Positions 1 through 64,000 of a stretch of DNA of 64,000 bases are shown here, one piece after another (positions within the stretch are counted from its first letter, which is position 1; each line of letters begins with the position of its first letter). The notes below the pieces were generated by a model. It did not search any database, was not told the origin of the DNA, and saw nothing but the letters and a program-made list of their open reading frames with translations. This DNA is from a virus, in IMG/VR virus record IMGVR_UViG_3300027763_000039, positions 1 to 64,000 of that record; one strand, given 5' to 3'. Both the position numbers and the translations under genes were made by a program.

Positions 1-2
1 CC

Positions 3-347
3 CAATCAGTAGCTGTTCCTCAAGCATGGAATGTATTACAGTTAGCAGTAGCAGATATAGTCCAACAAATTCAATTAACTCATCCAGAACTAAAAGGATC
101 TAATAAAAAAGAAATAGCTATGAATGCTGTTTCTAGTTTTTATGATCAGGTTTTTTTAGTAGTAGAATTTCCCTTTCTACCACAGTTCCTACAACCTATT
201 ATACAAAGGTACGTTAAACAACTATTGATGATTTTAGTTGGGGCTTCCATAGACGCTATGGTAACCACCTTTAAGAACACTGGTGTTTTCAACAACCCAA
301 CAGTTGATAAAACAGTCGATAATATCCCTAAAGTTTCAGACAAATGA
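3..347 (+). CDS. Hypothetical protein, 5'-truncated by the window edge (possibly holin-like)
   Basis: The frame of ORF 120..347 stays open back to position 3. The ELKGSNKKEIA segment followed by a hydrophobic stretch is reminiscent of small holin-like proteins; weak. Confidence 0.55.
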   Translation, partial: QSVAVPQAWNVLQLAVADIVQQIQLTHPELKGSNKKEIAMNAVSSFYDQVFLVVEFPFLPQFLQPIIQRYVKQLLMILVGASIDAMVTTFKNTGVFNNPTVDKTVDNIPKVSDK

Positions 348-362
348 GAAAGAGAGATTCCA

Positions 363-752
363 ATGAATTTCACAGAAAGTTTTCAAGAGTTTAGTAGTCG
401 TTTGAGCACAATGGATTTGGCTCTTTATGCTGGTGCTGGTCTTGTACTATGGGTTTTATTTAAGGATAAGTTGAGTCCAGTACAAACATTTTTGGGTGGT
501 TTACTATCTAAGATGAAAAGTTCCACACCATCTTCTGTAGTGCCAATTGTTGTTCCATCAGTTGATGCCGTGATTGTTCCAAAAGTAGTAGCTAATCAAC
601 CAGATGATACTTTCTTTAAGTTAGTAGTGTCATGGAAACAAACCAGAGACTTGGCTGTTCAAAGTGGTTGCGGAGAAGCAGTTAAGGTTGCTGATCAAAT
701 GTTTCCTTTTCTAAGTCCCAATGTTTGCAAAAAAGAGGATAAAGTATCATGA
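363..752 (+). CDS. Hypothetical membrane protein
   Basis: 129-aa ORF with one N-proximal hydrophobic helix (LALYAGAGLVLWVLF); ATGA overlap with the next gene. Confidence 0.75.
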   Translation: MNFTESFQEFSSRLSTMDLALYAGAGLVLWVLFKDKLSPVQTFLGGLLSKMKSSTPSSVVPIVVPSVDAVIVPKVVANQPDDTFFKLVVSWKQTRDLAVQSGCGEAVKVADQMFPFLSPNVCKKEDKVS

Positions 753-1240
753 GTATTGATAAAAAAGTATTGCTAGTACTAGGTGGATTACTAGTCCTGG
801 TAGGTCTACTTAAGCCAGATTTCTCTAATCCTTTCGGCCCCAGACCATCAGTAGTAGATGTTCTAGAACTATCAGAACCAACAGATGAAGCTGTCAAGAA
901 AGAAGCTGATGATGTGGTTGTAATTCTTAAAGAAGCTGGGATCAAGTCAGAAGCTAAAAGACTCAGAGATCTTTATATTGATTTAGCAAAACTAGTTGAG
1001 CTTGATGGTGAAGATGAAGTAATCAAGAGTACTGAAGAAATTCGTCAAGCTAATAGTTTAGCTGGTATTATGCTCAGATTAGATATGAAAGGTAAGTATC
1101 CAAATCTAGCTAAAGAAGCAAAAGAAGTAGTAGTCGCTTCTATTGGTGATGATCAAATTCTTTTATCCAAAGAGCTAAGAGTTAAAGCTGTAGAAGGTCT
1201 CAATGCTTTAGCTTGGGCTTGTAATATGGGGTCAAAATAA
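749..1240 (+). CDS. Hypothetical protein with N-terminal membrane anchor/signal
   Basis: KK followed by VLLVLGGLLVLVGLL, then a helical body; coupled to both neighbours. Confidence 0.75.
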   Translation: MSIDKKVLLVLGGLLVLVGLLKPDFSNPFGPRPSVVDVLELSEPTDEAVKKEADDVVVILKEAGIKSEAKRLRDLYIDLAKLVELDGEDEVIKSTEEIRQANSLAGIMLRLDMKGKYPNLAKEAKEVVVASIGDDQILLSKELRVKAVEGLNALAWACNMGSK

Positions 1241-2166
1241 TGCCAAGACTCTCTCCTAAAGAACTATATGATATGTATCGTGGTGGTTATAGTGGTTGCC
1301 GATTTGAGCAGCATGTCTATGATCATCTGATGGAAACTTCTAAATATCCATTATTCGGTGCTGCTAGTAAAAAAATTAAGAATTCTGGTAAAGGCAAACT
1401 TTCAACACCATATAAGAGTGTGTTGAGATTTGAAAAGAATCCTTATAATGAACGACAAACTGTCGGAGATTGTGTGAGTCATGGAACACGCAATGCTTGT
1501 GATGTTACTAGAGCGGTTGAAATAGATGTAAATCATGAAAGAGAAGATTGGGTAACTAAAGGAGCAACAGAAGCTATCTATGGAGCTAGAGGTTTCTCTG
1601 GTGAGGGTATGAGTTGTGCTAGGGCTGCTGAATTTGTTAGTAAGATTGGTGGCATAGTTCTTAGAAAGAATTATCCCGGAGTTGCAGATTTTAGTAAATA
1701 TAATGGTAATTTAGGTGCTGGCTGGGGAGGTCGAGGACTTCCAGATAAAGTATTAGACTTAGCCAACGATCATCAGATTAAGACTGCTTCATTAATACGA
1801 ACAGTAGAAGAGGCTCGTGATGCTCTATCTAATGGTTATGGAGTAGCAGTATGTTCTAATTATGGTTTTAGTAATACAAGAGATAAAAAGGGATTTGCTA
1901 AACAATCTGGTAGTTGGGGACATTGCATGGCTTGGATAGCGTGTGATGATACTGGCAGTGAGCCAGCCTTTTTAGTCCAAAATAGCTGGGGTAAGTGGAA
2001 CGACGGAGGACATCCCGAATGGGGTCCAATCCCAGATGGCTCATTTTTAATTCATGCTGATGTAGCTGCTGGTATGCTCGCCATGAATGGGTCATATACA
2101 TTTAGCAGTTTTGATGGTTTTCCTCTCCAAAAGCTACCAAGCTACGGATTTGAAGACTATCTCTAA
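1240..2166 (+). CDS. Papain-like cysteine peptidase (C1-like)
   Basis: Catalytic motifs in order: QTVGDCVSH (oxyanion Gln, Cys), WGHCM (His), VQNSWG (Asn). Confidence 0.85.
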   Translation: MPRLSPKELYDMYRGGYSGCRFEQHVYDHLMETSKYPLFGAASKKIKNSGKGKLSTPYKSVLRFEKNPYNERQTVGDCVSHGTRNACDVTRAVEIDVNHEREDWVTKGATEAIYGARGFSGEGMSCARAAEFVSKIGGIVLRKNYPGVADFSKYNGNLGAGWGGRGLPDKVLDLANDHQIKTASLIRTVEEARDALSNGYGVAVCSNYGFSNTRDKKGFAKQSGSWGHCMAWIACDDTGSEPAFLVQNSWGKWNDGGHPEWGPIPDGSFLIHADVAAGMLAMNGSYTFSSFDGFPLQKLPSYGFEDYL

Positions 2167-2204
2167 AATTCGCAAATAGCTATTTTAAACCATCATCTCT
2201 ATTA

Positions 2205-2223
2205 GGTGTATATATTTATATAT
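2205..2223 (+). promoter_or_regulatory. GGTGTA + AT-rich motif, candidate phage-specific promoter
   Basis: GGTGTATATATTTATATAT in an intergenic gap; the same hexamer occurs in the gaps at 16820 and 19120. Confidence 0.4.
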
Positions 2224-2244
2224 CTAAATTCCTAGGAATATTTT

Positions 2245-2466
2245 ATGAACCTAAGAGAAAGATTAGAACTCCGCGCTGTTATTAACATGATCATTGGCGT
2301 TATTGAAACTCTGGTGAATTTATTTACCAAAGCTCAAGAAAAGTTTGGACCAAAACCTAAAGTTAATCCAGACTCTCCAGTTAAACCCAATAGACCACGA
2401 CCCTTAAAAAGAGTTGTAGATACTATTGATAATATTATACCTCTTCCATGGAGAGATAAGAAATGA
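2245..2466 (+). CDS. Hypothetical protein
   Basis: 73 aa, AGGA upstream, Pro/Arg/Lys-rich C-terminal half; overlaps the next start. Confidence 0.65.
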   Translation: MNLRERLELRAVINMIIGVIETLVNLFTKAQEKFGPKPKVNPDSPVKPNRPRPLKRVVDTIDNIIPLPWRDKK

Positions 2467-2822
2467 ATAAATTATTTGTTGGTTTATTTTGCGTTAGTTT
2501 ATTATTTACTCAGTCTCACTACTACGGCTCAACAACGGCTCCAGTAACTCTTGCTGGGGGCATTATTAAAGCCAAGCATGTGCAGGAAGTGTCCCACAAG
2601 TATAAAAGAAAAGACTGTCCAGTTTGCAAGGGAAAAGGCTGGTATATGAGTGGAGATGGTATTCTTAAAATTGATTGCACATACTGTGAAGCAGATAAAG
2701 GAACAATTTCCATAGGTCCTATTAAATCATTTAACCCACAAGCCCCTGCTCCAAAAGCATATTCAGCACCAATAAATTGTCCAGACGGCAACTGCCCTCT
2801 TCCTAAAACACTAAGGAGATAA
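2463..2822 (+). CDS. Secreted/membrane protein with CxxCxGxG zinc-finger-like motif
   Basis: Signal-like N-terminus; CPVCKGKG...CTYC; C-terminal CPDGNCP. Confidence 0.7.
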   Translation: MNKLFVGLFCVSLLFTQSHYYGSTTAPVTLAGGIIKAKHVQEVSHKYKRKDCPVCKGKGWYMSGDGILKIDCTYCEADKGTISIGPIKSFNPQAPAPKAYSAPINCPDGNCPLPKTLRR

Positions 2823-2824
2823 CT

Positions 2825-3223
2825 ATGGCTGATAATGATAAACTTAAAGCTATAGCTATTAAAATTTTAGAGAAATCCAATGTACAGAAAGATGAAGTAT
2901 ATGGTTTTGCTATTGTTACTATTTTAATGATTATTAGTATAGTTCTAACATGCGTGAGAATTTTACAAGAGTGTAATAAAAATAAATTATCAGCTAGTTC
3001 AACAGCTCAAGATAAATACTCTATGTATGGTGAGCAGTTACATACTTTTAGTGAGCGTAGGGGCTGGTTTACAAAAATGAGAATTAAGAAAATTTTACGC
3101 AGAGAAATGAATAGAGAAGATTATGAAAAGTATTCATTGAGCATTTTGAATGCTTTATTAGAAACAGGAGAAGTTCTCACGGATGATGAGATTCAAACCC
3201 TAGTGGAGAATGCCAATGTTTAA
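2825..3223 (+). CDS. Hypothetical membrane protein
   Basis: AAGGAG SD; one TM helix (FAIVTILMIISIVLTCV). Confidence 0.75.
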   Translation: MADNDKLKAIAIKILEKSNVQKDEVYGFAIVTILMIISIVLTCVRILQECNKNKLSASSTAQDKYSMYGEQLHTFSERRGWFTKMRIKKILRREMNREDYEKYSLSILNALLETGEVLTDDEIQTLVENANV

Positions 3224-3467
3224 TATTTTAGTGTGGTGTGTTTATGGTCTATTTGTTGGATCTATTGCCAAAAGCTTAGTTCCTGGTGAAGAAAATTTTG
3301 GTTTTGTTAAAACAGTAGCTCTTGGAGTAGCTGGTTCTTATTTAGGTGGAGCTATAATGTATTTAATGGGACAATATAATAGCTTGAGTCCAGCGGGTAT
3401 ATTTATGGGTGTTGCTGGTGGCACCCTTGCTCTTGTGCTTTATAATAAGGTTAATCAAATTAAGTGA
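3216..3467 (+). CDS. GlsB/YeaQ/YmgE-like (transglycosylase-associated) membrane protein
   Basis: Three Gly-rich TM helices with the pattern GLFVGSIAKSLVPG...TVALGVAGSYLGG...GVAGG; start chosen 7 nt after GGAG. Confidence 0.8.
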   Translation: MFNILVWCVYGLFVGSIAKSLVPGEENFGFVKTVALGVAGSYLGGAIMYLMGQYNSLSPAGIFMGVAGGTLALVLYNKVNQIK

Positions 3468-3502
3468 TTTTGATCTTATTACTTTAAAGTGACTGTGATA
3501 CT

Positions 3503-5062
3503 ATGCTTACACCCAGAGAATTATACAACCAATATACCTCTCAGATATGTAATGATATTCATGGTAAAGGAACGCCATATAACTTGATTAGATTGGTCTA
3601 TTTTCTAAAACATCTAAAAACTCCTTGTTATAGAAAAACTTTAGATCCAGTAGTAGAGAATCCAAATGGAACTAAATCTAAACAAATAGACACCTGGAAC
3701 ACTATCACAAATACTGGCTCAGGAAATCTTGCTGTACCCTTTAAGTTTTTAACCAGAATAGATGCTGAAGCTTTTGAAGAAATTCAACCATCTATGGATA
3801 GCGGAACAGCTTTTGCTGTGCGTAATTCCTGTGATCTTACCAGAGCTTGTAGAATAACAAGCAGTGGTAGTTATAATCTATGGGAATCAAGAATGTCAAC
3901 AGAGTATTTGCAACGTTTTGCTGGCAATTCTCTTCCTGATTGTTTATTGATGTTAGGTCCTGATTTAGTTTCAGAAGAAACTGCCTTGAAAAGAGCCACA
4001 GGTTGCGGAGATTTATCTGGTATTCCTAATACTAAATATAGATCTAAAGACGTAGGAGCAATTGGTGCTCCTCACGGATGTCTCACCGAGAAAGAAACAG
4101 GTAACAAATATTGTGGAAGTTGTGGCATCTGCGATAAAGACCCAGAAGAAGACCCAATAGCATTTGCTAATGATCCTTGTTGTAAATCAGAAAGTTGTGA
4201 AGAAAATATTAATACATGTTGTCATGGCCCATTAACTAATCGTTTTGATTTTACATACATACAGAGATCTGATGATAATTTGTTTGGAGGCACAGTCCAA
4301 ACTGGTTGGGTAGATTCGATATTTAAACACATTGGTATTATTAAAAGAAAAAGTTATGGTGGTTATGCTAACTTTATAGATAGTAGTGGATCCAACTTTT
4401 ATGCTTGTCCTGACAATATATTCCTAAAATATATGCAGGACCAAAATGGATATAACTATACGAAAGACACATCAGCTATTGGAACTATTGATAGAATTAG
4501 AACCATATGTGGACTATTTGGTGATACACAAACCATTGTTAATAATATCAAAGATTTATTATTTAATGGATATGGAGTAGTATTATTTACTAATGTTGGC
4601 TTTCCTGATATTAGAGATTCTACTGGTTTGAGTTATCCAGATCGCAATTGGTATCATACTTATTCTATTATAGGTTATGATGATCGTAAAATTGAATTTA
4701 AAGAATGTGTATTTTTATTAGCTAATAGTTGGGGAGAGTGGAATTCTGGAGGTAATCCTACTTGGGGACCGATTCCGCCAGGAAGTTTTTTGATAACTGA
4801 AAGTCATTTAAAATGTATGCTATACTTTAATAGGGCTCCGGATTTTAAAATGTGTCGTCCAGACGATGCTGATCCTCAAAGTGGTTGTACAGAAGATGAT
4901 GCCTGCGTTCCATTTGAATGCTTTGATAAACAAAGAGCTTTTGGTTTAGCCTTTGCTCTTTCTATGGGAGAAGGATTTCTTCTTCAAAAACTAGATTATG
5001 ATCAATTTACTAAGCCTATTTTACCAGCAAGTGATGGAAAATTACTTTACTTTAATCCATAA
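3503..5062 (+). CDS. Papain-fold paralogue lacking the catalytic Cys, with Cys-rich insertions
   Basis: Colinear with 1240..2166 (RNSCDLTRA vs RNACDVTRA; NGYGVV; ANSWGEWNSGGNPTWGPIPPGSFLI), but QTVGDC is replaced by QPSMDSG. Confidence 0.75.
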   Translation: MLTPRELYNQYTSQICNDIHGKGTPYNLIRLVYFLKHLKTPCYRKTLDPVVENPNGTKSKQIDTWNTITNTGSGNLAVPFKFLTRIDAEAFEEIQPSMDSGTAFAVRNSCDLTRACRITSSGSYNLWESRMSTEYLQRFAGNSLPDCLLMLGPDLVSEETALKRATGCGDLSGIPNTKYRSKDVGAIGAPHGCLTEKETGNKYCGSCGICDKDPEEDPIAFANDPCCKSESCEENINTCCHGPLTNRFDFTYIQRSDDNLFGGTVQTGWVDSIFKHIGIIKRKSYGGYANFIDSSGSNFYACPDNIFLKYMQDQNGYNYTKDTSAIGTIDRIRTICGLFGDTQTIVNNIKDLLFNGYGVVLFTNVGFPDIRDSTGLSYPDRNWYHTYSIIGYDDRKIEFKECVFLLANSWGEWNSGGNPTWGPIPPGSFLITESHLKCMLYFNRAPDFKMCRPDDADPQSGCTEDDACVPFECFDKQRAFGLAFALSMGEGFLLQKLDYDQFTKPILPASDGKLLYFNP

Positions 5063-5068
5063 AATATT

Positions 5069-8000
5069 ATGTCTCAATCAAACTGGTGCAATACTGATAA
5101 TTGGTTTACTGATCAAAAATTTACACAACAAAGTCCCAAGATACCTGTTGACACAATTGATGATGCTGACATACAAGCACATGACTATACTTACTCTATA
5201 ATAGATAGTACGTGTTTTGGTAAAATGCCATTTTTAAAATGCAATAATCTTAATATTGTTGTGGCTACTGGGAATGTTATGGGTGGAGGAGGTTTAACTT
5301 TTTCTTGTGCTAATTTATCAGCTAATAATGTTACTATAGGTCTACAAAATATTACCTGCCAGCATTGGGACAACACAGAGTTTTGTAATTGGGATATCTC
5401 CACACTAAAGACACTTCCTAATCATAAAACAACCTATCTAAATAAATTAGTTTTTAATAATCTTAATTCTGGATCCTTAGATCATACAGTTATTAATCAG
5501 TGCTATATAAAATCTAATACTCTAGAACTAGATCACTGCGATATTGAAGGAACAGACGATATACGAACTTTTATGTCTTGTTCTAGTGGGTCAGTAATTA
5601 ATACTAAAACAAATGCAACAAAAGATAAAGTATTCTGGGAAGGCGATTTTTGGGTTTCTGGAGAAACTATCGAGTCTACTACTATACGGGGTAGTGGAAA
5701 AGGAACATTTGATTTTACTCGATCCATGAATTATGCAGCAATTGATGGAGATACCAAGTTCGGAAATGCTGCTAAAAATTATGGTAAATTATATGGAAAT
5801 CCTATTTTCTCAGGTGGATCTCATAATTTTGGAATAATAGTTGGTGATTGTATTTTTAGTGGAGATAATAGTTGTAATTATGGAACTATTTCTGGAGCTA
5901 GTGTTTTTATTAGTGGAGCTTTAAATAGAGGAACTATTACTAGGTCATCAATTTTTTATTCTGGAACATCTAATTATGGTAACTTGAAAGATTCTTCTTT
6001 GTTTTATTATGCTAATAATCATGGAATATTGAACAATGGTTCTAAATTTATTTGTTCAGATAATAATGGACCAATTACTAGTGGGGATGTAATTTTTATA
6101 AGTGGTACAAATCGTACTACCCTGACTACATCGGGAAATATTAGCTTTAACAGTGGATGTCAAAATTTTGGCAATCTACCCTCCCCTTCTGCACAAGTTA
6201 GTTTTGATTTCTATTCAGTTAATACTCAAGGAACTATTGACAGTAGTGGTTTTGTTACATTTGGTACGGGTTGTGTTAATTTAGCACAAATAAAGAATGG
6301 TTTGTTTAGTAGTACGGCGCAAAATAATGGCACAATTTTAATGAATAGTATTTTTAAAGATTTTGCTTGCAATTATGAAACAATATCAACTGGATTATTT
6401 TATGATTCATCTGTTAATAGTGGAACCATTAATTCTCTAGGAACATTTTATAATTCATCTATTAACGATAAGGGCTCAATTATCAAACAAACAGGAATAT
6501 TTTACGACTTATCTATTAATAGTGGATCTATAGACTATGGATTTTTTCATGATAATAGTATTAATAGCTCAGGATCAGATGTAAAAATTTTAAAGAGTGG
6601 TATGTTTTATAATTCATCAAAAAATTATGGATATGTTGCCAGTGTTTTATTTTATGATAATACTAGTAATAATTCTGGTGCTGTAGTTGGTACAGGAGTA
6701 TTCTTTTCTAATTCTCTTAATGCTAGTGGGGCTATTGTTAGAAAATTAGCTTATTTTAGTGGTAACAGCATTAATTATGGAGATAAATTTTTTGGTGAAA
6801 ATTTTGATTGTACTTTTAGTGAAAATGCTAGTAATAATGGTTATATTGGAAATAATTTAATGGTTGTTTTTTCTGGCTATGCTTCTAATGGAAATTATGT
6901 AAAAAATGCTCAGTTCAGAGATTTTGCACAAAATGACACTATGGGAACCGGATATAATTTAAGTTTTTATAGTGGGTCCTTTAATAAAGGATATATTGAT
7001 CGTAGCGGATCGTTTTATGATCGCTCTATGAATTTAAATGAAGGAGTAATAGTTGATGCTGTTTTTTATAACTTATCCACTAACGGTAGTTCCATGAGAC
7101 GGCCTTTGGTTTCTGGTTATGGATTTTTAACATCTGGAGATCGTAAGTTACTAATAACAGATAAGGCCAAAAATCAAGGCTTATTAGATAATGTTGATGC
7201 GACCTTCACTATTTCTGGTATTAATGAATCACCAATAACATGGAATTTTAATAAATTATTGATTTTTACTTCATCAGGTATATACAACACTGGAACTACC
7301 CCATACTCTTTTGTGCCAACAGGTGCTTTTTTATTAAGTTATAGTGGAGCAAATATTCCTAAACTTAGTTTTAGTGGATATTCAATTAATCAAGCAGATA
7401 TAATTGGATATAAAACTGTTTCTTTCAACGAAAACGCTAAAAATTATGGGTCTATTTCAACATATCCTCCTGTTCCTAAAGATAGTGATTGCGTAAGTTT
7501 TTCTGGCGGATATAATTATGGGCCTATTCAAAATGCCTGTAATTTTTCTTATAGTTCTGTGCATTATGGAACAATATTTTTTGCAAAATTTGATAACAGC
7601 ACTAATTCGGGAACAGTTGCAGATTCTGGATTATTTATTAATTCTGTTAATTATGGTAATGTTAATGTAGGATCTTTTATAAGCGGTATTAATAGTGGAA
7701 CTGTTAACATTGGTATTTTTAACTTTTCTGACAATTATGAGCGTGTCAATATTGCATATTTTCCTGTAAGTGGTACAAACACTGTATCTGGAATTATTTC
7801 AAATTCAGGATCATTTGGTAGTAAATCTGAAAATAAGAGTATAATTACATCTCCAATATTAACTTTCAGCTATGACGCAAAAAATAATGGTAGAGTAATG
7901 GAAGCATATTTTTCTGGAACAGCTATTAATGATAGTTCTGGGAGCATCATAGGAAATGGAGATTTTTTTGGTTCGTCCAGCAATATTGGAAATCAAGTAT

Positions 8001-9010
8001 TTACATTAAATTTTCATGAGCTTTCTACTAATCAGTCTAATTCAACAGGTAATTTTAAGTTTTACGATACATCTAAAAATAGTGGAATTTTAACAGGAAA
8101 AACAATATTTTTAAATAATAGTGAAACCAACGGACAGTGTTTTGGCGATGTTTCATTATATGATTCAACCACAAACAAAGGTTTACTGTCAGGAACCATA
8201 CTCCTACAAGGATCTGGATCCAATCCACCGACTAATCGTGCTTTAATAATAGGAAATGGAAATGTTCTATTGGTATTAGCTGAAAATTTTGGAACCATAA
8301 ATGGTAATAGTCTTTTTACATCAGGTATTAATAAAGGATATATTGAAAAAGGATCATTTTTCTTTGATAGTTCTAATGCTGCTAATGGAACGGTTTCAGG
8401 AGAATGTAAATTCTATAATAGTTCAGTAAATCTAGGAACTGCCTCAACATATGCATTTTTTTATAATAGCGGATATAATTTAGGCACTGTATCTACAGGA
8501 ATATTTAATAATGAATCAAACAATAATGGAACAACAAATATTGGATTATTCTATAATAATGCAAAAAATTCTGCAATAGTAAATTCTGGTGAATTTCACG
8601 ACTCTTCTTACAATGATTTTTCAGGACACGATATTTCAATTGCTTTCTTGTATGATGACTCTGTTAACTATGGATCTATTAATAATGCATATTTTGAAAA
8701 TAATTCAATTAATACTGGAACAGTATCATTAGGAACTTTTAATAATGGAGCAAAAAACATTGGAACAATAGAAGGAAATGGTATTTTTAACAATAGCACC
8801 AATAGAGGATCCATTAAAGGCTACGCAACATTTAACAGCTCAAACTGTACAGCAGGCACTATTGATAACGATGCCCTGTTTACAAATAGTAGTTTTTGTT
8901 CTAATACTACAATTAATGGATCAGCTACTTTTAATAGTGGATCATGTTATGATAAAAATACGACTACTATAAGAGGAAATATCACAAAGCCAGAAAATTG
9001 TAATCCATAG
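5069..9010 (+). CDS. Large Asn/Gly/Ser-rich repeat protein, predicted beta-solenoid (fibre/adhesin-like)
   Basis: Dozens of imperfect ~16-19-aa repeats of the type F-x-D/N-x-S-x-N-x-G-x-I/V. Confidence 0.75.
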   Translation: MSQSNWCNTDNWFTDQKFTQQSPKIPVDTIDDADIQAHDYTYSIIDSTCFGKMPFLKCNNLNIVVATGNVMGGGGLTFSCANLSANNVTIGLQNITCQHWDNTEFCNWDISTLKTLPNHKTTYLNKLVFNNLNSGSLDHTVINQCYIKSNTLELDHCDIEGTDDIRTFMSCSSGSVINTKTNATKDKVFWEGDFWVSGETIESTTIRGSGKGTFDFTRSMNYAAIDGDTKFGNAAKNYGKLYGNPIFSGGSHNFGIIVGDCIFSGDNSCNYGTISGASVFISGALNRGTITRSSIFYSGTSNYGNLKDSSLFYYANNHGILNNGSKFICSDNNGPITSGDVIFISGTNRTTLTTSGNISFNSGCQNFGNLPSPSAQVSFDFYSVNTQGTIDSSGFVTFGTGCVNLAQIKNGLFSSTAQNNGTILMNSIFKDFACNYETISTGLFYDSSVNSGTINSLGTFYNSSINDKGSIIKQTGIFYDLSINSGSIDYGFFHDNSINSSGSDVKILKSGMFYNSSKNYGYVASVLFYDNTSNNSGAVVGTGVFFSNSLNASGAIVRKLAYFSGNSINYGDKFFGENFDCTFSENASNNGYIGNNLMVVFSGYASNGNYVKNAQFRDFAQNDTMGTGYNLSFYSGSFNKGYIDRSGSFYDRSMNLNEGVIVDAVFYNLSTNGSSMRRPLVSGYGFLTSGDRKLLITDKAKNQGLLDNVDATFTISGINESPITWNFNKLLIFTSSGIYNTGTTPYSFVPTGAFLLSYSGANIPKLSFSGYSINQADIIGYKTVSFNENAKNYGSISTYPPVPKDSDCVSFSGGYNYGPIQNACNFSYSSVHYGTIFFAKFDNSTNSGTVADSGLFINSVNYGNVNVGSFISGINSGTVNIGIFNFSDNYERVNIAYFPVSGTNTVSGIISNSGSFGSKSENKSIITSPILTFSYDAKNNGRVMEAYFSGTAINDSSGSIIGNGDFFGSSSNIGNQVFTLNFHELSTNQSNSTGNFKFYDTSKNSGILTGKTIFLNNSETNGQCFGDVSLYDSTTNKGLLSGTILLQGSGSNPPTNRALIIGNGNVLLVLAENFGTINGNSLFTSGINKGYIEKGSFFFDSSNAANGTVSGECKFYNSSVNLGTASTYAFFYNSGYNLGTVSTGIFNNESNNNGTTNIGLFYNNAKNSAIVNSGEFHDSSYNDFSGHDISIAFLYDDSVNYGSINNAYFENNSINTGTVSLGTFNNGAKNIGTIEGNGIFNNSTNRGSIKGYATFNSSNCTAGTIDNDALFTNSSFCSNTTINGSATFNSGSCYDKNTTTIRGNITKPENCNP

Positions 9011-9030
9011 TTTCTTTAAAAATCATGAAC

Positions 9031-9058
9031 TTGTTCGTGATGCCCCAGCACCTATAAT
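9031..9058 (+). promoter_or_regulatory. Sigma70-type promoter, probably leaderless transcript
   Basis: TTGTTC-16 nt-TATAAT; -10 box ends 5 nt before the ATG at 9064; no SD. Confidence 0.5.
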
Positions 9059-9063
9059 GTTTT

Positions 9064-9531
9064 ATGAGACCAAACTGGCAAGAATATTTCATAGGGCTGG
9101 CACATGCTGTTGCTGCTCGTAGTCACGACATTCAAACTCAGCATGGCTGTATTATTACTGACCATAATAACAGGATTTTAGGATTAGGATATAATGGTTT
9201 TCCAAAAGGACTTGATGATACAAAACTCCCTAATACTAGACCAGAAAAATATCCTTGGATGATACATGCAGAACGTAATGCTTTATCAAATTGCACCATT
9301 AGACCAGATAATGGAATAGCTTATGTAACTGGCCAATGTTGTAATGATTGCATAATGGCACTTTGGCAAGAAGGAATTACTAAAGTTTATATGAGAAAAA
9401 ATCATGGAACACATTTATTTGATCAGGAACAACAAAAAAGATTTGAGTTATTCATAGGAATGAGTGGCCTTAGTGTAGAATATATAAACCCCGATTTATC
9501 CTGGCTAGAAAGATTGGTCAATAATGCTTAA
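9064..9531 (+). CDS. dCMP deaminase
   Basis: GYNG, IHAERNAL and CxxC (CCNDC) zinc deaminase motifs. Confidence 0.92.
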   Translation: MRPNWQEYFIGLAHAVAARSHDIQTQHGCIITDHNNRILGLGYNGFPKGLDDTKLPNTRPEKYPWMIHAERNALSNCTIRPDNGIAYVTGQCCNDCIMALWQEGITKVYMRKNHGTHLFDQEQQKRFELFIGMSGLSVEYINPDLSWLERLVNNA

Positions 9532-10126
9532 ATTTAGATACGACGTTATTAACCACTTTATTAACAAATATAATTTGATCAAATATTTAGAAATTGGGGT
9601 CTTTAATGGAGAAAACTTTAGAGAAATCCGAGCTCCTCTTAAGCATGGTGTTGATCCAGGATCAGAAGGGGTGGTAGCCAAAGAAGTCACCCACCCATAT
9701 ACGTCTGATCGTTTTTTTGAGTCTCTAGATAAAGATTATTTGTATGATATTATATTCATAGACGGTCTTCATCACGCTGATCAAGTAGCTAAAGACATTA
9801 AAAATTCACTTAAGCATGTAATCGCCAACGGGTTTATTATTCTTCACGACTGCTTGCCTCCAGACTACGATCATCAAGTTGTTCCAAGAAAACAAACTTT
9901 TTGGACAGGAGATGTATGGAGAGCTTTCGTGGGATTTAAACAAGCTAATTCTCTATTCTCTTGTGTCGTGGATATGGATTTTGGTGTGGGTATTATCAAA
10001 AATAATCCAGATATAGAATACAAAGATTTCTCTCCCACTACTATGTCTTATGAGGAATTTGCAAACAATTCTAAAGAGCTATTAAATTTGATTTCTTACC
10101 AAGAGTTTATTAGTAGTGATATATGA
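9524..10126 (+). CDS. Class I SAM methyltransferase (Methyltransf_24-like)
   Basis: YLEIGV, GVDP, DIIFIDGLH, IILHD motifs. Confidence 0.85.
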   Translation: MLKFRYDVINHFINKYNLIKYLEIGVFNGENFREIRAPLKHGVDPGSEGVVAKEVTHPYTSDRFFESLDKDYLYDIIFIDGLHHADQVAKDIKNSLKHVIANGFIILHDCLPPDYDHQVVPRKQTFWTGDVWRAFVGFKQANSLFSCVVDMDFGVGIIKNNPDIEYKDFSPTTMSYEEFANNSKELLNLISYQEFISSDI

Positions 10127-10761
10127 TCTCATATTGTACTATAGTTTATCAAGAACAAGATGAGATTATTCGTCTTTTGAAACAAATTAAAACTATCTCT
10201 ACAAAAGAAGATGAGATTGTTGTAATTCAGTCATATAGAGATGAAGAAGAAAAACAATCAGAATGGTATCAATCCATCAGACAGTCTATTCTAGAATTTA
10301 CTGATGTTATTTACGGAGATTTTCATTTTCATAAAAATTTTTCAGAAATGAAAAATTACATGGCTTCTCTAGCTACCAAAGATTATATTTTTAATTTAGA
10401 TGCAGATGAGTATATGCTAGATCAGGCATATTCTATTATTAACAATATCTTGTTAGAAAATCCTAAAGTTGATTTGTATTATTTACCCAGAATAAATACT
10501 GTTGAAAATATTACTCAAGAGGATATTGATCACTGGGGATGGAATTTAAATGAATTTGGATGGATAAACTGGCCTGATTATCAGCCACGCATCTATAAAA
10601 ATAACCAACAAATTAAATGGACTGGTCTAGTTCATGAGCATTTATCTGGTCATACAAACTATGCCACAGTAGCTTCTGATCCTAAGTTGGCTATTATTCA
10701 TAATAAGGATATTAACAAACAAAAACAGCAAAATGAATTATATAGAAGAATTATACAATGA
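10123..10761 (+). CDS. Glycosyltransferase family 2
   Basis: YIFNLDADE (DxD), PRIN, WPDYQPR, VHE motifs. Confidence 0.85.
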   Translation: MISYCTIVYQEQDEIIRLLKQIKTISTKEDEIVVIQSYRDEEEKQSEWYQSIRQSILEFTDVIYGDFHFHKNFSEMKNYMASLATKDYIFNLDADEYMLDQAYSIINNILLENPKVDLYYLPRINTVENITQEDIDHWGWNLNEFGWINWPDYQPRIYKNNQQIKWTGLVHEHLSGHTNYATVASDPKLAIIHNKDINKQKQQNELYRRIIQ

Positions 10762-11351
10762 AAAATATAGTACAAATAGGAGCTTGTCAGGGGAAAGATC
10801 ATGTTCTGGATGTTATATCTAATGGATCCACCGAAATCACGGCACACCTAATTGAGCCTCTCCCAAAAAACTTTGATTTATTGATAAACAATTATGAAAA
10901 TATAGCAACAAAAAATAATAGTATTCAATTTTATAATTGCGCAATATCAACACATACTGGTAAGCTTGTGCTTTATTACCAAAAAGAAGTTAAAAACAAC
11001 ACACAGGACGAACATTGTTCTTTTAGTTATAACCATTTGTTGGCCCATGGACATGAAGGTAACATAGAAAAAATAGAAGTACAATGCTATACCTTGCTTG
11101 ATTTTATAAATCATTTTAATATCTCTAAGACTATCGATCATCTTTATATTGATACTGAGGGACATGATTGTGATATATTATTAAGTACTAATTTTGATGA
11201 TTTAGATATAAAAAATATTACTTTTGAAATCTCACATAGTGACGGAGCCTTTTCCAAAGGCACTAAACTACAACAAACCAAAGACCACCTACAACACCAT
11301 AAGTATTCTATAATCAATGACAATGGCCTTGATATTACGATGAGTAAATAA
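10758..11351 (+). CDS. FkbM-family methyltransferase
   Basis: VQIGA, IEP, NCAIS, LYIDTEGHD, FE motifs. Confidence 0.85.
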   Translation: MKNIVQIGACQGKDHVLDVISNGSTEITAHLIEPLPKNFDLLINNYENIATKNNSIQFYNCAISTHTGKLVLYYQKEVKNNTQDEHCSFSYNHLLAHGHEGNIEKIEVQCYTLLDFINHFNISKTIDHLYIDTEGHDCDILLSTNFDDLDIKNITFEISHSDGAFSKGTKLQQTKDHLQHHKYSIINDNGLDITMSK

Positions 11352-11354
11352 TTT

Positions 11355-11927
11355 ATGGATTATTTTAATTACAGTATTGATGGTCAATGTGATTACTATG
11401 ACCTATACGACCTTATTCTTTGCAAAATGCCTCAAAACTTTAAGTTTGCGGAGATAGGAGTTGGTAAAGGTAAAAGTTTAGCATTTCTTATAGTACATTC
11501 TTTGTTTTTGGAAAAGCGTGGACAAATATTTGCTATAGATAGTTGGGAAGGTTTTAAAGAGAATATGGATCCAGATAGTCCTTTTTTTGAACCCATATTA
11601 CAAGAAAATTCTGACGCTCTATATCATCTATTTTTGAAGAACATCTCTCCAGTCAAAACTCTAATTACTGTAACGAGGGGAAATATAATAAGTTCTGCTA
11701 AATCCTTTGATAATAATTCCCTAAATGCTATCTTTATTAAGACTAGCCACAATTATGAAGAGGTTCTAAAAGACTTAATAGCATGGTATCCAAAGAAAAT
11801 TGAAAATGGTATTTTTTGTGGACATGATTATATTTCACCAGGGATAAGAAAAGCAGTAGATGAATTTGCTATATTAAACAATCTCAAAAGTAGTCTTATA
11901 GGAAGCACAAGCTGGATCATCCAATGA
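11355..11927 (+). CDS. Class I SAM methyltransferase (Methyltransf_24-like)
   Basis: AEIGVGKGKS, AIDSW, GIFCGHDY; the usual FIDxxH appears as FIKTSH. Confidence 0.8.
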   Translation: MDYFNYSIDGQCDYYDLYDLILCKMPQNFKFAEIGVGKGKSLAFLIVHSLFLEKRGQIFAIDSWEGFKENMDPDSPFFEPILQENSDALYHLFLKNISPVKTLITVTRGNIISSAKSFDNNSLNAIFIKTSHNYEEVLKDLIAWYPKKIENGIFCGHDYISPGIRKAVDEFAILNNLKSSLIGSTSWIIQ

Positions 11928-12679
11928 ATAATTTACTATTTCATTTTTATTGCAAAAAACACCCAATGACAACCTATGCTATAGAGCAACTGTCTAAACA
12001 CCTATACATATTTGATGGATATAAGCATATTAGTATATCAATACCATCAAACTATACAGAAGAAGATTATGAAGTATTACTATGTATACTTGAGAAGTTT
12101 GATAAAACCTGTCTAATTACCACTTGTTTGAACGATCCAAAAATAAGAGAAGGCAAAACATTCTATACTTCTCATCTTCCACTATTGTCTAAGCATATTG
12201 AAAATAAGACATTATCAGATGATGACTATACTTTTTATGGACATAGCAAAGGCAATAGTCATGAGACTGGAAGTTTTGGAATATCTTGTTGGGTTAAATT
12301 TCTATGGAAATACAATATAGAACTATTTTATAGTAAAGTTAAGCCACATTTTGGCAATTACAAATTTATTGGTGTTAATAAAACTAAAGGAACGACCAAT
12401 TTTCCATTATCGGGGTTTCCTCCATTCCATTATCAAGGTACTTTTTATTGGTTTCAAACAAAAATACTACAAAAAAATAATTGGAATAAACAAACTGGAC
12501 ACATATTAGATGTAGAGATGTGGCCTGGTTATATGGTAGACACAAAAGAAGCTTTAAATGTTTATATCCCAACTAAAGAAGATGGCACCGAGATAGACTG
12601 TATTCATTTTTATGAGACTAATAATGAACTTAAAAAAATATGTGAAAAAATATTAAATGACAATGAAAATCTTTTATAG
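11924..12679 (+). CDS. Hypothetical protein with HSKG motif (putative glycan-modifying), paralogue of 13352..14200
   Basis: YTFYGHSKG, FHYQGTFYWF and EMWPGY are shared with the paralogue; lies in the glyco cluster. Confidence 0.65.
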   Translation: MNNLLFHFYCKKHPMTTYAIEQLSKHLYIFDGYKHISISIPSNYTEEDYEVLLCILEKFDKTCLITTCLNDPKIREGKTFYTSHLPLLSKHIENKTLSDDDYTFYGHSKGNSHETGSFGISCWVKFLWKYNIELFYSKVKPHFGNYKFIGVNKTKGTTNFPLSGFPPFHYQGTFYWFQTKILQKNNWNKQTGHILDVEMWPGYMVDTKEALNVYIPTKEDGTEIDCIHFYETNNELKKICEKILNDNENLL

Positions 12680-13355
12680 AATATCTGATCAAGGATATAA
12701 GAAAGTTAAACCTTCATATATCAATAATGAAAATTGTTTAAAAAACTTTTGTCATGTTTTTCATGATCATTTAGATACTCTATCTGTTATAGCAGATAAT
12801 ATTTCTTATGATACGACAAATCTGATTAAAAAGTATATTAAAACTGATATCATACACACATCGATTGGTCATGGAGCAGGAACTTTTAATGTGGCTTTAG
12901 ACAAAGCTCTATCATTGCCTGATGATGAAATAGTTTACTTTGTAGAAAACGACTATCTTCACAAACCACTAGCTCCACAAATTTTATTAGAAGGTTTATC
13001 TTTAGGTCCTTCTTTTGTGACATTATATGATCATCCAGACAAATATTTGGATCCTTCTAATGGAGGTAATCAATTTTGCCAAGGTAACGCAGAAAATACC
13101 AGGGTTTACCTTACTAATTCATGTCATTGGAAAATTACAAATTCAACCACTATGACCTTTGCTAGCAAAGTAGCCACGCTCAAAGAGCACGAAAATATTC
13201 TTAGAAAATGGACAAAAGATAGTTATCCTAATGATTTTCAAATGTTTATAGAGCTAACAAAACAACATGCTTTTCTCATATCTTCTATTCCCGCGTATTC
13301 TACACATGGAGAAACTGCTTGGCTATCTCCTCTAACTAACTGGGATACTATATGA
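12657..13355 (+). CDS. Putative GT-A fold glycosyltransferase
   Basis: VIADN, VYFVENDYLH (DxD-like), TLYDHPDKY, STTMTFA. Confidence 0.65.
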   Translation: MTMKIFYRISDQGYKKVKPSYINNENCLKNFCHVFHDHLDTLSVIADNISYDTTNLIKKYIKTDIIHTSIGHGAGTFNVALDKALSLPDDEIVYFVENDYLHKPLAPQILLEGLSLGPSFVTLYDHPDKYLDPSNGGNQFCQGNAENTRVYLTNSCHWKITNSTTMTFASKVATLKEHENILRKWTKDSYPNDFQMFIELTKQHAFLISSIPAYSTHGETAWLSPLTNWDTI

Positions 13356-14200
13356 TTAATAAATTATACAATTGGATTTATCCAACAAAAACTACCGATA
13401 TCAAACAGACAACAGATTCTGATGTTACCATAGATGGAAAAGTTGAGAATAGTCCTTTATTTAATTTGATTTTTCATTTTCATTGCGTTAGACACGAAAA
13501 GGTTTGTTATTCAATTGCTAAAATAGAACAGCATTTAGAGATATTCAATGGACATAGAATTTTTACCGTATCATCTCCAGACAATAAGTTTTATGATAAT
13601 CCTATTTATAAATTATTGATAGAAAAATTTGCCAAAAAAAATGTTCATATTATTCCTGTTACAAATGATAGTGTCGTTAGAGAAACTCTACATTTTTTTG
13701 ATAAAGCTTGTCCACTACTACATCATCTACTAAAAATCAATAAACAAAATAATAGTTACACATTTTATGGTCATAGTAAAGGATGTACTCACGCAGAAAA
13801 AACTTATTCTATTACTTGTTGGGTAAATACATTATTTAAATATAATCTAGATTTGTTCTACAATAAAATTAAACCAGAATTATTAACCAATCAGTATAAA
13901 TTTGTTGGTTGTTTGAAAAGAACTGGTAGTTCTGGTTTTGGAGCATCATTTCATTATTGTGGTACATTTTTTTGGTTTAATTCCAATATTTTAGATAATC
14001 CTACTTATAGAACACATGAACACAAACTAGGACTAGAAATGTGGCCGGGATACATAGCTAATGATGCTGAGTGTTTATCAGTATTTGATCTTGATAATAT
14101 TGAACCTTATCGTTATGATTATTGGTATAATTTAGTTTATGGTAGAATAATAGATAGGCCAATAACATTTTCTTGTAGTGCAATAGGAGACCAGCTATGA
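13352..14200 (+). CDS. Hypothetical protein with HSKG motif, paralogue of 11924..12679
   Basis: YTFYGHSKG, FHYCGTFFWF, EMWPGY. Confidence 0.65.
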   Translation: MINKLYNWIYPTKTTDIKQTTDSDVTIDGKVENSPLFNLIFHFHCVRHEKVCYSIAKIEQHLEIFNGHRIFTVSSPDNKFYDNPIYKLLIEKFAKKNVHIIPVTNDSVVRETLHFFDKACPLLHHLLKINKQNNSYTFYGHSKGCTHAEKTYSITCWVNTLFKYNLDLFYNKIKPELLTNQYKFVGCLKRTGSSGFGASFHYCGTFFWFNSNILDNPTYRTHEHKLGLEMWPGYIANDAECLSVFDLDNIEPYRYDYWYNLVYGRIIDRPITFSCSAIGDQL

Positions 14201-15015
14201 TTTCAGCAATTGTTCCATCTTTTAAAAATCCTAAGTGTTTAGAAATTTGTATCAAATCTTTTCTTGATACTCAAACAACAGGCTCCGAACTCATATGTAT
14301 AATAGATGGTTTTGCTGATATGTACGAAGAAATGGCTACTAAATATATAGATAATCCTTTGGTTAAATTTGCTGTTAATGAAAAAAATAAAGGTATGCCG
14401 TTCTCTATTAATTTAGGAGCATATTACTCTATTAATCCATGGTTATTAATCCTAAATGACGATAATGTATTTCCTAAAAACTGGGATACTATTTTACTCA
14501 ATCAAATGAATAAAAATCTGGTCATATCTCCCAATCAAATAGAGAGAAATGAAAGCATATTTAATTTTGTCAAATACGATTTTGGCACAATAGATAACTT
14601 TAAATATGAAGATTTCTTAGAAAAAGAACCCTCCTTAAGAGAAGGTGATCATCTTACTAATGATGGGGAAATATTCCCTTTTTGTATCAGTAAAAAACTC
14701 TTCATGGCAGTTGGTGGTTTTGATCTTGTATATCCTTCTCCATTTGTTTGTGATTGGGATTTTTTCTTAAAATTGGAATTATTGGGTATACAATTTTATA
14801 GAACAAGACAATTGAATTTTTATCATTTTGGAAGTATGGCTACCAAAAAGTCTTCTAGTGCAGAAGATGCTGATTATTTTAGGAATAGTGAAAATATTGC
14901 ATCAGAAGTATTTTCACAAAAATGGGGATTTGAGCCAACTATACAAAGACCATCTAATTCTCACAAACCAGATACTACAGAAATTATTAGAGGAATTAAT
15001 TACTATGAAGAATAA
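14197..15015 (+). CDS. Glycosyltransferase family 2
   Basis: ISAIVPSF, IIDG, LNDDN, VGGFD, DWDF, FYHFG. Confidence 0.88.
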   Translation: MISAIVPSFKNPKCLEICIKSFLDTQTTGSELICIIDGFADMYEEMATKYIDNPLVKFAVNEKNKGMPFSINLGAYYSINPWLLILNDDNVFPKNWDTILLNQMNKNLVISPNQIERNESIFNFVKYDFGTIDNFKYEDFLEKEPSLREGDHLTNDGEIFPFCISKKLFMAVGGFDLVYPSPFVCDWDFFLKLELLGIQFYRTRQLNFYHFGSMATKKSSSAEDADYFRNSENIASEVFSQKWGFEPTIQRPSNSHKPDTTEIIRGINYYEE

Positions 15016-16006
15016 AATTCTTATTACCGGCAATGCAGGACTACTTGGTTCTAATTTAGCCGATTATATTATACAAAATTATCCAAAATATAGTGTCTAT
15101 GGAGTAGATGATCTTAGTGGTGGCTACAAAGAGAATATTAATCCTAGTATCCATTTTTATCAAATGAATATTTTAGACCCAGAATTTGATAATGTTTTTA
15201 GTGCTATTAAACCCGATTATGTCTTTCATCTAGCAGCTTATGCAGCAGAGGGGCTCAGTCCATTTATTAGACAATTTAATTACAACAATAATTTACTATC
15301 AACTGCTCGCGTTATCAATAACTGTATCAAACATGATGTAACAAGATTAGTTTTTACATCTAGTATGGCAGTCTATGGTGATAATCCCACACCTTTTGAT
15401 GAATCTATGAGACAAAAGCCAATAGATCCTTATGGAATAGCAAAGTATGCTTGTGAAATGGATATACAAGTGGCTGGTGAGCAACACGGATTAGACTGGT
15501 GCATTATTAGGCCACATAATGTTTATGGCAGAAAACAAAACATCTGGGACAAATATCGTAATGTTCTTGGAATATGGATGTATCAACACCTAGAAGGTCG
15601 GCCTATTACTATTTTTGGTGACGGTGAGCAGAAGAGGGCCTTTAGCTACATTAACGACAGCGTGGGACCATTGTTTAAAGCAGCTATAGAACCACAAGCT
15701 TCCAAGCAGATTATAAATCTAGGAGGCATTCATGAGTGTTCCATTAACGAAGCCGCAGATGCTTTATTGTCTGTAGTTGGCGGACAAGCGGACAAGATTT
15801 ATTTGGAAGGTAGACACGAAGTTAAATATGCCTACCCAACTTATCAAAAATCTGTTGACATTTTGGGATTTGAGCATATAACATCTCTATCTGATGGCTT
15901 AAGCGACATGTGGACATGGGCAAAAACTCAACCACGACGCTCAAGATTTATCTGGAATCATTACGAAATAGATAAAGGAATATATTCATTTTGGAAAACC
16001 GCATAA
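15005..16006 (+). CDS. NAD-dependent epimerase/dehydratase
   Basis: ILITGNAGLLG Rossmann motif, FHLAA, FTSS, YGIAK (YxxxK). Start re-set to the ATG at 15005 after GAGG. Confidence 0.92.
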   Translation: MKNKILITGNAGLLGSNLADYIIQNYPKYSVYGVDDLSGGYKENINPSIHFYQMNILDPEFDNVFSAIKPDYVFHLAAYAAEGLSPFIRQFNYNNNLLSTARVINNCIKHDVTRLVFTSSMAVYGDNPTPFDESMRQKPIDPYGIAKYACEMDIQVAGEQHGLDWCIIRPHNVYGRKQNIWDKYRNVLGIWMYQHLEGRPITIFGDGEQKRAFSYINDSVGPLFKAAIEPQASKQIINLGGIHECSINEAADALLSVVGGQADKIYLEGRHEVKYAYPTYQKSVDILGFEHITSLSDGLSDMWTWAKTQPRRSRFIWNHYEIDKGIYSFWKTA

Positions 16007-16818
16007 AACTTAAGGACATTGTTTCTCGTTCTTTATTTGGTTCTCTGGGAACTATACTAAATGAAGAGCACTTATCTATGTTTTTATCTTTTTCCAAATA
16101 TAATGCTGATTTTCTAAACTCTTTCCCTAAAGTTGTTTATTGTCTCAATGGAAATAAAGAATTAATAGAAGCCTCTCAGAATTTTTTGAGGGAGTTTCTA
16201 ACTACAGATCTTAGCATTATTGCTGTAGAGAATTTAGGACACACATTTGGAACATTTTTTAATGATGGAAAAATCTTTTCTTTTGCTGATGCTTTTGATT
16301 ATGACTACATTTGGAAATTTTCTAATGACGTAGTTGTGACTAAAGATATCTTCAATAAATATATTACTGCGAATAAAGGGTTCTATTACATAAACAATAT
16401 TGGTTATAATGTTTTTAATACATATGATAAGACCAAATTGGTTGAAGTTTTAATGGATCAATCTTTTTATTATCCACAAACAAATTATTACATCATTAAA
16501 AATCATACCAAGTTTTATCCTGATGAAGACCTAATCTATCGGCTAAAAGCAGAACATGAGAATATTAAGAAAGAAAACCCCACTATTCAACCGTGGCACT
16601 CTATTGAGGGTTGTGATTCTGAGCATATGTTGGCCAAAACAGTAGAGAATAATAATCTATCCAAAGAGCATTTATTATCGGAATCTTCAGTAAGAGCAGT
16701 AATAGATTTTATTGATCAACATAAAATACACGATGGCAGTCATAAAAATATTGCCTATTCAGAACTTGGAGGACTTTGCCATCTTCATTATCCCAACCAT
16801 AATTCATACCTGATCTAG
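15991..16818 (+). CDS. Hypothetical protein (possible GT-A-like)
   Basis: 275-aa ORF with TTG start overlapping the upstream gene; YIWKFSND resembles a GT-A acidic motif. Confidence 0.6.
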   Translation: MENRIKLKDIVSRSLFGSLGTILNEEHLSMFLSFSKYNADFLNSFPKVVYCLNGNKELIEASQNFLREFLTTDLSIIAVENLGHTFGTFFNDGKIFSFADAFDYDYIWKFSNDVVVTKDIFNKYITANKGFYYINNIGYNVFNTYDKTKLVEVLMDQSFYYPQTNYYIIKNHTKFYPDEDLIYRLKAEHENIKKENPTIQPWHSIEGCDSEHMLAKTVENNNLSKEHLLSESSVRAVIDFIDQHKIHDGSHKNIAYSELGGLCHLHYPNHNSYLI

Positions 16819-16819
16819 T

Positions 16820-16834
16820 GGTGTACTAAGTAGT
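16820..16834 (+). promoter_or_regulatory. GGTGTA motif, candidate phage promoter
   Basis: GGTGTACTAAGTAGT in the gap before nrdJ. Confidence 0.35.
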
Positions 16835-16865
16835 CTACATCACAATTAATTTTTAAGGAGTATCC

Positions 16866-19058
16866 ATGTCTGCTATTCAAGAATTGCAAAATTATACCTT
16901 TGTTAGTAAGTATGCTCGTTGGCTAGAAGATAAGAATCGCAGAGAAACATGGAAGGAAGCAGTAGACAGAGTGCGACAAATGATGCACTCTAAATATGAT
17001 GAGTTTGGAGTAGCAGAAGATATTGATTGGGCATATGATATGATGTATAAGAAGAAAGTTCTTGGTAGTCAAAGAGCCCTTCAGTTCGGTGGAGACCCTA
17101 TTCTAAAGCGTCATGCTAAAATTTATAATTGCACAGCTAGTTACTGTGATCGTTTAAGATTTTTTCAAGAATGTTTTTGGTTACTATTGTGTGGTTCTGG
17201 CACTGGCTTTAGTGTTCAGAAACATCATGTTTCCAAACTGTCCTCTCTAGAACATGACATTACTCAAGACCAAGCTATTAAGTATGTAATAGAAGATAGT
17301 ATTGAAGGATGGGCTAATGCTTTGGGTGTATTATTAAGTTCTTACTTTAGTAAACCAGTAGAAGAATTCAAGCAATATAAGAATACTCATGTAGTATTTG
17401 ACTATTCAAATATCAGACCAAAAGGTTCTCCACTAGGATCTGGAGTAGGTAAAGCTCCGGGATATGAGCCATTAGCTAATGGTCTAGAAAAAATTCGCAC
17501 TCTATTAGATAAGTGTATTGCCAATGGGCAAAAGAAACTTCGTCCTATTGATGCTTATGATATCGTGATGCACAGTAGTGATGCTGTATTATCTGGCGGT
17601 GTTCGTAGAAGTGCTTCGTTAGCATTGTTTAGTCATGACGATGAAGAAATGGCTAAGGCTAAGACAGGTAATTGGTACATGGAGAATCCACAAAGAGCAC
17701 GAAGCAACAACTCTGCTCTACTTCTAAAAAGTGAAACTACCTTTGAAGAATTTGCTGGACTAATGCAATCTGTTAAAGAGTTTGGCGAACCGGGCTTTAT
17801 CTGGAGCGAATCAACAGAGATGATTTTTAATCCCTGTGTTGAAATTGGTATGTGGCCTATTGATGAGAGCACAGGTAAGAGTGGATGGCAAGGTTGTAAT
17901 CTTTCTACTATTAATTGTTCTAGTGTTGTTGACGAAGAAGATTTTTATGAAAGATGTAAGGCTGCTACAATAATAGGTACTTTACAAGCTGGTTTTACTA
18001 AAATAGAATATCTTGGTAAAACTAGTGAAAATATTTTTGAGAGAGAAGCTTTACTAGGAGTATCTTTAACTGGTACTATGGAGAAGCATGATCTTGTGCT
18101 TACAGAAAAGACATTAACCAAGGGTGCTAAGATTGCTGTTGATACAAATAAGCAGATTTCTAAAAAAATCAATATTAATCAAGCAGCTAGAGTTACGTGT
18201 TTAAAGCCGGAAGGTACATCAAGTAGTATGTTGGGAACATCCTCTGGCATCCACCCACACCACGCCAAACGCTATATACGCCATGTACAGGCCAACATTT
18301 TAGAAGCACCATACCAACACTTCAAGAAAGTAAACCCACAAGCCTGCGAGAAATCGTCGTGGTCTGCAAATAATACTGATGAAGTAGTTAAATTTCCAAT
18401 AGAAGTACCAGATGGTGCTAAGTTGAGAAATCAATTACCAGCAGTAGAAATGCTCTCTGTTGTAAAAGATACTCAGAAGAACTGGGTTCATTCTGGAAAG
18501 AATAGGTCATTATGTACACAGGAATATTTGAGTCATAATGTTAGCAATACTGTAACAGTCAAACCAGATGAATGGGACGCTGTAACAAAGTATATCTACG
18601 ACAATAGAAAATATTTTGCTGGCATATCTTTAATTCCTCAAAGTGGAGATAAAGATTATCCACAAGCTCCATTCACTACTGTTTATACTAGTAGAGAAAT
18701 TGTTAAGGAATATGGCGATGCTGCTTTATGGTGTTCTGGTTTGATTGAACTAGGCTTAAATGCTTTTAATAATAATCTATGGGCAGCTTGTGATTATGTC
18801 AGTTTAAATCAAGCCAAAGAGGATGATGATGAAAACAAACAAAAATTTATCACAAAAATGAAAAATTTCGCTGGTAAGTATTTTGATGGAGATACTAGAA
18901 GACTAACCTATTGTATGAAAGATGTATACAATTGGAAAATCTATTGTGATCTCTATAATAGTTTTCAAAAGGTGGATTATACTCAGTTATTAGAAACAGA
19001 AGACAATACCGCTGGCATAGAAGAAATTAGCTGCGCTGGTGGAGCTTGTTTACTGTAA
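16866..19058 (+). CDS. nrdJ: Class II (adenosylcobalamin-dependent) ribonucleotide reductase
   Basis: YNC, GGVRRSA, PQRARSNNS, NPCVEI, CNL, KPEGT and C-terminal CAGGAC; no NrdB in the window; AAGGAG SD. Confidence 0.88.
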   Translation: MSAIQELQNYTFVSKYARWLEDKNRRETWKEAVDRVRQMMHSKYDEFGVAEDIDWAYDMMYKKKVLGSQRALQFGGDPILKRHAKIYNCTASYCDRLRFFQECFWLLLCGSGTGFSVQKHHVSKLSSLEHDITQDQAIKYVIEDSIEGWANALGVLLSSYFSKPVEEFKQYKNTHVVFDYSNIRPKGSPLGSGVGKAPGYEPLANGLEKIRTLLDKCIANGQKKLRPIDAYDIVMHSSDAVLSGGVRRSASLALFSHDDEEMAKAKTGNWYMENPQRARSNNSALLLKSETTFEEFAGLMQSVKEFGEPGFIWSESTEMIFNPCVEIGMWPIDESTGKSGWQGCNLSTINCSSVVDEEDFYERCKAATIIGTLQAGFTKIEYLGKTSENIFEREALLGVSLTGTMEKHDLVLTEKTLTKGAKIAVDTNKQISKKININQAARVTCLKPEGTSSSMLGTSSGIHPHHAKRYIRHVQANILEAPYQHFKKVNPQACEKSSWSANNTDEVVKFPIEVPDGAKLRNQLPAVEMLSVVKDTQKNWVHSGKNRSLCTQEYLSHNVSNTVTVKPDEWDAVTKYIYDNRKYFAGISLIPQSGDKDYPQAPFTTVYTSREIVKEYGDAALWCSGLIELGLNAFNNNLWAACDYVSLNQAKEDDDENKQKFITKMKNFAGKYFDGDTRRLTYCMKDVYNWKIYCDLYNSFQKVDYTQLLETEDNTAGIEEISCAGGACLL

Positions 19059-19119
19059 ATCTTTAACGGTCAATTAATAAGTATCTACTAATTGTTTACT
19101 ATAATAATAGTTGCTATAT

Positions 19120-19134
19120 GGTGTATTATTAGGT
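19120..19134 (+). promoter_or_regulatory. GGTGTA motif, candidate phage promoter
   Basis: GGTGTATTATTAGGT in the gap before phoH. Confidence 0.4.
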
Positions 19135-19176
19135 AACTTGGGATCTCTATTCCATATAATAGCTAAAGGGTAAGCC

Positions 19177-19905
19177 TTGAGAAAAAATAAAACCACCAAG
19201 AAAAGGTCCAAGGTCATAGATGCTACTAAAGAACTCCCCATCCCAGAAATTTACCGAAATAGGCTAAAACCCAGATCAGAAAATCAGAAACAATACATCA
19301 GAGATATAGCAGAAAATGTTATTACATTCTGCCAAGGAGTTGCTGGTAGTGGCAAAACCCATATCGCTGTAGGTATGGCTTTAGAATACTTACTGGACGA
19401 CAAGGTTAAAAAAATTATTATTACCAGACCAGTAGTTGAATCAGGAGAAAAGATTGGATATCTGCCCGGAACAGCAGAAGAAAAATTACACCCTTATCTA
19501 TTACCATTATTAGATGAAGTTAATCACTTCATACCTACTGCTAAGTATGCTAGTCTAAAAACTAATAATAAAATAGAGATCGTTCCACTTGGATTAATGA
19601 GAGGTCGTAATTTTCATAATGCTTTTATCGTTGCAGATGAATGCCAAAATGCTTCGTATGATCAACTTAAAATGTTACTCACAAGAATTGGAACTAATAG
19701 TAAAATGGTATTAACTGGTGACGTTAGTCAATCAGATTTACATAGACATATGCAAGGCGGCTTTTGGTCAATGACAAATGCTCTAGCTGATATTGAGGGC
19801 ATTGCTGTAGCTAGACTAGAAGCATCAGACATCGTAAGAAATCCAATTATCGGGAAAATTATCGGAAGACTAGACAACTACGAAAAAGATGCAACCTCAA
19901 AATAG
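19177..19905 (+). CDS. phoH: PhoH-family ATPase
   Basis: GVAGSGKT, ITRPVVE, GYLPG, MRGRNF, DECQN, LTRIG, GDVSQSD; TTG start. Confidence 0.95.
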   Translation: MRKNKTTKKRSKVIDATKELPIPEIYRNRLKPRSENQKQYIRDIAENVITFCQGVAGSGKTHIAVGMALEYLLDDKVKKIIITRPVVESGEKIGYLPGTAEEKLHPYLLPLLDEVNHFIPTAKYASLKTNNKIEIVPLGLMRGRNFHNAFIVADECQNASYDQLKMLLTRIGTNSKMVLTGDVSQSDLHRHMQGGFWSMTNALADIEGIAVARLEASDIVRNPIIGKIIGRLDNYEKDATSK

Positions 19906-20470
19906 TAGATGCTTAATTTTAAACGCTGATTACACTCCACTCGGTATTATCTCTTGGAAAAGAGCATTAGTGTGGTCGTATAGACATGATGAGAATTCTC
20001 ATGTTGGGGTAGAAATTATAGATTTTTATAAGAACGACTATATCTGTGGTGCTAACAATAAAAAAATACCAATACCAGCAGTAGTTAAAACAGCAAAATA
20101 TTTTCGTTTAAATCATCAGGGTGTTAATTTTTCTAGGAAGAATCTATTCATTAGAGACAATTATAGCTGTCAATATTGCGGATGCGAAAAAGACATTAAT
20201 CAATTAACTTATGATCATGTTATTCCTAAGTCTGTTTGGAATAAAAATATAGGTTCTCCAACTTGTTGGACCAATATTGTTACAGCTTGTGTTGAGTGTA
20301 ATCGTAGAAAAGGAAATAGAACACCAAAAGAGGCTAATATGCCCCTTAGAAATTTGCCTATAGTGCCAAATAAAAGTGCAAAGTACTTGCCAGTAAGAGG
20401 ACTGCTTCTTAAGATAAGATCAGATATTCCAGATGAGTGGACTGTATATTTACCAGAGTCATATTTATAA
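19889..20470 (+). CDS. HNH endonuclease (McrA-like)
   Basis: LILNADY, RDNYSCQYCG, TYDHVIP, NIVTACVECNRRKG. Confidence 0.92.
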   Translation: MQPQNSRCLILNADYTPLGIISWKRALVWSYRHDENSHVGVEIIDFYKNDYICGANNKKIPIPAVVKTAKYFRLNHQGVNFSRKNLFIRDNYSCQYCGCEKDINQLTYDHVIPKSVWNKNIGSPTCWTNIVTACVECNRRKGNRTPKEANMPLRNLPIVPNKSAKYLPVRGLLLKIRSDIPDEWTVYLPESYL

Positions 20471-20823
20471 TGCCTTGCTATACATATTTTTGCGATAATT
20501 GTGAAACAAAATTTGAACTTGTATCTAGTATAAAAGACTACACAGAACACCCCAAGTGTACAAGCTGCAATAAACCTCACGCCCATAGATTATATCAAGA
20601 AGACTTAATCACTCTTAATACTTCTATTAAGAAAAGTGATAGTGAACTCAAGACAATAGGGGACATAGCTAATCGTAATAGAGACAGACTTAGCGAAGAC
20701 CACAAGTCTCACTTAAATGCCCAACATAATTCTTATAAAGAAGAAACTTCTCAGAAAGAATTACCATCAGGCATGTCTAGAATCAAAAAGCCAACAGTTA
20801 AATATCGCTGGACAAAAGACTAA
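20470..20823 (+). CDS. FmdB-like zinc-ribbon protein
   Basis: MPCYTYFCDNC...CTSC; start at the TAATG overlap. Confidence 0.8.
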   Translation: MPCYTYFCDNCETKFELVSSIKDYTEHPKCTSCNKPHAHRLYQEDLITLNTSIKKSDSELKTIGDIANRNRDRLSEDHKSHLNAQHNSYKEETSQKELPSGMSRIKKPTVKYRWTKD

Positions 20824-20838
20824 CTAAAGGAAATGTTA

Positions 20839-21234
20839 ATGGATAATTTTATTTTTAATCCTACAAGTAAATTTACTGAAGAAACGATACAACAAGAAAC
20901 ATCAGCAGAACTTTTTACTGTATCTGGTAAAGAAGACTTTTTAGATGGAGAACGTAATCCACAACTCAAGTCAGAGTCAGAGGAAGTTTTTGCCAGAAGA
21001 ATTCTTAGAAAAGATGGTTCAATTAAATATAGTGTTAGACTTAGCAATACAGGAAAACTATTTAACCCACTATCTATTTATGGTCAAGAACAAAATCATA
21101 GTTTCTTGAATAGGGTTTGTAGATCAAATAGCAAGTTCAAAGAAGTCAATGAAAAAACTTTTAATTGGTATGTGAAATTTCTAAAAACAAAAAATGTAGC
21201 ATGGTTAAACAATGCTGAAAGGGAGAATGAATAA
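20839..21234 (+). CDS. Hypothetical protein
   Basis: AAAGGA SD 7 nt upstream; coupled to the next gene. Confidence 0.7.
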   Translation: MDNFIFNPTSKFTEETIQQETSAELFTVSGKEDFLDGERNPQLKSESEEVFARRILRKDGSIKYSVRLSNTGKLFNPLSIYGQEQNHSFLNRVCRSNSKFKEVNEKTFNWYVKFLKTKNVAWLNNAERENE

Positions 21235-21578
21235 TGGCAAGAATTAATAAGATGCAAAAGTACGCTGCTCTATGGCTTAATAGTCAGGGATGGGATTTGA
21301 CTAAAATAGCAAATGAGTTATCTCTTACAAATAGTCAGGTCAAGAATGTTGTTGAAAATCCAGAAGTAACAGCAGCCGCAGCTATAAAAACTGTTTCTTC
21401 TCCTATGGGTCAGTCTCCTTCCAAGAATTTAATGATAAATGAAAGTCCAGGAAAGAGAAGTGTTTCTATTATGACGAAAGAAGCCTCTGCTCTAAACGAT
21501 GAGCTTAAAAAGAAATCTCCTCCACCAGTTTCCTCAAAAATTCAACAAGGTATTTTTAGACCATCAGAAAATAAGTAA
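21234..21578 (+). CDS. Hypothetical protein with N-terminal HTH-like segment
   Basis: LNSQGWDLTKIANELSLTNSQVKNVV pattern. Confidence 0.65.
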   Translation: MARINKMQKYAALWLNSQGWDLTKIANELSLTNSQVKNVVENPEVTAAAAIKTVSSPMGQSPSKNLMINESPGKRSVSIMTKEASALNDELKKKSPPPVSSKIQQGIFRPSENK

Positions 21579-21581
21579 AAC

Positions 21582-22031
21582 ATGAATACAGAAGAAACTA
21601 AATATACAGAAAAAGATATTTCTCCAATTGATCAAATATTTGAAAGACTAACCTCCGAAGAAAAGCAACTGCTAGAAAAAATCAATAAAAAAGTAGTTGA
21701 AGAGTTAGACAAAATTAGGGAAGATCAATTCAAACACCTAGATGATGAACCAGATGCTCCAATAGACTTTTCTGATAAACACCCAGAGATTATACACAAA
21801 AAACACCTATCCTCTTTTCCTCATGAGATCACAGTATATGTCAAGGCTGAAGTTACTGAGATAGACGATAAAGGCTATTTGAAGGATGTAAAAGATTTAT
21901 TTGAAAAGTATTATCATATTCCTGTCAAAGCCAAAGAAGACTATAAGATACATATAGAGAAATTCTTTGAAAAATTTCATAGTTCTCTGGAAATATCTTG
22001 TCAGGAAATTCAAAAAGAAAAACAACAGTAA
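21582..22031 (+). CDS. Hypothetical protein
   Basis: 149-aa charged ORF in operon context. Confidence 0.65.
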   Translation: MNTEETKYTEKDISPIDQIFERLTSEEKQLLEKINKKVVEELDKIREDQFKHLDDEPDAPIDFSDKHPEIIHKKHLSSFPHEITVYVKAEVTEIDDKGYLKDVKDLFEKYYHIPVKAKEDYKIHIEKFFEKFHSSLEISCQEIQKEKQQ

Positions 22032-22036
22032 TATTG

Positions 22037-22453
22037 ATGATAGAAAAATATCCATCAAAGTATTCTAATGGCAAGGAAGTGTCTGCTGCCCAATTCATTA
22101 CAGAGATCATCTGTGAACGAAAAGCCCAAAAAGATAAAGAAGATCTTCATTATAGGTTTTGGGTACATAAAAAATGGGCTGCTTTTTATAGAAATCAGAT
22201 AGGGTCTGCTCATAAATTGCTGAAACAGTATGATCCAAAAGCAATTGTAAGAGCATTGAATACTGATCAAGGGAAAAAAATCTATTCTTTGCGAGCCCCT
22301 CACCTTGGGGCTATGATAGAACAACAAGACCAATTGATTCAACAGGAAAATGTTATTCTAACAAAACCTATTGAAAGAAAAGATACAGTGGTATTTGGTA
22401 ATAGTCAACCAGTAGCAAAAAACATAATTTCCAAATTAAAGGATCTAGACTAA
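22037..22453 (+). CDS. Hypothetical protein
   Basis: ORF coupled to recA by TAATG; start taken at the first ATG after the upstream stop. Confidence 0.65.
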   Translation: MIEKYPSKYSNGKEVSAAQFITEIICERKAQKDKEDLHYRFWVHKKWAAFYRNQIGSAHKLLKQYDPKAIVRALNTDQGKKIYSLRAPHLGAMIEQQDQLIQQENVILTKPIERKDTVVFGNSQPVAKNIISKLKDLD

Positions 22454-23478
22454 TGAGTTTGAAAGAAGATGTCATTAAAAATTTTGGTAATGAAATCATG
22501 CTCACGGCAAGTGCCGTTGTGGACAAGAAACTTATTACTATTCCTGTGAGTCCTTCACTTGACATTATTTTAAATGGTGGTGTCCCAGAAGGAAGTTTTA
22601 TGATATTCACCGGACAACCCAAATGCGGCAAGACCACAACATCCCTAGACTTTGCTGCCACAGCACAGAGACCAGAATACGCTTATCAGGGATTCAAAGA
22701 AGGTAGAGAGGTGTACTACCTTAACATCGAAGGTAGATTAAAGAAAAGAGATCTAGAAGGAATTCCAGGATTGAATCTAGATAGGTTTCACGTTATTGGT
22801 TCACAACAAGGTAAGATTCTCCATGCAGAAGAATATCTTCAAATCGGAGAAAGAATCATTAATGAAATTCCGGGATGTATTCTCATCATAGACTCCTATT
22901 CTGCACTATGTACTGAAACAGAAATCACGTCTGATATGAATAAGATGCAAAGAGCCGATGGTGCTAAATTATTAGCCAAGTTTTGCAGGAAGGTGGCGAA
23001 TGTTATTCCTGTAAACAGAAATATTGTTATTGGTATTACTCATCTTATGGGTAATCCCGGCACCGGTCACGTTGAATGGAAAGAAAAAAGTGGTCAGGCT
23101 ATTGCTTACCAAACAGACATTAAGCTAAGGGCTCAATTTCATAGAGCTTGGAAAATTGGTTCAGCAGAAGATGGGCAGCAAATTGGTCAAGAAATTCAGT
23201 GGCAAGTGGTATGCTCTGCATTGGGTGCTCCCGGTGGAACTATTACTAGTTATCTAAGATATGGTCAAGGTATTGATAAGCAGATGGAATTACTTATGTT
23301 GGCTGTTGATATTGGTCTTATTCAAAAGGGTGGTGCTTGGTACACCCTAACATCTGTGACGGATAAACCTAAATTTCAAGGAACAGAAAAAGTCAGACAA
23401 TATCTGGTTGATCATCCTGATGTATATGTAAGTTTACTGGAACAAGTTAAGGAAACGATGGGCATTAAATGCAAATAA
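22453..23478 (+). CDS. recA: RecA/UvsX-like recombinase
   Basis: SLDIILNGGVP, Walker A GQPKCGKTT, IIDS, YGQGID, IQKGGAWY, FQG. Confidence 0.9.
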   Translation: MSLKEDVIKNFGNEIMLTASAVVDKKLITIPVSPSLDIILNGGVPEGSFMIFTGQPKCGKTTTSLDFAATAQRPEYAYQGFKEGREVYYLNIEGRLKKRDLEGIPGLNLDRFHVIGSQQGKILHAEEYLQIGERIINEIPGCILIIDSYSALCTETEITSDMNKMQRADGAKLLAKFCRKVANVIPVNRNIVIGITHLMGNPGTGHVEWKEKSGQAIAYQTDIKLRAQFHRAWKIGSAEDGQQIGQEIQWQVVCSALGAPGGTITSYLRYGQGIDKQMELLMLAVDIGLIQKGGAWYTLTSVTDKPKFQGTEKVRQYLVDHPDVYVSLLEQVKETMGIKCK

Positions 23479-23888
23479 AAGATCTCGACGGCAACCTTTG
23501 TCATTGGCAACTTATTGGGGGGATCGCTCATGGCAAGGCTAAAAACAAATCGGCCTTGCATTTGCTTGCTAGAGACTTAGTACATAAGTGCTTCCCCACG
23601 ATGCAAGTTCTTGAGGAAGTACCAATTCCTCTTAGAAGGTCGGAGACTTTATATTTAGATTTCTATATACCCCTATTAAAAAGAACAATAGAGGTTCATG
23701 GAGAACAGCACTATAAATTTGTGCCATTTTATCATAACACCTTACTTGGGTTTGTTAAGCACAAAAAAAGAGATCAAGAGAAGCAGGAGTGGTGTGAAAC
23801 AAATGGTATAACTTATATTGAGTTACCATTTAATGAGGATGTAGAAGCGTGGTCTAATAGGATTAAAAATGAGCAACAAAACAGCTAA
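23469..23888 (+). CDS. PD-(D/E)xK / Vsr-like (DUF559-type) endonuclease
   Basis: LDFYIP...IEVHGEQHY...RDQEKQEWCETNGI. Confidence 0.8.
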   Translation: MQIKDLDGNLCHWQLIGGIAHGKAKNKSALHLLARDLVHKCFPTMQVLEEVPIPLRRSETLYLDFYIPLLKRTIEVHGEQHYKFVPFYHNTLLGFVKHKKRDQEKQEWCETNGITYIELPFNEDVEAWSNRIKNEQQNS

Positions 23889-24363
23889 AGAAGAATTACA
23901 AGATTGGGATAATCTATTAGATGAATACGAAAATCATCTAGGGTTGCCAAGGTATGCTGCTGGAGGTTTACCAGAAGCAGAATTAAATAGTTATCTTTCT
24001 ATGAATAGAGATGAACTAGAAAAGTTAACGCCAGAAGATTGTGGGCAAATTTCTTATAGACTAGCACAGTTTTCTTTTCATGTTCAACGAACTATTAATA
24101 GAGAAATAGCCCGATATAACTGGGCAGATGAGACGACAAAGATAGTGATAGCAGACGACATTAATAATTATAAGGGTTATGGATACGTTGAAAAATCTAA
24201 TCAAGCGATTAAACACAATGACAAAGCACAGTCTCTAAACAAGATTAAAATTTATGCAAAACAAAGAACTGATCGTTTGTCATATATAGCTAATTCGATT
24301 AAGAACCTATCAGATATTTTAATTGCTATTCAAAGAATGAAGGTGACCAAACATGGACAATAA
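23869..24363 (+). CDS. Hypothetical helical protein (possible recombination mediator)
   Basis: 164-aa coiled-coil-like ORF between recA and the helicase; function inferred from context only. Confidence 0.6.
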   Translation: MSNKTAKEELQDWDNLLDEYENHLGLPRYAAGGLPEAELNSYLSMNRDELEKLTPEDCGQISYRLAQFSFHVQRTINREIARYNWADETTKIVIADDINNYKGYGYVEKSNQAIKHNDKAQSLNKIKIYAKQRTDRLSYIANSIKNLSDILIAIQRMKVTKHGQ

Positions 24364-24748
24364 TATTAATCTGGATCCTCAACAAATACAGCAAATGATT
24401 ATGATGCTCCAGGCTATGCTGCCCAAGCAAGATGGTCAGGAATCATCTGGCCAAAGTGACACAAAGAGCAAAAAGAAATCTCCTCGTTCAAACAATAAAA
24501 ATAAGCCAACAATAACAAAGGCTTCTACTAATAAGTTTGATTCTATGATGGAAAAAAGAATGCATATGGAAGACATAGAAATAGATAAAAAATTAATAGT
24601 CCAGCCTCCGGTACCAAGAGCCAGAGCATTCAATCTAGTTAATGTAGTATGTAGAGTTTGTGGAAAAAGAGAAAGCGTGAATCCAGTATTAATTACTGAT
24701 TCTATTGATCGATATAAATGTAACAAATGTTCTGGAGCAGCAGGCTAA
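24353..24748 (+). CDS. Hypothetical protein with C-terminal zinc ribbon
   Basis: CRVC...CNKC. Confidence 0.7.
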   Translation: MDNNINLDPQQIQQMIMMLQAMLPKQDGQESSGQSDTKSKKKSPRSNNKNKPTITKASTNKFDSMMEKRMHMEDIEIDKKLIVQPPVPRARAFNLVNVVCRVCGKRESVNPVLITDSIDRYKCNKCSGAAG

Positions 24749-24749
24749 T

Positions 24750-26207
24750 ATGATTTTATCTGATGTTGCCGCAGAAAGAGCGGTGTTGTCTGGGATTTGT
24801 AACTATGGTGAGGATGCTTACCTAGACGTTGCAGACATTGTTCAAGACTCCTCGTTTACTATTGACAGTAATTCTATTATTTTCAAATGTCTAAAAGTGG
24901 TTTGCGAAAGAGAACAGAAGCCGAATATCGACGTAGCTAGTATCTTTTCTGTGGCCGAAGAACTTGGGTACGCTCATATTCTATCTAAAAAAGAAGAGGT
25001 CCAACATTTAAGAGCTATTATAGACTTTCCTGTAGCTTTAGACAATGTACGCAAGTTTGCTGCAAAAATTCGCAAATTAGAAATTGCTAGACTTTTGCGT
25101 AAGCAACTGGAACTGGCTCAAGAAAAAATTCTAGACGTTAATGGTACAGAACCAATTGGATCTATTCTTGGTATCGCAGAAGAGACGATATTCAATTTCA
25201 CATCATTGCTTAATGATAGCGATAATAATCCTGTGGTTATAGGCAAAGATCTAGATGACTATATTCGTAATCTTGAGTTAAATAAAACTGATCAGATTGG
25301 TATTCCTACAGGTTTTCCAGCATATGATCAAGCTATTGGTGGAGGATTAAGAAAGGGAACCGTTAATGTAATAGCTGCTCGCCCTAAAACTGGTAAAACT
25401 CTACTCTCTGATAATATTGGTCGTAACGTAGCTAAGTTAAATATTCCCGTATTGAATATGGATACGGAAATGAATAAGGAAGACCATATTAACAGAATCT
25501 TAGCTATGATGACCGAAATTGAGATTAATGCAATTGAAACAGGAAAGTTTGCAGAATCACCAGATAAAAAGACTAAGCTATTACAAGCTGTAGAAGAAAT
25601 TAAAAAGACTCCATTTTTTCACAAAAGCATAGCCGGTAAACCATTTGAAGATCAATTAGCTATTATGAGAAGATGGGTATTAAAAGAGGTTGGTCTTAAT
25701 GATGACGGGACAGCTAAGGATTGTGTGATATTCTATGACTATCTAAAACTAATGGATAGTGCTGGAATGAGCCAAGACTTAAAAGAATATCAAGTATTAG
25801 GCTTTATGATGACCTCATTACACAACTTTGCTGTTAGATATAAGGTTCCCATTGTGGCCTTTATCCAATTAAACAGAGACGGTATTACAAAGGAAAGTAC
25901 AGATACAGCAAGTGGTTCAGATCGAATCATTTGGTTATGTAGTAATTTTAGTATCTTTAAGAGAAAAACTCCTGAAGAGATTGCTGAGGACGGCCCAGAT
26001 AATGGTAATCGTAAACTAGTACCTTTGATTAGTAGACATGGTGGTGGATTAGATGATAACGATTATATTAATTGTCATATGAAGGGCTGGTGTGCGAAGA
26101 TTACTGAAGGTAGGACAAGACTAGAAGTTCTTAATAATAGAGGTAGTTCATCCGATGGATTTGTTGTTGAAGCGCAAAATGATAATGAAGAAATCCCATT
26201 CGAATGA
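24750..26207 (+). CDS. dnaB: DnaB-like replicative helicase
   Basis: AERAVLS, TGFPAYD, ARPKTGKT, DTEM, YDYLKLM, QLNR. Confidence 0.93.
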   Translation: MILSDVAAERAVLSGICNYGEDAYLDVADIVQDSSFTIDSNSIIFKCLKVVCEREQKPNIDVASIFSVAEELGYAHILSKKEEVQHLRAIIDFPVALDNVRKFAAKIRKLEIARLLRKQLELAQEKILDVNGTEPIGSILGIAEETIFNFTSLLNDSDNNPVVIGKDLDDYIRNLELNKTDQIGIPTGFPAYDQAIGGGLRKGTVNVIAARPKTGKTLLSDNIGRNVAKLNIPVLNMDTEMNKEDHINRILAMMTEIEINAIETGKFAESPDKKTKLLQAVEEIKKTPFFHKSIAGKPFEDQLAIMRRWVLKEVGLNDDGTAKDCVIFYDYLKLMDSAGMSQDLKEYQVLGFMMTSLHNFAVRYKVPIVAFIQLNRDGITKESTDTASGSDRIIWLCSNFSIFKRKTPEEIAEDGPDNGNRKLVPLISRHGGGLDDNDYINCHMKGWCAKITEGRTRLEVLNNRGSSSDGFVVEAQNDNEEIPFE

Positions 26208-27336
26208 TCAAAATCAATTAAAGATCGTCTGTGATGAAGTATGTGATAGTATTGATACTTTGTTAGACTTTTTTAATATTGAGTATAGATCAAACAATAA
26301 AATGATATCTATGGCTTGTCCGATTCATGGCGGAGATAATATCTCTGCTATTAATTTATACCCAGAAGGAGACAGATATCGAGGAAATTGGAAGTGCAGA
26401 ACTCATGGGTGCGAGAAGATATTTAAAGCTTCTGTAATAGGTTTTATTAGAGGAGTATTATCACATCAAAAACATGGCTGGGAAAAAGATGGAGACAAAG
26501 CCTGTTCATTTAATGATGCTTTGGATTTTGCTCTAAAGTTCATCAAAAAAGATCTGAAAAATATTAAAGTTTCTAAGTCAGAAAAAGACAAGAGATTATT
26601 TACCAGCGCTATTAATTATATTGGAAATGGAACATCGGATACTCAGCCTGTTGTTTCTTTACCCAAAAGAGAACAGGTTAGACAATCTTTGGTAATGCCA
26701 GCAGAATATTATCTATCTAGAGGATACTCTTTAGAAGTATTAGATAAGTATGATATCGGATTTTGTAATAAGCCTAATAAAGAAATGTCGAATAGGGTTG
26801 TGGTACCTATTTACAATAATGATTATACACACATGATCGGTTGTTCTGGAAGAAGCGTATCTGAAAAATGCCCTAAATGCTCGTCGTACCATGCTTTATC
26901 AGAAAATTGTCCACCAGATGAAAAGAAATGGCTATGTTCAAAATGGAAACATAGTGCTAATTTTAAAAGTCAAAATTGTTTGTATAATTTTTGGTTTGCT
27001 CAAAAACACATTATTAAAAGTACAGTAGTTGTTATAGTAGAAAGTCCTGGCAATGTATGGAGATTAGAAGAAAACGGCATACATAATAGCGTAGCCATCT
27101 TTGGTTCATCGCTAAGTGATAGACAGAAAATCATGCTTGATTCTTCTGGAGCTATGACTATTGTTATATTAACAGATAATGACGACGCTGGTAAAAAAGC
27201 AGCCGAACAGATCAAAGACAAGTGCAAAAATACATACAGAATATTTGTTCCTCAAATCTCTAAAGGAGATATTGGAGAAATGACTCGGGATGAAATTAAT
27301 ACGGAAATTAAACCCTTCTTAGAAAGTATCATATGA
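26185..27336 (+). CDS. dnaG: DnaG-like DNA primase
   Basis: CPIH...C..C zinc finger, YYLSRG, RVVVPI, TOPRIM IVES and TDNDDAG; start uncertain (26179 or 26185). Confidence 0.88.
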   Translation: MKKSHSNDQNQLKIVCDEVCDSIDTLLDFFNIEYRSNNKMISMACPIHGGDNISAINLYPEGDRYRGNWKCRTHGCEKIFKASVIGFIRGVLSHQKHGWEKDGDKACSFNDALDFALKFIKKDLKNIKVSKSEKDKRLFTSAINYIGNGTSDTQPVVSLPKREQVRQSLVMPAEYYLSRGYSLEVLDKYDIGFCNKPNKEMSNRVVVPIYNNDYTHMIGCSGRSVSEKCPKCSSYHALSENCPPDEKKWLCSKWKHSANFKSQNCLYNFWFAQKHIIKSTVVVIVESPGNVWRLEENGIHNSVAIFGSSLSDRQKIMLDSSGAMTIVILTDNDDAGKKAAEQIKDKCKNTYRIFVPQISKGDIGEMTRDEINTEIKPFLESII

Positions 27337-27929
27337 CCAGAACAAAGATTGTAGCTTTTGCTGGAAGAAAACAATCTGGCAAAACCACATGCTCAGAATC
27401 TACACTTGCATATTTTAAATATTTGGGTGGAGAGTCTGGCAAGATATATAATTTTGCTGATCCTCTTAAACAAGATATCTGTGTGAACATACTAGGCTTA
27501 AGTCATCAACAATGCTATGGTGAAGATTCTGATAAAAATACAATGACCGATATTGTATGGGAAGGCAAAAATCTAACAGCTAGAGAAGTTATGCAATTTG
27601 TTGGTACTGATTTATTTCGTAAAATGAAAAACGATGTATGGACCAGCGCCACTCTCAATAAAATTAATAATGAAAAACCAGCCCTAGCTATCATAGCTGA
27701 TTGTAGATTTCCTAATGAGGTAGATGCAGTACAAGCTGCTGGTGGGCTAGTGATTAAATTAACTAGAAATCCTTATGATTCTAATCATGATAGCGAAACA
27801 GCCTTAGACCCAATTCATTATCCTCCTAGTATGTTTGATGCAATTATACCAAATGACAAAATGGACATACCCGGTCAACTTGAGTTAGTTTTAGCTTTTC
27901 TGCAAGACAAAGGAGTATTCGTATTATAA
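27333..27929 (+). CDS. Deoxynucleoside monophosphate kinase
   Basis: AGRKQSGKT, FADPLK, REVMQFVGT, DCRFPNE, HDSE. Confidence 0.9.
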   Translation: MTRTKIVAFAGRKQSGKTTCSESTLAYFKYLGGESGKIYNFADPLKQDICVNILGLSHQQCYGEDSDKNTMTDIVWEGKNLTAREVMQFVGTDLFRKMKNDVWTSATLNKINNEKPALAIIADCRFPNEVDAVQAAGGLVIKLTRNPYDSNHDSETALDPIHYPPSMFDAIIPNDKMDIPGQLELVLAFLQDKGVFVL

Positions 27930-28963
27930 TTACATATCTTAGAAGTAGTTCCTATGGAACACATTCTATGTGTCCTCAACAATATTTTTTTGAATATATT
28001 CTTGGTTTAAGATCTCCATCTAATAAAAAAGCAGACAAAGGAACTATTTGCCATAAGGCTTTAGAAATCTTGGCATTTATTAAACTCAATACCCAAAACA
28101 ATAATCCAATTTTTGAGGATGATGTGGTGGGAAAAGTAGATATTAATAATTATAGCATTAAAAAAATAACTGATCAAGTATACGAATATTATACTTCTCA
28201 GTTCACTCATCATGTTTGGGAACCAAAAGATCATAAAGATTGTCATGCATGGATTAATAAAGCTTTAGAATATAATAAGGGTATGTTTGATCCTAGGAAT
28301 AGACATATAGTTCAGCCAGAACAACGCTTTGATCTTGAGATTAAGAAACCTTGGTCATCATACCGATATGAAACCAAAGATGGAGTCCTTGAAGGAAACC
28401 TTGCTATTAAAGGAACTATTGATCTTATTACTAAGGTAAATGATAACACCCTAGAAGTCATCGATTGGAAAACAGGACGAAGACTAGATTGGGCCACAGG
28501 AGAAGAAAAAACTCTAGAGAAACTTCAAAACGATCCCCAATTAAGGATATATCATTATGCAATTCAACATATGTATCCAGAGATCGAACATGTAATGATA
28601 TCTATTAATTTCATCAATGATGGTGGGGCATTTACTATTTGTTTTGATAAAACAGATTTATACAAAACAGAAATCATGTTGAAACAAAAATTTGAGACTA
28701 TAAAGAATACTCAAAAACCTCAGTTAAATAAAAGCTGGAAATGTAGTAAGCTTTGCCACTTTGGAAAAAGCACATTTGCTAATAGCCCAATAGAGCCGCT
28801 AACAGAATACAGAGACGGTCAACTAACAGCCAAAAACCAATGCATGACCAAATGTGAGCAAGTTAAACATGACATAGACACTACCGGAATGAAAGCAGTC
28901 ATTGACAAGTATCAGGCTCCCGGTTATAGTATAGGTCACTACAAGGCACCCGGCACCGTATAA
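27923..28963 (+). CDS. Cas4/AddB-like PD-(D/E)xK exonuclease with putative Fe-S cysteines; probable ATT start
   Basis: SSS...CP N-terminal motif, GTICHKALE, GTIDLI, IDWKTG, QLRIY, C-terminal CSKLC/CMTKC. The frame extends upstream of ATG 27968 to ATT 27923, 7 nt after AGGAG. Confidence 0.82.
   Translation: MIITYLRSSSYGTHSMCPQQYFFEYILGLRSPSNKKADKGTICHKALEILAFIKLNTQNNNPIFEDDVVGKVDINNYSIKKITDQVYEYYTSQFTHHVWEPKDHKDCHAWINKALEYNKGMFDPRNRHIVQPEQRFDLEIKKPWSSYRYETKDGVLEGNLAIKGTIDLITKVNDNTLEVIDWKTGRRLDWATGEEKTLEKLQNDPQLRIYHYAIQHMYPEIEHVMISINFINDGGAFTICFDKTDLYKTEIMLKQKFETIKNTQKPQLNKSWKCSKLCHFGKSTFANSPIEPLTEYRDGQLTAKNQCMTKCEQVKHDIDTTGMKAVIDKYQAPGYSIGHYKAPGTV
28902..28930 (+). promoter_or_regulatory. Sigma70-type promoter for dnaE, inside the 3' end of the nuclease gene
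   Basis: TTGACA-17 nt-TATAGT. Confidence 0.65.
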
Positions 28964-28999
28964 CATTTTTGGTTATAACAACGAAATAAGGAGAAAATT

Positions 29000-29060
29000 A
29001 GATATGGACATGACTAGAGGGTATGTGCCTCTGCATGTCCATTCTTAGGTGGGCTATGTA
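29000..29060 (+). other. Structured RNA/recoding element: two alternative hairpins around a 10-nt coding gap (29046-29055)
   Basis: Hairpin A spans 29000-29045 (~18 bp, including perfect ATGGACATG/CATGTCCAT). Hairpin B spans 29032-29060 (~11 bp, loop TCTTAG). Confidence 0.7.
29004..29048 (+). CDS. dnaE: DnaE piece 1: 14-codon N-terminal segment MDMTRGYVPLHVHS*
   Basis: TAAGGAG SD at 28987-28993; encodes the first PHP strand with the HxH metal ligands; ends at TAG 29046-29048; not in the ORF track. Confidence 0.85.
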   Translation: MDMTRGYVPLHVHS

Positions 29061-30897
29061 CTCACTTTTGGATGGACTATCGCAGCCAAGAACTATTGCT
29101 GAACGATGTCAAGAAATCGGAGCAACTTCTTGTGCATTAACTGATCATGGTAATATTGCTGGAGCAGTTAAGTTTTATACGGAAATGAAAAAGAAGGGAA
29201 TTAAGCCTATCCTGGGATGTGAGGTTTATCTTTGTGATCAAGATCCTAAGATTAAAACAAAAGAAAACAAAGACTTAACCCACTTTGTGATTCTAGCTAA
29301 GAATTATGAGGGGTGGAAGAGTCTTATTAGAATTGTCTCCGAATCCAATCAGCCAGATCATTTTTATCATAAGCCAAGACTAGATATAAACACTCTTGCA
29401 CAATATTGCAATAATAATATTATTGGATTTTGTGGTCATGCTGGATCTTATTTAGCAGATAGGATTACTAATAATAATCAATTGATCGGTGATTGGAGAA
29501 ATGTTGGGATTGACCAAATTGGTAAACTAAAGGATGTTTTTGGTACAGAGAATTTCTTTCTAGAAGCACAATTAATGGATTCGGTCAATTCTCCTATTCA
29601 GACACTTTTGACTGGTGCTATGAGAGATTTGGCCAAAATTACTAATACCAAAATCATTTCTACGCCAGACGCTCATTATTGCCGCAAGGAGGACGCTGTA
29701 GATCAAAGGGTGCTTCTCTGTAATAATTTAAAAACAACCTTCCCAGAGATCAGCAGGAAGATCAGTAACGATGAGGAGGTGCCTCTTGGTTGCTTTTTTA
29801 CATCTGACAACTTCCATATCCTATCTCCAGAAGAAATGGGTCATTTTCATACAGAAGAAGAGATGGAAAATACCAAGATAGTAGATGAATTATGTGAAAA
29901 CTATAATATCTTAGATAAACCACATTTACCTCCATTTTCTTGTCCTGACGGAGCTAATCCAGATGAATACCTAAGGCAATTATGTCGTAATGGTTGGAGA
30001 GATAAAATTGCTAATAATATAGATAAAGATACCCAAGAAGATTATGTGAATCGAATAAAGTATGAATTAGAGGTTCTACAAGGGGCTGATCTTTCTAGTT
30101 ACTTTTTAATTGTACAAGATATTGTTAACTATGTCAGGAAAAACAACTGGCTTCCTGGGCCGGGAAGAGGAAGTGCGGCTGGTTGTCTAGTCTCTTACCT
30201 GATTGGTATTACTAGTATTGATCCTATTAAGTATGGTTTATTATTTGACAGATTTTATAATGCTGGACGAAATAGTAAAGACCATATCTCTATGCCTGAT
30301 ATTGACGTAGACGTACCTATTAATAAGAGAGAAAATGTAATCGAATATATTAAGCAGTGTTATGGGGCTGATAAGGTTTCTCAAATGATTACATTTAATA
30401 CTATTAAGGGTCGTGGTGCTATTAAGGATGTATTAAGAGTTTATGGTAATATATCATTTGATGAAATGAATAAGATCACTAAAAGTATTCCAGATGAAGC
30501 TAAAATTGCCGACGATCTTCAAGAAATGAAAGAAGAGACTGGGGAAGCATCTATTATTCGGTGGGCATTAGAAAATGAGCCAGATAAACTGAAAGAATGG
30601 TGCTATATAGATGAAAAAAATGAATTACAAGGACCGCTTGCCAAAAGATTTGAACAGGCTATTAGATTAGAAGGAACTAAGTCTAATCAGTCCAAACATG
30701 CGGCTGGTATTGCTATTAGTTCTAAACCATTAAATACATTGTGTCCTATGGTGTACGATTCAAAAAATGATCAGCTTATAGCTGGTATGGAAATGCAAGA
30801 TCTAGAAGCGTTAGGCATTATCAAATTTGATATTCTTGGCGTGGCAATGTTAGATAAAATTATGACTATCCAAGACATCTTATCAAAAGGAGATTAA
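29056..30897 (+). CDS. dnaE: DnaE piece 2: DNA polymerase III alpha, PHP + palm/thumb (613 aa)
   Basis: YSLLDG, LTDHGN, GIKPILGCE, DAHY, GPGRGSAAG, SMPDIDVD, HAAG, KFDILG. Confidence 0.93.
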   Translation: MYSLLDGLSQPRTIAERCQEIGATSCALTDHGNIAGAVKFYTEMKKKGIKPILGCEVYLCDQDPKIKTKENKDLTHFVILAKNYEGWKSLIRIVSESNQPDHFYHKPRLDINTLAQYCNNNIIGFCGHAGSYLADRITNNNQLIGDWRNVGIDQIGKLKDVFGTENFFLEAQLMDSVNSPIQTLLTGAMRDLAKITNTKIISTPDAHYCRKEDAVDQRVLLCNNLKTTFPEISRKISNDEEVPLGCFFTSDNFHILSPEEMGHFHTEEEMENTKIVDELCENYNILDKPHLPPFSCPDGANPDEYLRQLCRNGWRDKIANNIDKDTQEDYVNRIKYELEVLQGADLSSYFLIVQDIVNYVRKNNWLPGPGRGSAAGCLVSYLIGITSIDPIKYGLLFDRFYNAGRNSKDHISMPDIDVDVPINKRENVIEYIKQCYGADKVSQMITFNTIKGRGAIKDVLRVYGNISFDEMNKITKSIPDEAKIADDLQEMKEETGEASIIRWALENEPDKLKEWCYIDEKNELQGPLAKRFEQAIRLEGTKSNQSKHAAGIAISSKPLNTLCPMVYDSKNDQLIAGMEMQDLEALGIIKFDILGVAMLDKIMTIQDILSKGD

Positions 30898-30898
30898 T

Positions 30899-31096
30899 AT
30901 GGCAATGCAAAAGTTTATGGATATAGCAATCGGGACTGTTTTTAAGCATGAAGGTAATGAGTATCGAAAAATCCCAGAAGAAAGAATCAGTTGCTGTTCG
31001 GCCATTAATGCTCAAGGAGTACATAATGCCCAGCAAAGAATTCAAGTTTTGCCACTAGTAGAAGTCGAAGTCCTAGGAGATAACACTCAAGCATGA
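30899..31096 (+). CDS. Small hypothetical protein between the dnaE halves
   Basis: AAGGAG SD within the end of dnaE; ATGA overlap with the exonuclease gene. Confidence 0.65.
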   Translation: MAMQKFMDIAIGTVFKHEGNEYRKIPEERISCCSAINAQGVHNAQQRIQVLPLVEVEVLGDNTQA

Positions 31097-31794
31097 TCAA
31101 CTATAATAAAATTTGCGTTTTCGATTTTGAAACAGATGGTTCTGATCCTAAGTCTTGTAGTCCAGTACAAATTGCAGCCATAATTATTGATCCATTAAAA
31201 CTGGAAATTGTTCCCAATTCTGAATTCAACATCTTTTTTAAACCAGAGGTATTGGCAAATGATGAACAATATCAATATACTACAGACATTTTAGATTTTC
31301 ATGCCAAGGTAAGAGGTTCTTCTAAAGAAGCTATTCTAGAAGAATGGAAGAAGTACCCTGCTCAAGATCAGTCTTGGAAATTGTTTACAAACTATCTAAC
31401 AATGCATCATACCAGATCCAGCAAAAAGAGCCAGTTTAGTGCTCCTATTGCTGCTGGTTACAATATCAATAGATTTGACTTGCCAATTATTGATAGGTTG
31501 AGTCGTAAATATGGTAATACGAATAAGGAAGAAAGAAGCGATATTTTTTATCCAAGAGACGTATTAGATATTATGAACCTAGTCTTCTATTGGTTTGAAA
31601 ACAATGGAGATCTCAAAAATCTTTCCCTGGACACTCTTAGAGATTATCTGGGCATAAATAAAGAGGGTGCTCATGATGCTCTAAAAGATGTTAAAGATTG
31701 TGCAGAAATTCTGATTCGTTTTATGAGACTACATCGTAACCTAGGAAATAAGATTAAGTTTAAGGACTCATTTCAGTCACCATCACATGTCTAA
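31093..31794 (+). CDS. DEDDh 3'-5' exonuclease (DnaQ/epsilon-like)
   Basis: VFDFET, AGYNINRFD, AHDALKD. Confidence 0.92.
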   Translation: MINYNKICVFDFETDGSDPKSCSPVQIAAIIIDPLKLEIVPNSEFNIFFKPEVLANDEQYQYTTDILDFHAKVRGSSKEAILEEWKKYPAQDQSWKLFTNYLTMHHTRSSKKSQFSAPIAAGYNINRFDLPIIDRLSRKYGNTNKEERSDIFYPRDVLDIMNLVFYWFENNGDLKNLSLDTLRDYLGINKEGAHDALKDVKDCAEILIRFMRLHRNLGNKIKFKDSFQSPSHV

Positions 31795-33418
31795 AAAATT
31801 TCAATACAGTTGCGGATGTTCTTTTGACATTATATCTGAACATGACGATAAGGATAGAATGACTCTTAAATTTAATCCTAAAATAGAAGAGATTAGTTTA
31901 GAGTGTCAAAAAACTTGGGACCTAATTTCAGACGGAAATACTAAAGGGTGTTTCCAGTTGGAGTCTAGGCTTGGTAAGTCTATGGCTAAAAAACTAAAGC
32001 CAGAAAATATCGAACAGCTATCTGCCTTAATTAGTATTATGAGGCCGGGTTGTCTTGAAGCTTTTAGAGATGGCAAATCAGTTTCTAACCATTTTATAGA
32101 TAAAAAGAATGGCCAGGAATCTGTAGATTATTATCATCCCTCTTTAGAGCCTATTCTAAAGGGAACATATGGTGAAATGATTTACCAAGAACAGGCTATG
32201 GAAATTGCTAAAATCGTAGCTGGTTTTGATCTTCAAGAAGCAGACATGTTAAGAAAAGCTATTGGTAAGAAAAAACCAGAAGAGATGGCTAAGATTAAGA
32301 TTAAATTTTTAGAAGGCACAGAAAAAGTTGGTACAGTAGCTACTTCTCAAGCAGAAGAAATTTTCGGCTGGATTGAAAAGTCCCAGAGATATTCTTTTAA
32401 TAAATCCCACGCTGTTAGTTATGCTATTAATAGTTATTTATCAGCTTATACCAAGGCTCATTTTCCCAAAATATTTTTTGCTGCATATTTAAGATTTGCA
32501 AAAGATAAAATTGATCCTAAGGCAGAAATTAAAGAATTGGTACAAAACGCTAATGAAATGGATGTTCCTGTTTGTATACCAGATATTAGAAACTTAAATC
32601 AACTATTCATTCTTAAGAATAACAAGATTTACTTTGGACTAACAGACATCAAGGGTTTTGGACAGTCCGTTTTTGACAAATTAGTTAAACTCAAAGAAGA
32701 TAAGAAGCTAGATTTTGATACCATGAACTGGATAGAAATGCTGACTACGGTTTTGATCAATATCAACTCTACATCTGCTAAAGCATTAATCCAAAGTGGA
32801 GCAATGTCATATTTGGGTAAGAATAGAGTGGCTATGTTATTCGAATTTGGTTTAGTCTCAGAATTAACCAAGAAGGAATCAGACTTCATTATAGCTAATC
32901 TCTATAAATATAAATCAATAGGAGATGCTCTTCATGATCTATATCATAATGGAAAATCCAATAAGAATAGAAAAGCAATTATTCTAGATTTAATTAATAG
33001 CTATAATAAGCCTCCATATTCTTTAGAAGATAATCCAGATTGGATTGCTGATGCGGAAGATGCATTTTTAGGGTGTAGTATAACCTGTTCTAAAGTTGAT
33101 ATGTATGATATTACTATGACTAATACAACCTGTAAAGACTTTAAAAACACCACGCTTAAAGATAATATTCTCTTGTGTGGAGAAATTGAGAGTGTGGGTG
33201 TTACTAAAACTAAATCTGGCAAGACACCGGGTCAAGAAATGGCATTTGTTACTATGAGCGATGGCACAGGAGTAATAGATTCTGTTGTTTTCTTTCCAGA
33301 AGCCTATAAGGCTTATCGAAATATTTTATTTGATGGCAATGTGATCATAGTAAAAGGTAATAGAGCCAAGTCTGGCGATTCACTAATTGTAGAAAAGACG
33401 TATATTCCTAAAACTTGA
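31787..33418 (+). CDS. dnaE: DnaE piece 3: DNA polymerase III alpha C-terminal part (fingers, HhH, OB fold)
   Basis: GCFQLES, MRPG, YQEQAM, LRKAIGKKK, YSFNKSHA, PDI, GLTDIKGFG, MAFVTMSDGTG. Confidence 0.93.
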   Translation: MSKKFQYSCGCSFDIISEHDDKDRMTLKFNPKIEEISLECQKTWDLISDGNTKGCFQLESRLGKSMAKKLKPENIEQLSALISIMRPGCLEAFRDGKSVSNHFIDKKNGQESVDYYHPSLEPILKGTYGEMIYQEQAMEIAKIVAGFDLQEADMLRKAIGKKKPEEMAKIKIKFLEGTEKVGTVATSQAEEIFGWIEKSQRYSFNKSHAVSYAINSYLSAYTKAHFPKIFFAAYLRFAKDKIDPKAEIKELVQNANEMDVPVCIPDIRNLNQLFILKNNKIYFGLTDIKGFGQSVFDKLVKLKEDKKLDFDTMNWIEMLTTVLININSTSAKALIQSGAMSYLGKNRVAMLFEFGLVSELTKKESDFIIANLYKYKSIGDALHDLYHNGKSNKNRKAIILDLINSYNKPPYSLEDNPDWIADAEDAFLGCSITCSKVDMYDITMTNTTCKDFKNTTLKDNILLCGEIESVGVTKTKSGKTPGQEMAFVTMSDGTGVIDSVVFFPEAYKAYRNILFDGNVIIVKGNRAKSGDSLIVEKTYIPKT

Positions 33419-33442
33419 CGCTGGCCTCTCTCAAGCTATAAT
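33415..33442 (+). promoter_or_regulatory. Sigma70-type promoter for ssb
   Basis: TTGACG-16 nt-TATAAT, overlapping the dnaE stop codon. Confidence 0.65.
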
Positions 33443-33491
33443 ATGAAGCAGTTCGTTGGACCTTGGTTTTTTATTTTAAAGGAGACTTTTG

Positions 33492-33866
33492 ATGAATATT
33501 AATATTCTACGTGGTAATTTAGCTAGAGACCCTGAAATGCGTGTTGTAAACACAAATGGTAAGCAGACTTCAGTAGTTAATTTTACTGTAGCTGTTTCTA
33601 GGGAATACACGAAGGCAAACGGCGAGAGAGATAAGGTAACAACATTTGTTCCGTGTGAAGCATGGGATAGTGGTGCTGAGATTATCGGCCAGTCATTTAA
33701 GAAGGGCGATTTTGTTTTGGTAGAAGGATCTCTGAGGAATGACTCGTGGGAGAAGGACGGAGTGAAGCATAACTCTCTCAAGGTCAGAGTAAATAACTTT
33801 TCTAAGATTACTAAGCTATCTAAGAAGAGTAAGGAACAGTCGGAAGAAGAAGTAGTAAGCTTCTAA
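33492..33866 (+). CDS. ssb: Single-stranded DNA-binding protein
   Basis: LRGNLARDPE, FTVAV, CEAW, KGDFVLVEGSL, acidic tail ending in F; AAGGAG SD. Confidence 0.95.
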   Translation: MNINILRGNLARDPEMRVVNTNGKQTSVVNFTVAVSREYTKANGERDKVTTFVPCEAWDSGAEIIGQSFKKGDFVLVEGSLRNDSWEKDGVKHNSLKVRVNNFSKITKLSKKSKEQSEEEVVSF

Positions 33867-33894
33867 TCATATCTAATCTTATCACTTTAAAGAG

Positions 33895-33922
33895 ATGGGG
33901 GTGGTAACACCCCCCATTTTTT
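33895..33922 (+). terminator. Intrinsic terminator after ssb
   Basis: GGGGGTG-GTAA-CACCCCC stem with a GNRA loop, followed by a T6 tract. Confidence 0.8.
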
Positions 33923-35590
33923 ATGTCTAACAAAAAACTCAAAATTTTAATGTGTTCCGAAGCCAGTTTTTTAAGCTCTGGTTTCGGTACTTATGCAAAA
34001 GAAATCTTAAAGAGACTCCATGCCACAGGCAAATATGAGATAGCTGAATTTGCTTCTTATGGGAAAGTTAATGATCCTAAAGATGTAGATATTCATTGGA
34101 GATATTATGCCAATGCTGTAGATGATAGAGACTCAAGACATAAAGAATATAATAGCTCCATGGAGAATCAGTTTGGACGATGGAGATTTGAAAGAGTTCT
34201 TTTAGATTTCCAACCAGATATTGTCTTTGATGTAAGAGATTATTGGATGAATTCTTATCAACAATTTTCTCCTCTTCGACCATTTTATCACTGGGTTCTT
34301 ATGCCCACAGTAGATTCTGCTCCACAACAAGAAGAATGGATTGATACTTTTATTCATGCTGATGCTATTTTTACATATTCTGATTTTGGTAAAGACACAG
34401 TATTAGAACAAAGCAATAATCAAATAAGATATATAGATACAACATCTCCCGGTGTTGATCTAAATACTTTCAATATTATTGAGGATAAAAAATCCGTAAA
34501 GAAAGCTTTGGGATTGGATGAAAATAGTTTTATAATCGGGTCTATTATGCGTAATCAAAAGAGAAAACTCATTCCAGAGCTTTTTGTTTCATTGCGTAAA
34601 TTACTAGATAAGTTTCAGGCAGAAAATAATCCAATTGGAGAAAAAACATATCTATATCTCCATACTAGCTATCCTGATGCTGGTTGGGATTTGCCACAGC
34701 TATTAAAAGAATACAAGGTTGGTAATAAAGTATTATTCACATATAGTTGCAAAAACTGTGGTTTTTTCCAACCTTCTTTGTTTCAACATCCTATTACTTT
34801 TTGTCCAAGATGTAGCCAAAAATCTTTGTCCATGCCTAATGTAAGTGCTGGAGTACAATCAACAAATTTAGCTACTATTATTAATTCTTTTGATATCTAT
34901 GTACAATATGCTATTTGTGAAGGTTTTGGTATGCCTCAAGTAGAAGCTTCTGCTTGTGGGGTACCAATAGCTTCTGTAGACTATAGTGCTATGAGTGACG
35001 TTGTTAGAAAAGTAAATGGTTATCCAGTTAAGATTAATCAATATTTCAAAGAACTAGAAACCAAAGCTATTCGGGCCTATCCAGATAACAATCATTTAGT
35101 AGAAATACTACATAATTATGCTACTCTGCCAGATTTCTTAAAAGAACAAAAAAGGTTTGAAACAAGAAAATTAACAGAAGAACACTACAACTGGGATCAT
35201 ATTGCACAAAAATGGGAAAAATATTTTGATAGTGTCAAACTTACTGGCTTGCAAGGTAAGTGGTCAGAAAATTTGTCAATGTTAGAAACTATTAAACAAC
35301 CAGCAGGAAAAGTCAATCCATATGACTTTATGACACACTCAGTATCCAAAAATATGTCTCAACATCAGCTTACATCATCTATTATACTATTAAATATGAT
35401 CAAAGATTTGGATTATGGTTTTGCTATCAACGGAATACAGACAGAACCATATGATATAAGCAAAGCATTAGATGTTATCAATAATATTATTAACAACAAT
35501 AATTTAGCACAAAATGCGAAGATGAATCATGATAGTCTAAGAAATGAAGATTTTATCCAATATGCTCATATGAAAGAAAACCTAAAATGA
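33923..35590 (+). CDS. GT-B glycosyltransferase (GT4-like) with zinc-ribbon insertion
   Basis: SGFG, PGVD, RNQKRK, EGFGMPQVEASACG; CKNC...CPRC insert. Confidence 0.88.
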   Translation: MSNKKLKILMCSEASFLSSGFGTYAKEILKRLHATGKYEIAEFASYGKVNDPKDVDIHWRYYANAVDDRDSRHKEYNSSMENQFGRWRFERVLLDFQPDIVFDVRDYWMNSYQQFSPLRPFYHWVLMPTVDSAPQQEEWIDTFIHADAIFTYSDFGKDTVLEQSNNQIRYIDTTSPGVDLNTFNIIEDKKSVKKALGLDENSFIIGSIMRNQKRKLIPELFVSLRKLLDKFQAENNPIGEKTYLYLHTSYPDAGWDLPQLLKEYKVGNKVLFTYSCKNCGFFQPSLFQHPITFCPRCSQKSLSMPNVSAGVQSTNLATIINSFDIYVQYAICEGFGMPQVEASACGVPIASVDYSAMSDVVRKVNGYPVKINQYFKELETKAIRAYPDNNHLVEILHNYATLPDFLKEQKRFETRKLTEEHYNWDHIAQKWEKYFDSVKLTGLQGKWSENLSMLETIKQPAGKVNPYDFMTHSVSKNMSQHQLTSSIILLNMIKDLDYGFAINGIQTEPYDISKALDVINNIINNNNLAQNAKMNHDSLRNEDFIQYAHMKENLK

Positions 35591-36708
35591 ATGTATTGTT
35601 CGTAGGACCATATAGACAGCAAGATGGTTGGGGTCTAGCAACCCAAAGCTATATCAGGGCTGTAGCTTCTCAAAAACACAATCTAACAACTAGGCCCGTA
35701 TTTTTGGGTGCTCCATCTAATATTATAGCTGATGATATTTTAGCTTATGAAAACTCATTATATGATTCATATGATGTTGTTATTCAAAAGACCCTGCCAC
35801 ACGGCTTGTTCTACAACAAAAAATTTAAGAAAAATATCGGGTTGTTTGTTCTAGAAACTAATAATATCAGTAATTCATCTTGTATTTTTAATATTAATCA
35901 GATGGATGAGGTGTGGGTTCCTAGTAAGCAAGAACAAAAATGTCTAGTTAAATCAGGAGTCACCAAACCAATTAAAGTGATATCTCAACCTCTTGATACC
36001 GACTTTATTAAAGCTAATAAAAACCATACCTTAGATCTTCATTCTCTAGTTAAAAAAACATTCAAGTTTTATTTTATTGGAGAATATGTTGAACGTAAAA
36101 ACATTAGGGCTTTAGTAGCTGCTTTTCATTTGGCTTTTGATATTAGTCAACCAGTTTCTTTAATTATCAAGACAAATATCTCTAACATGTCTCCTGCTGA
36201 TTCTCAAAGAGCTATTGAAAAAGACATAGAAGCTGTTAAAAAACAACTTAATATTAACCAAAAATATAAACAAGAAATTATTATCACAGACAGACTATCT
36301 GACAAAGACATCGTGGGTCTACACAATTCCTGTGACTGTTTTATTATGCCTTCTTTTGGCGAAGCGTTTTGTCGTCCAGCAGCAGAAGCTCTTGTGTTAG
36401 GAAAAACACCTATTGTAACAGATAACACGGGGATGATAGACTATGTTAATCACGATAATGGCTTTGTGGTTCAAAGTCACAGAACCCCAGTTCTGTTAAA
36501 TCAAAGAACTTTATCCGAAGAGTACGATATCTATAATGCTAATGAATATTGGTATCGAATTAATATGTACGATTTAATTGAAAAAATGAGATCAGTATAT
36601 CTGATGAATAAAAACGAAAAGAAAAAATTAGAAGAAAAAAGATTACTAGGTATTAATAATATTGATCAATTTAGTTATCAACACATCGGGGACAATCTAT
36701 GTATCTGA
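35587..36708 (+). CDS. GT-B glycosyltransferase (GT4-like)
   Basis: DEVWVPS, ERKNI, PSFGEAFCRPAAEA. Confidence 0.88.
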   Translation: MNVLFVGPYRQQDGWGLATQSYIRAVASQKHNLTTRPVFLGAPSNIIADDILAYENSLYDSYDVVIQKTLPHGLFYNKKFKKNIGLFVLETNNISNSSCIFNINQMDEVWVPSKQEQKCLVKSGVTKPIKVISQPLDTDFIKANKNHTLDLHSLVKKTFKFYFIGEYVERKNIRALVAAFHLAFDISQPVSLIIKTNISNMSPADSQRAIEKDIEAVKKQLNINQKYKQEIIITDRLSDKDIVGLHNSCDCFIMPSFGEAFCRPAAEALVLGKTPIVTDNTGMIDYVNHDNGFVVQSHRTPVLLNQRTLSEEYDIYNANEYWYRINMYDLIEKMRSVYLMNKNEKKKLEEKRLLGINNIDQFSYQHIGDNLCI

Positions 36709-37619
36709 GCTTTATTACTGGCAATGTTCTAGAAAAATTTACAGACGATAAGCACAATATCATATATTATCCTCAAAATAATATGTTCGATCATTTGTTG
36801 GCCAACATTAATGATCACTCCTATTATATCTTTGGAGAAAGTAAAAATAATTTTCAGACCCCCAACCTGATCAACCTACCTAATAATCTCATATCTCTGT
36901 ATAATTACAATCTTTCTGTTACTAATAATATTCTTGGATACGCATCCAACAACCTAAAACATTTACATTTAAATAGCATTATTTGTACACACTCACACAG
37001 GCCCCCATATATCAAAAAAGAAGATTCTCTCTTAATGGATCAAAGACTAACAAAAGAAATAAAAGTCTTTTTTACAGAATCAAGTAAAGAATCCTGGAGA
37101 ATTAGCACAGGAAATGTTATAAGGTACGGTATTCCAGAGCTATTTATTAACGAAAACCCTGTAGCAAAAAGAAAAGATGTGTTGATTCTTAGCTTTGAAA
37201 ACACACCCCATGCTAAACAAATTCAACAAATATTATTAAACAATAACTATTCTTGTGATATTATGGATTCATGCTCTATCGGTACTCAGGATATCGTTAA
37301 AAAATTCAATGACTATAATATATGTGTGGATTTATCTGAACATAATATTATTAATCTTCTGTGCGCTATTGCTGCCGGGTGTGTGACTATTACTATGATG
37401 CCGCAAGTACTAGCCTCAGAATATGATGATCTTGATGGTCTGATCTTTCTTGAGTCTATTAACCAAATAGGAGAAGCTATTAAGTCTGTTCTACCCACAC
37501 AGGATGAAAAAAGACAACAAAATAGAGACCAAATACTAGAAAGATTTTCTTTCAACGATTTTAAAACACGGTTCAATTCTTTAATCACCAAGGCTAACGC
37601 GGAGGCATTCATCCTATGA
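36699..37619 (+). CDS. Degenerate GT-B-like protein
   Basis: IRYGIP, LLCAIAAGCVTI and RFSFNDF echo a GT-B C-terminal domain, but the Ex7E glutamates are absent. Confidence 0.55.
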   Translation: MYLSFITGNVLEKFTDDKHNIIYYPQNNMFDHLLANINDHSYYIFGESKNNFQTPNLINLPNNLISLYNYNLSVTNNILGYASNNLKHLHLNSIICTHSHRPPYIKKEDSLLMDQRLTKEIKVFFTESSKESWRISTGNVIRYGIPELFINENPVAKRKDVLILSFENTPHAKQIQQILLNNNYSCDIMDSCSIGTQDIVKKFNDYNICVDLSEHNIINLLCAIAAGCVTITMMPQVLASEYDDLDGLIFLESINQIGEAIKSVLPTQDEKRQQNRDQILERFSFNDFKTRFNSLITKANAEAFIL

Positions 37620-38032
37620 TTCATCAAATTAATATTGTAGTAAACCCTGAAACAGATGCTCTTGATGGATATTCTAATCTGGAAATTGATAATATTCCAC
37701 AGGTTACTAATGGATTTGTTAATGCTATTGTTTTTACCACTATAGATAAGATTGTGCAGCAAAAACGAGATGCTGTATTTATTGAGTTGCTGAAAAAATT
37801 AACTCGCGGAGGGTCTTTAACTGTTCGATTTTTAAATCCAGAGTCCATTTGTCATAAAATCAAAAATGGATCTTGCTCGGGTTTAGCATTTTCATCAATG
37901 GTTGATAATTTAAAGTCTTCGTGGATGGAAACAGAATTTTTATCTCTAATCTCTTCTTTACCCGGATTTGAACTAATTAAACATATTCATGAAGATGTTC
38001 ACTCTATAGTTGTTATAGAAAAGAGCAAATGA
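37616..38032 (+). CDS. Degenerate class I methyltransferase-like protein
   Basis: ELLKKLTRGGSLTV resembles ExxRVLKPGGxL; no SAM-binding GxG. Confidence 0.5.
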   Translation: MIHQINIVVNPETDALDGYSNLEIDNIPQVTNGFVNAIVFTTIDKIVQQKRDAVFIELLKKLTRGGSLTVRFLNPESICHKIKNGSCSGLAFSSMVDNLKSSWMETEFLSLISSLPGFELIKHIHEDVHSIVVIEKSK

Positions 38033-38721
38033 GTAAGATAGCTTCCGTTATACTCTCATATGAAATTACTAAGGGTATGAAATCTTTTGGCCCCATAGGA
38101 CTACTAAAGTCTAAGACCAATGGTAAAGAGCTAATCTTACATCAAATAGAAGGATTAGAAAAGCTATTTAAAGATACTGATATATGTGTAGTCTCTGGTT
38201 TTGGTTATGAAAAACTAAATAAAGCTATTCCGAAAAATACCAAAATTATTTTGAACAATGAATTCCAAAATAAAAGTCATGCCTATGCTATTAAGCTAAT
38301 ATTAGCACAATATAACCCAGATAACTATGATGGAGTTTTTATCATCAATAATGGAGGCATTGTTAAAGCCCAGATTCCTTCTAAAAACCTTTCATTTAAT
38401 CACTCTTGGATCTTGTCCAAAAATATTAAAACAAGTCAGCAGAGCAGCAAATTCTTGGGTGCTGTCACCAATGATCAGGCATTAGTTGACTATATTTTCT
38501 ATAGCGTAGGACAAAATGCTTGGTGTGAAGGCGTTTATTGGTGCAATAAAGACATTAAAAAAATATTGTCATCAATAGATAGTTATTATGATAATATGTT
38601 TTTATTTGAAGTAATTAATAAATCGATTACGCAAAATATAAAATATAAACAGATAGTGTTGGCGGCAGATGAAGTTATAAGTATTTATGGTATGAAAGAC
38701 AAACACAAAATTAAAGTATAA
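38029..38721 (+). CDS. Degenerate sugar/choline-phosphate nucleotidyltransferase-like protein
   Basis: ILSYEITKGMKSFGPIGLL, LILHQI, VVSGF and N-x-EF follow the NTP-transferase layout, with the LAAGxGxR/PK residues substituted. Confidence 0.6.
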   Translation: MSKIASVILSYEITKGMKSFGPIGLLKSKTNGKELILHQIEGLEKLFKDTDICVVSGFGYEKLNKAIPKNTKIILNNEFQNKSHAYAIKLILAQYNPDNYDGVFIINNGGIVKAQIPSKNLSFNHSWILSKNIKTSQQSSKFLGAVTNDQALVDYIFYSVGQNAWCEGVYWCNKDIKKILSSIDSYYDNMFLFEVINKSITQNIKYKQIVLAADEVISIYGMKDKHKIKV

Positions 38722-38724
38722 ACT

Positions 38725-39510
38725 ATGAAAAAAACCAAAATAATAACCCATATCCCATCAGGTAACGATGAATACAGATCATTCATTAAGAATCTGTATA
38801 ATAATGATGACATTCTAGATGTTTCATCTACTAATATTCATGGTAATCTTTTTGAAATATATAGTCAATACAAACCTGATATTTTGATTCTATGTGCTAG
38901 TGAATATACTCAAGAATTTCATGATTTTATTAGTGAACATGAAAAACATTTGCAAATAGTCTTATTTATTAATGTTGCTATTACTAATATACAATTGATA
39001 GATTTTTGGAATAGTACTTCAATATTAGGAGTTGGCAGAAAAGAATATCTTGCTAAACCACTAATTAATGATAAGCTTTTTTATAATAAGCTATATGACA
39101 GTACCATCTTTATAAAAATAGAGACTGAAAATCGAAATGATAAGATAGCTGTGCTTCTGTCCACAAACGATGAAACCAATGAAAAGATAATTGGTCCATA
39201 CCTATATCCTTCCACCAAAGAGAAATTTATATTGTTTAATTCGCCAACATATAAAAAATCTCAAAATACTGGAACATTAAATGCAGCTGATACTGCTTTG
39301 GTCTTAAATACATATAAGTGTCTTATAGATCTTGATAATAGGTATGAGATCGAAGCTAAAGTTTGTTCAATAGATAATATCAATACCGAAGGAGATCTTA
39401 TAGAAAATATACAAAATTGTATTGTAAAAAATACAGATATTAATATTGAAAAATCTTCTTATGACTATTTCATTAAAAATAAGTTTCTATCTACAATTAT
39501 AAAGGAATAA
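38725..39510 (+). CDS. Hypothetical protein (possibly GT-B-related)
   Basis: 261-aa ORF in the operon; YKPDILIL Rossmann-like segment. Confidence 0.6.
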   Translation: MKKTKIITHIPSGNDEYRSFIKNLYNNDDILDVSSTNIHGNLFEIYSQYKPDILILCASEYTQEFHDFISEHEKHLQIVLFINVAITNIQLIDFWNSTSILGVGRKEYLAKPLINDKLFYNKLYDSTIFIKIETENRNDKIAVLLSTNDETNEKIIGPYLYPSTKEKFILFNSPTYKKSQNTGTLNAADTALVLNTYKCLIDLDNRYEIEAKVCSIDNINTEGDLIENIQNCIVKNTDINIEKSSYDYFIKNKFLSTIIKE

Positions 39511-39512
39511 CT

Positions 39513-39980
39513 ATGGATATAGGTTTTTATTTATTGGATGTTGAGCCAAATAATGAAACTCAAAATAAAATTATCAAAGCTATAAATGATTTATGTAATA
39601 TTTATCCATATGCTAATATTGTGTTATTCAATAATCAATTCAATAATATAGATATTGGACATAAGTATTATATATTACATATTCAACAGGCTAAATATTT
39701 TGATGGTCTACTTTTTGTTTTTGATATTAAGAGCGCAATGCTAACACAGACTTTTCCTTCTCCCAAAAAACAAATTTTGTGCGTGTCGAATCCAGAGTGG
39801 AGTAAAAATGGATCCATTCCTCATGGATTTTGGCATAACATTTATATGAAAAATAATTTTGAACTCATTACCGATAATCAGCAAACCTATGATTTGTGTG
39901 AAATTTGCTGGAAAAAACCTCTTAGTTTGATTGAAGATATTAATAGTAAGGAGCTTCAAAATGTCATCTCCAAAATATAA
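39513..39980 (+). CDS. Hypothetical protein
   Basis: AAGGA SD; 155-aa alpha/beta pattern. Confidence 0.65.
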   Translation: MDIGFYLLDVEPNNETQNKIIKAINDLCNIYPYANIVLFNNQFNNIDIGHKYYILHIQQAKYFDGLLFVFDIKSAMLTQTFPSPKKQILCVSNPEWSKNGSIPHGFWHNIYMKNNFELITDNQQTYDLCEICWKKPLSLIEDINSKELQNVISKI

Positions 39981-40752
39981 AAAATTGACTGATGTAGATA
40001 AAAAAGCTGTTTTACAGCAATACTATGTTAAAGAAAAACTAAGCTTTCAAGATATTGCTGAACTATATGGAACATATGCTAATCAGATAAGAAGAGATGC
40101 TAAAAAATTTGAGATACCAATTAGAGATAAAAGTGAAGCTCAAAAAAATGCTCTTACGTCAGGTAAACATAAGCATCCAACCAAAGGAATAGCTCGTAGT
40201 GAAGAAACCAAAGAAAAAATTGGTTCTGGTGTTATGGGAGCATGGAACAATCTTAGCCCAGATGAACTACAAAAAAGACAAGACAAAAGTAGACAGAATT
40301 GGGAAAAGTTAAGCGAAGAAGAAAAGGGGAATATTGTAAAGGCCGCTAATACTGCCGCGAGACTAAGTAGTAAAACTGGTTCAAAATTAGAGAAATTCAT
40401 CCTAAAAAAGCTTCTAACAGATGGATACTCTGTGGAATTACACAAAGAGCAATTGTTATCAAATACCAAGTTGCAAATTGACCTGTTCTTGCCTACAATG
40501 AACATAGCGATAGAAGTTGATGGGCCATCTCATTTTTCTCCCATATGGGGAGAGGATGCTCTAAAAAAGAATCAGAGTTATGATGAGAAGAAGAATGGAC
40601 TGATTATAGGTAGAGGATTATCGTTGATTAGGATAAAGCAATGTAGAGATTTTTCTAATGCTAGAGCTAATTTAATTTACTCAAGACTATTAGATTGTTT
40701 ACAAAACAAAACATATAAGAATAATACTATAACAAACATAGGGGATGAATAA
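39961..40752 (+). CDS. DUF559/Vsr-like endonuclease with HTH and NUMOD3-like segments
   Basis: LSFQDIAELYG, RSEETKEKI, IDLFLP...AIEVDGPSH; AAGGAG SD before ATG 39961. Confidence 0.8.
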   Translation: MSSPKYKKLTDVDKKAVLQQYYVKEKLSFQDIAELYGTYANQIRRDAKKFEIPIRDKSEAQKNALTSGKHKHPTKGIARSEETKEKIGSGVMGAWNNLSPDELQKRQDKSRQNWEKLSEEEKGNIVKAANTAARLSSKTGSKLEKFILKKLLTDGYSVELHKEQLLSNTKLQIDLFLPTMNIAIEVDGPSHFSPIWGEDALKKNQSYDEKKNGLIIGRGLSLIRIKQCRDFSNARANLIYSRLLDCLQNKTYKNNTITNIGDE

Positions 40753-41486
40753 TGGTTAAGGAAAAGAAGGTGTCCGAAGTTGCTGTTGTTTCCGCTGAAA
40801 CTGTAGAGTCAACACCAAATAAAGTCACACCTAATGATCTAGGATGGACAGATTATGTTTTAGGATTATTATCTGATGATGAAAAAATTGCTGGAAATCC
40901 TACTACTGATGGATTAAGACGCATATTTGAAGTGGCATTAAATTGTGATGTTATTGAAGCTATTACTGAAATAGTTCAGGCTCCAACTCCAGAAAATGAA
41001 AAAAGAGCTACGGCCACGCACACCATACGCTATGTATTAAAAAGTGATTCCTCGGAGGACTCGGAAGTTAAATACCGGGCTGTAACAGGCGCTGCCGACG
41101 TTTATTGGGGTAATTGTGACAAGATTTATCGTAACCATCCTACTGCTGTTGCAGAAACAAGAGCAGAAGGTCGTGCCTTACGAAGGGGTCTTAAACTAAG
41201 AAAAGTTGTTGCTGCTGAAGAAATTGCAAAAGATATTGAAGATCATCCAGATGAAAATTCAGTATCTAAGATCAGTGTTAATCAAATTAATTTCATAGAT
41301 GTGATTGCTCAAAGACTAAATGTTAATGTGGCTAATTTAATAAAATCACTTGCAATTACCGAAGCCAACATATATAATATCGCACATGAGGATGCTGTGA
41401 GCGTGATCAAGCATCTTACTTCATATCAACAAGATATGAGCAAATTAACAGATGAACTATTAGGCTATCAATCAAACTGGAAGTAA
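40752..41486 (+). CDS. Putative single-strand annealing protein (Rad52/Sak-like)
   Basis: AVAETRAEGRALRRGL...AEE motif resembling phage annealing proteins. Confidence 0.55.
   Translation: MVKEKKVSEVAVVSAETVESTPNKVTPNDLGWTDYVLGLLSDDEKIAGNPTTDGLRRIFEVALNCDVIEAITEIVQAPTPENEKRATATHTIRYVLKSDSSEDSEVKYRAVTGAADVYWGNCDKIYRNHPTAVAETRAEGRALRRGLKLRKVVAAEEIAKDIEDHPDENSVSKISVNQINFIDVIAQRLNVNVANLIKSLAITEANIYNIAHEDAVSVIKHLTSYQQDMSKLTDELLGYQSNWK
41350..41378 (+). promoter_or_regulatory. Sigma70-type promoter inside a coding region
   Basis: TTGCAA-17 nt-TATAAT, about 110 nt upstream of ORF 41491. Confidence 0.5.
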
Positions 41487-41490
41487 TATT

Positions 41491-41823
41491 ATGAAAGTAA
41501 CTTATAAAGCAAATGACAAATTATCTTTTGAGCTAGAAGCTGCTGGACAAAAGGAGATTTTTAAAGAATTGGCCTTAATTCAGGAGATTTTCTCAGAAGA
41601 AAAGTGTGGGCTTTGTAAGAGTACTAATTTGAAGTTTATAGTTCGTAATGTCGAAGGTAACGACTATTATGAATTAAGATGTATGGACTGTGGGGCAATA
41701 TTGTCCTTCGGTCAGCATAAAAAGGGTGGTACTTTATTTCCTAAGCGTAAAGATGACGAAAACAATTGGTTACCAAATAATGGTTGGCACAAATGGCAAA
41801 AAAATCCGGCAGACAAAAGTTAA
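41491..41823 (+). CDS. Hypothetical zinc-binding protein
   Basis: CGLC...CMDC. Confidence 0.75.
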   Translation: MKVTYKANDKLSFELEAAGQKEIFKELALIQEIFSEEKCGLCKSTNLKFIVRNVEGNDYYELRCMDCGAILSFGQHKKGGTLFPKRKDDENNWLPNNGWHKWQKNPADKS

Positions 41824-42764
41824 ATCATTGGTTAGATAAAACAGTTCATGAACTGCATGATTGTGGATTGTTATATAGCTGTATTTTACATACAGTTGTA
41901 TTGTTAATAATGTCTCTGACATTCTTAGTACCAGAACCACTACAGACCATAAGATTAAAACTATCTTTTGATAGTGATTCTTCTTCCCTCGATATTGGCT
42001 CAGAACCGATACTAGATATTCAAACGATGGAAGACATTCCCGAGTCAGAATCAGATATTGAGTCTGATTTTAATCCAGAAAATATTGCCGCAATCGAAAG
42101 CTCGGATATCATAGAAACTGAGAATATTCCACCTATTTTAGATTCTTTAGAACCATCCGAAAGTAATGAGATAATGGATCTGGCTACTGAACAGCTGGAT
42201 CAACAAGTGGCAATAAAAGAAGAAGTTATTCCGCCTCCACCTGCTAAAGCTGTAGCAGCTAAAACCGGAAACAAAACTACTAATAGTTCAACAAATGAAG
42301 AATCTGGTGGTAATCAATTAAGTTCTGGAGATCAGGCTATAGTTGGTGCTATGGGAGAAAGATTAAGAATGGCTGGTGCAAAGACCGGCGATATACAGAT
42401 ATCTATTGGATGGAATACTATAGATGATGTTGATTTGCATGTGAAGGCAGTAAATGGTGCTGGTGTGTCTTGGATAAACTGGATGGCTCCATTTGGTGTG
42501 GATGGAGGTGAATTAGATGTTGATATGAATGCCGCACCTGATCAGCTAACAAATAGAGCTGTGGAAAATGTTTATTGGCCATTAGGTCAGTCACCACAAG
42601 CAGAATATATTGTTGGAGTACATCTATTCAGAAACCGAACAGGAGTACGCTCCGTTCCTGTTAGTGTTGTTATTAAAGTTGGAGGCAAAACTAAAGTGTT
42701 TAATGTTGACTGTGTGTCTGGTATGAACGTGACTGAGGTGACTCGATTCACGAAGGCAAACTAG
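41793..42764 (+). CDS. Membrane-anchored protein with acidic linker and YfaP/DUF2135-like C-terminal domain
   Basis: TM helix SCILHTVVLLIMSL; ISIGWNTIDDVDLHV...LDVD...ENVYW. Confidence 0.75.
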   Translation: MAKKSGRQKLNHWLDKTVHELHDCGLLYSCILHTVVLLIMSLTFLVPEPLQTIRLKLSFDSDSSSLDIGSEPILDIQTMEDIPESESDIESDFNPENIAAIESSDIIETENIPPILDSLEPSESNEIMDLATEQLDQQVAIKEEVIPPPPAKAVAAKTGNKTTNSSTNEESGGNQLSSGDQAIVGAMGERLRMAGAKTGDIQISIGWNTIDDVDLHVKAVNGAGVSWINWMAPFGVDGGELDVDMNAAPDQLTNRAVENVYWPLGQSPQAEYIVGVHLFRNRTGVRSVPVSVVIKVGGKTKVFNVDCVSGMNVTEVTRFTKAN

Positions 42765-43239
42765 GCATAATAGGACCCCACTTATCAGCAGGACATTTTT
42801 GATCTCTATGAGCCAGTTTATTTTGATGATTGGCATCTCTAATGACCGTACATCCACACAATAAGCAAGAGTTATCTTTAAAATATTCACAGGTTTTGCA
42901 TATTGACAACCTTTGCTCTATTTCTTCTTGAGAACACAGATTTGCTGGAGCATTCTTTACTGCATCATCATTCCTAATTGCTTCTTTTTTAATTTGATCT
43001 AATAGTATGTTATTCATATCATCAGAACTAGAAAGATGTATTGGTTTTTCTAAATTAGGATTATTGATATGATTAGCATGTATTAAGTGTTGTAAATCTT
43101 CCATTTTTTTAAAACACATTATTTTAGTATCAGGATTTTCTATTCCCATAGTTAATCCACAATACTTACATTTATAAAGCGGCTTATTATTAAAAGTAGT
43201 TCCTAAGTTTTCTAAGTCACAGTAAGCTGTTTTATGCAT
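42748..43239 (-). CDS. Cys-rich small protein (DUF6171-like C-terminus)
   Basis: RLSICKTCEY...CLLCGC...K...CPADKW. Confidence 0.7.
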   Translation of the reverse strand: MHKTAYCDLENLGTTFNNKPLYKCKYCGLTMGIENPDTKIMCFKKMEDLQHLIHANHINNPNLEKPIHLSSSDDMNNILLDQIKKEAIRNDDAVKNAPANLCSQEEIEQRLSICKTCEYFKDNSCLLCGCTVIRDANHQNKLAHRDQKCPADKWGPIMPSLPS

Positions 43240-43240
43240 T

Positions 43241-46200
43241 TTAGTCTTTTGTCCTTAGATCTGTTTTTTTACCCGCCCTACAACAATAATTGGCATCATC
43301 ACACACTGGAATATCGGTATTATAACATTGAGGAGTACTATCGCAATCTGCTGTTTTATATATTTCTGTAGTATTAATTGATCCTGTAGGACAAGATCCT
43401 TTAATTCTATCACATTTTGCCCTTATTACATCTGTTTTAAAAGTATCTTGTACTGTTTTTGGTCTGCGATATCTATAAGTATAATAAGCTACTGTATATG
43501 TTGCTGTTAATTTTTCTACAGCGGGAGTATCAGTTAAAGTTGCTCTATACGTTATAGCAGGATAGCTAATATCTTTATAAAATACTCCGGCACAATCCTC
43601 TGGTACAACTCCTTCTACAATATCGCCCACATTTAATGACCCATTATTATTACATGGAGCAATATTTCTAAAATTTTGTTCCATCTGATTTTTCCATATT
43701 TCCTTCATTCTGTTCTGAGCCACCGTATTAGATGCCGGATAAGTTATGGGAATATCACATCCTGCAACAATTGCTGTTGGATAACGCATATTGCCTTTTA
43801 CACAAATTTCTGGATCTCCCATCTTGAATGATATGCACGTACTCCAAGGAAAAGAATCTGGAGCCTCTCTACCGCATAAGCCCATACCGCCATTGGTATA
43901 AGTCTGAGGGCCGCAAGCAACAGCAGAACAGCCATTACAAAGTCCACAACCAATAGTCTGTACACCCATAGCGACAGGACCATCAACATTCTTATCCGGA
44001 CTGCTCAAGAAATATCCCAGCATACAAGTTCTGGTTTCGGTTATAATCTCCCATTGTTGTATTTGTGGAGGCATTGTGATTTTATTAGGCTCAACCCCAC
44101 AATTATCACAACTGCTAGATATGGAATCTGAAACTGTAAAGCTATCATCTGGTACTGTGACTTTTATAATAGGACAATTATTCCTAATTCTATGAGATAC
44201 ACAATGGGGTGGCCCACCAGGTAAATTAATAGTCAGTGAATTATTATCATAATTGATAGAACATAAGTTTGTAGGACAAAGTGGATTATACGGAGTTGTT
44301 GGAGATGTAGTAACAGCATCATAAATATACCATGCTCCAGGAGCTCCGGTGTCGCATTCTATCCAAACACATTCTTCTACTGCTTCTCCTCCAATTTCTC
44401 CAATCGGACCAGCTGTTTCACCATTACCACTATAACCTCTACAAGAAGGTAGAGGGATTGTTTTACGAGCATCTGAAGTTCCATATTTGATTTTTCTTTT
44501 GTGTCCTTTTAATGCTATTTGATATCTACAATATTCAAAATTATAATCAAATGGTTGATAATCATATTGTAAAGGACCGTCCGCAGCATCACATGCGCAT
44601 CTTCCATCAGCTGAGTTCTGACAATATCCATACTCCCAATCTATACAATCGCAATGATCTTCAGTGTCCCCCATAGCCGGAGGAAAAGATCTTCCGTTTA
44701 TAGCACTATAGTATAGGTTATCAGTTAAAGGATTCTTATAGCTATCTGTAAAACAAGTACCACAAGATGGTTCAGAAACTGATCTTAGACTACCAATACC
44801 CTGAGGATGCTGAATAATTCTTCCTCCTATAGCATTTTCTAAGCTTCTTCCTATTAATAGTCCATTAATACTACCTTCTGCGTAGCAACCAGAAAAAACT
44901 CCTCTTGAGTATCTTCCATATTTTATTGTTCTTGATGTGCTTGTTAATTGTTTACAATCAGGACCCATCAGGTCTTTTACTGAATATCCAATACCTAGGT
45001 TAGTACATAAAAATTCTGGGGTATCAAGTATTATAGTACCTAAACATCCGTTTGATGGCCTATATTGTACTACATATCCAGGAGGAGACCCATAGTCTGG
45101 ATTGCACGTGGGATCAGGCATACCTGGTCTCCATGAACCAAGATTACATGATTTCTCACTACCCCAGTATGGCAGTTTGAGATCCTCTCTTGTTACACCA
45201 TCACATTTAAAGGTATTATACAATACTCCTTTTGGATGTGCTGACATAAAGCTCACACTATGAGAAGCTATTTCTTGACATTGTGTTAAAAGAGTATATT
45301 TTGTAGTGCTCGTATCACTTAATTTTTGATCAGATACTGCTAAACTATGACTAGTAACATATTCTGTGTGAATAACACTCTCTATAGTTTGACCATCTAT
45401 ATCTACTACTATTTTAATTTTACCATCACCACTTCTGACTGAAATAGTCATATTCTTATTTCCAATAGTGACTGATACAGATTTGCCTACTATCAGTTTA
45501 CCTTGAATAGATAATGATCCATTAATTTTTCTATTAGGAGGAATCGCTGTTTTATCTAAATTGTATGGAATATTTTTGTAAATATCTTTTGCTTCTATTT
45601 TCGGATCGGTATATTTAATTAAATCGTTAAATTTAATAGTTTGAGTGGTGTGGTCATCTATTGTTTTTAAATTAATTTTTTGTTTTTGTCCGTACCTCAT
45701 ACGAAATAAAATTTCATTAGCAAAGATATCTGTTTTTTTAACTATTTCTGTATGGTCATCTACTATACTATCTCTCATAATAGATTGATATTCTTCATTT
45801 AGTACAGAGATCCTACTGATAGTTGGTCTTGGAGAAATATCTTTATTACAGTTAGTAGCTGGATATAGTGTATTATTAGGATTTAATTCTAGTCTTTGTA
45901 TATAATATAGTTGGTGATTTCCTATAGGATTATATATTCCAGCATCATAAGATATAATATATGGAATATCATTAAGCTCCTGAGGAAGAGATTTCATCTT
46001 AGGCATTTGAATATGGTATATACCACTAAAAGATACAGCCCCAATAGTATTAATGCCACAAGCTGCGCTACCACATCCTTCTACTCTATCTGTGTCCCCA
46101 TAAACTGGCATTTTAATAAAGGGGGTGCCTGTGTATGGTGTTTTTTGAAAATGACCAAAATCAAATGTTATCGGAGGGAAAGTTACTGCTGTTGTTGGTG

Positions 46201-49200
46201 TCGCAGGAGTAAAAACACTACGTATACCTTCTCTATTAATAACACTATTAGATTCTACAGAATATAATTGAAAAGGAACATCATCTACTCGTAATGTATT
46301 TGTATAAAAAATTTGATCTGGTTTAATAGTTAAAGATGATTTTAATTCATTTCGTTTTTGTATATCTATAAAAAATAATTCTTTGTCATCAGGATTTAAA
46401 TACTTTGGTTCCCATATATGTCCAGCATCTAGATTTTTATATATCCCACTAATTTGAACAACCCCAGAATAAATATAGGATGAATTTTGTAGTAAACTTT
46501 TTACTAATATCTCTAAGTCTTTGATTAATAAACCTTTTAGTATCGGTTTAAAATTTTCTCTTACTGAATTCTCATATTCTCCATAATTTGGCACAAAATT
46601 AATATCCATAAATGGCAAATAGTTATTATAGTCTCTAAAAGTTTTTCTAACTATAGAATTATTTCCATCTCCAATATTGTATTTTTGATGAATAACATAT
46701 GAAGTTTGACCATTATACTTTATTAAAACTTCTTTTAGATTGTCTTGTTGATCTTTAATCTTAAAATTATAATTGTATAGATTATTATTGGCGTTATTAA
46801 TAATTGTTTTGAAAAACAGATTTTTATACAAACTATCTGGATAGAAGTCGTGTAAATATCCGGTATTATAAATATATTCTCCCAATTCATTAATTAATTT
46901 ACCATCAAAATCAATCAAGTCTCCCCATTTGGTGCTGTATATAGGATTTCTTAATAGTGGATCATTTTCACTTCTTAAAGCTTCTGGTATATTTTGATAA
47001 ATAATGAGAGAATCGACACCTAATTTAACGTCTTCTGCTTGATCAATAATGTCTGCTAGTTCGTTAATATTTTCAAGATTTATTTGTGGTATTTTTCCTA
47101 AGAAAGTGAAATCTAAAACACCAATACTATATTTTACATTAGCATCTAATACAAATTCTGTATATATTCTAAGATATTTATCATGAATATTATCGTTGTA
47201 ATTTAATTTATTTCCATTTTTATCAACATATATTGAATAAATACTTTTTTCTATAATTTTACCAATGTATGACAGCTTTGAATTTTCTTTGGAAGTTATC
47301 AGGACTTTTTGATCACAGTCTTTTTTAGTATTATGAACATAACCAACCATATTTTTACGATTATAATCAATTTGTAAATCAGTAAATTTAGTATTTAAAC
47401 GACTAGTATTATTTTCAGTCTTTTCAGCTACTAAAAAATAAGGTCGAGATCCCTCTATAATTATTTTTTTTGGATCTCTACCTCTAGTGAATTTAGTATT
47501 AACAATTGGATAATAGGTATTAGTTCTTTGCGTATTAAATAGATCATATGTAAAATTGTAAAAGAAATTAAAGTCTAGGTGTTCTTTGGTAGATACTGGA
47601 AGAATTGGTCCTGATAAATTTGTGGTACTATCTTTTTTGGTATATTCAAACAAATATGGTTGACCAATGTACTTTTTTTCGTCTTTAAAATATCCAAAAA
47701 TATTAGGATCATTATATTCCCACCATTGATTGTCTATTTTTAAATAAAGTCTAATTTTTTTATGATTATTTAATTCTGATATTTGTCGTAATGTTTCTTT
47801 AAGTTTATCGTTCATTTCTCCAATAAGCATTGTTCCGTCTTTAAATTTTTCTTCTTTTCTAAATACTTCTTTATCGTAATCGATATATGAAGTTAAATTA
47901 CCACTATCTCTAACAACTGATGTTTTATCAGTTTTATCCCCACCATAGATTAATCCAGTATTAGGATGAAAAAATCCTCTCTTTAGAGTTCCCATTTGTA
48001 CTGGAGCAGGAACGGCGAAATTCAACATTTGTTTACGTGGAACTCTCTCAAACTTTACCGCTAGGTCGATACTTTGATTTCCTAGTGTTCCAAATACTGT
48101 ATTAGTTGAACAAAAATTACCAACTGGAGGATATAGAACCAGATCATTACCTACTAAAGCTTCTAAATAAGGATTTACTAGAGTGGCCGTAACAGACGAA
48201 GATGATCCTCCTCCTTTACTAATAAAAACCTTTTTTTGTTTATCATAGACGATAGTATCATTTAAAGTCACGCGAGTTGCAAATCTTTGATATCCTATAT
48301 TCGGAGAAGAGGTCCACTCTAAATTTCCATCCTCATCAAAAGTTTGAGAATAACTTCTGGGTTTAAATAAATCTACATTCTCAATAACTTCTGCCCAAAC
48401 ATCAGCATGGATAGTATTATAAGAAGGTAAAGAAAAATTCCATTCTGTTTTTACATAATTAGGGAAATTAACAGTTACTGATTGAGAGCATCCGTATGGT
48501 TGTTCTGGGTCTATTTTTTCAGATAGAGGATCTATGAAATCTCCTACGTCTGGATGACCTGGTATTCTGATATCTCCTAAAAGTTTAGATATGTCCTTTT
48601 TTGAATATCCACCATAAGATGCAAAAACTGGACCATGGTCTGTTGATAAACTTGGAGTAAATAATAGTGGTTCATTGCTATAGGTAATGGATCCACCGTC
48701 TGTGCTACAAACATGAGGATAGTCTGTTATGGGACTCATAGAAAAACATTGACACTCATTTTTGTTAGGAAAACCCAAGCATTCACGAGTATCCTGATTA
48801 AAAGCTCTCAATTTTTCTATATTTAAACCATATATTTTAATGCCAACATCTTTAGTAGTAAAAGTTATACGACATTTGCCGTCCGTTAACCAAAGAGTTC
48901 CTTGATCAAAAACTGTACTATTATTGGCTCCAAAAATTTTACTATCATAGTAAACACCACCCTGATAATGAAATGCGGCTTTATCTATACGAGGATTCAT
49001 TATAGCAGCATTATATTTTCTGGTATGATATAGACTTTCATCATAAATAGTTCTTGCTGGTCTTGTTCCAACAACGAATCCTTCGCTATTATTAGCAAAT
49101 CTTGCAGATGGCTCATCGCAGAAACTAGCGTCTCCTTGAAAGCCGGAACAAAGAATTGGGTTTAATTTAAGGGCTAATTTATAAGACGATCCATCTCCGC

Positions 49201-51226
49201 AAGTAGAACATGAAATAGTTTCATCTTTTATGAACGGTCTAGGATAAGTGTTATTAAATATCGAACAACCAGTAAAATATACTACTTCTTTAAGGAGATG
49301 ATCATTGAAAAAAATTCCGGCCATATTCGCTGTTTTTTTTGTTATCGCCCCATCATTACAAGCAGAAGCATATTTTTTTCTATTGTTAATTTTACTTTCT
49401 ATTTTTAGATTACCCAATTCAATAGTTTGATTGTATGAAAACTGTTTAGAGATTGTTTGATCCAAGCAGTCTACATTAGACGAACAACCTCCTGATAATT
49501 TTCGGGTATCATTTATTTTTACTCCCATATCAAAACTTAAATCAATATAGGATTGAGATTTAATGTCTTTTGAAAATTCTAATATTGAAGAGGTATTAGG
49601 CCCACACCATAAATAAGCACCATATTTATTACCAAGAGTATGTATTAACTCTTCGTTAGAAGAAATAAAATTCATATGACTAACAGAATCAATCTCGCTA
49701 GCAGACATATCTTTATTTAGTTGATCTCTTTGTCTATATTCATTAATAGGGTTAACTGGATTCTGATCTTTATCTAATTGTTTGGGATCTAAGTCTGTAG
49801 TTTTTAATAAATCTACAACAACAGCATCATATTGAGGAGCAGTACTCAGCAAAGCAGCCAACTCAAACTTTTGCAGTTTTGTCATTGTATTTGGTCTGGT
49901 TCTTGATTCGTTATCTGCATTATCTATACGATCATAAATATCTCTCATTAAAGGATATAGATTAGCAGAAATATATGTGAAAGATGAACCAGATGGTATT
50001 ACGCCTATTACTTCAGAACCTTTAATCACTTTAATTCCTGAAGGACAAGTATTAACTACCGGGGTTTGGTCTTGTGATTCTGGAGGAGTCATTGATAATG
50101 GTTCTGGACCATCATTTTTAGCATAAAAGACATCTCCGGGAGATATATACAAATCTATACCTGGAATTGGCCTCTTATCATTTTTTCTGTCTTTGTCATA
50201 ATATCTATACCAGCCAATAATGCCAGAAGAATAATTCCATCTCCAATAAGAAGCTAATTTTTCTGTTTTAACAAAAATGTTATTATAGGTATTTTTAGAA
50301 AATCCATAGGGGACAGCACTGAAATCTTCAATAGACGGCAAAAGATCACTAATCTCTTCGGTTACTGTAGATTCTGGAAGAGGATAAGTATCCGGTACTA
50401 CCTCAGAGTCTTCTCCCATTAATCCACTAAATATAACATTAGAAGTATATGAAATAACTCCTGATCCTTTATTATTTAACTTGGTCAGAATAAAATGACC
50501 ACAAGTACTACCTGTTTGAAGATGTTTTTTATATGCTTTGTTGTGGTCATCTATATTATCATATTGAGAAGTGATAGGATCATACGGAATTTCGCCTATT
50601 CTAGGTTTAAGTTCCCAGTCTATGCATAGTTGTGGAGTAGATGAATTATTTGTAAAACTATTAAGAGGATTATTGCTACCATTTCCAAACTTAATAAATT
50701 TATCAAATCCTAGTCCAGAACCAACAGCTGGAAACTGTTTCATATGTTTAAAATCGTAAAATTGATCCAAATATTTCTGGTTCAAAATAGGCACTTTTGG
50801 TAAATAATCATCTCTTTCCATTCTAATGTCACACGCACCATTGCAACAATTAGAAGATAAAGATGTTGACTTATTTCCATTAGTATCTTTTAATTTCCAG
50901 GCAATTTTATGATTTGTGTTGTTGCTTAATGAAGAACAGTAAGAACAACGAAAAGAATCAATTGATTCAATTTCATCATAAGATGTTATTACGGGGGAAC
51001 AACGACAAGGATCAAAAGATGTATTTAAAGTAGTATCTGGTTGAGATAATAAATCCCCATATTTAATTGTAGAGTGTTTATTGTAAACAACAAGAGGTCT
51101 CCACAGCCCACTAGTTTTTGTATCAAATGGAGGAAGAAGAGTTGTTAGTGATGTTTTATCAATAATAGCAGTACTAAAATCTGCATCAGATAGAAAAGAC
51201 TTATTAAATATGGAACAGCAACTCAT
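43241..51226 (-). CDS. Very large (2661 aa) Cys-rich putative virion/tail protein
   Basis: Long ORF downstream of the tape-measure-like gene; Cys clusters at the N-terminus and over the last ~650 aa. Confidence 0.65.
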   Translation of the reverse strand: MSCCSIFNKSFLSDADFSTAIIDKTSLTTLLPPFDTKTSGLWRPLVVYNKHSTIKYGDLLSQPDTTLNTSFDPCRCSPVITSYDEIESIDSFRCSYCSSLSNNTNHKIAWKLKDTNGNKSTSLSSNCCNGACDIRMERDDYLPKVPILNQKYLDQFYDFKHMKQFPAVGSGLGFDKFIKFGNGSNNPLNSFTNNSSTPQLCIDWELKPRIGEIPYDPITSQYDNIDDHNKAYKKHLQTGSTCGHFILTKLNNKGSGVISYTSNVIFSGLMGEDSEVVPDTYPLPESTVTEEISDLLPSIEDFSAVPYGFSKNTYNNIFVKTEKLASYWRWNYSSGIIGWYRYYDKDRKNDKRPIPGIDLYISPGDVFYAKNDGPEPLSMTPPESQDQTPVVNTCPSGIKVIKGSEVIGVIPSGSSFTYISANLYPLMRDIYDRIDNADNESRTRPNTMTKLQKFELAALLSTAPQYDAVVVDLLKTTDLDPKQLDKDQNPVNPINEYRQRDQLNKDMSASEIDSVSHMNFISSNEELIHTLGNKYGAYLWCGPNTSSILEFSKDIKSQSYIDLSFDMGVKINDTRKLSGGCSSNVDCLDQTISKQFSYNQTIELGNLKIESKINNRKKYASACNDGAITKKTANMAGIFFNDHLLKEVVYFTGCSIFNNTYPRPFIKDETISCSTCGDGSSYKLALKLNPILCSGFQGDASFCDEPSARFANNSEGFVVGTRPARTIYDESLYHTRKYNAAIMNPRIDKAAFHYQGGVYYDSKIFGANNSTVFDQGTLWLTDGKCRITFTTKDVGIKIYGLNIEKLRAFNQDTRECLGFPNKNECQCFSMSPITDYPHVCSTDGGSITYSNEPLLFTPSLSTDHGPVFASYGGYSKKDISKLLGDIRIPGHPDVGDFIDPLSEKIDPEQPYGCSQSVTVNFPNYVKTEWNFSLPSYNTIHADVWAEVIENVDLFKPRSYSQTFDEDGNLEWTSSPNIGYQRFATRVTLNDTIVYDKQKKVFISKGGGSSSSVTATLVNPYLEALVGNDLVLYPPVGNFCSTNTVFGTLGNQSIDLAVKFERVPRKQMLNFAVPAPVQMGTLKRGFFHPNTGLIYGGDKTDKTSVVRDSGNLTSYIDYDKEVFRKEEKFKDGTMLIGEMNDKLKETLRQISELNNHKKIRLYLKIDNQWWEYNDPNIFGYFKDEKKYIGQPYLFEYTKKDSTTNLSGPILPVSTKEHLDFNFFYNFTYDLFNTQRTNTYYPIVNTKFTRGRDPKKIIIEGSRPYFLVAEKTENNTSRLNTKFTDLQIDYNRKNMVGYVHNTKKDCDQKVLITSKENSKLSYIGKIIEKSIYSIYVDKNGNKLNYNDNIHDKYLRIYTEFVLDANVKYSIGVLDFTFLGKIPQINLENINELADIIDQAEDVKLGVDSLIIYQNIPEALRSENDPLLRNPIYSTKWGDLIDFDGKLINELGEYIYNTGYLHDFYPDSLYKNLFFKTIINNANNNLYNYNFKIKDQQDNLKEVLIKYNGQTSYVIHQKYNIGDGNNSIVRKTFRDYNNYLPFMDINFVPNYGEYENSVRENFKPILKGLLIKDLEILVKSLLQNSSYIYSGVVQISGIYKNLDAGHIWEPKYLNPDDKELFFIDIQKRNELKSSLTIKPDQIFYTNTLRVDDVPFQLYSVESNSVINREGIRSVFTPATPTTAVTFPPITFDFGHFQKTPYTGTPFIKMPVYGDTDRVEGCGSAACGINTIGAVSFSGIYHIQMPKMKSLPQELNDIPYIISYDAGIYNPIGNHQLYYIQRLELNPNNTLYPATNCNKDISPRPTISRISVLNEEYQSIMRDSIVDDHTEIVKKTDIFANEILFRMRYGQKQKINLKTIDDHTTQTIKFNDLIKYTDPKIEAKDIYKNIPYNLDKTAIPPNRKINGSLSIQGKLIVGKSVSVTIGNKNMTISVRSGDGKIKIVVDIDGQTIESVIHTEYVTSHSLAVSDQKLSDTSTTKYTLLTQCQEIASHSVSFMSAHPKGVLYNTFKCDGVTREDLKLPYWGSEKSCNLGSWRPGMPDPTCNPDYGSPPGYVVQYRPSNGCLGTIILDTPEFLCTNLGIGYSVKDLMGPDCKQLTSTSRTIKYGRYSRGVFSGCYAEGSINGLLIGRSLENAIGGRIIQHPQGIGSLRSVSEPSCGTCFTDSYKNPLTDNLYYSAINGRSFPPAMGDTEDHCDCIDWEYGYCQNSADGRCACDAADGPLQYDYQPFDYNFEYCRYQIALKGHKRKIKYGTSDARKTIPLPSCRGYSGNGETAGPIGEIGGEAVEECVWIECDTGAPGAWYIYDAVTTSPTTPYNPLCPTNLCSINYDNNSLTINLPGGPPHCVSHRIRNNCPIIKVTVPDDSFTVSDSISSSCDNCGVEPNKITMPPQIQQWEIITETRTCMLGYFLSSPDKNVDGPVAMGVQTIGCGLCNGCSAVACGPQTYTNGGMGLCGREAPDSFPWSTCISFKMGDPEICVKGNMRYPTAIVAGCDIPITYPASNTVAQNRMKEIWKNQMEQNFRNIAPCNNNGSLNVGDIVEGVVPEDCAGVFYKDISYPAITYRATLTDTPAVEKLTATYTVAYYTYRYRRPKTVQDTFKTDVIRAKCDRIKGSCPTGSINTTEIYKTADCDSTPQCYNTDIPVCDDANYCCRAGKKTDLRTKD

Positions 51227-51236
51227 TTTTTATTTC

Positions 51237-54200
51237 CTAACAATTAACCGATTGTAAAATCCATGACCCATTCATAAAAATAAACATTCCTAAATCATCA
51301 GGCACAACATTAAAACCCATCGGATTATTAAAAGTAGTAAGATATGTCTCAGGGGTTATGACTGGTGCCGGAGATGTGGTTGAGCTTATATTGGCAGCCG
51401 TATTAGCTGGATCCTGATAAATATTATAGATAGATACCTGTGTTTCTCCTTTAATGATTCCAGAGGTTATGTAGTGTTTATTATAAATGGGTTCATAAAA
51501 TCCATTTTGACCATTATATTTACAATACACAGGAGCATTTCGTGGGACGCAAATAATATTCAGATTATCTTGAACAAATACTAATTTTCTTAAACCACTT
51601 GGTAATGGATCGTTTGTATATGAATCTTCTATAACAGCTCCTCTAGAGGGTTGTCTGTTAACTAAATCAGTTTCTAATACTACCCAAATTGGTTTATAAT
51701 TGGCTCCCACAGTCCATACTCCAGCATTAGCATCCCATCTTAAATCAATAGGTCCAACTGGCCAAGTACTAGGTAATTGTCCCCAACCTTTATAAAACTG
51801 ATGCTCCTTGTATGGCTCTGTCCATGTACCATCGGGTTTTTGGCTTTGATTTTTGTATATGATTTGTTTGGTTTTTGTATCTTTAACTATTTCTCCATCA
51901 ATAACTTTTGGTTCTCCAGAAGCATTAGGAACAGGATATCCTTCTAGATCATAACCCCAAGCATGGACCATTAAAGGTCCGCGTAAACCAAAATATCTCA
52001 TATTATTAGCTGGGGTGATTCCTGGAGCCACCCCCCGTTTGCTACAAAACTCCATATAATTTTGATCATAGTCTAAATAGCTACGCTCTATATTTTTTGC
52101 ATATGCTGGTTTTAAACCATTAGCCCCTTCTGGTATTGTTAATCCTTGACCTATCAGATCTATACTATGACCAGTTTTATCAGTAAATTGTCTATTTTGA
52201 AAACTACTAAATTCCCCAACAGACATTAATACAGGATTTAGTGTTGCATAATTAATAATTGGATTACCACTTAATCCATTAGGTAGTCCTGAAGAATTTT
52301 TACCGATCAAAGTCAAATCATCACCACTAGCTAAAATATATGGAGGATTAGTTTCTTTTGGAGATGCTGAAACCAAAGCTTTTTTCTTTTTATCTTCTAT
52401 AGTTTCACAAAATGGACATTCTACTTCTTTTTCGATTGCAGCATTAGTCATTGTGCTAACATTAACAGTAGTCAAAGTATTATCAGGATCTAAATATTTA
52501 TATTTATATTTTGCAGTTCCTTGACAAAATGGACATCCTGGCCTGGGATACTTGGTAATACTAAAAGTGGATCCGTGTGGAGTTGGATAAAATGAAATGG
52601 GAGATAGTATTCCGTCCAAACTCATCATCGATTTATTTTCATATCCTTTTTGAAATTCTGTAGGTAATTCTTGAACGTCCTGTAAAGAAACATTGGTTGA
52701 TTCCCTTATCATATTTATAGGATCATATGAAATGTTTCTCGTTACAAAAGGCATCTTAGACCAACCAGGAGAATAATTTAAATCTTTGTATATATCGGTG
52801 ATGGTACTATCTGGACGAACAATAGTAGCATTTGAACCAGTTAAAATTTCAAATGGACTCCATCTTAAAACCTTAGGAGTATTGTCTTCGTTGTGTATAT
52901 TAAAAAGATTTCCAAAATATCTTTGATTACTTAGTGTTGGACCATATTGTGGACCATTATTTAATGACCCTAATACTCCCATTAAGCTGGTACTTATTTC
53001 TTTTCTTCTTTTGAGTGATTCTTGACCTATTTCTTTTATTCTATCTGCATTTTCTTTGTTATAAAAACCCAATTTTCTAGTATAGGTTCTAAAATTATAA
53101 TTAGTAGTAATACCTCCTTCACCAACTTGAACTTGAATACTACTAATAATAGGACCTCCAAATTTTTGATTTTCACCTATTAGAGCATCTCCTAAATTAA
53201 AAGCTGTTCCTGAAAGACTTGTTAACAGTGCTCCGGGAACTTGAATAGAACCTTGTTCAGTGATTTGTTGATAGTTAACGTCATCTTTAATTCTTGCCAT
53301 AACAGCAGCGTCTAAAGCATCCATACCACCATAATTCCAAGGAACTAATCCAGCATCATGTTGAACTTTTACGCTTCCTACAAGATTATTAACAGATGAT
53401 GGTACATCTAAAACTGTTTTATCAAAGATTGCTTCTTCTATTAGTCCAGGATGATTGGTCCATGGTCCATATGTAGCCATTGAACTTTCAAGTGGTATAG
53501 CAGCAAAATATGGGTAAGCTGCTTTTTCTAAGACATGCATATTATTTGATGACAAGTTTGAATCTTGACCATTATTGTCCAAGAATACTTCATTTTGTAG
53601 ACCAGGATATAAAAATGATGCCATGACACCTCTTGGGTCCCAAGTTAAAGTATAAGGATATCTACGCAAACCTCCATTAACTGTTGAATTTGTTCCAACG
53701 TCCGCTCCATTTCTTACAGGAGATGGTATAGTAGAATCTTTCAGCATTTTCAGTAAAAAATCTTGACTTATAATATGTCCTACTTCTTTATCCGCTATAT
53801 TTCTACCATTACCCATTTTAACTGGTGAAGATATTTGTACTACTACTCTAGCGTCAGCGTCTGGCTCAATAAAAACAAAATCTTTTTCACAATTAGCTTT
53901 AACATATGTTTTACCAATTTGTTTACTAACTTTACTATTTGCTCCTGTACTAGATCCTATAGGAAATCCGTGAGCTGTGCGAAAAGCCATAGAATTTGCA
54001 AATCCACCAGTATATATGTCAATATATTCTTCTGGAGGCAAAGAATGACTGATAGAGCTATAATAATTATTATTTTCATCTACGGCATCAGTTGCTCTAC
54101 GACTATTTAGTAAAAATGTCCAATTGGTAACTAAATGAGATTTTCCATAATTACTAGCAGGAATGTTACTAGCATTGAAAATATATTGTTCAGCTACCCA

Positions 54201-56807
54201 CTTTTCTCTACTATTAACTTCTGGATGATTACTAAATCCAATTATTGGAGGTATTTTACCTTGATCATCACACATGGCATTAACTGTAACTGATCCTACT
54301 ATCAAAGCATCATCAATATAATTACCTGGTTCTTCCCAGGCCCCGTCAGATGAAATCTGAAAATCTGTATAAACCTTCCCAGTACCTTGTTGAACAAAGA
54401 TTCCAGTTGATTTTCCATCTGAATCTTTAATCTCAGTCGTGGCACCATCATTAGTAAATAATCTATTATCTCTATACCACTGTGGCATAGGAACTTTAAT
54501 CATATATTGTTTACCATAATATTCTGTGGCGATATTAGCAAAAAATTTATGAATAGCTTGCAAATGATTATATAGAGTTTTTTGAAAAGGAGTAGCTTTA
54601 TCCATTTCTGTTTGGGCCTGTCTTTGTGCTCCACCTTGAAAATTTGCTCGGTTCACACGATCAGTATTAGAGTTATTCCATAGCGTTTTTACTAAACCTT
54701 TAAAATTTTCTGAAGCATTAAAATTACCATATGTTTGTCTAAAAACTTTGTAACAAAGTTCAGCAATATCTGTGGTGAAATTTGGATTAAAAGCATATGC
54801 CATCCATACATCAAAACCCTTACCAGCAGCTCGTATTTCATTTTCTAAAACTAAAAATAATGAACTGTTATTACTATAACCATCAAAGTATGTTTTTGGC
54901 AAAGCACCCTTAAGGTCATCTATATAAAATAAAATTTGCATTTGAGCCATACCAGGATCAAAATAAACTTTACGAACTAATCCATTAGAGCCTACTCCAA
55001 AATAAGGACAGATGACATCTGTATACATTGGATGATTTTCCTTAGCTCCTGGTAATTTAATAAGAGTAATTTTACCAGCCAAATTTACTCCATCATAATA
55101 ATTTCCTCTAGAAATATTATTAGAAGAACTCCAAGGATCTAAAGGATTGGGATTATTTGAGAACATCTGTTTATCAGTGAAATTTCCCGGTTGATTCTCA
55201 GCCACTGCTGCACCATCACCATATAAACTAGAATATCTTCTGGTACTCAAAAAACTAGGAGCTCTTAATTGATTACTACCTGGTTGTCCAATAGAATTTT
55301 CATAATTAATAAAAGAACCCGTTTTATTATTAGCATAAGGATCATAAATTAGTGTTGTTTGCTTAGAAACTAAAGAACTAGTTTTAAATTGCCATAATCT
55401 TTTCTGTTTTCCACCCAAATACATTGATCTAGTAGTTTGATCAGAGTATTCTTGTCCATAATTGAAAGTGCTAACATTATACTTCTGCCTTACTAACCAA
55501 GATACATAGTTTTTAATAACATCTTTTTGTGGTTGTAATCTACGAGAGACTGTGTTAACCTTAAAAATGGCACTATATGTACTTCCAGCAGGAGCTGGTT
55601 CTAATGAGATAAAAAAATCATATCCTGATCCATCACAAATTTCTGTAATAAAAGACATTAAACTAATAGTTGGTCCTGTCATATATAGACTAGAAGGTGG
55701 ATATGGTAATGCGCTCAAATCTAATTTATAGTAAGAATGAAAACTTCCATCACCACCCATAACACTAGGACATAAACAACAGTCTTTTAATGATATCTTG
55801 TTACCATCAGCATCATTTATACCAGATTGATCAAAATCTACAGGAGAACCATTTGCAAAAGATAGTGCTCGGCCAAGAATTGCACCATGAGGAAAAAATG
55901 GATTAGTGTCTGTTGTTCCTTGAGCCAGCATATTAACTAGAGCATCATAGATATTTCTTGCGGGTATTCCATTGTCTGTTCTTCCAGAATTACCAAATCC
56001 TATTTGTTCCCAGTATCCATAAATATTAAAAACATTAGGTAAATTACCTTGTCTTATAGAACCATTAAATGGTAAAAACGGTTTAGTAGAATCATAATGA
56101 CATGGTACAGAGATATTTTTTCCAGTACTATTGTCTGCTGTGTTTGGTATTGTGGCGGCTACTGTTCCAGCATATTCATCTATAATTAACCAACATCCTT
56201 TTAATAAAGACGACCCACTCTTCATCTCTATTTCATAAATGGGCGAACCGCCTTGAGAACCGTTAGCTTTCCATGATGTTATTAATCCTCCAAAATATAA
56301 ATCTTCAAACCAAAATACTGCTGGAATACCAATCAAGTCATATCCTACATTAGAAAACTTATTGGCGCCAGCTAAAAACCCTGGATCTGGTCCTAACCAT
56401 TTTTTTGGAATACCATTAACATTTTTACATATTTTCCCAAAATCCATACTATTATTATTTTGTTGTTCAATTTGTAAGCTAATTGGCTTAACTAAATTTT
56501 TAGTATTATCTGTAGAGAAATTTTCTGATGAGTCCATCACCAAAGCTTGAGACTTAGTATTAACTGGTTGATTATTAACCTGTTTTACCGAAGTATTAAG
56601 AGTATTATATTTAACAGATCGTGGGTGGTATGCTTGGTCCCATACTACAGTAACGGTTAAAGAACTAGAATCCTCACCCCAGGCCAAATTCATATTAAAG
56701 TTAGTAACGCTACATCCTAAAAATAGTGATTGTTCTAGTGGACCAACTTCTCTATATGACCCAACCGGATCAGCTGTACACTCTTTGCTAGGAGTTATAT
56801 TTCCCAT
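51237..56807 (-). CDS. Large putative tail/baseplate hub protein (1856 aa)
   Basis: N-terminal beta-rich segment (FLGCSVTNFNMNLAWG...LTVTV), position in the tail block, CPFC...CPFC finger; TAAGGA SD. Confidence 0.65.
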   Translation of the reverse strand: MGNITPSKECTADPVGSYREVGPLEQSLFLGCSVTNFNMNLAWGEDSSSLTVTVVWDQAYHPRSVKYNTLNTSVKQVNNQPVNTKSQALVMDSSENFSTDNTKNLVKPISLQIEQQNNNSMDFGKICKNVNGIPKKWLGPDPGFLAGANKFSNVGYDLIGIPAVFWFEDLYFGGLITSWKANGSQGGSPIYEIEMKSGSSLLKGCWLIIDEYAGTVAATIPNTADNSTGKNISVPCHYDSTKPFLPFNGSIRQGNLPNVFNIYGYWEQIGFGNSGRTDNGIPARNIYDALVNMLAQGTTDTNPFFPHGAILGRALSFANGSPVDFDQSGINDADGNKISLKDCCLCPSVMGGDGSFHSYYKLDLSALPYPPSSLYMTGPTISLMSFITEICDGSGYDFFISLEPAPAGSTYSAIFKVNTVSRRLQPQKDVIKNYVSWLVRQKYNVSTFNYGQEYSDQTTRSMYLGGKQKRLWQFKTSSLVSKQTTLIYDPYANNKTGSFINYENSIGQPGSNQLRAPSFLSTRRYSSLYGDGAAVAENQPGNFTDKQMFSNNPNPLDPWSSSNNISRGNYYDGVNLAGKITLIKLPGAKENHPMYTDVICPYFGVGSNGLVRKVYFDPGMAQMQILFYIDDLKGALPKTYFDGYSNNSSLFLVLENEIRAAGKGFDVWMAYAFNPNFTTDIAELCYKVFRQTYGNFNASENFKGLVKTLWNNSNTDRVNRANFQGGAQRQAQTEMDKATPFQKTLYNHLQAIHKFFANIATEYYGKQYMIKVPMPQWYRDNRLFTNDGATTEIKDSDGKSTGIFVQQGTGKVYTDFQISSDGAWEEPGNYIDDALIVGSVTVNAMCDDQGKIPPIIGFSNHPEVNSREKWVAEQYIFNASNIPASNYGKSHLVTNWTFLLNSRRATDAVDENNNYYSSISHSLPPEEYIDIYTGGFANSMAFRTAHGFPIGSSTGANSKVSKQIGKTYVKANCEKDFVFIEPDADARVVVQISSPVKMGNGRNIADKEVGHIISQDFLLKMLKDSTIPSPVRNGADVGTNSTVNGGLRRYPYTLTWDPRGVMASFLYPGLQNEVFLDNNGQDSNLSSNNMHVLEKAAYPYFAAIPLESSMATYGPWTNHPGLIEEAIFDKTVLDVPSSVNNLVGSVKVQHDAGLVPWNYGGMDALDAAVMARIKDDVNYQQITEQGSIQVPGALLTSLSGTAFNLGDALIGENQKFGGPIISSIQVQVGEGGITTNYNFRTYTRKLGFYNKENADRIKEIGQESLKRRKEISTSLMGVLGSLNNGPQYGPTLSNQRYFGNLFNIHNEDNTPKVLRWSPFEILTGSNATIVRPDSTITDIYKDLNYSPGWSKMPFVTRNISYDPINMIRESTNVSLQDVQELPTEFQKGYENKSMMSLDGILSPISFYPTPHGSTFSITKYPRPGCPFCQGTAKYKYKYLDPDNTLTTVNVSTMTNAAIEKEVECPFCETIEDKKKKALVSASPKETNPPYILASGDDLTLIGKNSSGLPNGLSGNPIINYATLNPVLMSVGEFSSFQNRQFTDKTGHSIDLIGQGLTIPEGANGLKPAYAKNIERSYLDYDQNYMEFCSKRGVAPGITPANNMRYFGLRGPLMVHAWGYDLEGYPVPNASGEPKVIDGEIVKDTKTKQIIYKNQSQKPDGTWTEPYKEHQFYKGWGQLPSTWPVGPIDLRWDANAGVWTVGANYKPIWVVLETDLVNRQPSRGAVIEDSYTNDPLPSGLRKLVFVQDNLNIICVPRNAPVYCKYNGQNGFYEPIYNKHYITSGIIKGETQVSIYNIYQDPANTAANISSTTSPAPVITPETYLTTFNNPMGFNVVPDDLGMFIFMNGSWILQSVNC

Positions 56808-56834
56808 AATTTTATCCTTATTTTAATCTTCCTA

Positions 56835-58481
56835 TTAATCTGTTATGCACCTTACCCATTCCCATCCTTTAATTTTCGTGAATCTTCCTTCGGTGGGATT
56901 CCAAGTTGAACTATCCTGCTTGATATAAGATTTTACACCGCCGTTGATTGGATTAGATGACATATTCCCCGGATTAAAAGCTTCAACTGCTCCTGTAACA
57001 GCATTATAATGTTCTACTGGAAATGTTAGATTTTTTAATCCTGTTGGCCTAGGAAATATCGCTTCAAAAGTAACATTTCTAGTAGCAGCAGTAACTGTTC
57101 CCAAGTCTTGTAAAATAGGACCAAGTTTACGACCAAGAACAAAAATAGAAGCAATAATAGGAACAGCAGAAGTATCTTCTATAGTTAATGTTTCGCTAAT
57201 TGAACCTGGAATTAAATTAATTGGTCTATTGTTAAAAACCCAATTATAAGTCACAGTACCTTCTGATGGATTAAAACCTTCTTGAATACTATATGGAATG
57301 GGATTCATTGCATTTTCATATCCATTTGATCGAGTTCTATCGTTTTTGAATGGGCCGTCTTTAAAAAGAGGAGAAAAAAAGCTACGATCTCCAGTATTGG
57401 CAAAACTATTTACTCTATTCATTATTTCAGGCTTAATACCACTATATCCACTAATAGCAGCAATAAATTTACTATTGTATATTCTAGTGTCTTTAGTATC
57501 TTTGTTATGAAGTTCGGCCAACGAACCACTTAAAGATCCACTAATATATGGTACTTTATCTTTGTTGTATATGTTTCCACTTTGAAAAGGTTCTAATCCT
57601 TTAACTGTGCCTTGAATAGTAACTGTTCTTAACATGGTATTATCTAGAGTATTCTCCACAGAGAAAGTTTCTATATACCCCATTTTATCATCAGGCATAC
57701 CCAGCCAAGTATCTGTAACTTTATAAGAACCTTCAGTATCACTAGTATTAACACTTCTAACAAAATTATACAGATATAAGCCCTGATCAATAACTCCTGT
57801 ATATTTGGGGATTCCAGTAAGATGAACATTAACCCAGTATTTTGCATTTTGAACGGCACTTGTTCCTACTCCACTACCTGTTGGTATAAATTTACCAACT
57901 GCCCCTAATACTCTGGTAATACGATATAGTGGATATATTGAACCGGCACCATATGTTATCTTTCCAAAACCCAAAGAACCAATATCTAATGGAGATTTAG
58001 CAAAATTATACTCATCAATAGTTTCTATAGTATAATCATCTTGCGTACTACTAACATAGTATATGTTATTTCCTGTATCTACAACTTCTGATTGTAATTC
58101 TATACTATAGTTTATTGTAGTTGTCCAATTATCCTCTGTTTTATCAGCAGCATATTTAGTAATTTTAATTCCAGAATATACTATATTATCCTTAGTAGAA
58201 TTATCATTCTCTCCACAACCGATAGTTAAATTTTGTCCATCTGAAGAAAAAATCTTTTTCAATCCACTTTCCAAAGTTAGTAAACCAGAAAAACCAGAAT
58301 TCCCGCCGCTAATAGCAGAATAGATTTTCCCCTCTAAATTAATAGTAACAGTAGCTCCAACAGGTCTCCCACCACCATCTCTTTGTTGTTCTTTAGAGAT
58401 ACTTATTACTGGAACAGGATATCCGCTGGCTCCTTTAAAGCTAAAGGTTCCATATTTTATATATGCTGATGTTGCTGCCAT
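56835..58481 (-). CDS. Putative tail structural protein (548 aa)
   Basis: Beta-rich with internally repeated modules (TINYSIEL / GSYKVTDTW / GTVTYNWVF); tail-block context. Confidence 0.6.
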   Translation of the reverse strand: MAATSAYIKYGTFSFKGASGYPVPVISISKEQQRDGGGRPVGATVTINLEGKIYSAISGGNSGFSGLLTLESGLKKIFSSDGQNLTIGCGENDNSTKDNIVYSGIKITKYAADKTEDNWTTTINYSIELQSEVVDTGNNIYYVSSTQDDYTIETIDEYNFAKSPLDIGSLGFGKITYGAGSIYPLYRITRVLGAVGKFIPTGSGVGTSAVQNAKYWVNVHLTGIPKYTGVIDQGLYLYNFVRSVNTSDTEGSYKVTDTWLGMPDDKMGYIETFSVENTLDNTMLRTVTIQGTVKGLEPFQSGNIYNKDKVPYISGSLSGSLAELHNKDTKDTRIYNSKFIAAISGYSGIKPEIMNRVNSFANTGDRSFFSPLFKDGPFKNDRTRSNGYENAMNPIPYSIQEGFNPSEGTVTYNWVFNNRPINLIPGSISETLTIEDTSAVPIIASIFVLGRKLGPILQDLGTVTAATRNVTFEAIFPRPTGLKNLTFPVEHYNAVTGAVEAFNPGNMSSNPINGGVKSYIKQDSSTWNPTEGRFTKIKGWEWVRCITD

Positions 58482-58502
58482 AAATTATCCTTAAATTTAT
58501 TC

Positions 58503-61500
58503 CTAGTTCAAATACAATGGATCAGCACCATAATGATTGAGCTGATTGATTCTTGCTGTGGCTGACCATATTGCAGTATATCCTGTGGAACCACTAGCAA
58601 CAATACTCAGTCTAGAGGGATTAGATGCAACTATTTGAGTGCTCAATGACATTCCAGCAGGCATACTATCTCCATAAGTTCTTACGCTTTCTGTGCCAAG
58701 CTTAGAAAATCTAAGACCACTCACTGTTCTAATTAGAGCCCCTTCAATAAATATACCAGCCCCATATCTAGTCCCATAAGTATTTTGAGCTATTGTAGTC
58801 CCAGATTGCCACATAACAGAAACATCTATTTGATATGCCCAAACTCTATCGTATTCATAATTTTGAGATCCAGAAAAAGCATCCAAATTGATACAGTTGG
58901 TTGAGGTTTCTGTTGTAGAAACTGTGCTTCCAGTTTGTGGTTTTGTCCAATCATTTACTAATGGTCTTACTTGACCACCATCTGTTGTACGAGTTCTTAA
59001 ATAGTATTGAGCAAACTGGGATGATCCGTTGTATTTTTCTTCACTAACCTTCAGAGATCCTCCAGCAAAAACATGATTATGTGTTGTGCGAGTTACTTGT
59101 GCTTTATAACCAAATTCTATACCAGCAATAGTACCAGGATCATTAGCTGTTGTGTTTTGATAAACTCTTAAACCACTAGATCCTACCCATGCATCTCCAC
59201 GATAAACTAACATGCTTCCATCAGTCATGTTGGTGCCATCAACAAATTTATTAGTTAAACCAATATCTACTCTGTATGATGAATTACCTTGTGAAGTGTA
59301 GGTTATATTTGCTGGATATATTCCAGAAAACTGTGTTTTCAAATCTATATCGCTAAAGCTCAAATTCCCATACTGGTCAGTTTTTAAATAATATCCAGAG
59401 ACGGTTGCTCCCACACCAAGTTTCAAACTATTAAACCAAGCTGTACCATTAGCATATAATACCACTCCACTGCTATTAGCATTAGAAATATTATTAGATG
59501 AAGCATTGATCATCACTGATCCAGTTGGACTAATATGAAAACCATTTCTATTGCTCCAAGAACCAGAATTAATAACCGAAAATTTATTACCTAAGCCACG
59601 GTTATTAAATACTGTATCATAATTATCGTTAGAGCTTAGTACGATATTATAAAAGCTATCTGGATTATTAACTAGAACATCATTAGTAAAGACTCCAGTA
59701 GCTCCCAGAGCTAAAATTTGTTGAGAATTGATCCATTTGATGCTGGCATTTCCTGTAGCTAATGAGCCTTCATTTGCAAAAATAACACTATTAGGTCTTG
59801 TTGTAGTAGAGTTTAATCGTCCACTATTATTAACATATAAGAATGTTCCAGTAAGACTAGGAGATAGATTGATTCCACTACTGATTGTTAAATTATTAAA
59901 TGTGCCAGAATTACCACTAACATTATAAAAATCGATTCTTTGATTACCAAAATTAGTATCTAATAATACTTTAGCAAATTCAACACCACCACTACCTCTT
60001 ATTCTGAATCTGTATGTGGATGCTTCATCATTAACAAATACCCCGGTAGAAGCAATATAAAAACCATTATCTCCCCCCAAATTAAAATTCATTTGTTTGG
60101 TACTAGGACTGTACAATATCTCAGAAATGCCACTAGCAACCTTATCACTTACTCTATACAATAATCCATTATCCGTACCAGAAATTCTAACAGGCAACTG
60201 CCATGTTCCAACGCCGTTAGTATTAGTTGTTAATACATAAGCGTCTGGAGCAGAAAAACCCACTCTAATTCCGGATGTTGTTGTTGTTCCACTTACTGAT
60301 AACTCTGATGTTGGACTATTTGTATTAATACCTACTCTATTATTATTTAAAGAAACATTCAAAACACTAGTATTATCATTACTAGACTTAATAATAAAGT
60401 TATCTTGTATAGCACCAGAATTGAAGACAACCTTATCATTATCTAATAACATCTTATTAGAATTATTAGTGCCCATATAAAGAGTATTATCTGCAACACC
60501 ACTAATACCGTATCCTAGCACCACATTACGAACACCAGAAACATTATTATTATAACCAACAACAACACCACTACTATACAAATATCTATTATTAGTGCCA
60601 ATAACTATATTATTAGAACCATAGATTGGATTCGTTTCAGTACCACCAGCCCCACCCATTCGTTGATATGGCATTACTAAACCACTAATTACGGATGTAT
60701 TGGGACTATTATTATCATCAAAAGCAGTATTGATAGAATAATATCCATTAGTAGTATCAACAGACATTGGTGAACCAATAGATATGGTAGTGGTTTCATC
60801 AATAGTATTTTCTGTTACATTAACAATATCTCTAATGAAAGTATTTGAAACAGATGGTGAGCTTTGAACGTAAAATAAAATCTTATCACCGGCTATATAT
60901 TGTGACAATAATCCACGGGTGGGAATTGTTATATTGAGTCCAGCACTATCTAAAGTACATTTGTCTCTGGTGGAACCTAAAGTATTATTACGACCATATA
61001 CTATATTATTGATACCGTGTAAATTATTTGATGTTCCAATAATGATTCCACTTGATACTGCCTGATTATATCCTAATACAATATTTCCACTACCAAAAAC
61101 ATCCATTTTATTATTTGTGGTGTTAAAAACTATAGACTCTTGACCAACAGCTAGTATCTTAGATCCAACAGCACCTAATTGATCACCGACCAAGAAATTA
61201 GAATTGCCAATTGCATAAGCGTTGGAAGTATTTTTTAAGTTATTATAGGAACCAACAGAACTAATATTAGAACCAGAAGCAACATTTTTATTACCCAAAA
61301 TAACATTACTATTACCAGATAATACCAAATTATTAATACCAGCAACAATAGAATTATTAACTGTTCCAGCTGTTCTAGCAGGGTTACCGCTAATGGCTCC
61401 ATCTGAAGAGATATAAGCTCCAGTTTGATTATTCAGTATGCCTACAATTAAATTATTATTACTAATGGGTGGGACAGCATTAATGCTACCCAATACTAAA

Positions 61501-62831
61501 TTGTTAGAGACAGTACCACTTAAATTATTAGTATTGCCAACAACTAAAGAACCATTGATATCCTTAAGAGTATTAGACTGACCAATAAGTAATAGTTTGG
61601 ATGGGGCTCCACTAGCAAAATTATTATTGATACCTAAAAGAATACTTTGATCCAGACCAGAGCTTGTAGAATTACCTAATCCAATAACAATAGACTTGCT
61701 TGTATCTTGTAAATTAATATTATTGCCAACAAAAATACCACTAGAAATATTAGTTATATTTTGATCAGAACCAATACAGATAAGTTTGGTGCCGGTAATT
61801 ACATCTGAACTGCCATATACTTTATTAGAGTTACCACTTAAACTAACTTTAGAACCAACTACGCTATTATCATTACCAAATATAGTATTAATATTACCAA
61901 TATAAATATTGTTGTCGCCAGTATTACTTACATAAGAACCCAAAACAACACCAGATGCTCCAGAACCAACTCCAACTTGAACTAATCCAACATTTGTAGA
62001 AACATTAAGATTGTTATTCCTTCCTAAAAGAATATTATAGTTACCAGTAATACTACTAGAATTACCAACAAAAATATTAGATAACCCAGTTAAACTAACT
62101 GAGTCACCCAGAGCAGTATTATTTGAACCAATTAATCTAGAGTTATTTACTAGAGCAAAAACTTTGGCTCCATTAAAATAGTTTGAACTACCAACAACTA
62201 TGCCAGTATTAGATATTCCTGTGTTACTTGAGCCGACAGTTGTTAATCCAACACCAGTTACAGAATTGCCAACACCTAAGACTGTGTATGTATAACCAGA
62301 AACGCTGTTGCCACCACCCAGCACAACATTTCTTAAATTAGCACTAAATACTGGTTTATTTGTTCCTTTATCGTCAACAGTGAATAGTATTTCGCCACTA
62401 GTAGATCCCGTAATAGGATCTAAAATTTTGGACATTATTTGTCCGTAAACAATTTCGTTATAATTAGTGTCTCGTCCAGCCAAATTAATAGTAGCTGGAT
62501 AGCTGCCAGATAATGGAGCAGTTTGGGGGTTGTGTACTAATAGGAGGGTGACACCTGTGGGGCAATTTGTAATACTCTCAACAATTAAGCCATCTTTAGC
62601 ACATGGGGCGACCACATGCAAAACAGCATCTGGTAATCCTGTACCAATTCCTAGTCTGCCAGTTGAGGCATCAAAATGTACTAGTCCATTACCGGTACCA
62701 CGAATGCTAAAATCAATATCTTGTTTGAGAGCATTAAAAGAGGTGCTAATACCAGAAGTTTCTGATAAGATAATTGATGGATTAACGCCAGAACCAACAT
62801 AGAGTGTGCCGGATACTGTTTGATTGCTCAT
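58503..62831 (-). CDS. Tail fibre/adhesin-like protein with YadA-head-like repeats
   Basis: Many ~14-15-aa GxxN...N(I/V)(V/I)G repeats; RLGIGTGLP and RVGINTNSP tail-fibre motifs. Confidence 0.75.
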   Translation of the reverse strand: MSNQTVSGTLYVGSGVNPSIILSETSGISTSFNALKQDIDFSIRGTGNGLVHFDASTGRLGIGTGLPDAVLHVVAPCAKDGLIVESITNCPTGVTLLLVHNPQTAPLSGSYPATINLAGRDTNYNEIVYGQIMSKILDPITGSTSGEILFTVDDKGTNKPVFSANLRNVVLGGGNSVSGYTYTVLGVGNSVTGVGLTTVGSSNTGISNTGIVVGSSNYFNGAKVFALVNNSRLIGSNNTALGDSVSLTGLSNIFVGNSSSITGNYNILLGRNNNLNVSTNVGLVQVGVGSGASGVVLGSYVSNTGDNNIYIGNINTIFGNDNSVVGSKVSLSGNSNKVYGSSDVITGTKLICIGSDQNITNISSGIFVGNNINLQDTSKSIVIGLGNSTSSGLDQSILLGINNNFASGAPSKLLLIGQSNTLKDINGSLVVGNTNNLSGTVSNNLVLGSINAVPPISNNNLIVGILNNQTGAYISSDGAISGNPARTAGTVNNSIVAGINNLVLSGNSNVILGNKNVASGSNISSVGSYNNLKNTSNAYAIGNSNFLVGDQLGAVGSKILAVGQESIVFNTTNNKMDVFGSGNIVLGYNQAVSSGIIIGTSNNLHGINNIVYGRNNTLGSTRDKCTLDSAGLNITIPTRGLLSQYIAGDKILFYVQSSPSVSNTFIRDIVNVTENTIDETTTISIGSPMSVDTTNGYYSINTAFDDNNSPNTSVISGLVMPYQRMGGAGGTETNPIYGSNNIVIGTNNRYLYSSGVVVGYNNNVSGVRNVVLGYGISGVADNTLYMGTNNSNKMLLDNDKVVFNSGAIQDNFIIKSSNDNTSVLNVSLNNNRVGINTNSPTSELSVSGTTTTSGIRVGFSAPDAYVLTTNTNGVGTWQLPVRISGTDNGLLYRVSDKVASGISEILYSPSTKQMNFNLGGDNGFYIASTGVFVNDEASTYRFRIRGSGGVEFAKVLLDTNFGNQRIDFYNVSGNSGTFNNLTISSGINLSPSLTGTFLYVNNSGRLNSTTTRPNSVIFANEGSLATGNASIKWINSQQILALGATGVFTNDVLVNNPDSFYNIVLSSNDNYDTVFNNRGLGNKFSVINSGSWSNRNGFHISPTGSVMINASSNNISNANSSGVVLYANGTAWFNSLKLGVGATVSGYYLKTDQYGNLSFSDIDLKTQFSGIYPANITYTSQGNSSYRVDIGLTNKFVDGTNMTDGSMLVYRGDAWVGSSGLRVYQNTTANDPGTIAGIEFGYKAQVTRTTHNHVFAGGSLKVSEEKYNGSSQFAQYYLRTRTTDGGQVRPLVNDWTKPQTGSTVSTTETSTNCINLDAFSGSQNYEYDRVWAYQIDVSVMWQSGTTIAQNTYGTRYGAGIFIEGALIRTVSGLRFSKLGTESVRTYGDSMPAGMSLSTQIVASNPSRLSIVASGSTGYTAIWSATARINQLNHYGADPLYLN

Positions 62832-62843
62832 TATAATTACCCC

Positions 62844-64000
62844 TTATACTTGGAGTACTCCTTCTGTTTTCATTGCTAGTTTGTTCATGGCTCCGTTAAC
62901 TTGATCTAGGATCATTCTCTGAATAGGTTCTTGCATATTAGCAAATACTGATGCTCCATTAATAACAACTTCTACTCTGTGTGTACCTTGTAGATTAACT
63001 TGTTCTGGTATTTTAATCTGTTCAAGTTGACCAATAAATCTATTGAAAGTGCTGGTAAACTGGCTTAATCCGTCTAATTGACCTCTGCTATTATTATTTA
63101 CACCACCACCGACTGGAGTTGCCCCCATGCTTTGAATCATGTTTTCTAAAGCCATACCAAATTGGGTTAATACTTGATTACTTCCAGTTAATAAAGTTCC
63201 AAATATCGCTAATTGTTTATCAACATCTCCAGCATGTTGAGGATCAAAAGCTGCTTGAGCAGCCATATTTACTCTTTGGCTCATTTGGGGATTCATCTGT
63301 TGATTACCCTGAGTAAACATTGCCTGATTTTGTTGTTGGTTCTGTTGGTTTGTCTGATTCCCTTGAGGAGGAGCTTGTTGAATCTGTCTTGGTATTCCTC
63401 TATATTTATATTCTTCAGCTTTATTTATTTGTGCTTCTTTTACTCTCTCGCCCAATGCTTTTCTTTCAGCTTCTATACTATCTCTAGTCTGTTTTCTCTC
63501 TGCTTCTATTGCTGCTAGTCTTAGTTGATCTAATTGTCTTCTTTCATCTCTGTCTTGTGTATATTTTCGTTTTTTAGGAGTTTCTCCACCTGACTCTAAG
63601 TATACTACTCCACCACTAGAAAATCCTTGGGCTCCACTATTAATACTCTTTAACAGAGGTAGATTTTGCTGAGTGGCCTGACGATTAACAACAAACTCTC
63701 CTGGGGTCAACATTGCTGGTACAGTGTCTGTGCCTCTTGGCTGATAAGGAATCAACATTCCATTATTAGCATAAACCACCCCACCTCTAGCCTTAGCTAA
63801 TACATCAATATTACTAGGAGCTAAATTGTCTGAACCAATATATTTAATAGCTGATCCAGGTGGCATAGTTTCAAAAAATCCTTCTCTAAATTTTTGAAGC
63901 ATCTCTGGATTTCTTTTTCCTATAAACTTCATAATTTGGGATAGAACTTCACCATCTCTTGTTACTGCATCTGTACTATCATATATTGCTCGTCTGCTTG
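62844..64000 (-). CDS. Tape-measure-like protein, C-terminal part (start outside the window)
   Basis: GTDTVPAMLTPGEFVVN and GGVVY motifs typical of tape-measure C-termini; the frame is open to the window end. Confidence 0.75.
   Translation of the reverse strand, partial: SRRAIYDSTDAVTRDGEVLSQIMKFIGKRNPEMLQKFREGFFETMPPGSAIKYIGSDNLAPSNIDVLAKARGGVVYANNGMLIPYQPRGTDTVPAMLTPGEFVVNRQATQQNLPLLKSINSGAQGFSSGGVVYLESGGETPKKRKYTQDRDERRQLDQLRLAAIEAERKQTRDSIEAERKALGERVKEAQINKAEEYKYRGIPRQIQQAPPQGNQTNQQNQQQNQAMFTQGNQQMNPQMSQRVNMAAQAAFDPQHAGDVDKQLAIFGTLLTGSNQVLTQFGMALENMIQSMGATPVGGGVNNNSRGQLDGLSQFTSTFNRFIGQLEQIKIPEQVNLQGTHRVEVVINGASVFANMQEPIQRMILDQVNGAMNKLAMKTEGVLQV

Follow-up and report, generated by a model that had tools for sequence, protein, structure and literature searches.

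A short gap beginning with a stop codon in the dnaE gene of an uncultured phage: a candidate case of programmed translational bypassing

The polymerase locus and its interrupted reading frame

The window analysed here is a stretch of 64,000 nucleotides (positions 1 to 64,000 of IMG/VR record IMGVR_UViG_3300027763_000039) from an uncultured phage with a 108-kb genome (108,316 bp). It carries a dnaE gene that is interrupted close to its 5' end, within the PHP metal-binding motif (Table 1). The leader ORF (M D M T R G Y V P L H V H S) encodes the first PHP strand (Y-V-P-L-H-V-H-S) and runs directly into the stop codon that begins the gap. Beyond the gap the DnaE frame is +1 relative to that of the leader and reads M-Y-S-L-L-D-G, and deletion of the 10 nt joins the two parts as H-V-H-S-M-Y-S-L-L-D-G. 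A sequence-only reading of this DNA had described an exact 10-nt gap in the PHP motif, with a 14-codon leader ending in UCU-UAG and the frame resuming at 29056, and had noted that removal of the gap restores the DnaE signature. Both points are borne out: all 58 ungapped relatives (among the first 80 loci) have zero extra bases at the gap point, an ungapped relative aligned with Thermus DnaE (2HPI) shows no indel across the motif, and removing the gap gives the invariant spacing found in these 58 relatives and in solved DnaE structures. The polymerase is also split further downstream, the rest of the module consisting of three ORFs that form the context of the proposed hop and lie outside it.

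Table 1. Features of the interrupted dnaE locus (coordinates of the window)
Feature	Position	Strand	Details
Shine-Dalgarno sequence of the leader	28988..28993	+	AAGGAG, 10 nt upstream of the start codon
Leader ORF	29004..29045	+	14 codons
SL1 hairpin	29004..29042	+	dG -20 kcal/mol, z -4.0
Putative take-off codon	29043..29045	+	UCU (Ser14)
Non-coding gap	29046..29055	+	10 nt: stop UAG (29046-48), then 7 nt
SL2 hairpin	29047..29067	+	covariation at codon third positions
Putative landing triplet	29053-55	+	GCU, last triplet of the gap, matching UCU at 2/3 positions
Resume codon and rest of DnaE N-half	29056..30897	+	AUG; PHP and palm domains, 613 codons
Rest of split polymerase module	30899..33418	+	65-aa ORF, DnaQ-like exonuclease, DnaE C-half
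DnaQ-like exonuclease	31093-31794	+	
DnaE C-half	31787-33418	+	fingers, HhH, OB

A screen of the whole 108,316-bp genome gave no other convincing hop-like junction, the genome has no tRNA genes, and Rfam returned no known RNA family for positions 28800-29300. A nucleotide search of cultured phages gave zero matches and the protein search gave no match above 34% identity, so that no isolate is available for testing.

Natural variants, flanking hairpins and a neighbouring HNH gene

Six independent contigs, 96-98% identical to the window, have the identical 10-nt gap. A search of viral and metagenome contigs recovered a homologous break in dnaE from many metagenomes as 56 distinct variants, which are related to one another, so that counts among them are not counts of independent events; DnaE identity among the gapped genes is as low as 62.5%. 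Wider pattern scans were filtered for false positives, which were bacterial dnaE genes with an out-of-frame CAT-TCA-TAA or CAT-TCA-TAG and unrelated genes. To the sequence-only reading the domain had not looked decayed, and it had pointed to a stop codon plus short insert at the same codon of related genes as the thing to look for; the rest of the gene is intact, and such inserts are what these 56 homologous variants carry.

In every one of the 56 variants the first triplet of the gap is a stop codon (TAA in 29, TAG in 27) and this stop lies directly 3' of a UCN serine codon. The take-off codon is always UCU, UCC or UCG; ungapped genes use AGY and ACN at this position too. Gap lengths of 6, 7, 8, 9, 10, 11, 12 and 14 nt occur, covering all three frames, and only 13 of the 56 are multiples of three. 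The length can also change between relatives, as in L102 (11 nt) and L111 (12 nt), whose proteins are 82.8% identical. Taken together, the range of lengths, the small share of multiples of three and this pair argue that the gap is not read in triplets. On the 5' side of the gap the signature Y-x-P-L-H-(V/C)-H-S persists although Leu is encoded by five different codons and His by both of its codons. Constancy of the amino acids despite so many synonymous changes argues that the leader is translated and indicates that its PHP ligand residues are under purifying selection. On the 3' side the codons for x-Y/F-S-L-L-D-G are conserved right up to the gap edge. The comparative evidence thus indicates that the dnaE break is real biology and neither artefact nor decay.

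The last triplet of the gap, on which a peptidyl-tRNA might land, is a serine codon in 38 of the 56 variants and has C in its middle position in 55; in the 18 without a serine codon landing would be on ACU, GCY or UUU. The only variant with a UCG take-off codon (L159) also has UCG as its landing triplet, an exact match, and the 6-nt variant (L060) reads UCU-UAA-UCU. The L154/L173 variant, with UUU as landing triplet followed by GAA, fits a hop poorly. The resume codon of the window is an AUG with the purine-rich AGGTGG ahead of it.

Two RNA hairpins, in both of which pairing is kept through compensatory changes, flank the take-off codon. In its basal stem SL1 joins 29004-29012 (the start codon and two further codons) to 29034-29042 (the H-V-H codons), and an apical stem is formed by 29016-29020 and 29028-29032. 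Pairing in the basal helix amounts to 99.1%, one of its pairs occurring as GC in 28, AU in 18 and GU in 3 cases, and the fold is common to four sequence families (the first and three further ones). Mean minimum free energy of the leader is -17.9 kcal/mol for 39 gapped leaders, compared with -1.1 for 37 ungapped ones. SL2 is built from the stop codon and gap as its 5' arm (29047-29053), the landing and resume codons as its loop (29054-29060) and the Tyr-Ser-Leu codons as its 3' arm (29061-29067), and it covaries at the third positions of these Tyr, Ser and Leu codons; the pair at the third position of the Ser codon, for example, is U-A in 22 cases, A-U in 4 and C-G in 3. Its dG is -5.8 in native sequences and weakens to -2.7 if the Ser-Leu codons that follow the gap are replaced by foreign ones, and it is missing only from the 6-nt variant. 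Neither SL1 nor SL2 was found in ungapped relatives. The AGGTG arm of the gap gives way to TAGAGA, TAGCGA or TAACGA where the Ser-Leu codons differ. The sequence-only reading had taken AGGTG for an anti-Shine-Dalgarno match serving AUG 29056; we rejected this assignment, as a hairpin 5' arm that covaries with the Ser-Leu codons it pairs with is the better description.

At 16 gapped loci and at 0 of 60 ungapped loci the leader is directly adjoined by an intact or decayed HNH endonuclease gene, and in relatives that have this gene its 3' end is the stretch that corresponds to the leader's Shine-Dalgarno sequence. In PHROG the protein is matched by generic families of HNH and endonuclease VII proteins, and its best phage matches are HNH genes of Streptomyces phages (35-42% identity). 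A search of the window phage's whole 108,316-bp genome gave no convincing homologue. Gapped dnaE genes are scattered over the DnaE tree, which requires 17 changes, at least 12 of them forced by well-supported branches; the initial assumption of a single gapped clade was rejected by this tree. We infer that the leader-plus-gap cassette would be the footprint of an HNH homing-endonuclease element whose nuclease gene later disappeared from the window phage. If MobA and gene 60 are a guide, such a gap would make the dnaE that carries it resistant to the nuclease. The sequence-only reading had missed the hairpins with their covariation, the uneven spread over the tree and the connection with an HNH homing-endonuclease gene.

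Possible readings of the interruption

Ribosomes most likely hop over the dnaE break, a very rare way for a gene to be read. We consider that the gap is read by programmed translational bypassing, as a short and independent counterpart of the T4 gene 60/MobA cassette, and on the comparative evidence we put the probability of this at roughly 0.78. The ribosome would start at AUG 29004, make the 14-residue peptide and pause with peptidyl-tRNA-Ser paired to UCU (29043-45) and the A site occupied by the stop codon UAG. Rather than terminating, it would slide 10 nt once the tRNA had released its codon; the tRNA would re-pair with the near-cognate GCU (29053-55) and decoding would restart at AUG 29056, giving one polypeptide with a normal H-V-H-S-M-Y-S-L-L-D-G motif. 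This hop from UCU to GCU was one of four models put forward from the sequence of the window, and it is the one that the comparison of variants favours.

SL1 and SL2 appear, from their position and covariation, to program the hop. By analogy with the take-off stem-loop of T4 gene 60, SL2 could fold at or close to the A site, in competition with release factor. The 3' arm of SL1 would be inside the ribosome at take-off, and the hairpin could zip up only as the ribosome advances, which would favour forward sliding. Short peptidyl-tRNAs tend to drop off, and this counts against a hop after 14 residues, as do the two-of-three match of GCU to UCU in the window and the landing triplets of the 18 variants without a serine codon there. 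The conserved residues of the 14-residue nascent chain double as PHP ligands, so that a constraint from a nascent-peptide signal in the exit tunnel and one from the PHP domain are inseparable. With less assurance, though still rather in favour, we would go further and regard the gaps as a natural family of stop-hops of 6-14 nt that are programmed solely by RNA and that evolved independently of T4 gene 60 as an HNH immunity patch in dnaE. In such a family the first hairpin would sequester the start codon and zip up behind the ribosome, and the second would present the landing codon in its loop.

Translation of the locus into two polypeptides, with termination at UAG 29046, a restart at AUG 29056 by the same or a new ribosome and the 14-residue peptide either completing the PHP barrel in trans or being dispensable, is unlikely. 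Re-initiation had been among the earlier models, and in the window it may occur, since here and in the close clade the resume AUG follows AGGTGG; in-frame GTG codons in the 9- and 12-nt gaps would also suit it. In the family at large, however, an in-frame ATG, GTG or TTG ahead of the Tyr codon is lacking from 22 of the first 50 variants, most resuming at CAY, and where the gap is 10 or 11 nt long its GTG is not in frame. The purine-rich stretch that would serve as ribosome-binding site behaves as a covarying arm of a hairpin, and variants with other Ser-Leu codons do not have it; the purifying selection on the PHP ligand residues of the leader is a further argument against a restart, as is the location of the first PHP strand in the core of the barrel. 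We find it improbable, too, that the leader is a mere regulatory uORF left behind by a mobile element, the working polymerase beginning at 29056 or further downstream and having no first PHP strand. SL1 does sequester the start codon, as happens in many regulatory leaders, and some DnaE PHP domains have lost metal ligands, but a uORF of this kind would not account for PHP residues that are invariant while their codons vary, for conservation of the x-Y/F-S-L-L-D-G codons as far as the gap edge, or for the many variants without a start codon.

Conventional recoding that differs between lineages (a +1 shift here, adding R-W-A, a -1 shift for gaps of 8 and 11 nt and readthrough for gaps of 6, 9 and 12 nt) would in each case lengthen the motif by 2-4 residues. 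Across the window's gap the +1 frame is open, and a UCU with a stop codon after it could plausibly promote a shift, but three mechanisms would then be needed in close relatives such as L102 and L111, residues would be added to a motif of invariant spacing, the Ser-like last triplet of the gap would be left unexplained, and TGA blocks the required frame in the 10-nt variants L088, L093 and L105; we give this scheme little credence. With gaps in all frames and TGA in these three variants, the +1 frameshift suggested from the window sequence does not hold as a general mechanism. Readthrough or reassignment of the stop codon was rejected because only 13 of the 56 gaps are in frame and the window gap is 10 nt. 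An archaeal bulge-helix-bulge micro-intron was likewise rejected: the gap begins within a stem and ends within a loop, the smallest gap measures 6 nt, and the ribosome-binding sites of the genes are of the bacterial type. RNA excision, the remaining earlier model, found no support. Taken alone, the broken frame would speak for an assembly or sequencing artefact or a decaying pseudogene, but the comparative data already refute this, the same gap being present in the six contigs and homologous gaps in the 56 variants, with the rest of dnaE intact and conserved and both hairpins covarying, and we attach virtually no probability to it.

Significance and comparison with known systems

To our knowledge bypassing has been proven experimentally only in T4 gene 60 and in yeast mitochondria, with supporting data for phage Hau3, and our literature search found no published description of a gapped phage dnaE or of a hop in it. 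The dnaE gap may be a second phage system, in another gene, with no visible homology to gene 60, a gap that is far shorter and hardly any nascent peptide. The 56 natural 'mutants', which vary in gap length, frame, landing codon and both hairpins, form a comparative data set that bears on the minimal needs for sliding, on mRNA refolding as its driver and on the choice of landing site. For annotation it matters that gene callers will split or truncate the only replicative polymerase of these phages. The findings also support the view that a homing endonuclease which carries a translational patch along can establish itself even in the most conserved motifs of essential genes.

The byps of Magnusiomyces capitatus (cited in PMC7026636) are mitochondrial, 27-55 nt long and numerous in one genome, with an unused codon in the A site, whereas dnaE would have a single site in a phage gene. 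In the 'stop hops' of E. coli (Weiss et al. 1987, as cited in PMC5009743), which were either engineered or of low efficiency, peptidyl-tRNA re-pairs with a matching codon a few nt beyond a stop codon, and the UCU-UAA-UCU of L060 has exactly that form. Unlike those events, the dnaE arrangement is conserved in nature and has dedicated flanking hairpins. The same review stated in 2016 that no natural in-frame stop hop was known (PMC5009743); the in-frame 6-, 9- and 12-nt hops, if true, would be of this kind. [quoted passage not shown] Hau3 and dnaE have in common a short (10-nt) insert in an essential phage gene, a junction that restores a conserved protein, a proposed 5' stem-loop and local structure that brings the landing codon near. 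They differ in the A-site codon, which is the rare sense codon UUA in Hau3 (where sensing of host tRNA supply was proposed) and a stop in dnaE, and in that the dnaE site is at codon 14, in a cassette tied to a homing endonuclease.

In layout the putative dnaE bypass cassette mirrors the T4 gene 60/MobA element, which combines an HNH homing endonuclease with a bypass (PMC7026636; 10.1101/2022.08.31.505936). Both have a sense take-off codon directly before a stop (PMC7026636; 10.1101/2022.08.31.505936), a stem-loop that begins at the take-off/stop position, a second, 5' stem-loop able to refold behind the ribosome, a landing triplet (in dnaE a putative one) that resembles the take-off codon, a gap within a conserved metal-binding motif of a replication enzyme, an upstream HNH gene that is often decayed or lost while the gap stays, and a patchy distribution of multiple origin on the host-gene tree. 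The host domain is the PHP domain of dnaE here and the Toprim domain of a topoisomerase in T4, the gap is 6-14 nt as against 50 nt, and the take-off codon is UCN (Ser) as against GGA (Gly). In dnaE, unlike gene 60, the start codon is itself part of the 5' hairpin, and the landing match is often just two of three positions. The nascent chain at take-off is 13-15 residues in dnaE and 46 in gene 60, where the longer nascent peptide is an essential signal; with so short a chain a signal of the gene 60 type is unlikely in dnaE. If the dnaE device did evolve independently as the immunity patch of an HNH homing element, 'endonuclease plus bypass' would be a recurrent solution and not a one-off.

The break in dnaE and its recurrence

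The break in the window's dnaE gene is confirmed, and its layout (ribosome-binding site, 14 leader codons, TCT-TAG, DnaE resumed in the +1 frame at ATG 29056) is as the sequence-only reading gave it. Taking out the 10 nt at 29046–29055 (the gap) yields H-V-H-S-M-Y-S-L-L-D-G; the earlier claim that this restores the spacing of the DnaE motif holds, as extra bases at this point are absent from all ungapped relatives among the first 80 loci (58/58) and an ungapped relative aligns with Thermus DnaE (2HPI) without an indel in the motif. DnaE is also split in two genes, with no intein (29056–33418), and in 80/80 relatives the match to its N-half is an ORF of its own, about 610 aa long. The whole genome (108,316 bp) has neither tRNA genes nor a terminal repeat at the contig ends and is probably near complete, since L002, a relative 96% identical in DnaE, sits on a contig of about equal length (108,770 bp).

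Features of the dnaE region in the window
Feature	Position	Strand	Remarks
Ribosome-binding site, strong	28988–28993	+	5' of ATG 29004
Leader, 14 codons, first strand of the DnaE PHP domain	from ATG 29004	+	ends TCT 29043–29045, TAG 29046–29048
SL1 (hairpin)	29004–29042		
SL2 (hairpin)	29047–29067		
DnaE continuation, 613 codons, PHP and polymerase-palm domains	from ATG 29056	+	+1 frame
DnaE N-half (PHP and palm)	29056 to 30897	+	
65-aa ORF			between DnaE N-half and C-half; no family match
DnaQ-like exonuclease	31093–31794		between DnaE halves
DnaE C-half (fingers, HhH, OB)	31787–33418		

A protein-guided scan of viral contigs collected 80 relatives at 58–98% identity, and the search for a stop codon plus short insert at the same codon, suggested earlier, found the break at the identical codon in 22 of them; scanning viral and metagenome contigs for the pattern, with false positives removed, led to 56 distinct variants. 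DnaE identity between gapped genes goes down to 62.5% (median 70%). An assembly error and a recent pseudogene are thereby ruled out. Gap lengths, counting the stop codon, are 6 nt (n = 1), 7 (1), 8 (3), 9 (9), 10 (20), 11 (18), 12 (3) and 14 (1), a multiple of three in only 13/56; the gap is not read as triplets. Close relatives tolerate one-base indels in it, as the gaps of loci L102 (11 nt) and L111 (12 nt) differ while their proteins are 82.8% identical. The putative take-off codon directly 5' of the stop encodes serine in 56/56 (UCU 38, UCC 17, UCG 1), a position at which ungapped genes also use AGY, UCR and ACN. The stop itself is TAA (29) or TAG (27) and never TGA, a restriction that may come from SL2, in which this stop pairs with a Leu codon, or from which release factor is involved.

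Flanking codons and hairpins

The gap ends in what looks like a landing site. Its final triplet is a serine codon in 38/56 variants (UCU 22, UCA 12, UCC 3, UCG 1) and has C as middle base in 55/56; the sole variant with a UCG take-off has a 7-nt gap ending in UCG, and the window's GCU matches its take-off codon at two of three bases. The next codon is CAY or ATG (GAA in one exception), followed by Y/F-S-L-L-D-G, and ungapped genes carry mostly the same residues at the resume position (His, Met, also Thr). On comparative grounds the codons flanking the gap are translated: the leader's last eight residues are kept as Y-x-P-L-H-(V/C)-H-S (F or S at Y or P in three variants) with Leu written by five codons and His by both, and directly 3' of the gap residues are likewise kept while codons vary. 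One variant (L154/L173, viral contigs) departs from the landing rule, with a Val codon GTT, a 9-nt in-frame gap ending in TTT, GAA after the gap and GTG in frame directly 3' of the stop codon; this lineage may take another route. The 7-nt-gap variant (L159, L164, L168) has a TTG leader start and a downstream hairpin unlike the common SL2.

Almost all variants fold into both SL1 and SL2, at total energies between −22 and −31 kcal/mol (window 29002–29073, −27.9, z −3.76; SL1 −20.0, z −4.0; SL2 −7.3, z −2.1); Rfam gave no match to any known RNA family. In SL1 the first three codons, start codon included, pair with the H-V-H codons directly 5' of take-off, and the basal helix is 99.1% paired (alignment A1). 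One pair is GC in 28, AU in 18 and GU in 3 with no mismatches, a second is altered on both sides in the GTG-start variant, and H-C-H leaders (L155, L275, L160, L218) differ from H-V-H leaders in arm sequence yet fold identically. Mean leader energy is −17.9 kcal/mol in gapped genes (39 distinct) against −1.1 in ungapped ones (37 distinct), whose leaders fold more weakly than shuffled controls (z +1.3 to +1.7 at L003 2966–3027, L008 2468–2530 and L020 2970–3030). SL2 starts at the first base of the stop codon or one base later. In it the 5' part of the gap is paired to the Tyr-Ser-Leu codons past the landing site, so that landing and resume codons lie in the loop. Its third-position pairs covary at Ser (U-A 22, A-U 4, C-G 3), Tyr (G-C 14, A-U 10) and Leu (A-U 24, U-A 10), and its mean energy of −5.8 kcal/mol weakens to −2.7 with foreign Ser-Leu codons and −1.35 with the gap shuffled. 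This pairing accounts for AGGTG in the gap, previously taken for a Shine–Dalgarno site.

The cassette and its HNH gene

Mapped on a maximum-likelihood tree built from 79 DnaE N-halves, presence or absence of the gap requires 17 changes, at least 12 of them forced by well-supported branches, and the window's clade is sister to the ungapped L003 (about 84% identical). All gapped genes share a homologous cassette of spacer with strong RBS, leader with SL1, and gap. In most ungapped genes the start overlaps an upstream nuclease gene (PD-(D/E)XK in L003 and L020) as ATGA, and in a few it follows a short spacer (as in L008). As ungapped 5' ends are also less folded than their shuffled controls, the cassette has swapped a translationally coupled, open start for one whose start codon lies within a hairpin of about −18 to −20 kcal/mol.

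Sixteen gapped loci have, 3' of the upstream nuclease gene and 5' of the leader, a gene of about 240 codons. Its N-terminal region is helix-turn-helix, its C-terminal part is HNH/endonuclease VII-like, and its stop codon is located in the SL1 5' arm; it is full length in L031, L038, L093, L112, L130 and their duplicates and a remnant of 36–80 codons in the others. No ungapped locus (0/60) has it adjoining the leader, and the window's 108,316-bp genome holds no homologue; the window's RBS region retains, without a difference, 19 bases found at the 3' end of the endonuclease gene in L031. Recent homing could have produced the gap distribution, as could recombination among old alleles. Other HNH-like genes, 33–57% identical to this one, lie 1–2 kb upstream of dnaE in gapped and ungapped loci (L036 801–1157; L006, L007, L049, L050, L102, L134, L139, L144), and one of them is in a 96%-identical relative of the window, whereas none is present in the window's own genome; free-standing endonuclease genes seem to have a hotspot in the replication module.

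Reading of the gap and known systems

Comparison of the 56 variants (gaps in all frames, Ser-like landing triplets, hairpins) supports a ribosome hop over the gap, one of the models of the sequence-only reading. Frameshifting across the gap would require +1, −1 and readthrough, varying between close relatives, and TGA in the needed frame blocks it outright in L088, L093 and L105, so that the +1 model proposed earlier cannot be general. Termination followed by re-initiation lacks an in-frame ATG, GTG or TTG in 22 of the first 50 variants, though it could operate to some extent in the window's phage, which has AUG 29056. RNA excision, also put forward earlier, lacks support, as gaps of 6–14 nt that begin in a stem and end in a loop match no known system, and a reassigned stop codon is ruled out on frame.

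T4 gene 60 bypassing relies on a stop after the take-off codon, on a take-off stem-loop that folds within the A site, and on upstream mRNA that refolds and so hinders backward sliding. The dnaE cassette has a counterpart of each of these RNA elements. For the hop, SL2 would compete with the release factor at the stop codon, while the SL1 3' arm, at positions −9 to −1, would be held inside the ribosome at take-off and zip up as it advances, which agrees with a sliding distance of about the stem length. The main mechanistic difference is the nascent chain of only 14 residues, which makes a peptide signal of the gene 60 type unlikely and is the main reason for doubt about hop efficiency.

A literature search on bypassing and recoding found no dnaE bypass, in line with the sequence-only reading, which knew of no such recoding in a phage DnaE. 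A 2016 review noted that shorter natural counterparts had long been expected and that a natural in-frame stop hop was not known (PMC5009743). Among known systems, those nearest to the cassette are T4 gene 60 with MobA, the 10-nt bypass proposed for the terminase gene of phage Hau3 (PMC10732093), and synthetic stop hops. The MobA element, carrier of the gene 60 bypass, shows repeated insertion, nuclease decay and retention of the bypass, its carrier being shielded from nicking (10.1101/2022.08.31.505936); the pattern of the dnaE cassette, with a patchy spread over the tree, HNH decay and the gap kept, is that of the MobA life cycle.

Follow-up and report, generated by a model that had tools for sequence, protein, structure and literature searches.

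A candidate programmed translational bypass at the broken start of a phage dnaE gene

The dnaE gene of an uncultured phage begins with a short reading frame that ends in a stop codon, and the region around this break is probably the RNA apparatus of a programmed translational bypass, in which the ribosome hops over a coding gap. The break lies in a 64,000-nt stretch of DNA (positions 1 to 64,000 of IMG/VR virus record IMGVR_UViG_3300027763_000039; hereafter the window), which is part of a 108-kb IMG/VR phage contig. Conserved, co-varying RNA structures are strictly linked to the gap. The leader exists in two mutually exclusive predicted states, in which a hairpin that buries the start codon competes with a helix formed further downstream. 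The region has no match in Rfam, and a search for cultured relatives returned nothing closer than about 34% protein identity in DnaE. No tRNA genes were found in the window or in the whole 108-kb contig.

The interrupted coding sequence and its variants

The reading frames and signals of the locus are listed here, with the names of the codons following the proposed hop.

28985..29003, + strand: spacer upstream of the leader, containing the Shine-Dalgarno sequence
28988-93, + strand: Shine-Dalgarno AAGGAG, a good match, upstream of ATG 29004
29004..29045, + strand: ORF1, 14 codons (MDMTRGYVPLHVHS), encoding the first strand and H-x-H motif of the PHP domain
29043..29045, + strand: putative take-off codon TCT (Ser), the last of ORF1
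29046..29055, + strand: 10-nt coding gap TAGGTGGGCT, with the stop TAG at 29046-48 and the presumed landing codon GCT at 29053-55
29056..30897, + strand: ORF2, the N-terminal DnaE piece, encoding the rest of PHP and the Pol III alpha NTPase/palm
31787-33418: C-terminal part of dnaE

ORF1 ends in H-V-H-S and ORF2 begins with M-Y-S-L-L-D-G, the two-ORF arrangement of programmed bypassing. ORF2 opens at ATG 29056 (MYSLLDGLSQ...) in the +1 frame relative to ORF1, and its 613 codons are intact. This downstream frame is conserved among relatives, and no second dnaE start was seen. Deleting the 10 nt at 29046-55 restores the canonical H-V-H-S-M-Y-S-L-L-D-G of unbroken relatives, in which the frame runs continuously through ...Y-x-P-L-H-x-H-S-x-Y-S-L-L-D-G. 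The PHP profile match starts from position 2 in unbroken relatives and from position 8 in ORF2 of the window, with ORF1 supplying positions 2-7. Because the unbroken relatives are uninterrupted and the PHP profile is split between the two ORFs, TAGGTGGGCT interrupts a single coding sequence. The P-L-H-V-H-S of ORF1 is kept among relatives while its codons vary synonymously; since it also supplies PHP positions 2-7, ORF1 is required as protein.

The surrounding genes have features of their own. DnaE is encoded by two genes (29056-33418), one for PHP and palm and the other for fingers, HhH and OB, with a 65-codon ORF and an RNase T/DEDD exonuclease gene between the halves. DnaE matches in relatives likewise stop near residue 613, and this split seems conserved. 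Directly upstream of the leader, a PD-(D/E)XK nuclease gene (27968-28963) ends in ...YKAPGTV. The nuclease stop overlaps the dnaE start (ATGA) in unbroken relatives, and a spacer of 30-150 nt is found in broken relatives. Elsewhere in the window, same-strand adjacent ORFs with TTG starts overlap by 50-190 nt (14197-16006, 24705-27336 and 39513-40752); these may be ordinary ORF predictions extended too far, or they may mark additional recoding sites.

A protein-based scan of IMG/VR gave 80 loci, among which nine lineages are broken at exactly the same point and the rest are unbroken. A pattern scan, which demanded the outer stem of hairpin A (described below) and a TAA or TAG stop, enlarged the broken set to 56 contigs with 36 distinct sequences. 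The window's exact 10-nt insert recurs in independent contigs from different samples and is therefore not an assembly error. A second, looser pattern scan yielded mostly noise, together with loci outside the first pattern (L141, L163/L213 and L170). L163 and L213 carry an MGVEQR leader, and L170 uses a TGA stop. L141 has an in-frame 9-nt gap with the presumed landing codon TTT, and its H-V-H codons contain GTT for GTC, which gives a G-U pair in both of the helices in which these codons take part.

Gap lengths, counted from the stop through the codon preceding the resume codon, are 6, 8, 9, 10 and 11 nt among the 36 broken variants, and all three frames occur. Every gap sits between the invariant H-V-H-S and x-Y-S-L-L-D-G, and close pairs of broken genes differ by one base (GGGTCT versus GGGCT; GAATCT versus GATCT). 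Hopping alone is indifferent to the remainder of the gap length modulo 3; neither frameshifting nor read-through can serve all three classes. The take-off codon is TCT or TCC in 36/36 relatives and is immediately followed by the stop (TAA or TAG), the order seen in gene 60-type bypassing and, as TCT-TAG, in the window. The codon before the resume codon is TCN in 22/36, ACT in 7/36 and GCY in 7/36 by our tally, with a middle C in all 36; the window's TCT and GCT match at two of three positions. One relative with a 6-nt gap (L061) reads TCT TAA TCT CAT, the classical stop-hop arrangement. The resume codon is ATG in nine of the 36 relatives and CAT or CAC in the other 27.

RNA structures of the leader

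Three elements make up the predicted leader structure.

29004..29042, + strand: hairpin A, with outer stem 29004-12/29034-42, inner stem 29014/29016-20 with 29028-33, and loop 29021-27
29047..29067, + strand: hairpin D, with 5' arm AGGUGGG (29047-53) and 3' arm CUCACUU (29061-67)
29037..29077, + strand: helix C, pairing GUCCAUUC (29037-44) with GGAUGGAC (29070-77) and enclosing hairpin D

The outer stem of hairpin A pairs ATGGACATG (29004-12) with CATGTCCAT (29034-42), and the inner stem pairs AGAGG (29016-20) with CCUCU (29028-32). The AUG start codon forms the first 3 nt of the stem and is hence buried. This hairpin was part of the original prediction, all of whose quoted bases are in place. 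The prediction had also extended the hairpin over the take-off codon by pairing AGA 29000-02 with TCT 29043-45. The stems are found in the window as described, but this extension is confined to the window's clade, and its central pair occurs in only 7/36 relatives. Hairpin A is both the minimum-energy and the centroid fold of 28990-29070 (-27.7 kcal/mol, versus -17.9 +/- 3.1 for shuffles; z -3.15, 3/200 shuffles as good). The native sequence of 28985-29091 (-32.3) also folds lower than most of 2000 protein-preserving recodings (-23.7 +/- 3.6; z -2.4, 35/2000 as low), the kind of comparison proposed with the original prediction. These single-sequence statistics are moderate. The z value against recodings stays modest since much of the complementarity is already imposed by the M-D-M and H-V-H residues.

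Comparison among relatives strongly supports hairpin A as a real and universal element of the broken genes. Its 9-bp outer stem is paired in 100% of the 36 distinct broken relatives, an invariance that is unbiased only in the protein-similarity set, where the same stem is seen without the pattern requirement. Within this stem, pair 13-39 is G-C in 18 sequences, A-U in 17 and G-U in one, and another pair switches once. The hairpin is absent from 40 unbroken relatives. RNAalifold on a MAFFT alignment recovers the outer stem only; such a plain alignment under-counts hairpin D and the inner stem of A, as the pairing register shifts by one base between variants. The shift was handled by partner-swap permutations and by covariance-model realignment, the latter with a stricter cut-off, as the looser one took four opposite-strand hits of the palindromic hairpin A. 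For the inner stem of A, duplex energy is -141 with its own partners versus -105 +/- 8 with swapped ones, and for hairpin D it is -162 versus -118 +/- 7; in both cases, 0/5000 permutations matched.

In the structure-aware realignment, 86.4% of cells pair, versus 35-47% with slid partners, and none of 500 shuffles matches this value. Nine pairs have changed on both sides, four of them among the seven pairs of hairpin D. The sequences are related and the realignment is biased by its model, so that these covariation numbers are not probabilities; the slid and swapped controls preserve relatedness and are far lower. Predicted folding of the 96-nt region separates the two classes of gene as well, with a median of -28.1 kcal/mol in 37 broken and -12.9 in 40 unbroken genes, non-overlapping ranges and equal GC content.

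Hairpin D, which is absent from the original prediction, occurs in both predicted folds of the window. Its 5' arm starts at the second base of the stop codon and continues through gap bases to 29053, and its 3' arm lies within the codons for Y-S-L-L. G29053, the first base of the landing codon, closes the stem; the loop contains that codon's other two bases, followed by the resume codon and part of the Tyr codon. Its predicted pair probability is 0.91-0.99 in contexts of up to 300 nt and 0.04 in a 316-nt context. Among relatives, the hairpin is 87% paired and four of its seven pairs show compensatory changes; in its position at the stop codon it resembles the A-site stem-loop of gene 60. Its core appears as GUG:CAC, GAG:CUC, GCG:CGC and ACG:CGU, and the many G-U pairs show that it acts as RNA on this (mRNA) strand. 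The Shine-Dalgarno-like GGUGG of the gap was considered as a conserved feature in its own right and rejected: the gap's GGTG is replaced by AGAGA, AGCGA or AACGA in relatives, and the 3' arm of D is altered to match.

Helix C and hairpin A are mutually exclusive, as each needs 29037-42. With 164 nt of context, the fold of lowest energy has a long hairpin, helix C around D, in place of A. The hexamer AUGGAC occurs twice, at the gene start and in the D-G-L codons, and both copies complement GUCCAU. The 8-bp core of helix C is nearly invariant in broken genes, and covariation cannot test a core that hardly varies. Its downstream arm is, however, fixed at synonymous sites in broken genes only: GATGGAC is found in 34/37 broken and 3/40 unbroken genes (Fisher 6e-15). 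Codon entropy is lowered at the codons for S-L-L-D-G, which supply arms of D and C, and nowhere else; the three codons that follow vary as much as they do in unbroken genes. This restriction argues against recent common descent or co-conversion. Co-conversion during homing was specifically rejected as the cause of the GATGGAC invariance, as codons nearer the gap vary and codons beyond it vary normally.

Forced folds of the window give -32.1 kcal/mol for A with D and -30.4 for C with D. Across relatives, the difference of C minus A has a median of +1.85 kcal/mol and ranges from -1.2 to +4.0 in 35/36, although total energies span 10. When the 5' arm of D is kept from pairing, C trails A by 6.65, which indicates that D makes C competitive. 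Longer folding contexts shift the balance between A and C, and L061, with its 6-nt gap, lacks C and D and keeps A. On these models, a two-state leader is predicted to exist as A versus C, two exclusive helices of comparable stability that are both conserved.

The original prediction had also envisaged a bistable leader, with a different competitor of A, hairpin B (29032..29060, + strand). Two states are borne out, but the alternative to A is helix C on hairpin D. Constrained folding and pair counts lead us to reject hairpin B: it can be drawn, but when forced it reaches only -22.5 kcal/mol, 9.6 kcal/mol short of the fold with A, and its pair probabilities are 0.000 in five sequence contexts. 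Across relatives, 62% of its cells pair and compensatory changes are absent, so that the covariation analysis suggested with the prediction speaks for both stems of A and not for B. The central pairs of B exist only in the nine sequences with an ATG resume codon. The insert, proposed as the source of an arm of B, instead supplies the 5' arm of D. The companion argument, that the insert is no random error, holds, as selected RNA structure is tied to it.

Crossing the gap and alternative explanations

The gap is most readily explained as being crossed by hopping, with hairpin A as the presumed driver. Ribosomes would initiate at AUG 29004 and translate ORF1 until UCU 29043-45 reaches the P site with UAG in the A site. 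Termination would not follow; the ribosome would slide 10 nt with its peptidyl-tRNA(Ser) retained, settle on GCU 29053-55 and take up translation again at AUG 29056. The product would carry the normal H-V-H-S-M-Y-S-L-L-D-G, with the junction ...GYVPLHVHS-MYSLLDGLSQPR.

Three RNA elements would serve this mechanism: hairpin A joins codons one to three to those for H-V-H, hairpin D joins the stop and gap to those for Y-S-L-L, and helix C joins the V-H-S codons to the D-G-L codons. Free mRNA would have two near-equal states, A plus D with the start buried, and C stacked on D with the start open and the 5' arm of A free. Because A buries the start codon, C on D would be the form that admits ribosomes. 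A ribosome loading on this form would melt C and D while translating the 14 codons. At take-off it would cover 29031-29056, leaving the 5' arm of A free. As the 3' arm emerges from the exit channel, it would zip onto the 5' arm, pull the mRNA across the gap and block back-sliding. The predicted folding gain on the exit side, from take-off to landing, has a median of -12.5 kcal/mol (-11.9 in the window, with 12 nt assumed to be covered). The original prediction that A refolds behind the ribosome and pushes it over the gap is compatible with this geometry and with what has been reported for the 5' stem-loop of T4 gene 60 (bioRxiv 10.1101/2024.12.09.627546), and the driver role remains a model. 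More tentatively, the leader may be a ribosome-triggered RNA spring in which C on D holds the start open and the snapping shut of A alone drives an efficient hop of 6-11 nt, without a long nascent-peptide signal. Under that reading it would be the smallest natural programmed bypass device, and dozens of natural variants already amount to a compensatory-mutation series.

Several features count against a hop driven by A. In the window, the landing codon GCU is not a Ser codon, and re-pairing is available at only two of three positions; the GCY and ACT codons noted above in seven relatives each, and the apparent landing of L141 on TTT, likewise depart from a Ser-like landing site. Should about 12 nt still lie within the exit channel, A could form only partly after a 10-nt hop, and for hops of 6-8 nt the predicted exit-side gain shrinks to values of -3.5 to -6 kcal/mol. 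At take-off the ribosome already holds the 5' arm of D, and the innermost pair and loop of D share bases with the landing codon. ORF1 has only 13-14 residues, and its conserved part is also the PHP motif, which makes selection on the peptide inseparable from selection on the protein. The hop model is thus weakest in three respects: the window lands on a non-Ser codon, the nascent chain is short, and A forms only in part after short hops. Moreover, hairpin A, which buries the start codon, may mainly regulate initiation.

An explanation built mainly on initiation is nevertheless unlikely. Here the structures would mainly control initiation or mRNA fate, with A hiding and C opening the start, as a throttle or timing device for DnaE and perhaps a leftover of an endonuclease cassette, and A would play no active part in crossing the gap. 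The position of AUG in the first 3 nt of the A stem, the near-equal energies of A and C in 35/36 relatives and the endonuclease ORF that ends inside the leader of some relatives all agree with such control, and stop-hopping over 9 nt can happen at a low level unstimulated (bioRxiv 10.1101/2024.12.09.627546). Yet A, C and D are confined to genes with the gap, being absent from all 40 unbroken ones, D spans the very stop and gap to be crossed, and an essential polymerase would need efficient crossing. It is quite improbable that the ribosome terminates and that the same or a new one re-initiates at AUG 29056, with AGGUGG as Shine-Dalgarno sequence, to give a DnaE without its first strand and H-x-H motif. 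The AGGTGG that lies 3 nt before ATG 29056 in the window, and the ATG at this position in 9/36 relatives, would suit re-initiation, a reading that takes in the idea, from the original prediction, that a choice between A and B selects the start codon; such a choice is not supported. However, the other 27 relatives have CAT or CAC there, most of them without an in-frame ATG, GTG or TTG before the L-L codons, and the nearest unbroken relatives also have the ATG, as HCHSMYS. Moreover, the GGTG is exchanged for the bases given above with the 3' arm of D changed to match, ORF1 is retained as the missing PHP segment, and hairpin B is energetically negligible and not conserved.

A mixture of recoding events is very improbable. 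Genes of the window's 10-nt type would shift by +1 at UCU-UAG-G, with HVHS-RWA-MYSLLDG as the product, those with 8 or 11 nt would shift by -1 or +2, and those with 6 or 9 nt would rely on stop read-through. An A-site stop beside structured mRNA is a classic +1 setting, and the window's gap length fits a +1 shift, but three mechanisms would be needed among close relatives that are one base apart. A slippery sequence is absent, UCU re-pairs badly on CUU, and two or three residues would be added inside a metal-binding motif whose spacing is otherwise invariant. That the locus is a pseudogene or an assembly error, with hairpins arising by chance from palindromic codons, is barely credible. The single-sequence statistics (z -2.4 to -3.2) leave some room for chance, but the insert is identical in several independent samples, 36 distinct variants carry compensatory changes, and the 613-codon downstream frame is intact and conserved, with no second dnaE start seen. 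A bypass by hopping is thus the explanation that we favor.

Mobile-cassette context and known bypass systems

In four relatives (L032, L039, L086 and L104), an HNH/endonuclease VII-like ORF abuts the leader (L032:2245-2958, L039:2244-2957, L086:795-1520 and L104:1316-2050). The ORF is about 240 codons long and encodes an N-terminal helix-turn-helix. It is flanked by the PD-(D/E)XK nuclease gene upstream and the broken dnaE downstream, and it matches the PHROG endonuclease, HNH and endonuclease VII families (1e-22 to 1e-14). Its stop codon is inside the dnaE leader (ATGGACATGA). Remnants of the gene extend over 246 nt in L117, 154 nt in L103 and the last 19 nt in the window, where all 19 nt of 28985-29003 agree with the 3' end of the L032 ORF (100% identity). 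The broken state is scattered over the DnaE tree, and supported branches force at least 10 changes. This sequence pattern is that expected of a homing-endonuclease cassette invading, decaying and leaving a scar. In a further relative, the ORF upstream of the broken dnaE (L135:2459-3325) shows weak LAGLIDADG-like similarity (E 0.001, which does not reach the Pfam cut-off) and could be a further mobile element, located in the adjoining nuclease gene.

The literature on bypassing that covers gene 60, its topoisomerase homologues, Streptomyces terminase and yeast mitochondria contains no dnaE bypass that we could find. New here are helix C with its synonymous-site selection, the energy balance between A and C, the dependence of C on D and the rejection of hairpin B. 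If the hop is real, the locus would represent a second, apparently independent bypass family, located in an essential replicase gene, with very short gaps, a 14-codon first ORF and compact RNA. It would offer a small, tractable system for studying how a ribosome is moved without decoding by the folding of mRNA at its exit and entrance, and natural variation already marks which base pairs matter. The family could also reveal how homing-endonuclease cassettes render their insertion scars harmless. In practice, gene callers will mis-annotate such dnaE genes as truncated or internally started.

The prfB gene (RF2) undergoes a +1 shift on a slippery CUU with an upstream Shine-Dalgarno sequence. As in prfB, an A-site stop in dnaE would slow decoding and let the P-site tRNA re-pair forward, and some dnaE variants contain GGUGG. 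Unlike in prfB, the displacement is 6-11 nt, and the Shine-Dalgarno-like bases are replaceable if the D pairing is kept. Candidate bypass sites have been described for Streptomyces phage terminase genes (PMC10732093), and the mitochondria of the yeast Magnusiomyces carry multiple bypass elements. These share with dnaE that natural coding gaps were inferred from comparative sequence, whereas the genes, hosts, gap lengths and signals differ. In unprogrammed E. coli stop-hopping, which is low-level and unstimulated, 9 nt specify one amino acid (cited in bioRxiv 10.1101/2024.12.09.627546). The dnaE leaders resemble it in a short hop over a stop to a matching codon, exactly so in the TCT TAA TCT of L061. 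They are unlike it in belonging to an essential gene, in their conserved, co-varying structures and in gaps of up to 11 nt.

The closest parallel is the bypass in T4 gene 60, which is associated with the mobA HNH homing-endonuclease cassette and has homologues in other myophage topoisomerase genes (bioRxiv 10.1101/2022.08.31.505936; 10.1101/2024.12.09.627546; PMC5462505). A 2022 preprint describing dozens of these homologues presents T4 bypass as a previously isolated phenomenon (bioRxiv 10.1101/2022.08.31.505936). For gene 60, mRNA pairing at the ribosome exit has been proposed as the driver, and the A-site stem-loop contains the stop (bioRxiv 10.1101/2024.12.09.627546). By its architecture, the dnaE family looks like a miniature, independent counterpart of this system. 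Both have two ORFs for one protein and a stop directly after the take-off codon and within the 5' arm of a stem-loop (D in dnaE). The landing codon of dnaE resembles the take-off codon to a varying degree, in the window at two of three positions. Both systems also have a 5' stem-loop, for which the conserved, co-varying hairpin A would be the equivalent although its role as driver is here only presumed, and a free-standing HNH endonuclease gene nearby with a patchy, mobile distribution. The host gene, however, is dnaE and not a topoisomerase subunit, the gap is 6-11 nt instead of 50 nt, and the take-off tRNA is Ser instead of Gly. With an ORF1 of only 13-14 codons, a long nascent-peptide signal is not possible. 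The 5' hairpin of dnaE abuts the take-off codon and contains the start codon. Its stop-containing hairpin uses the skipped segment as 5' arm and a coding 3' arm beyond the landing site, and a third element, helix C, gives the dnaE leader two states.
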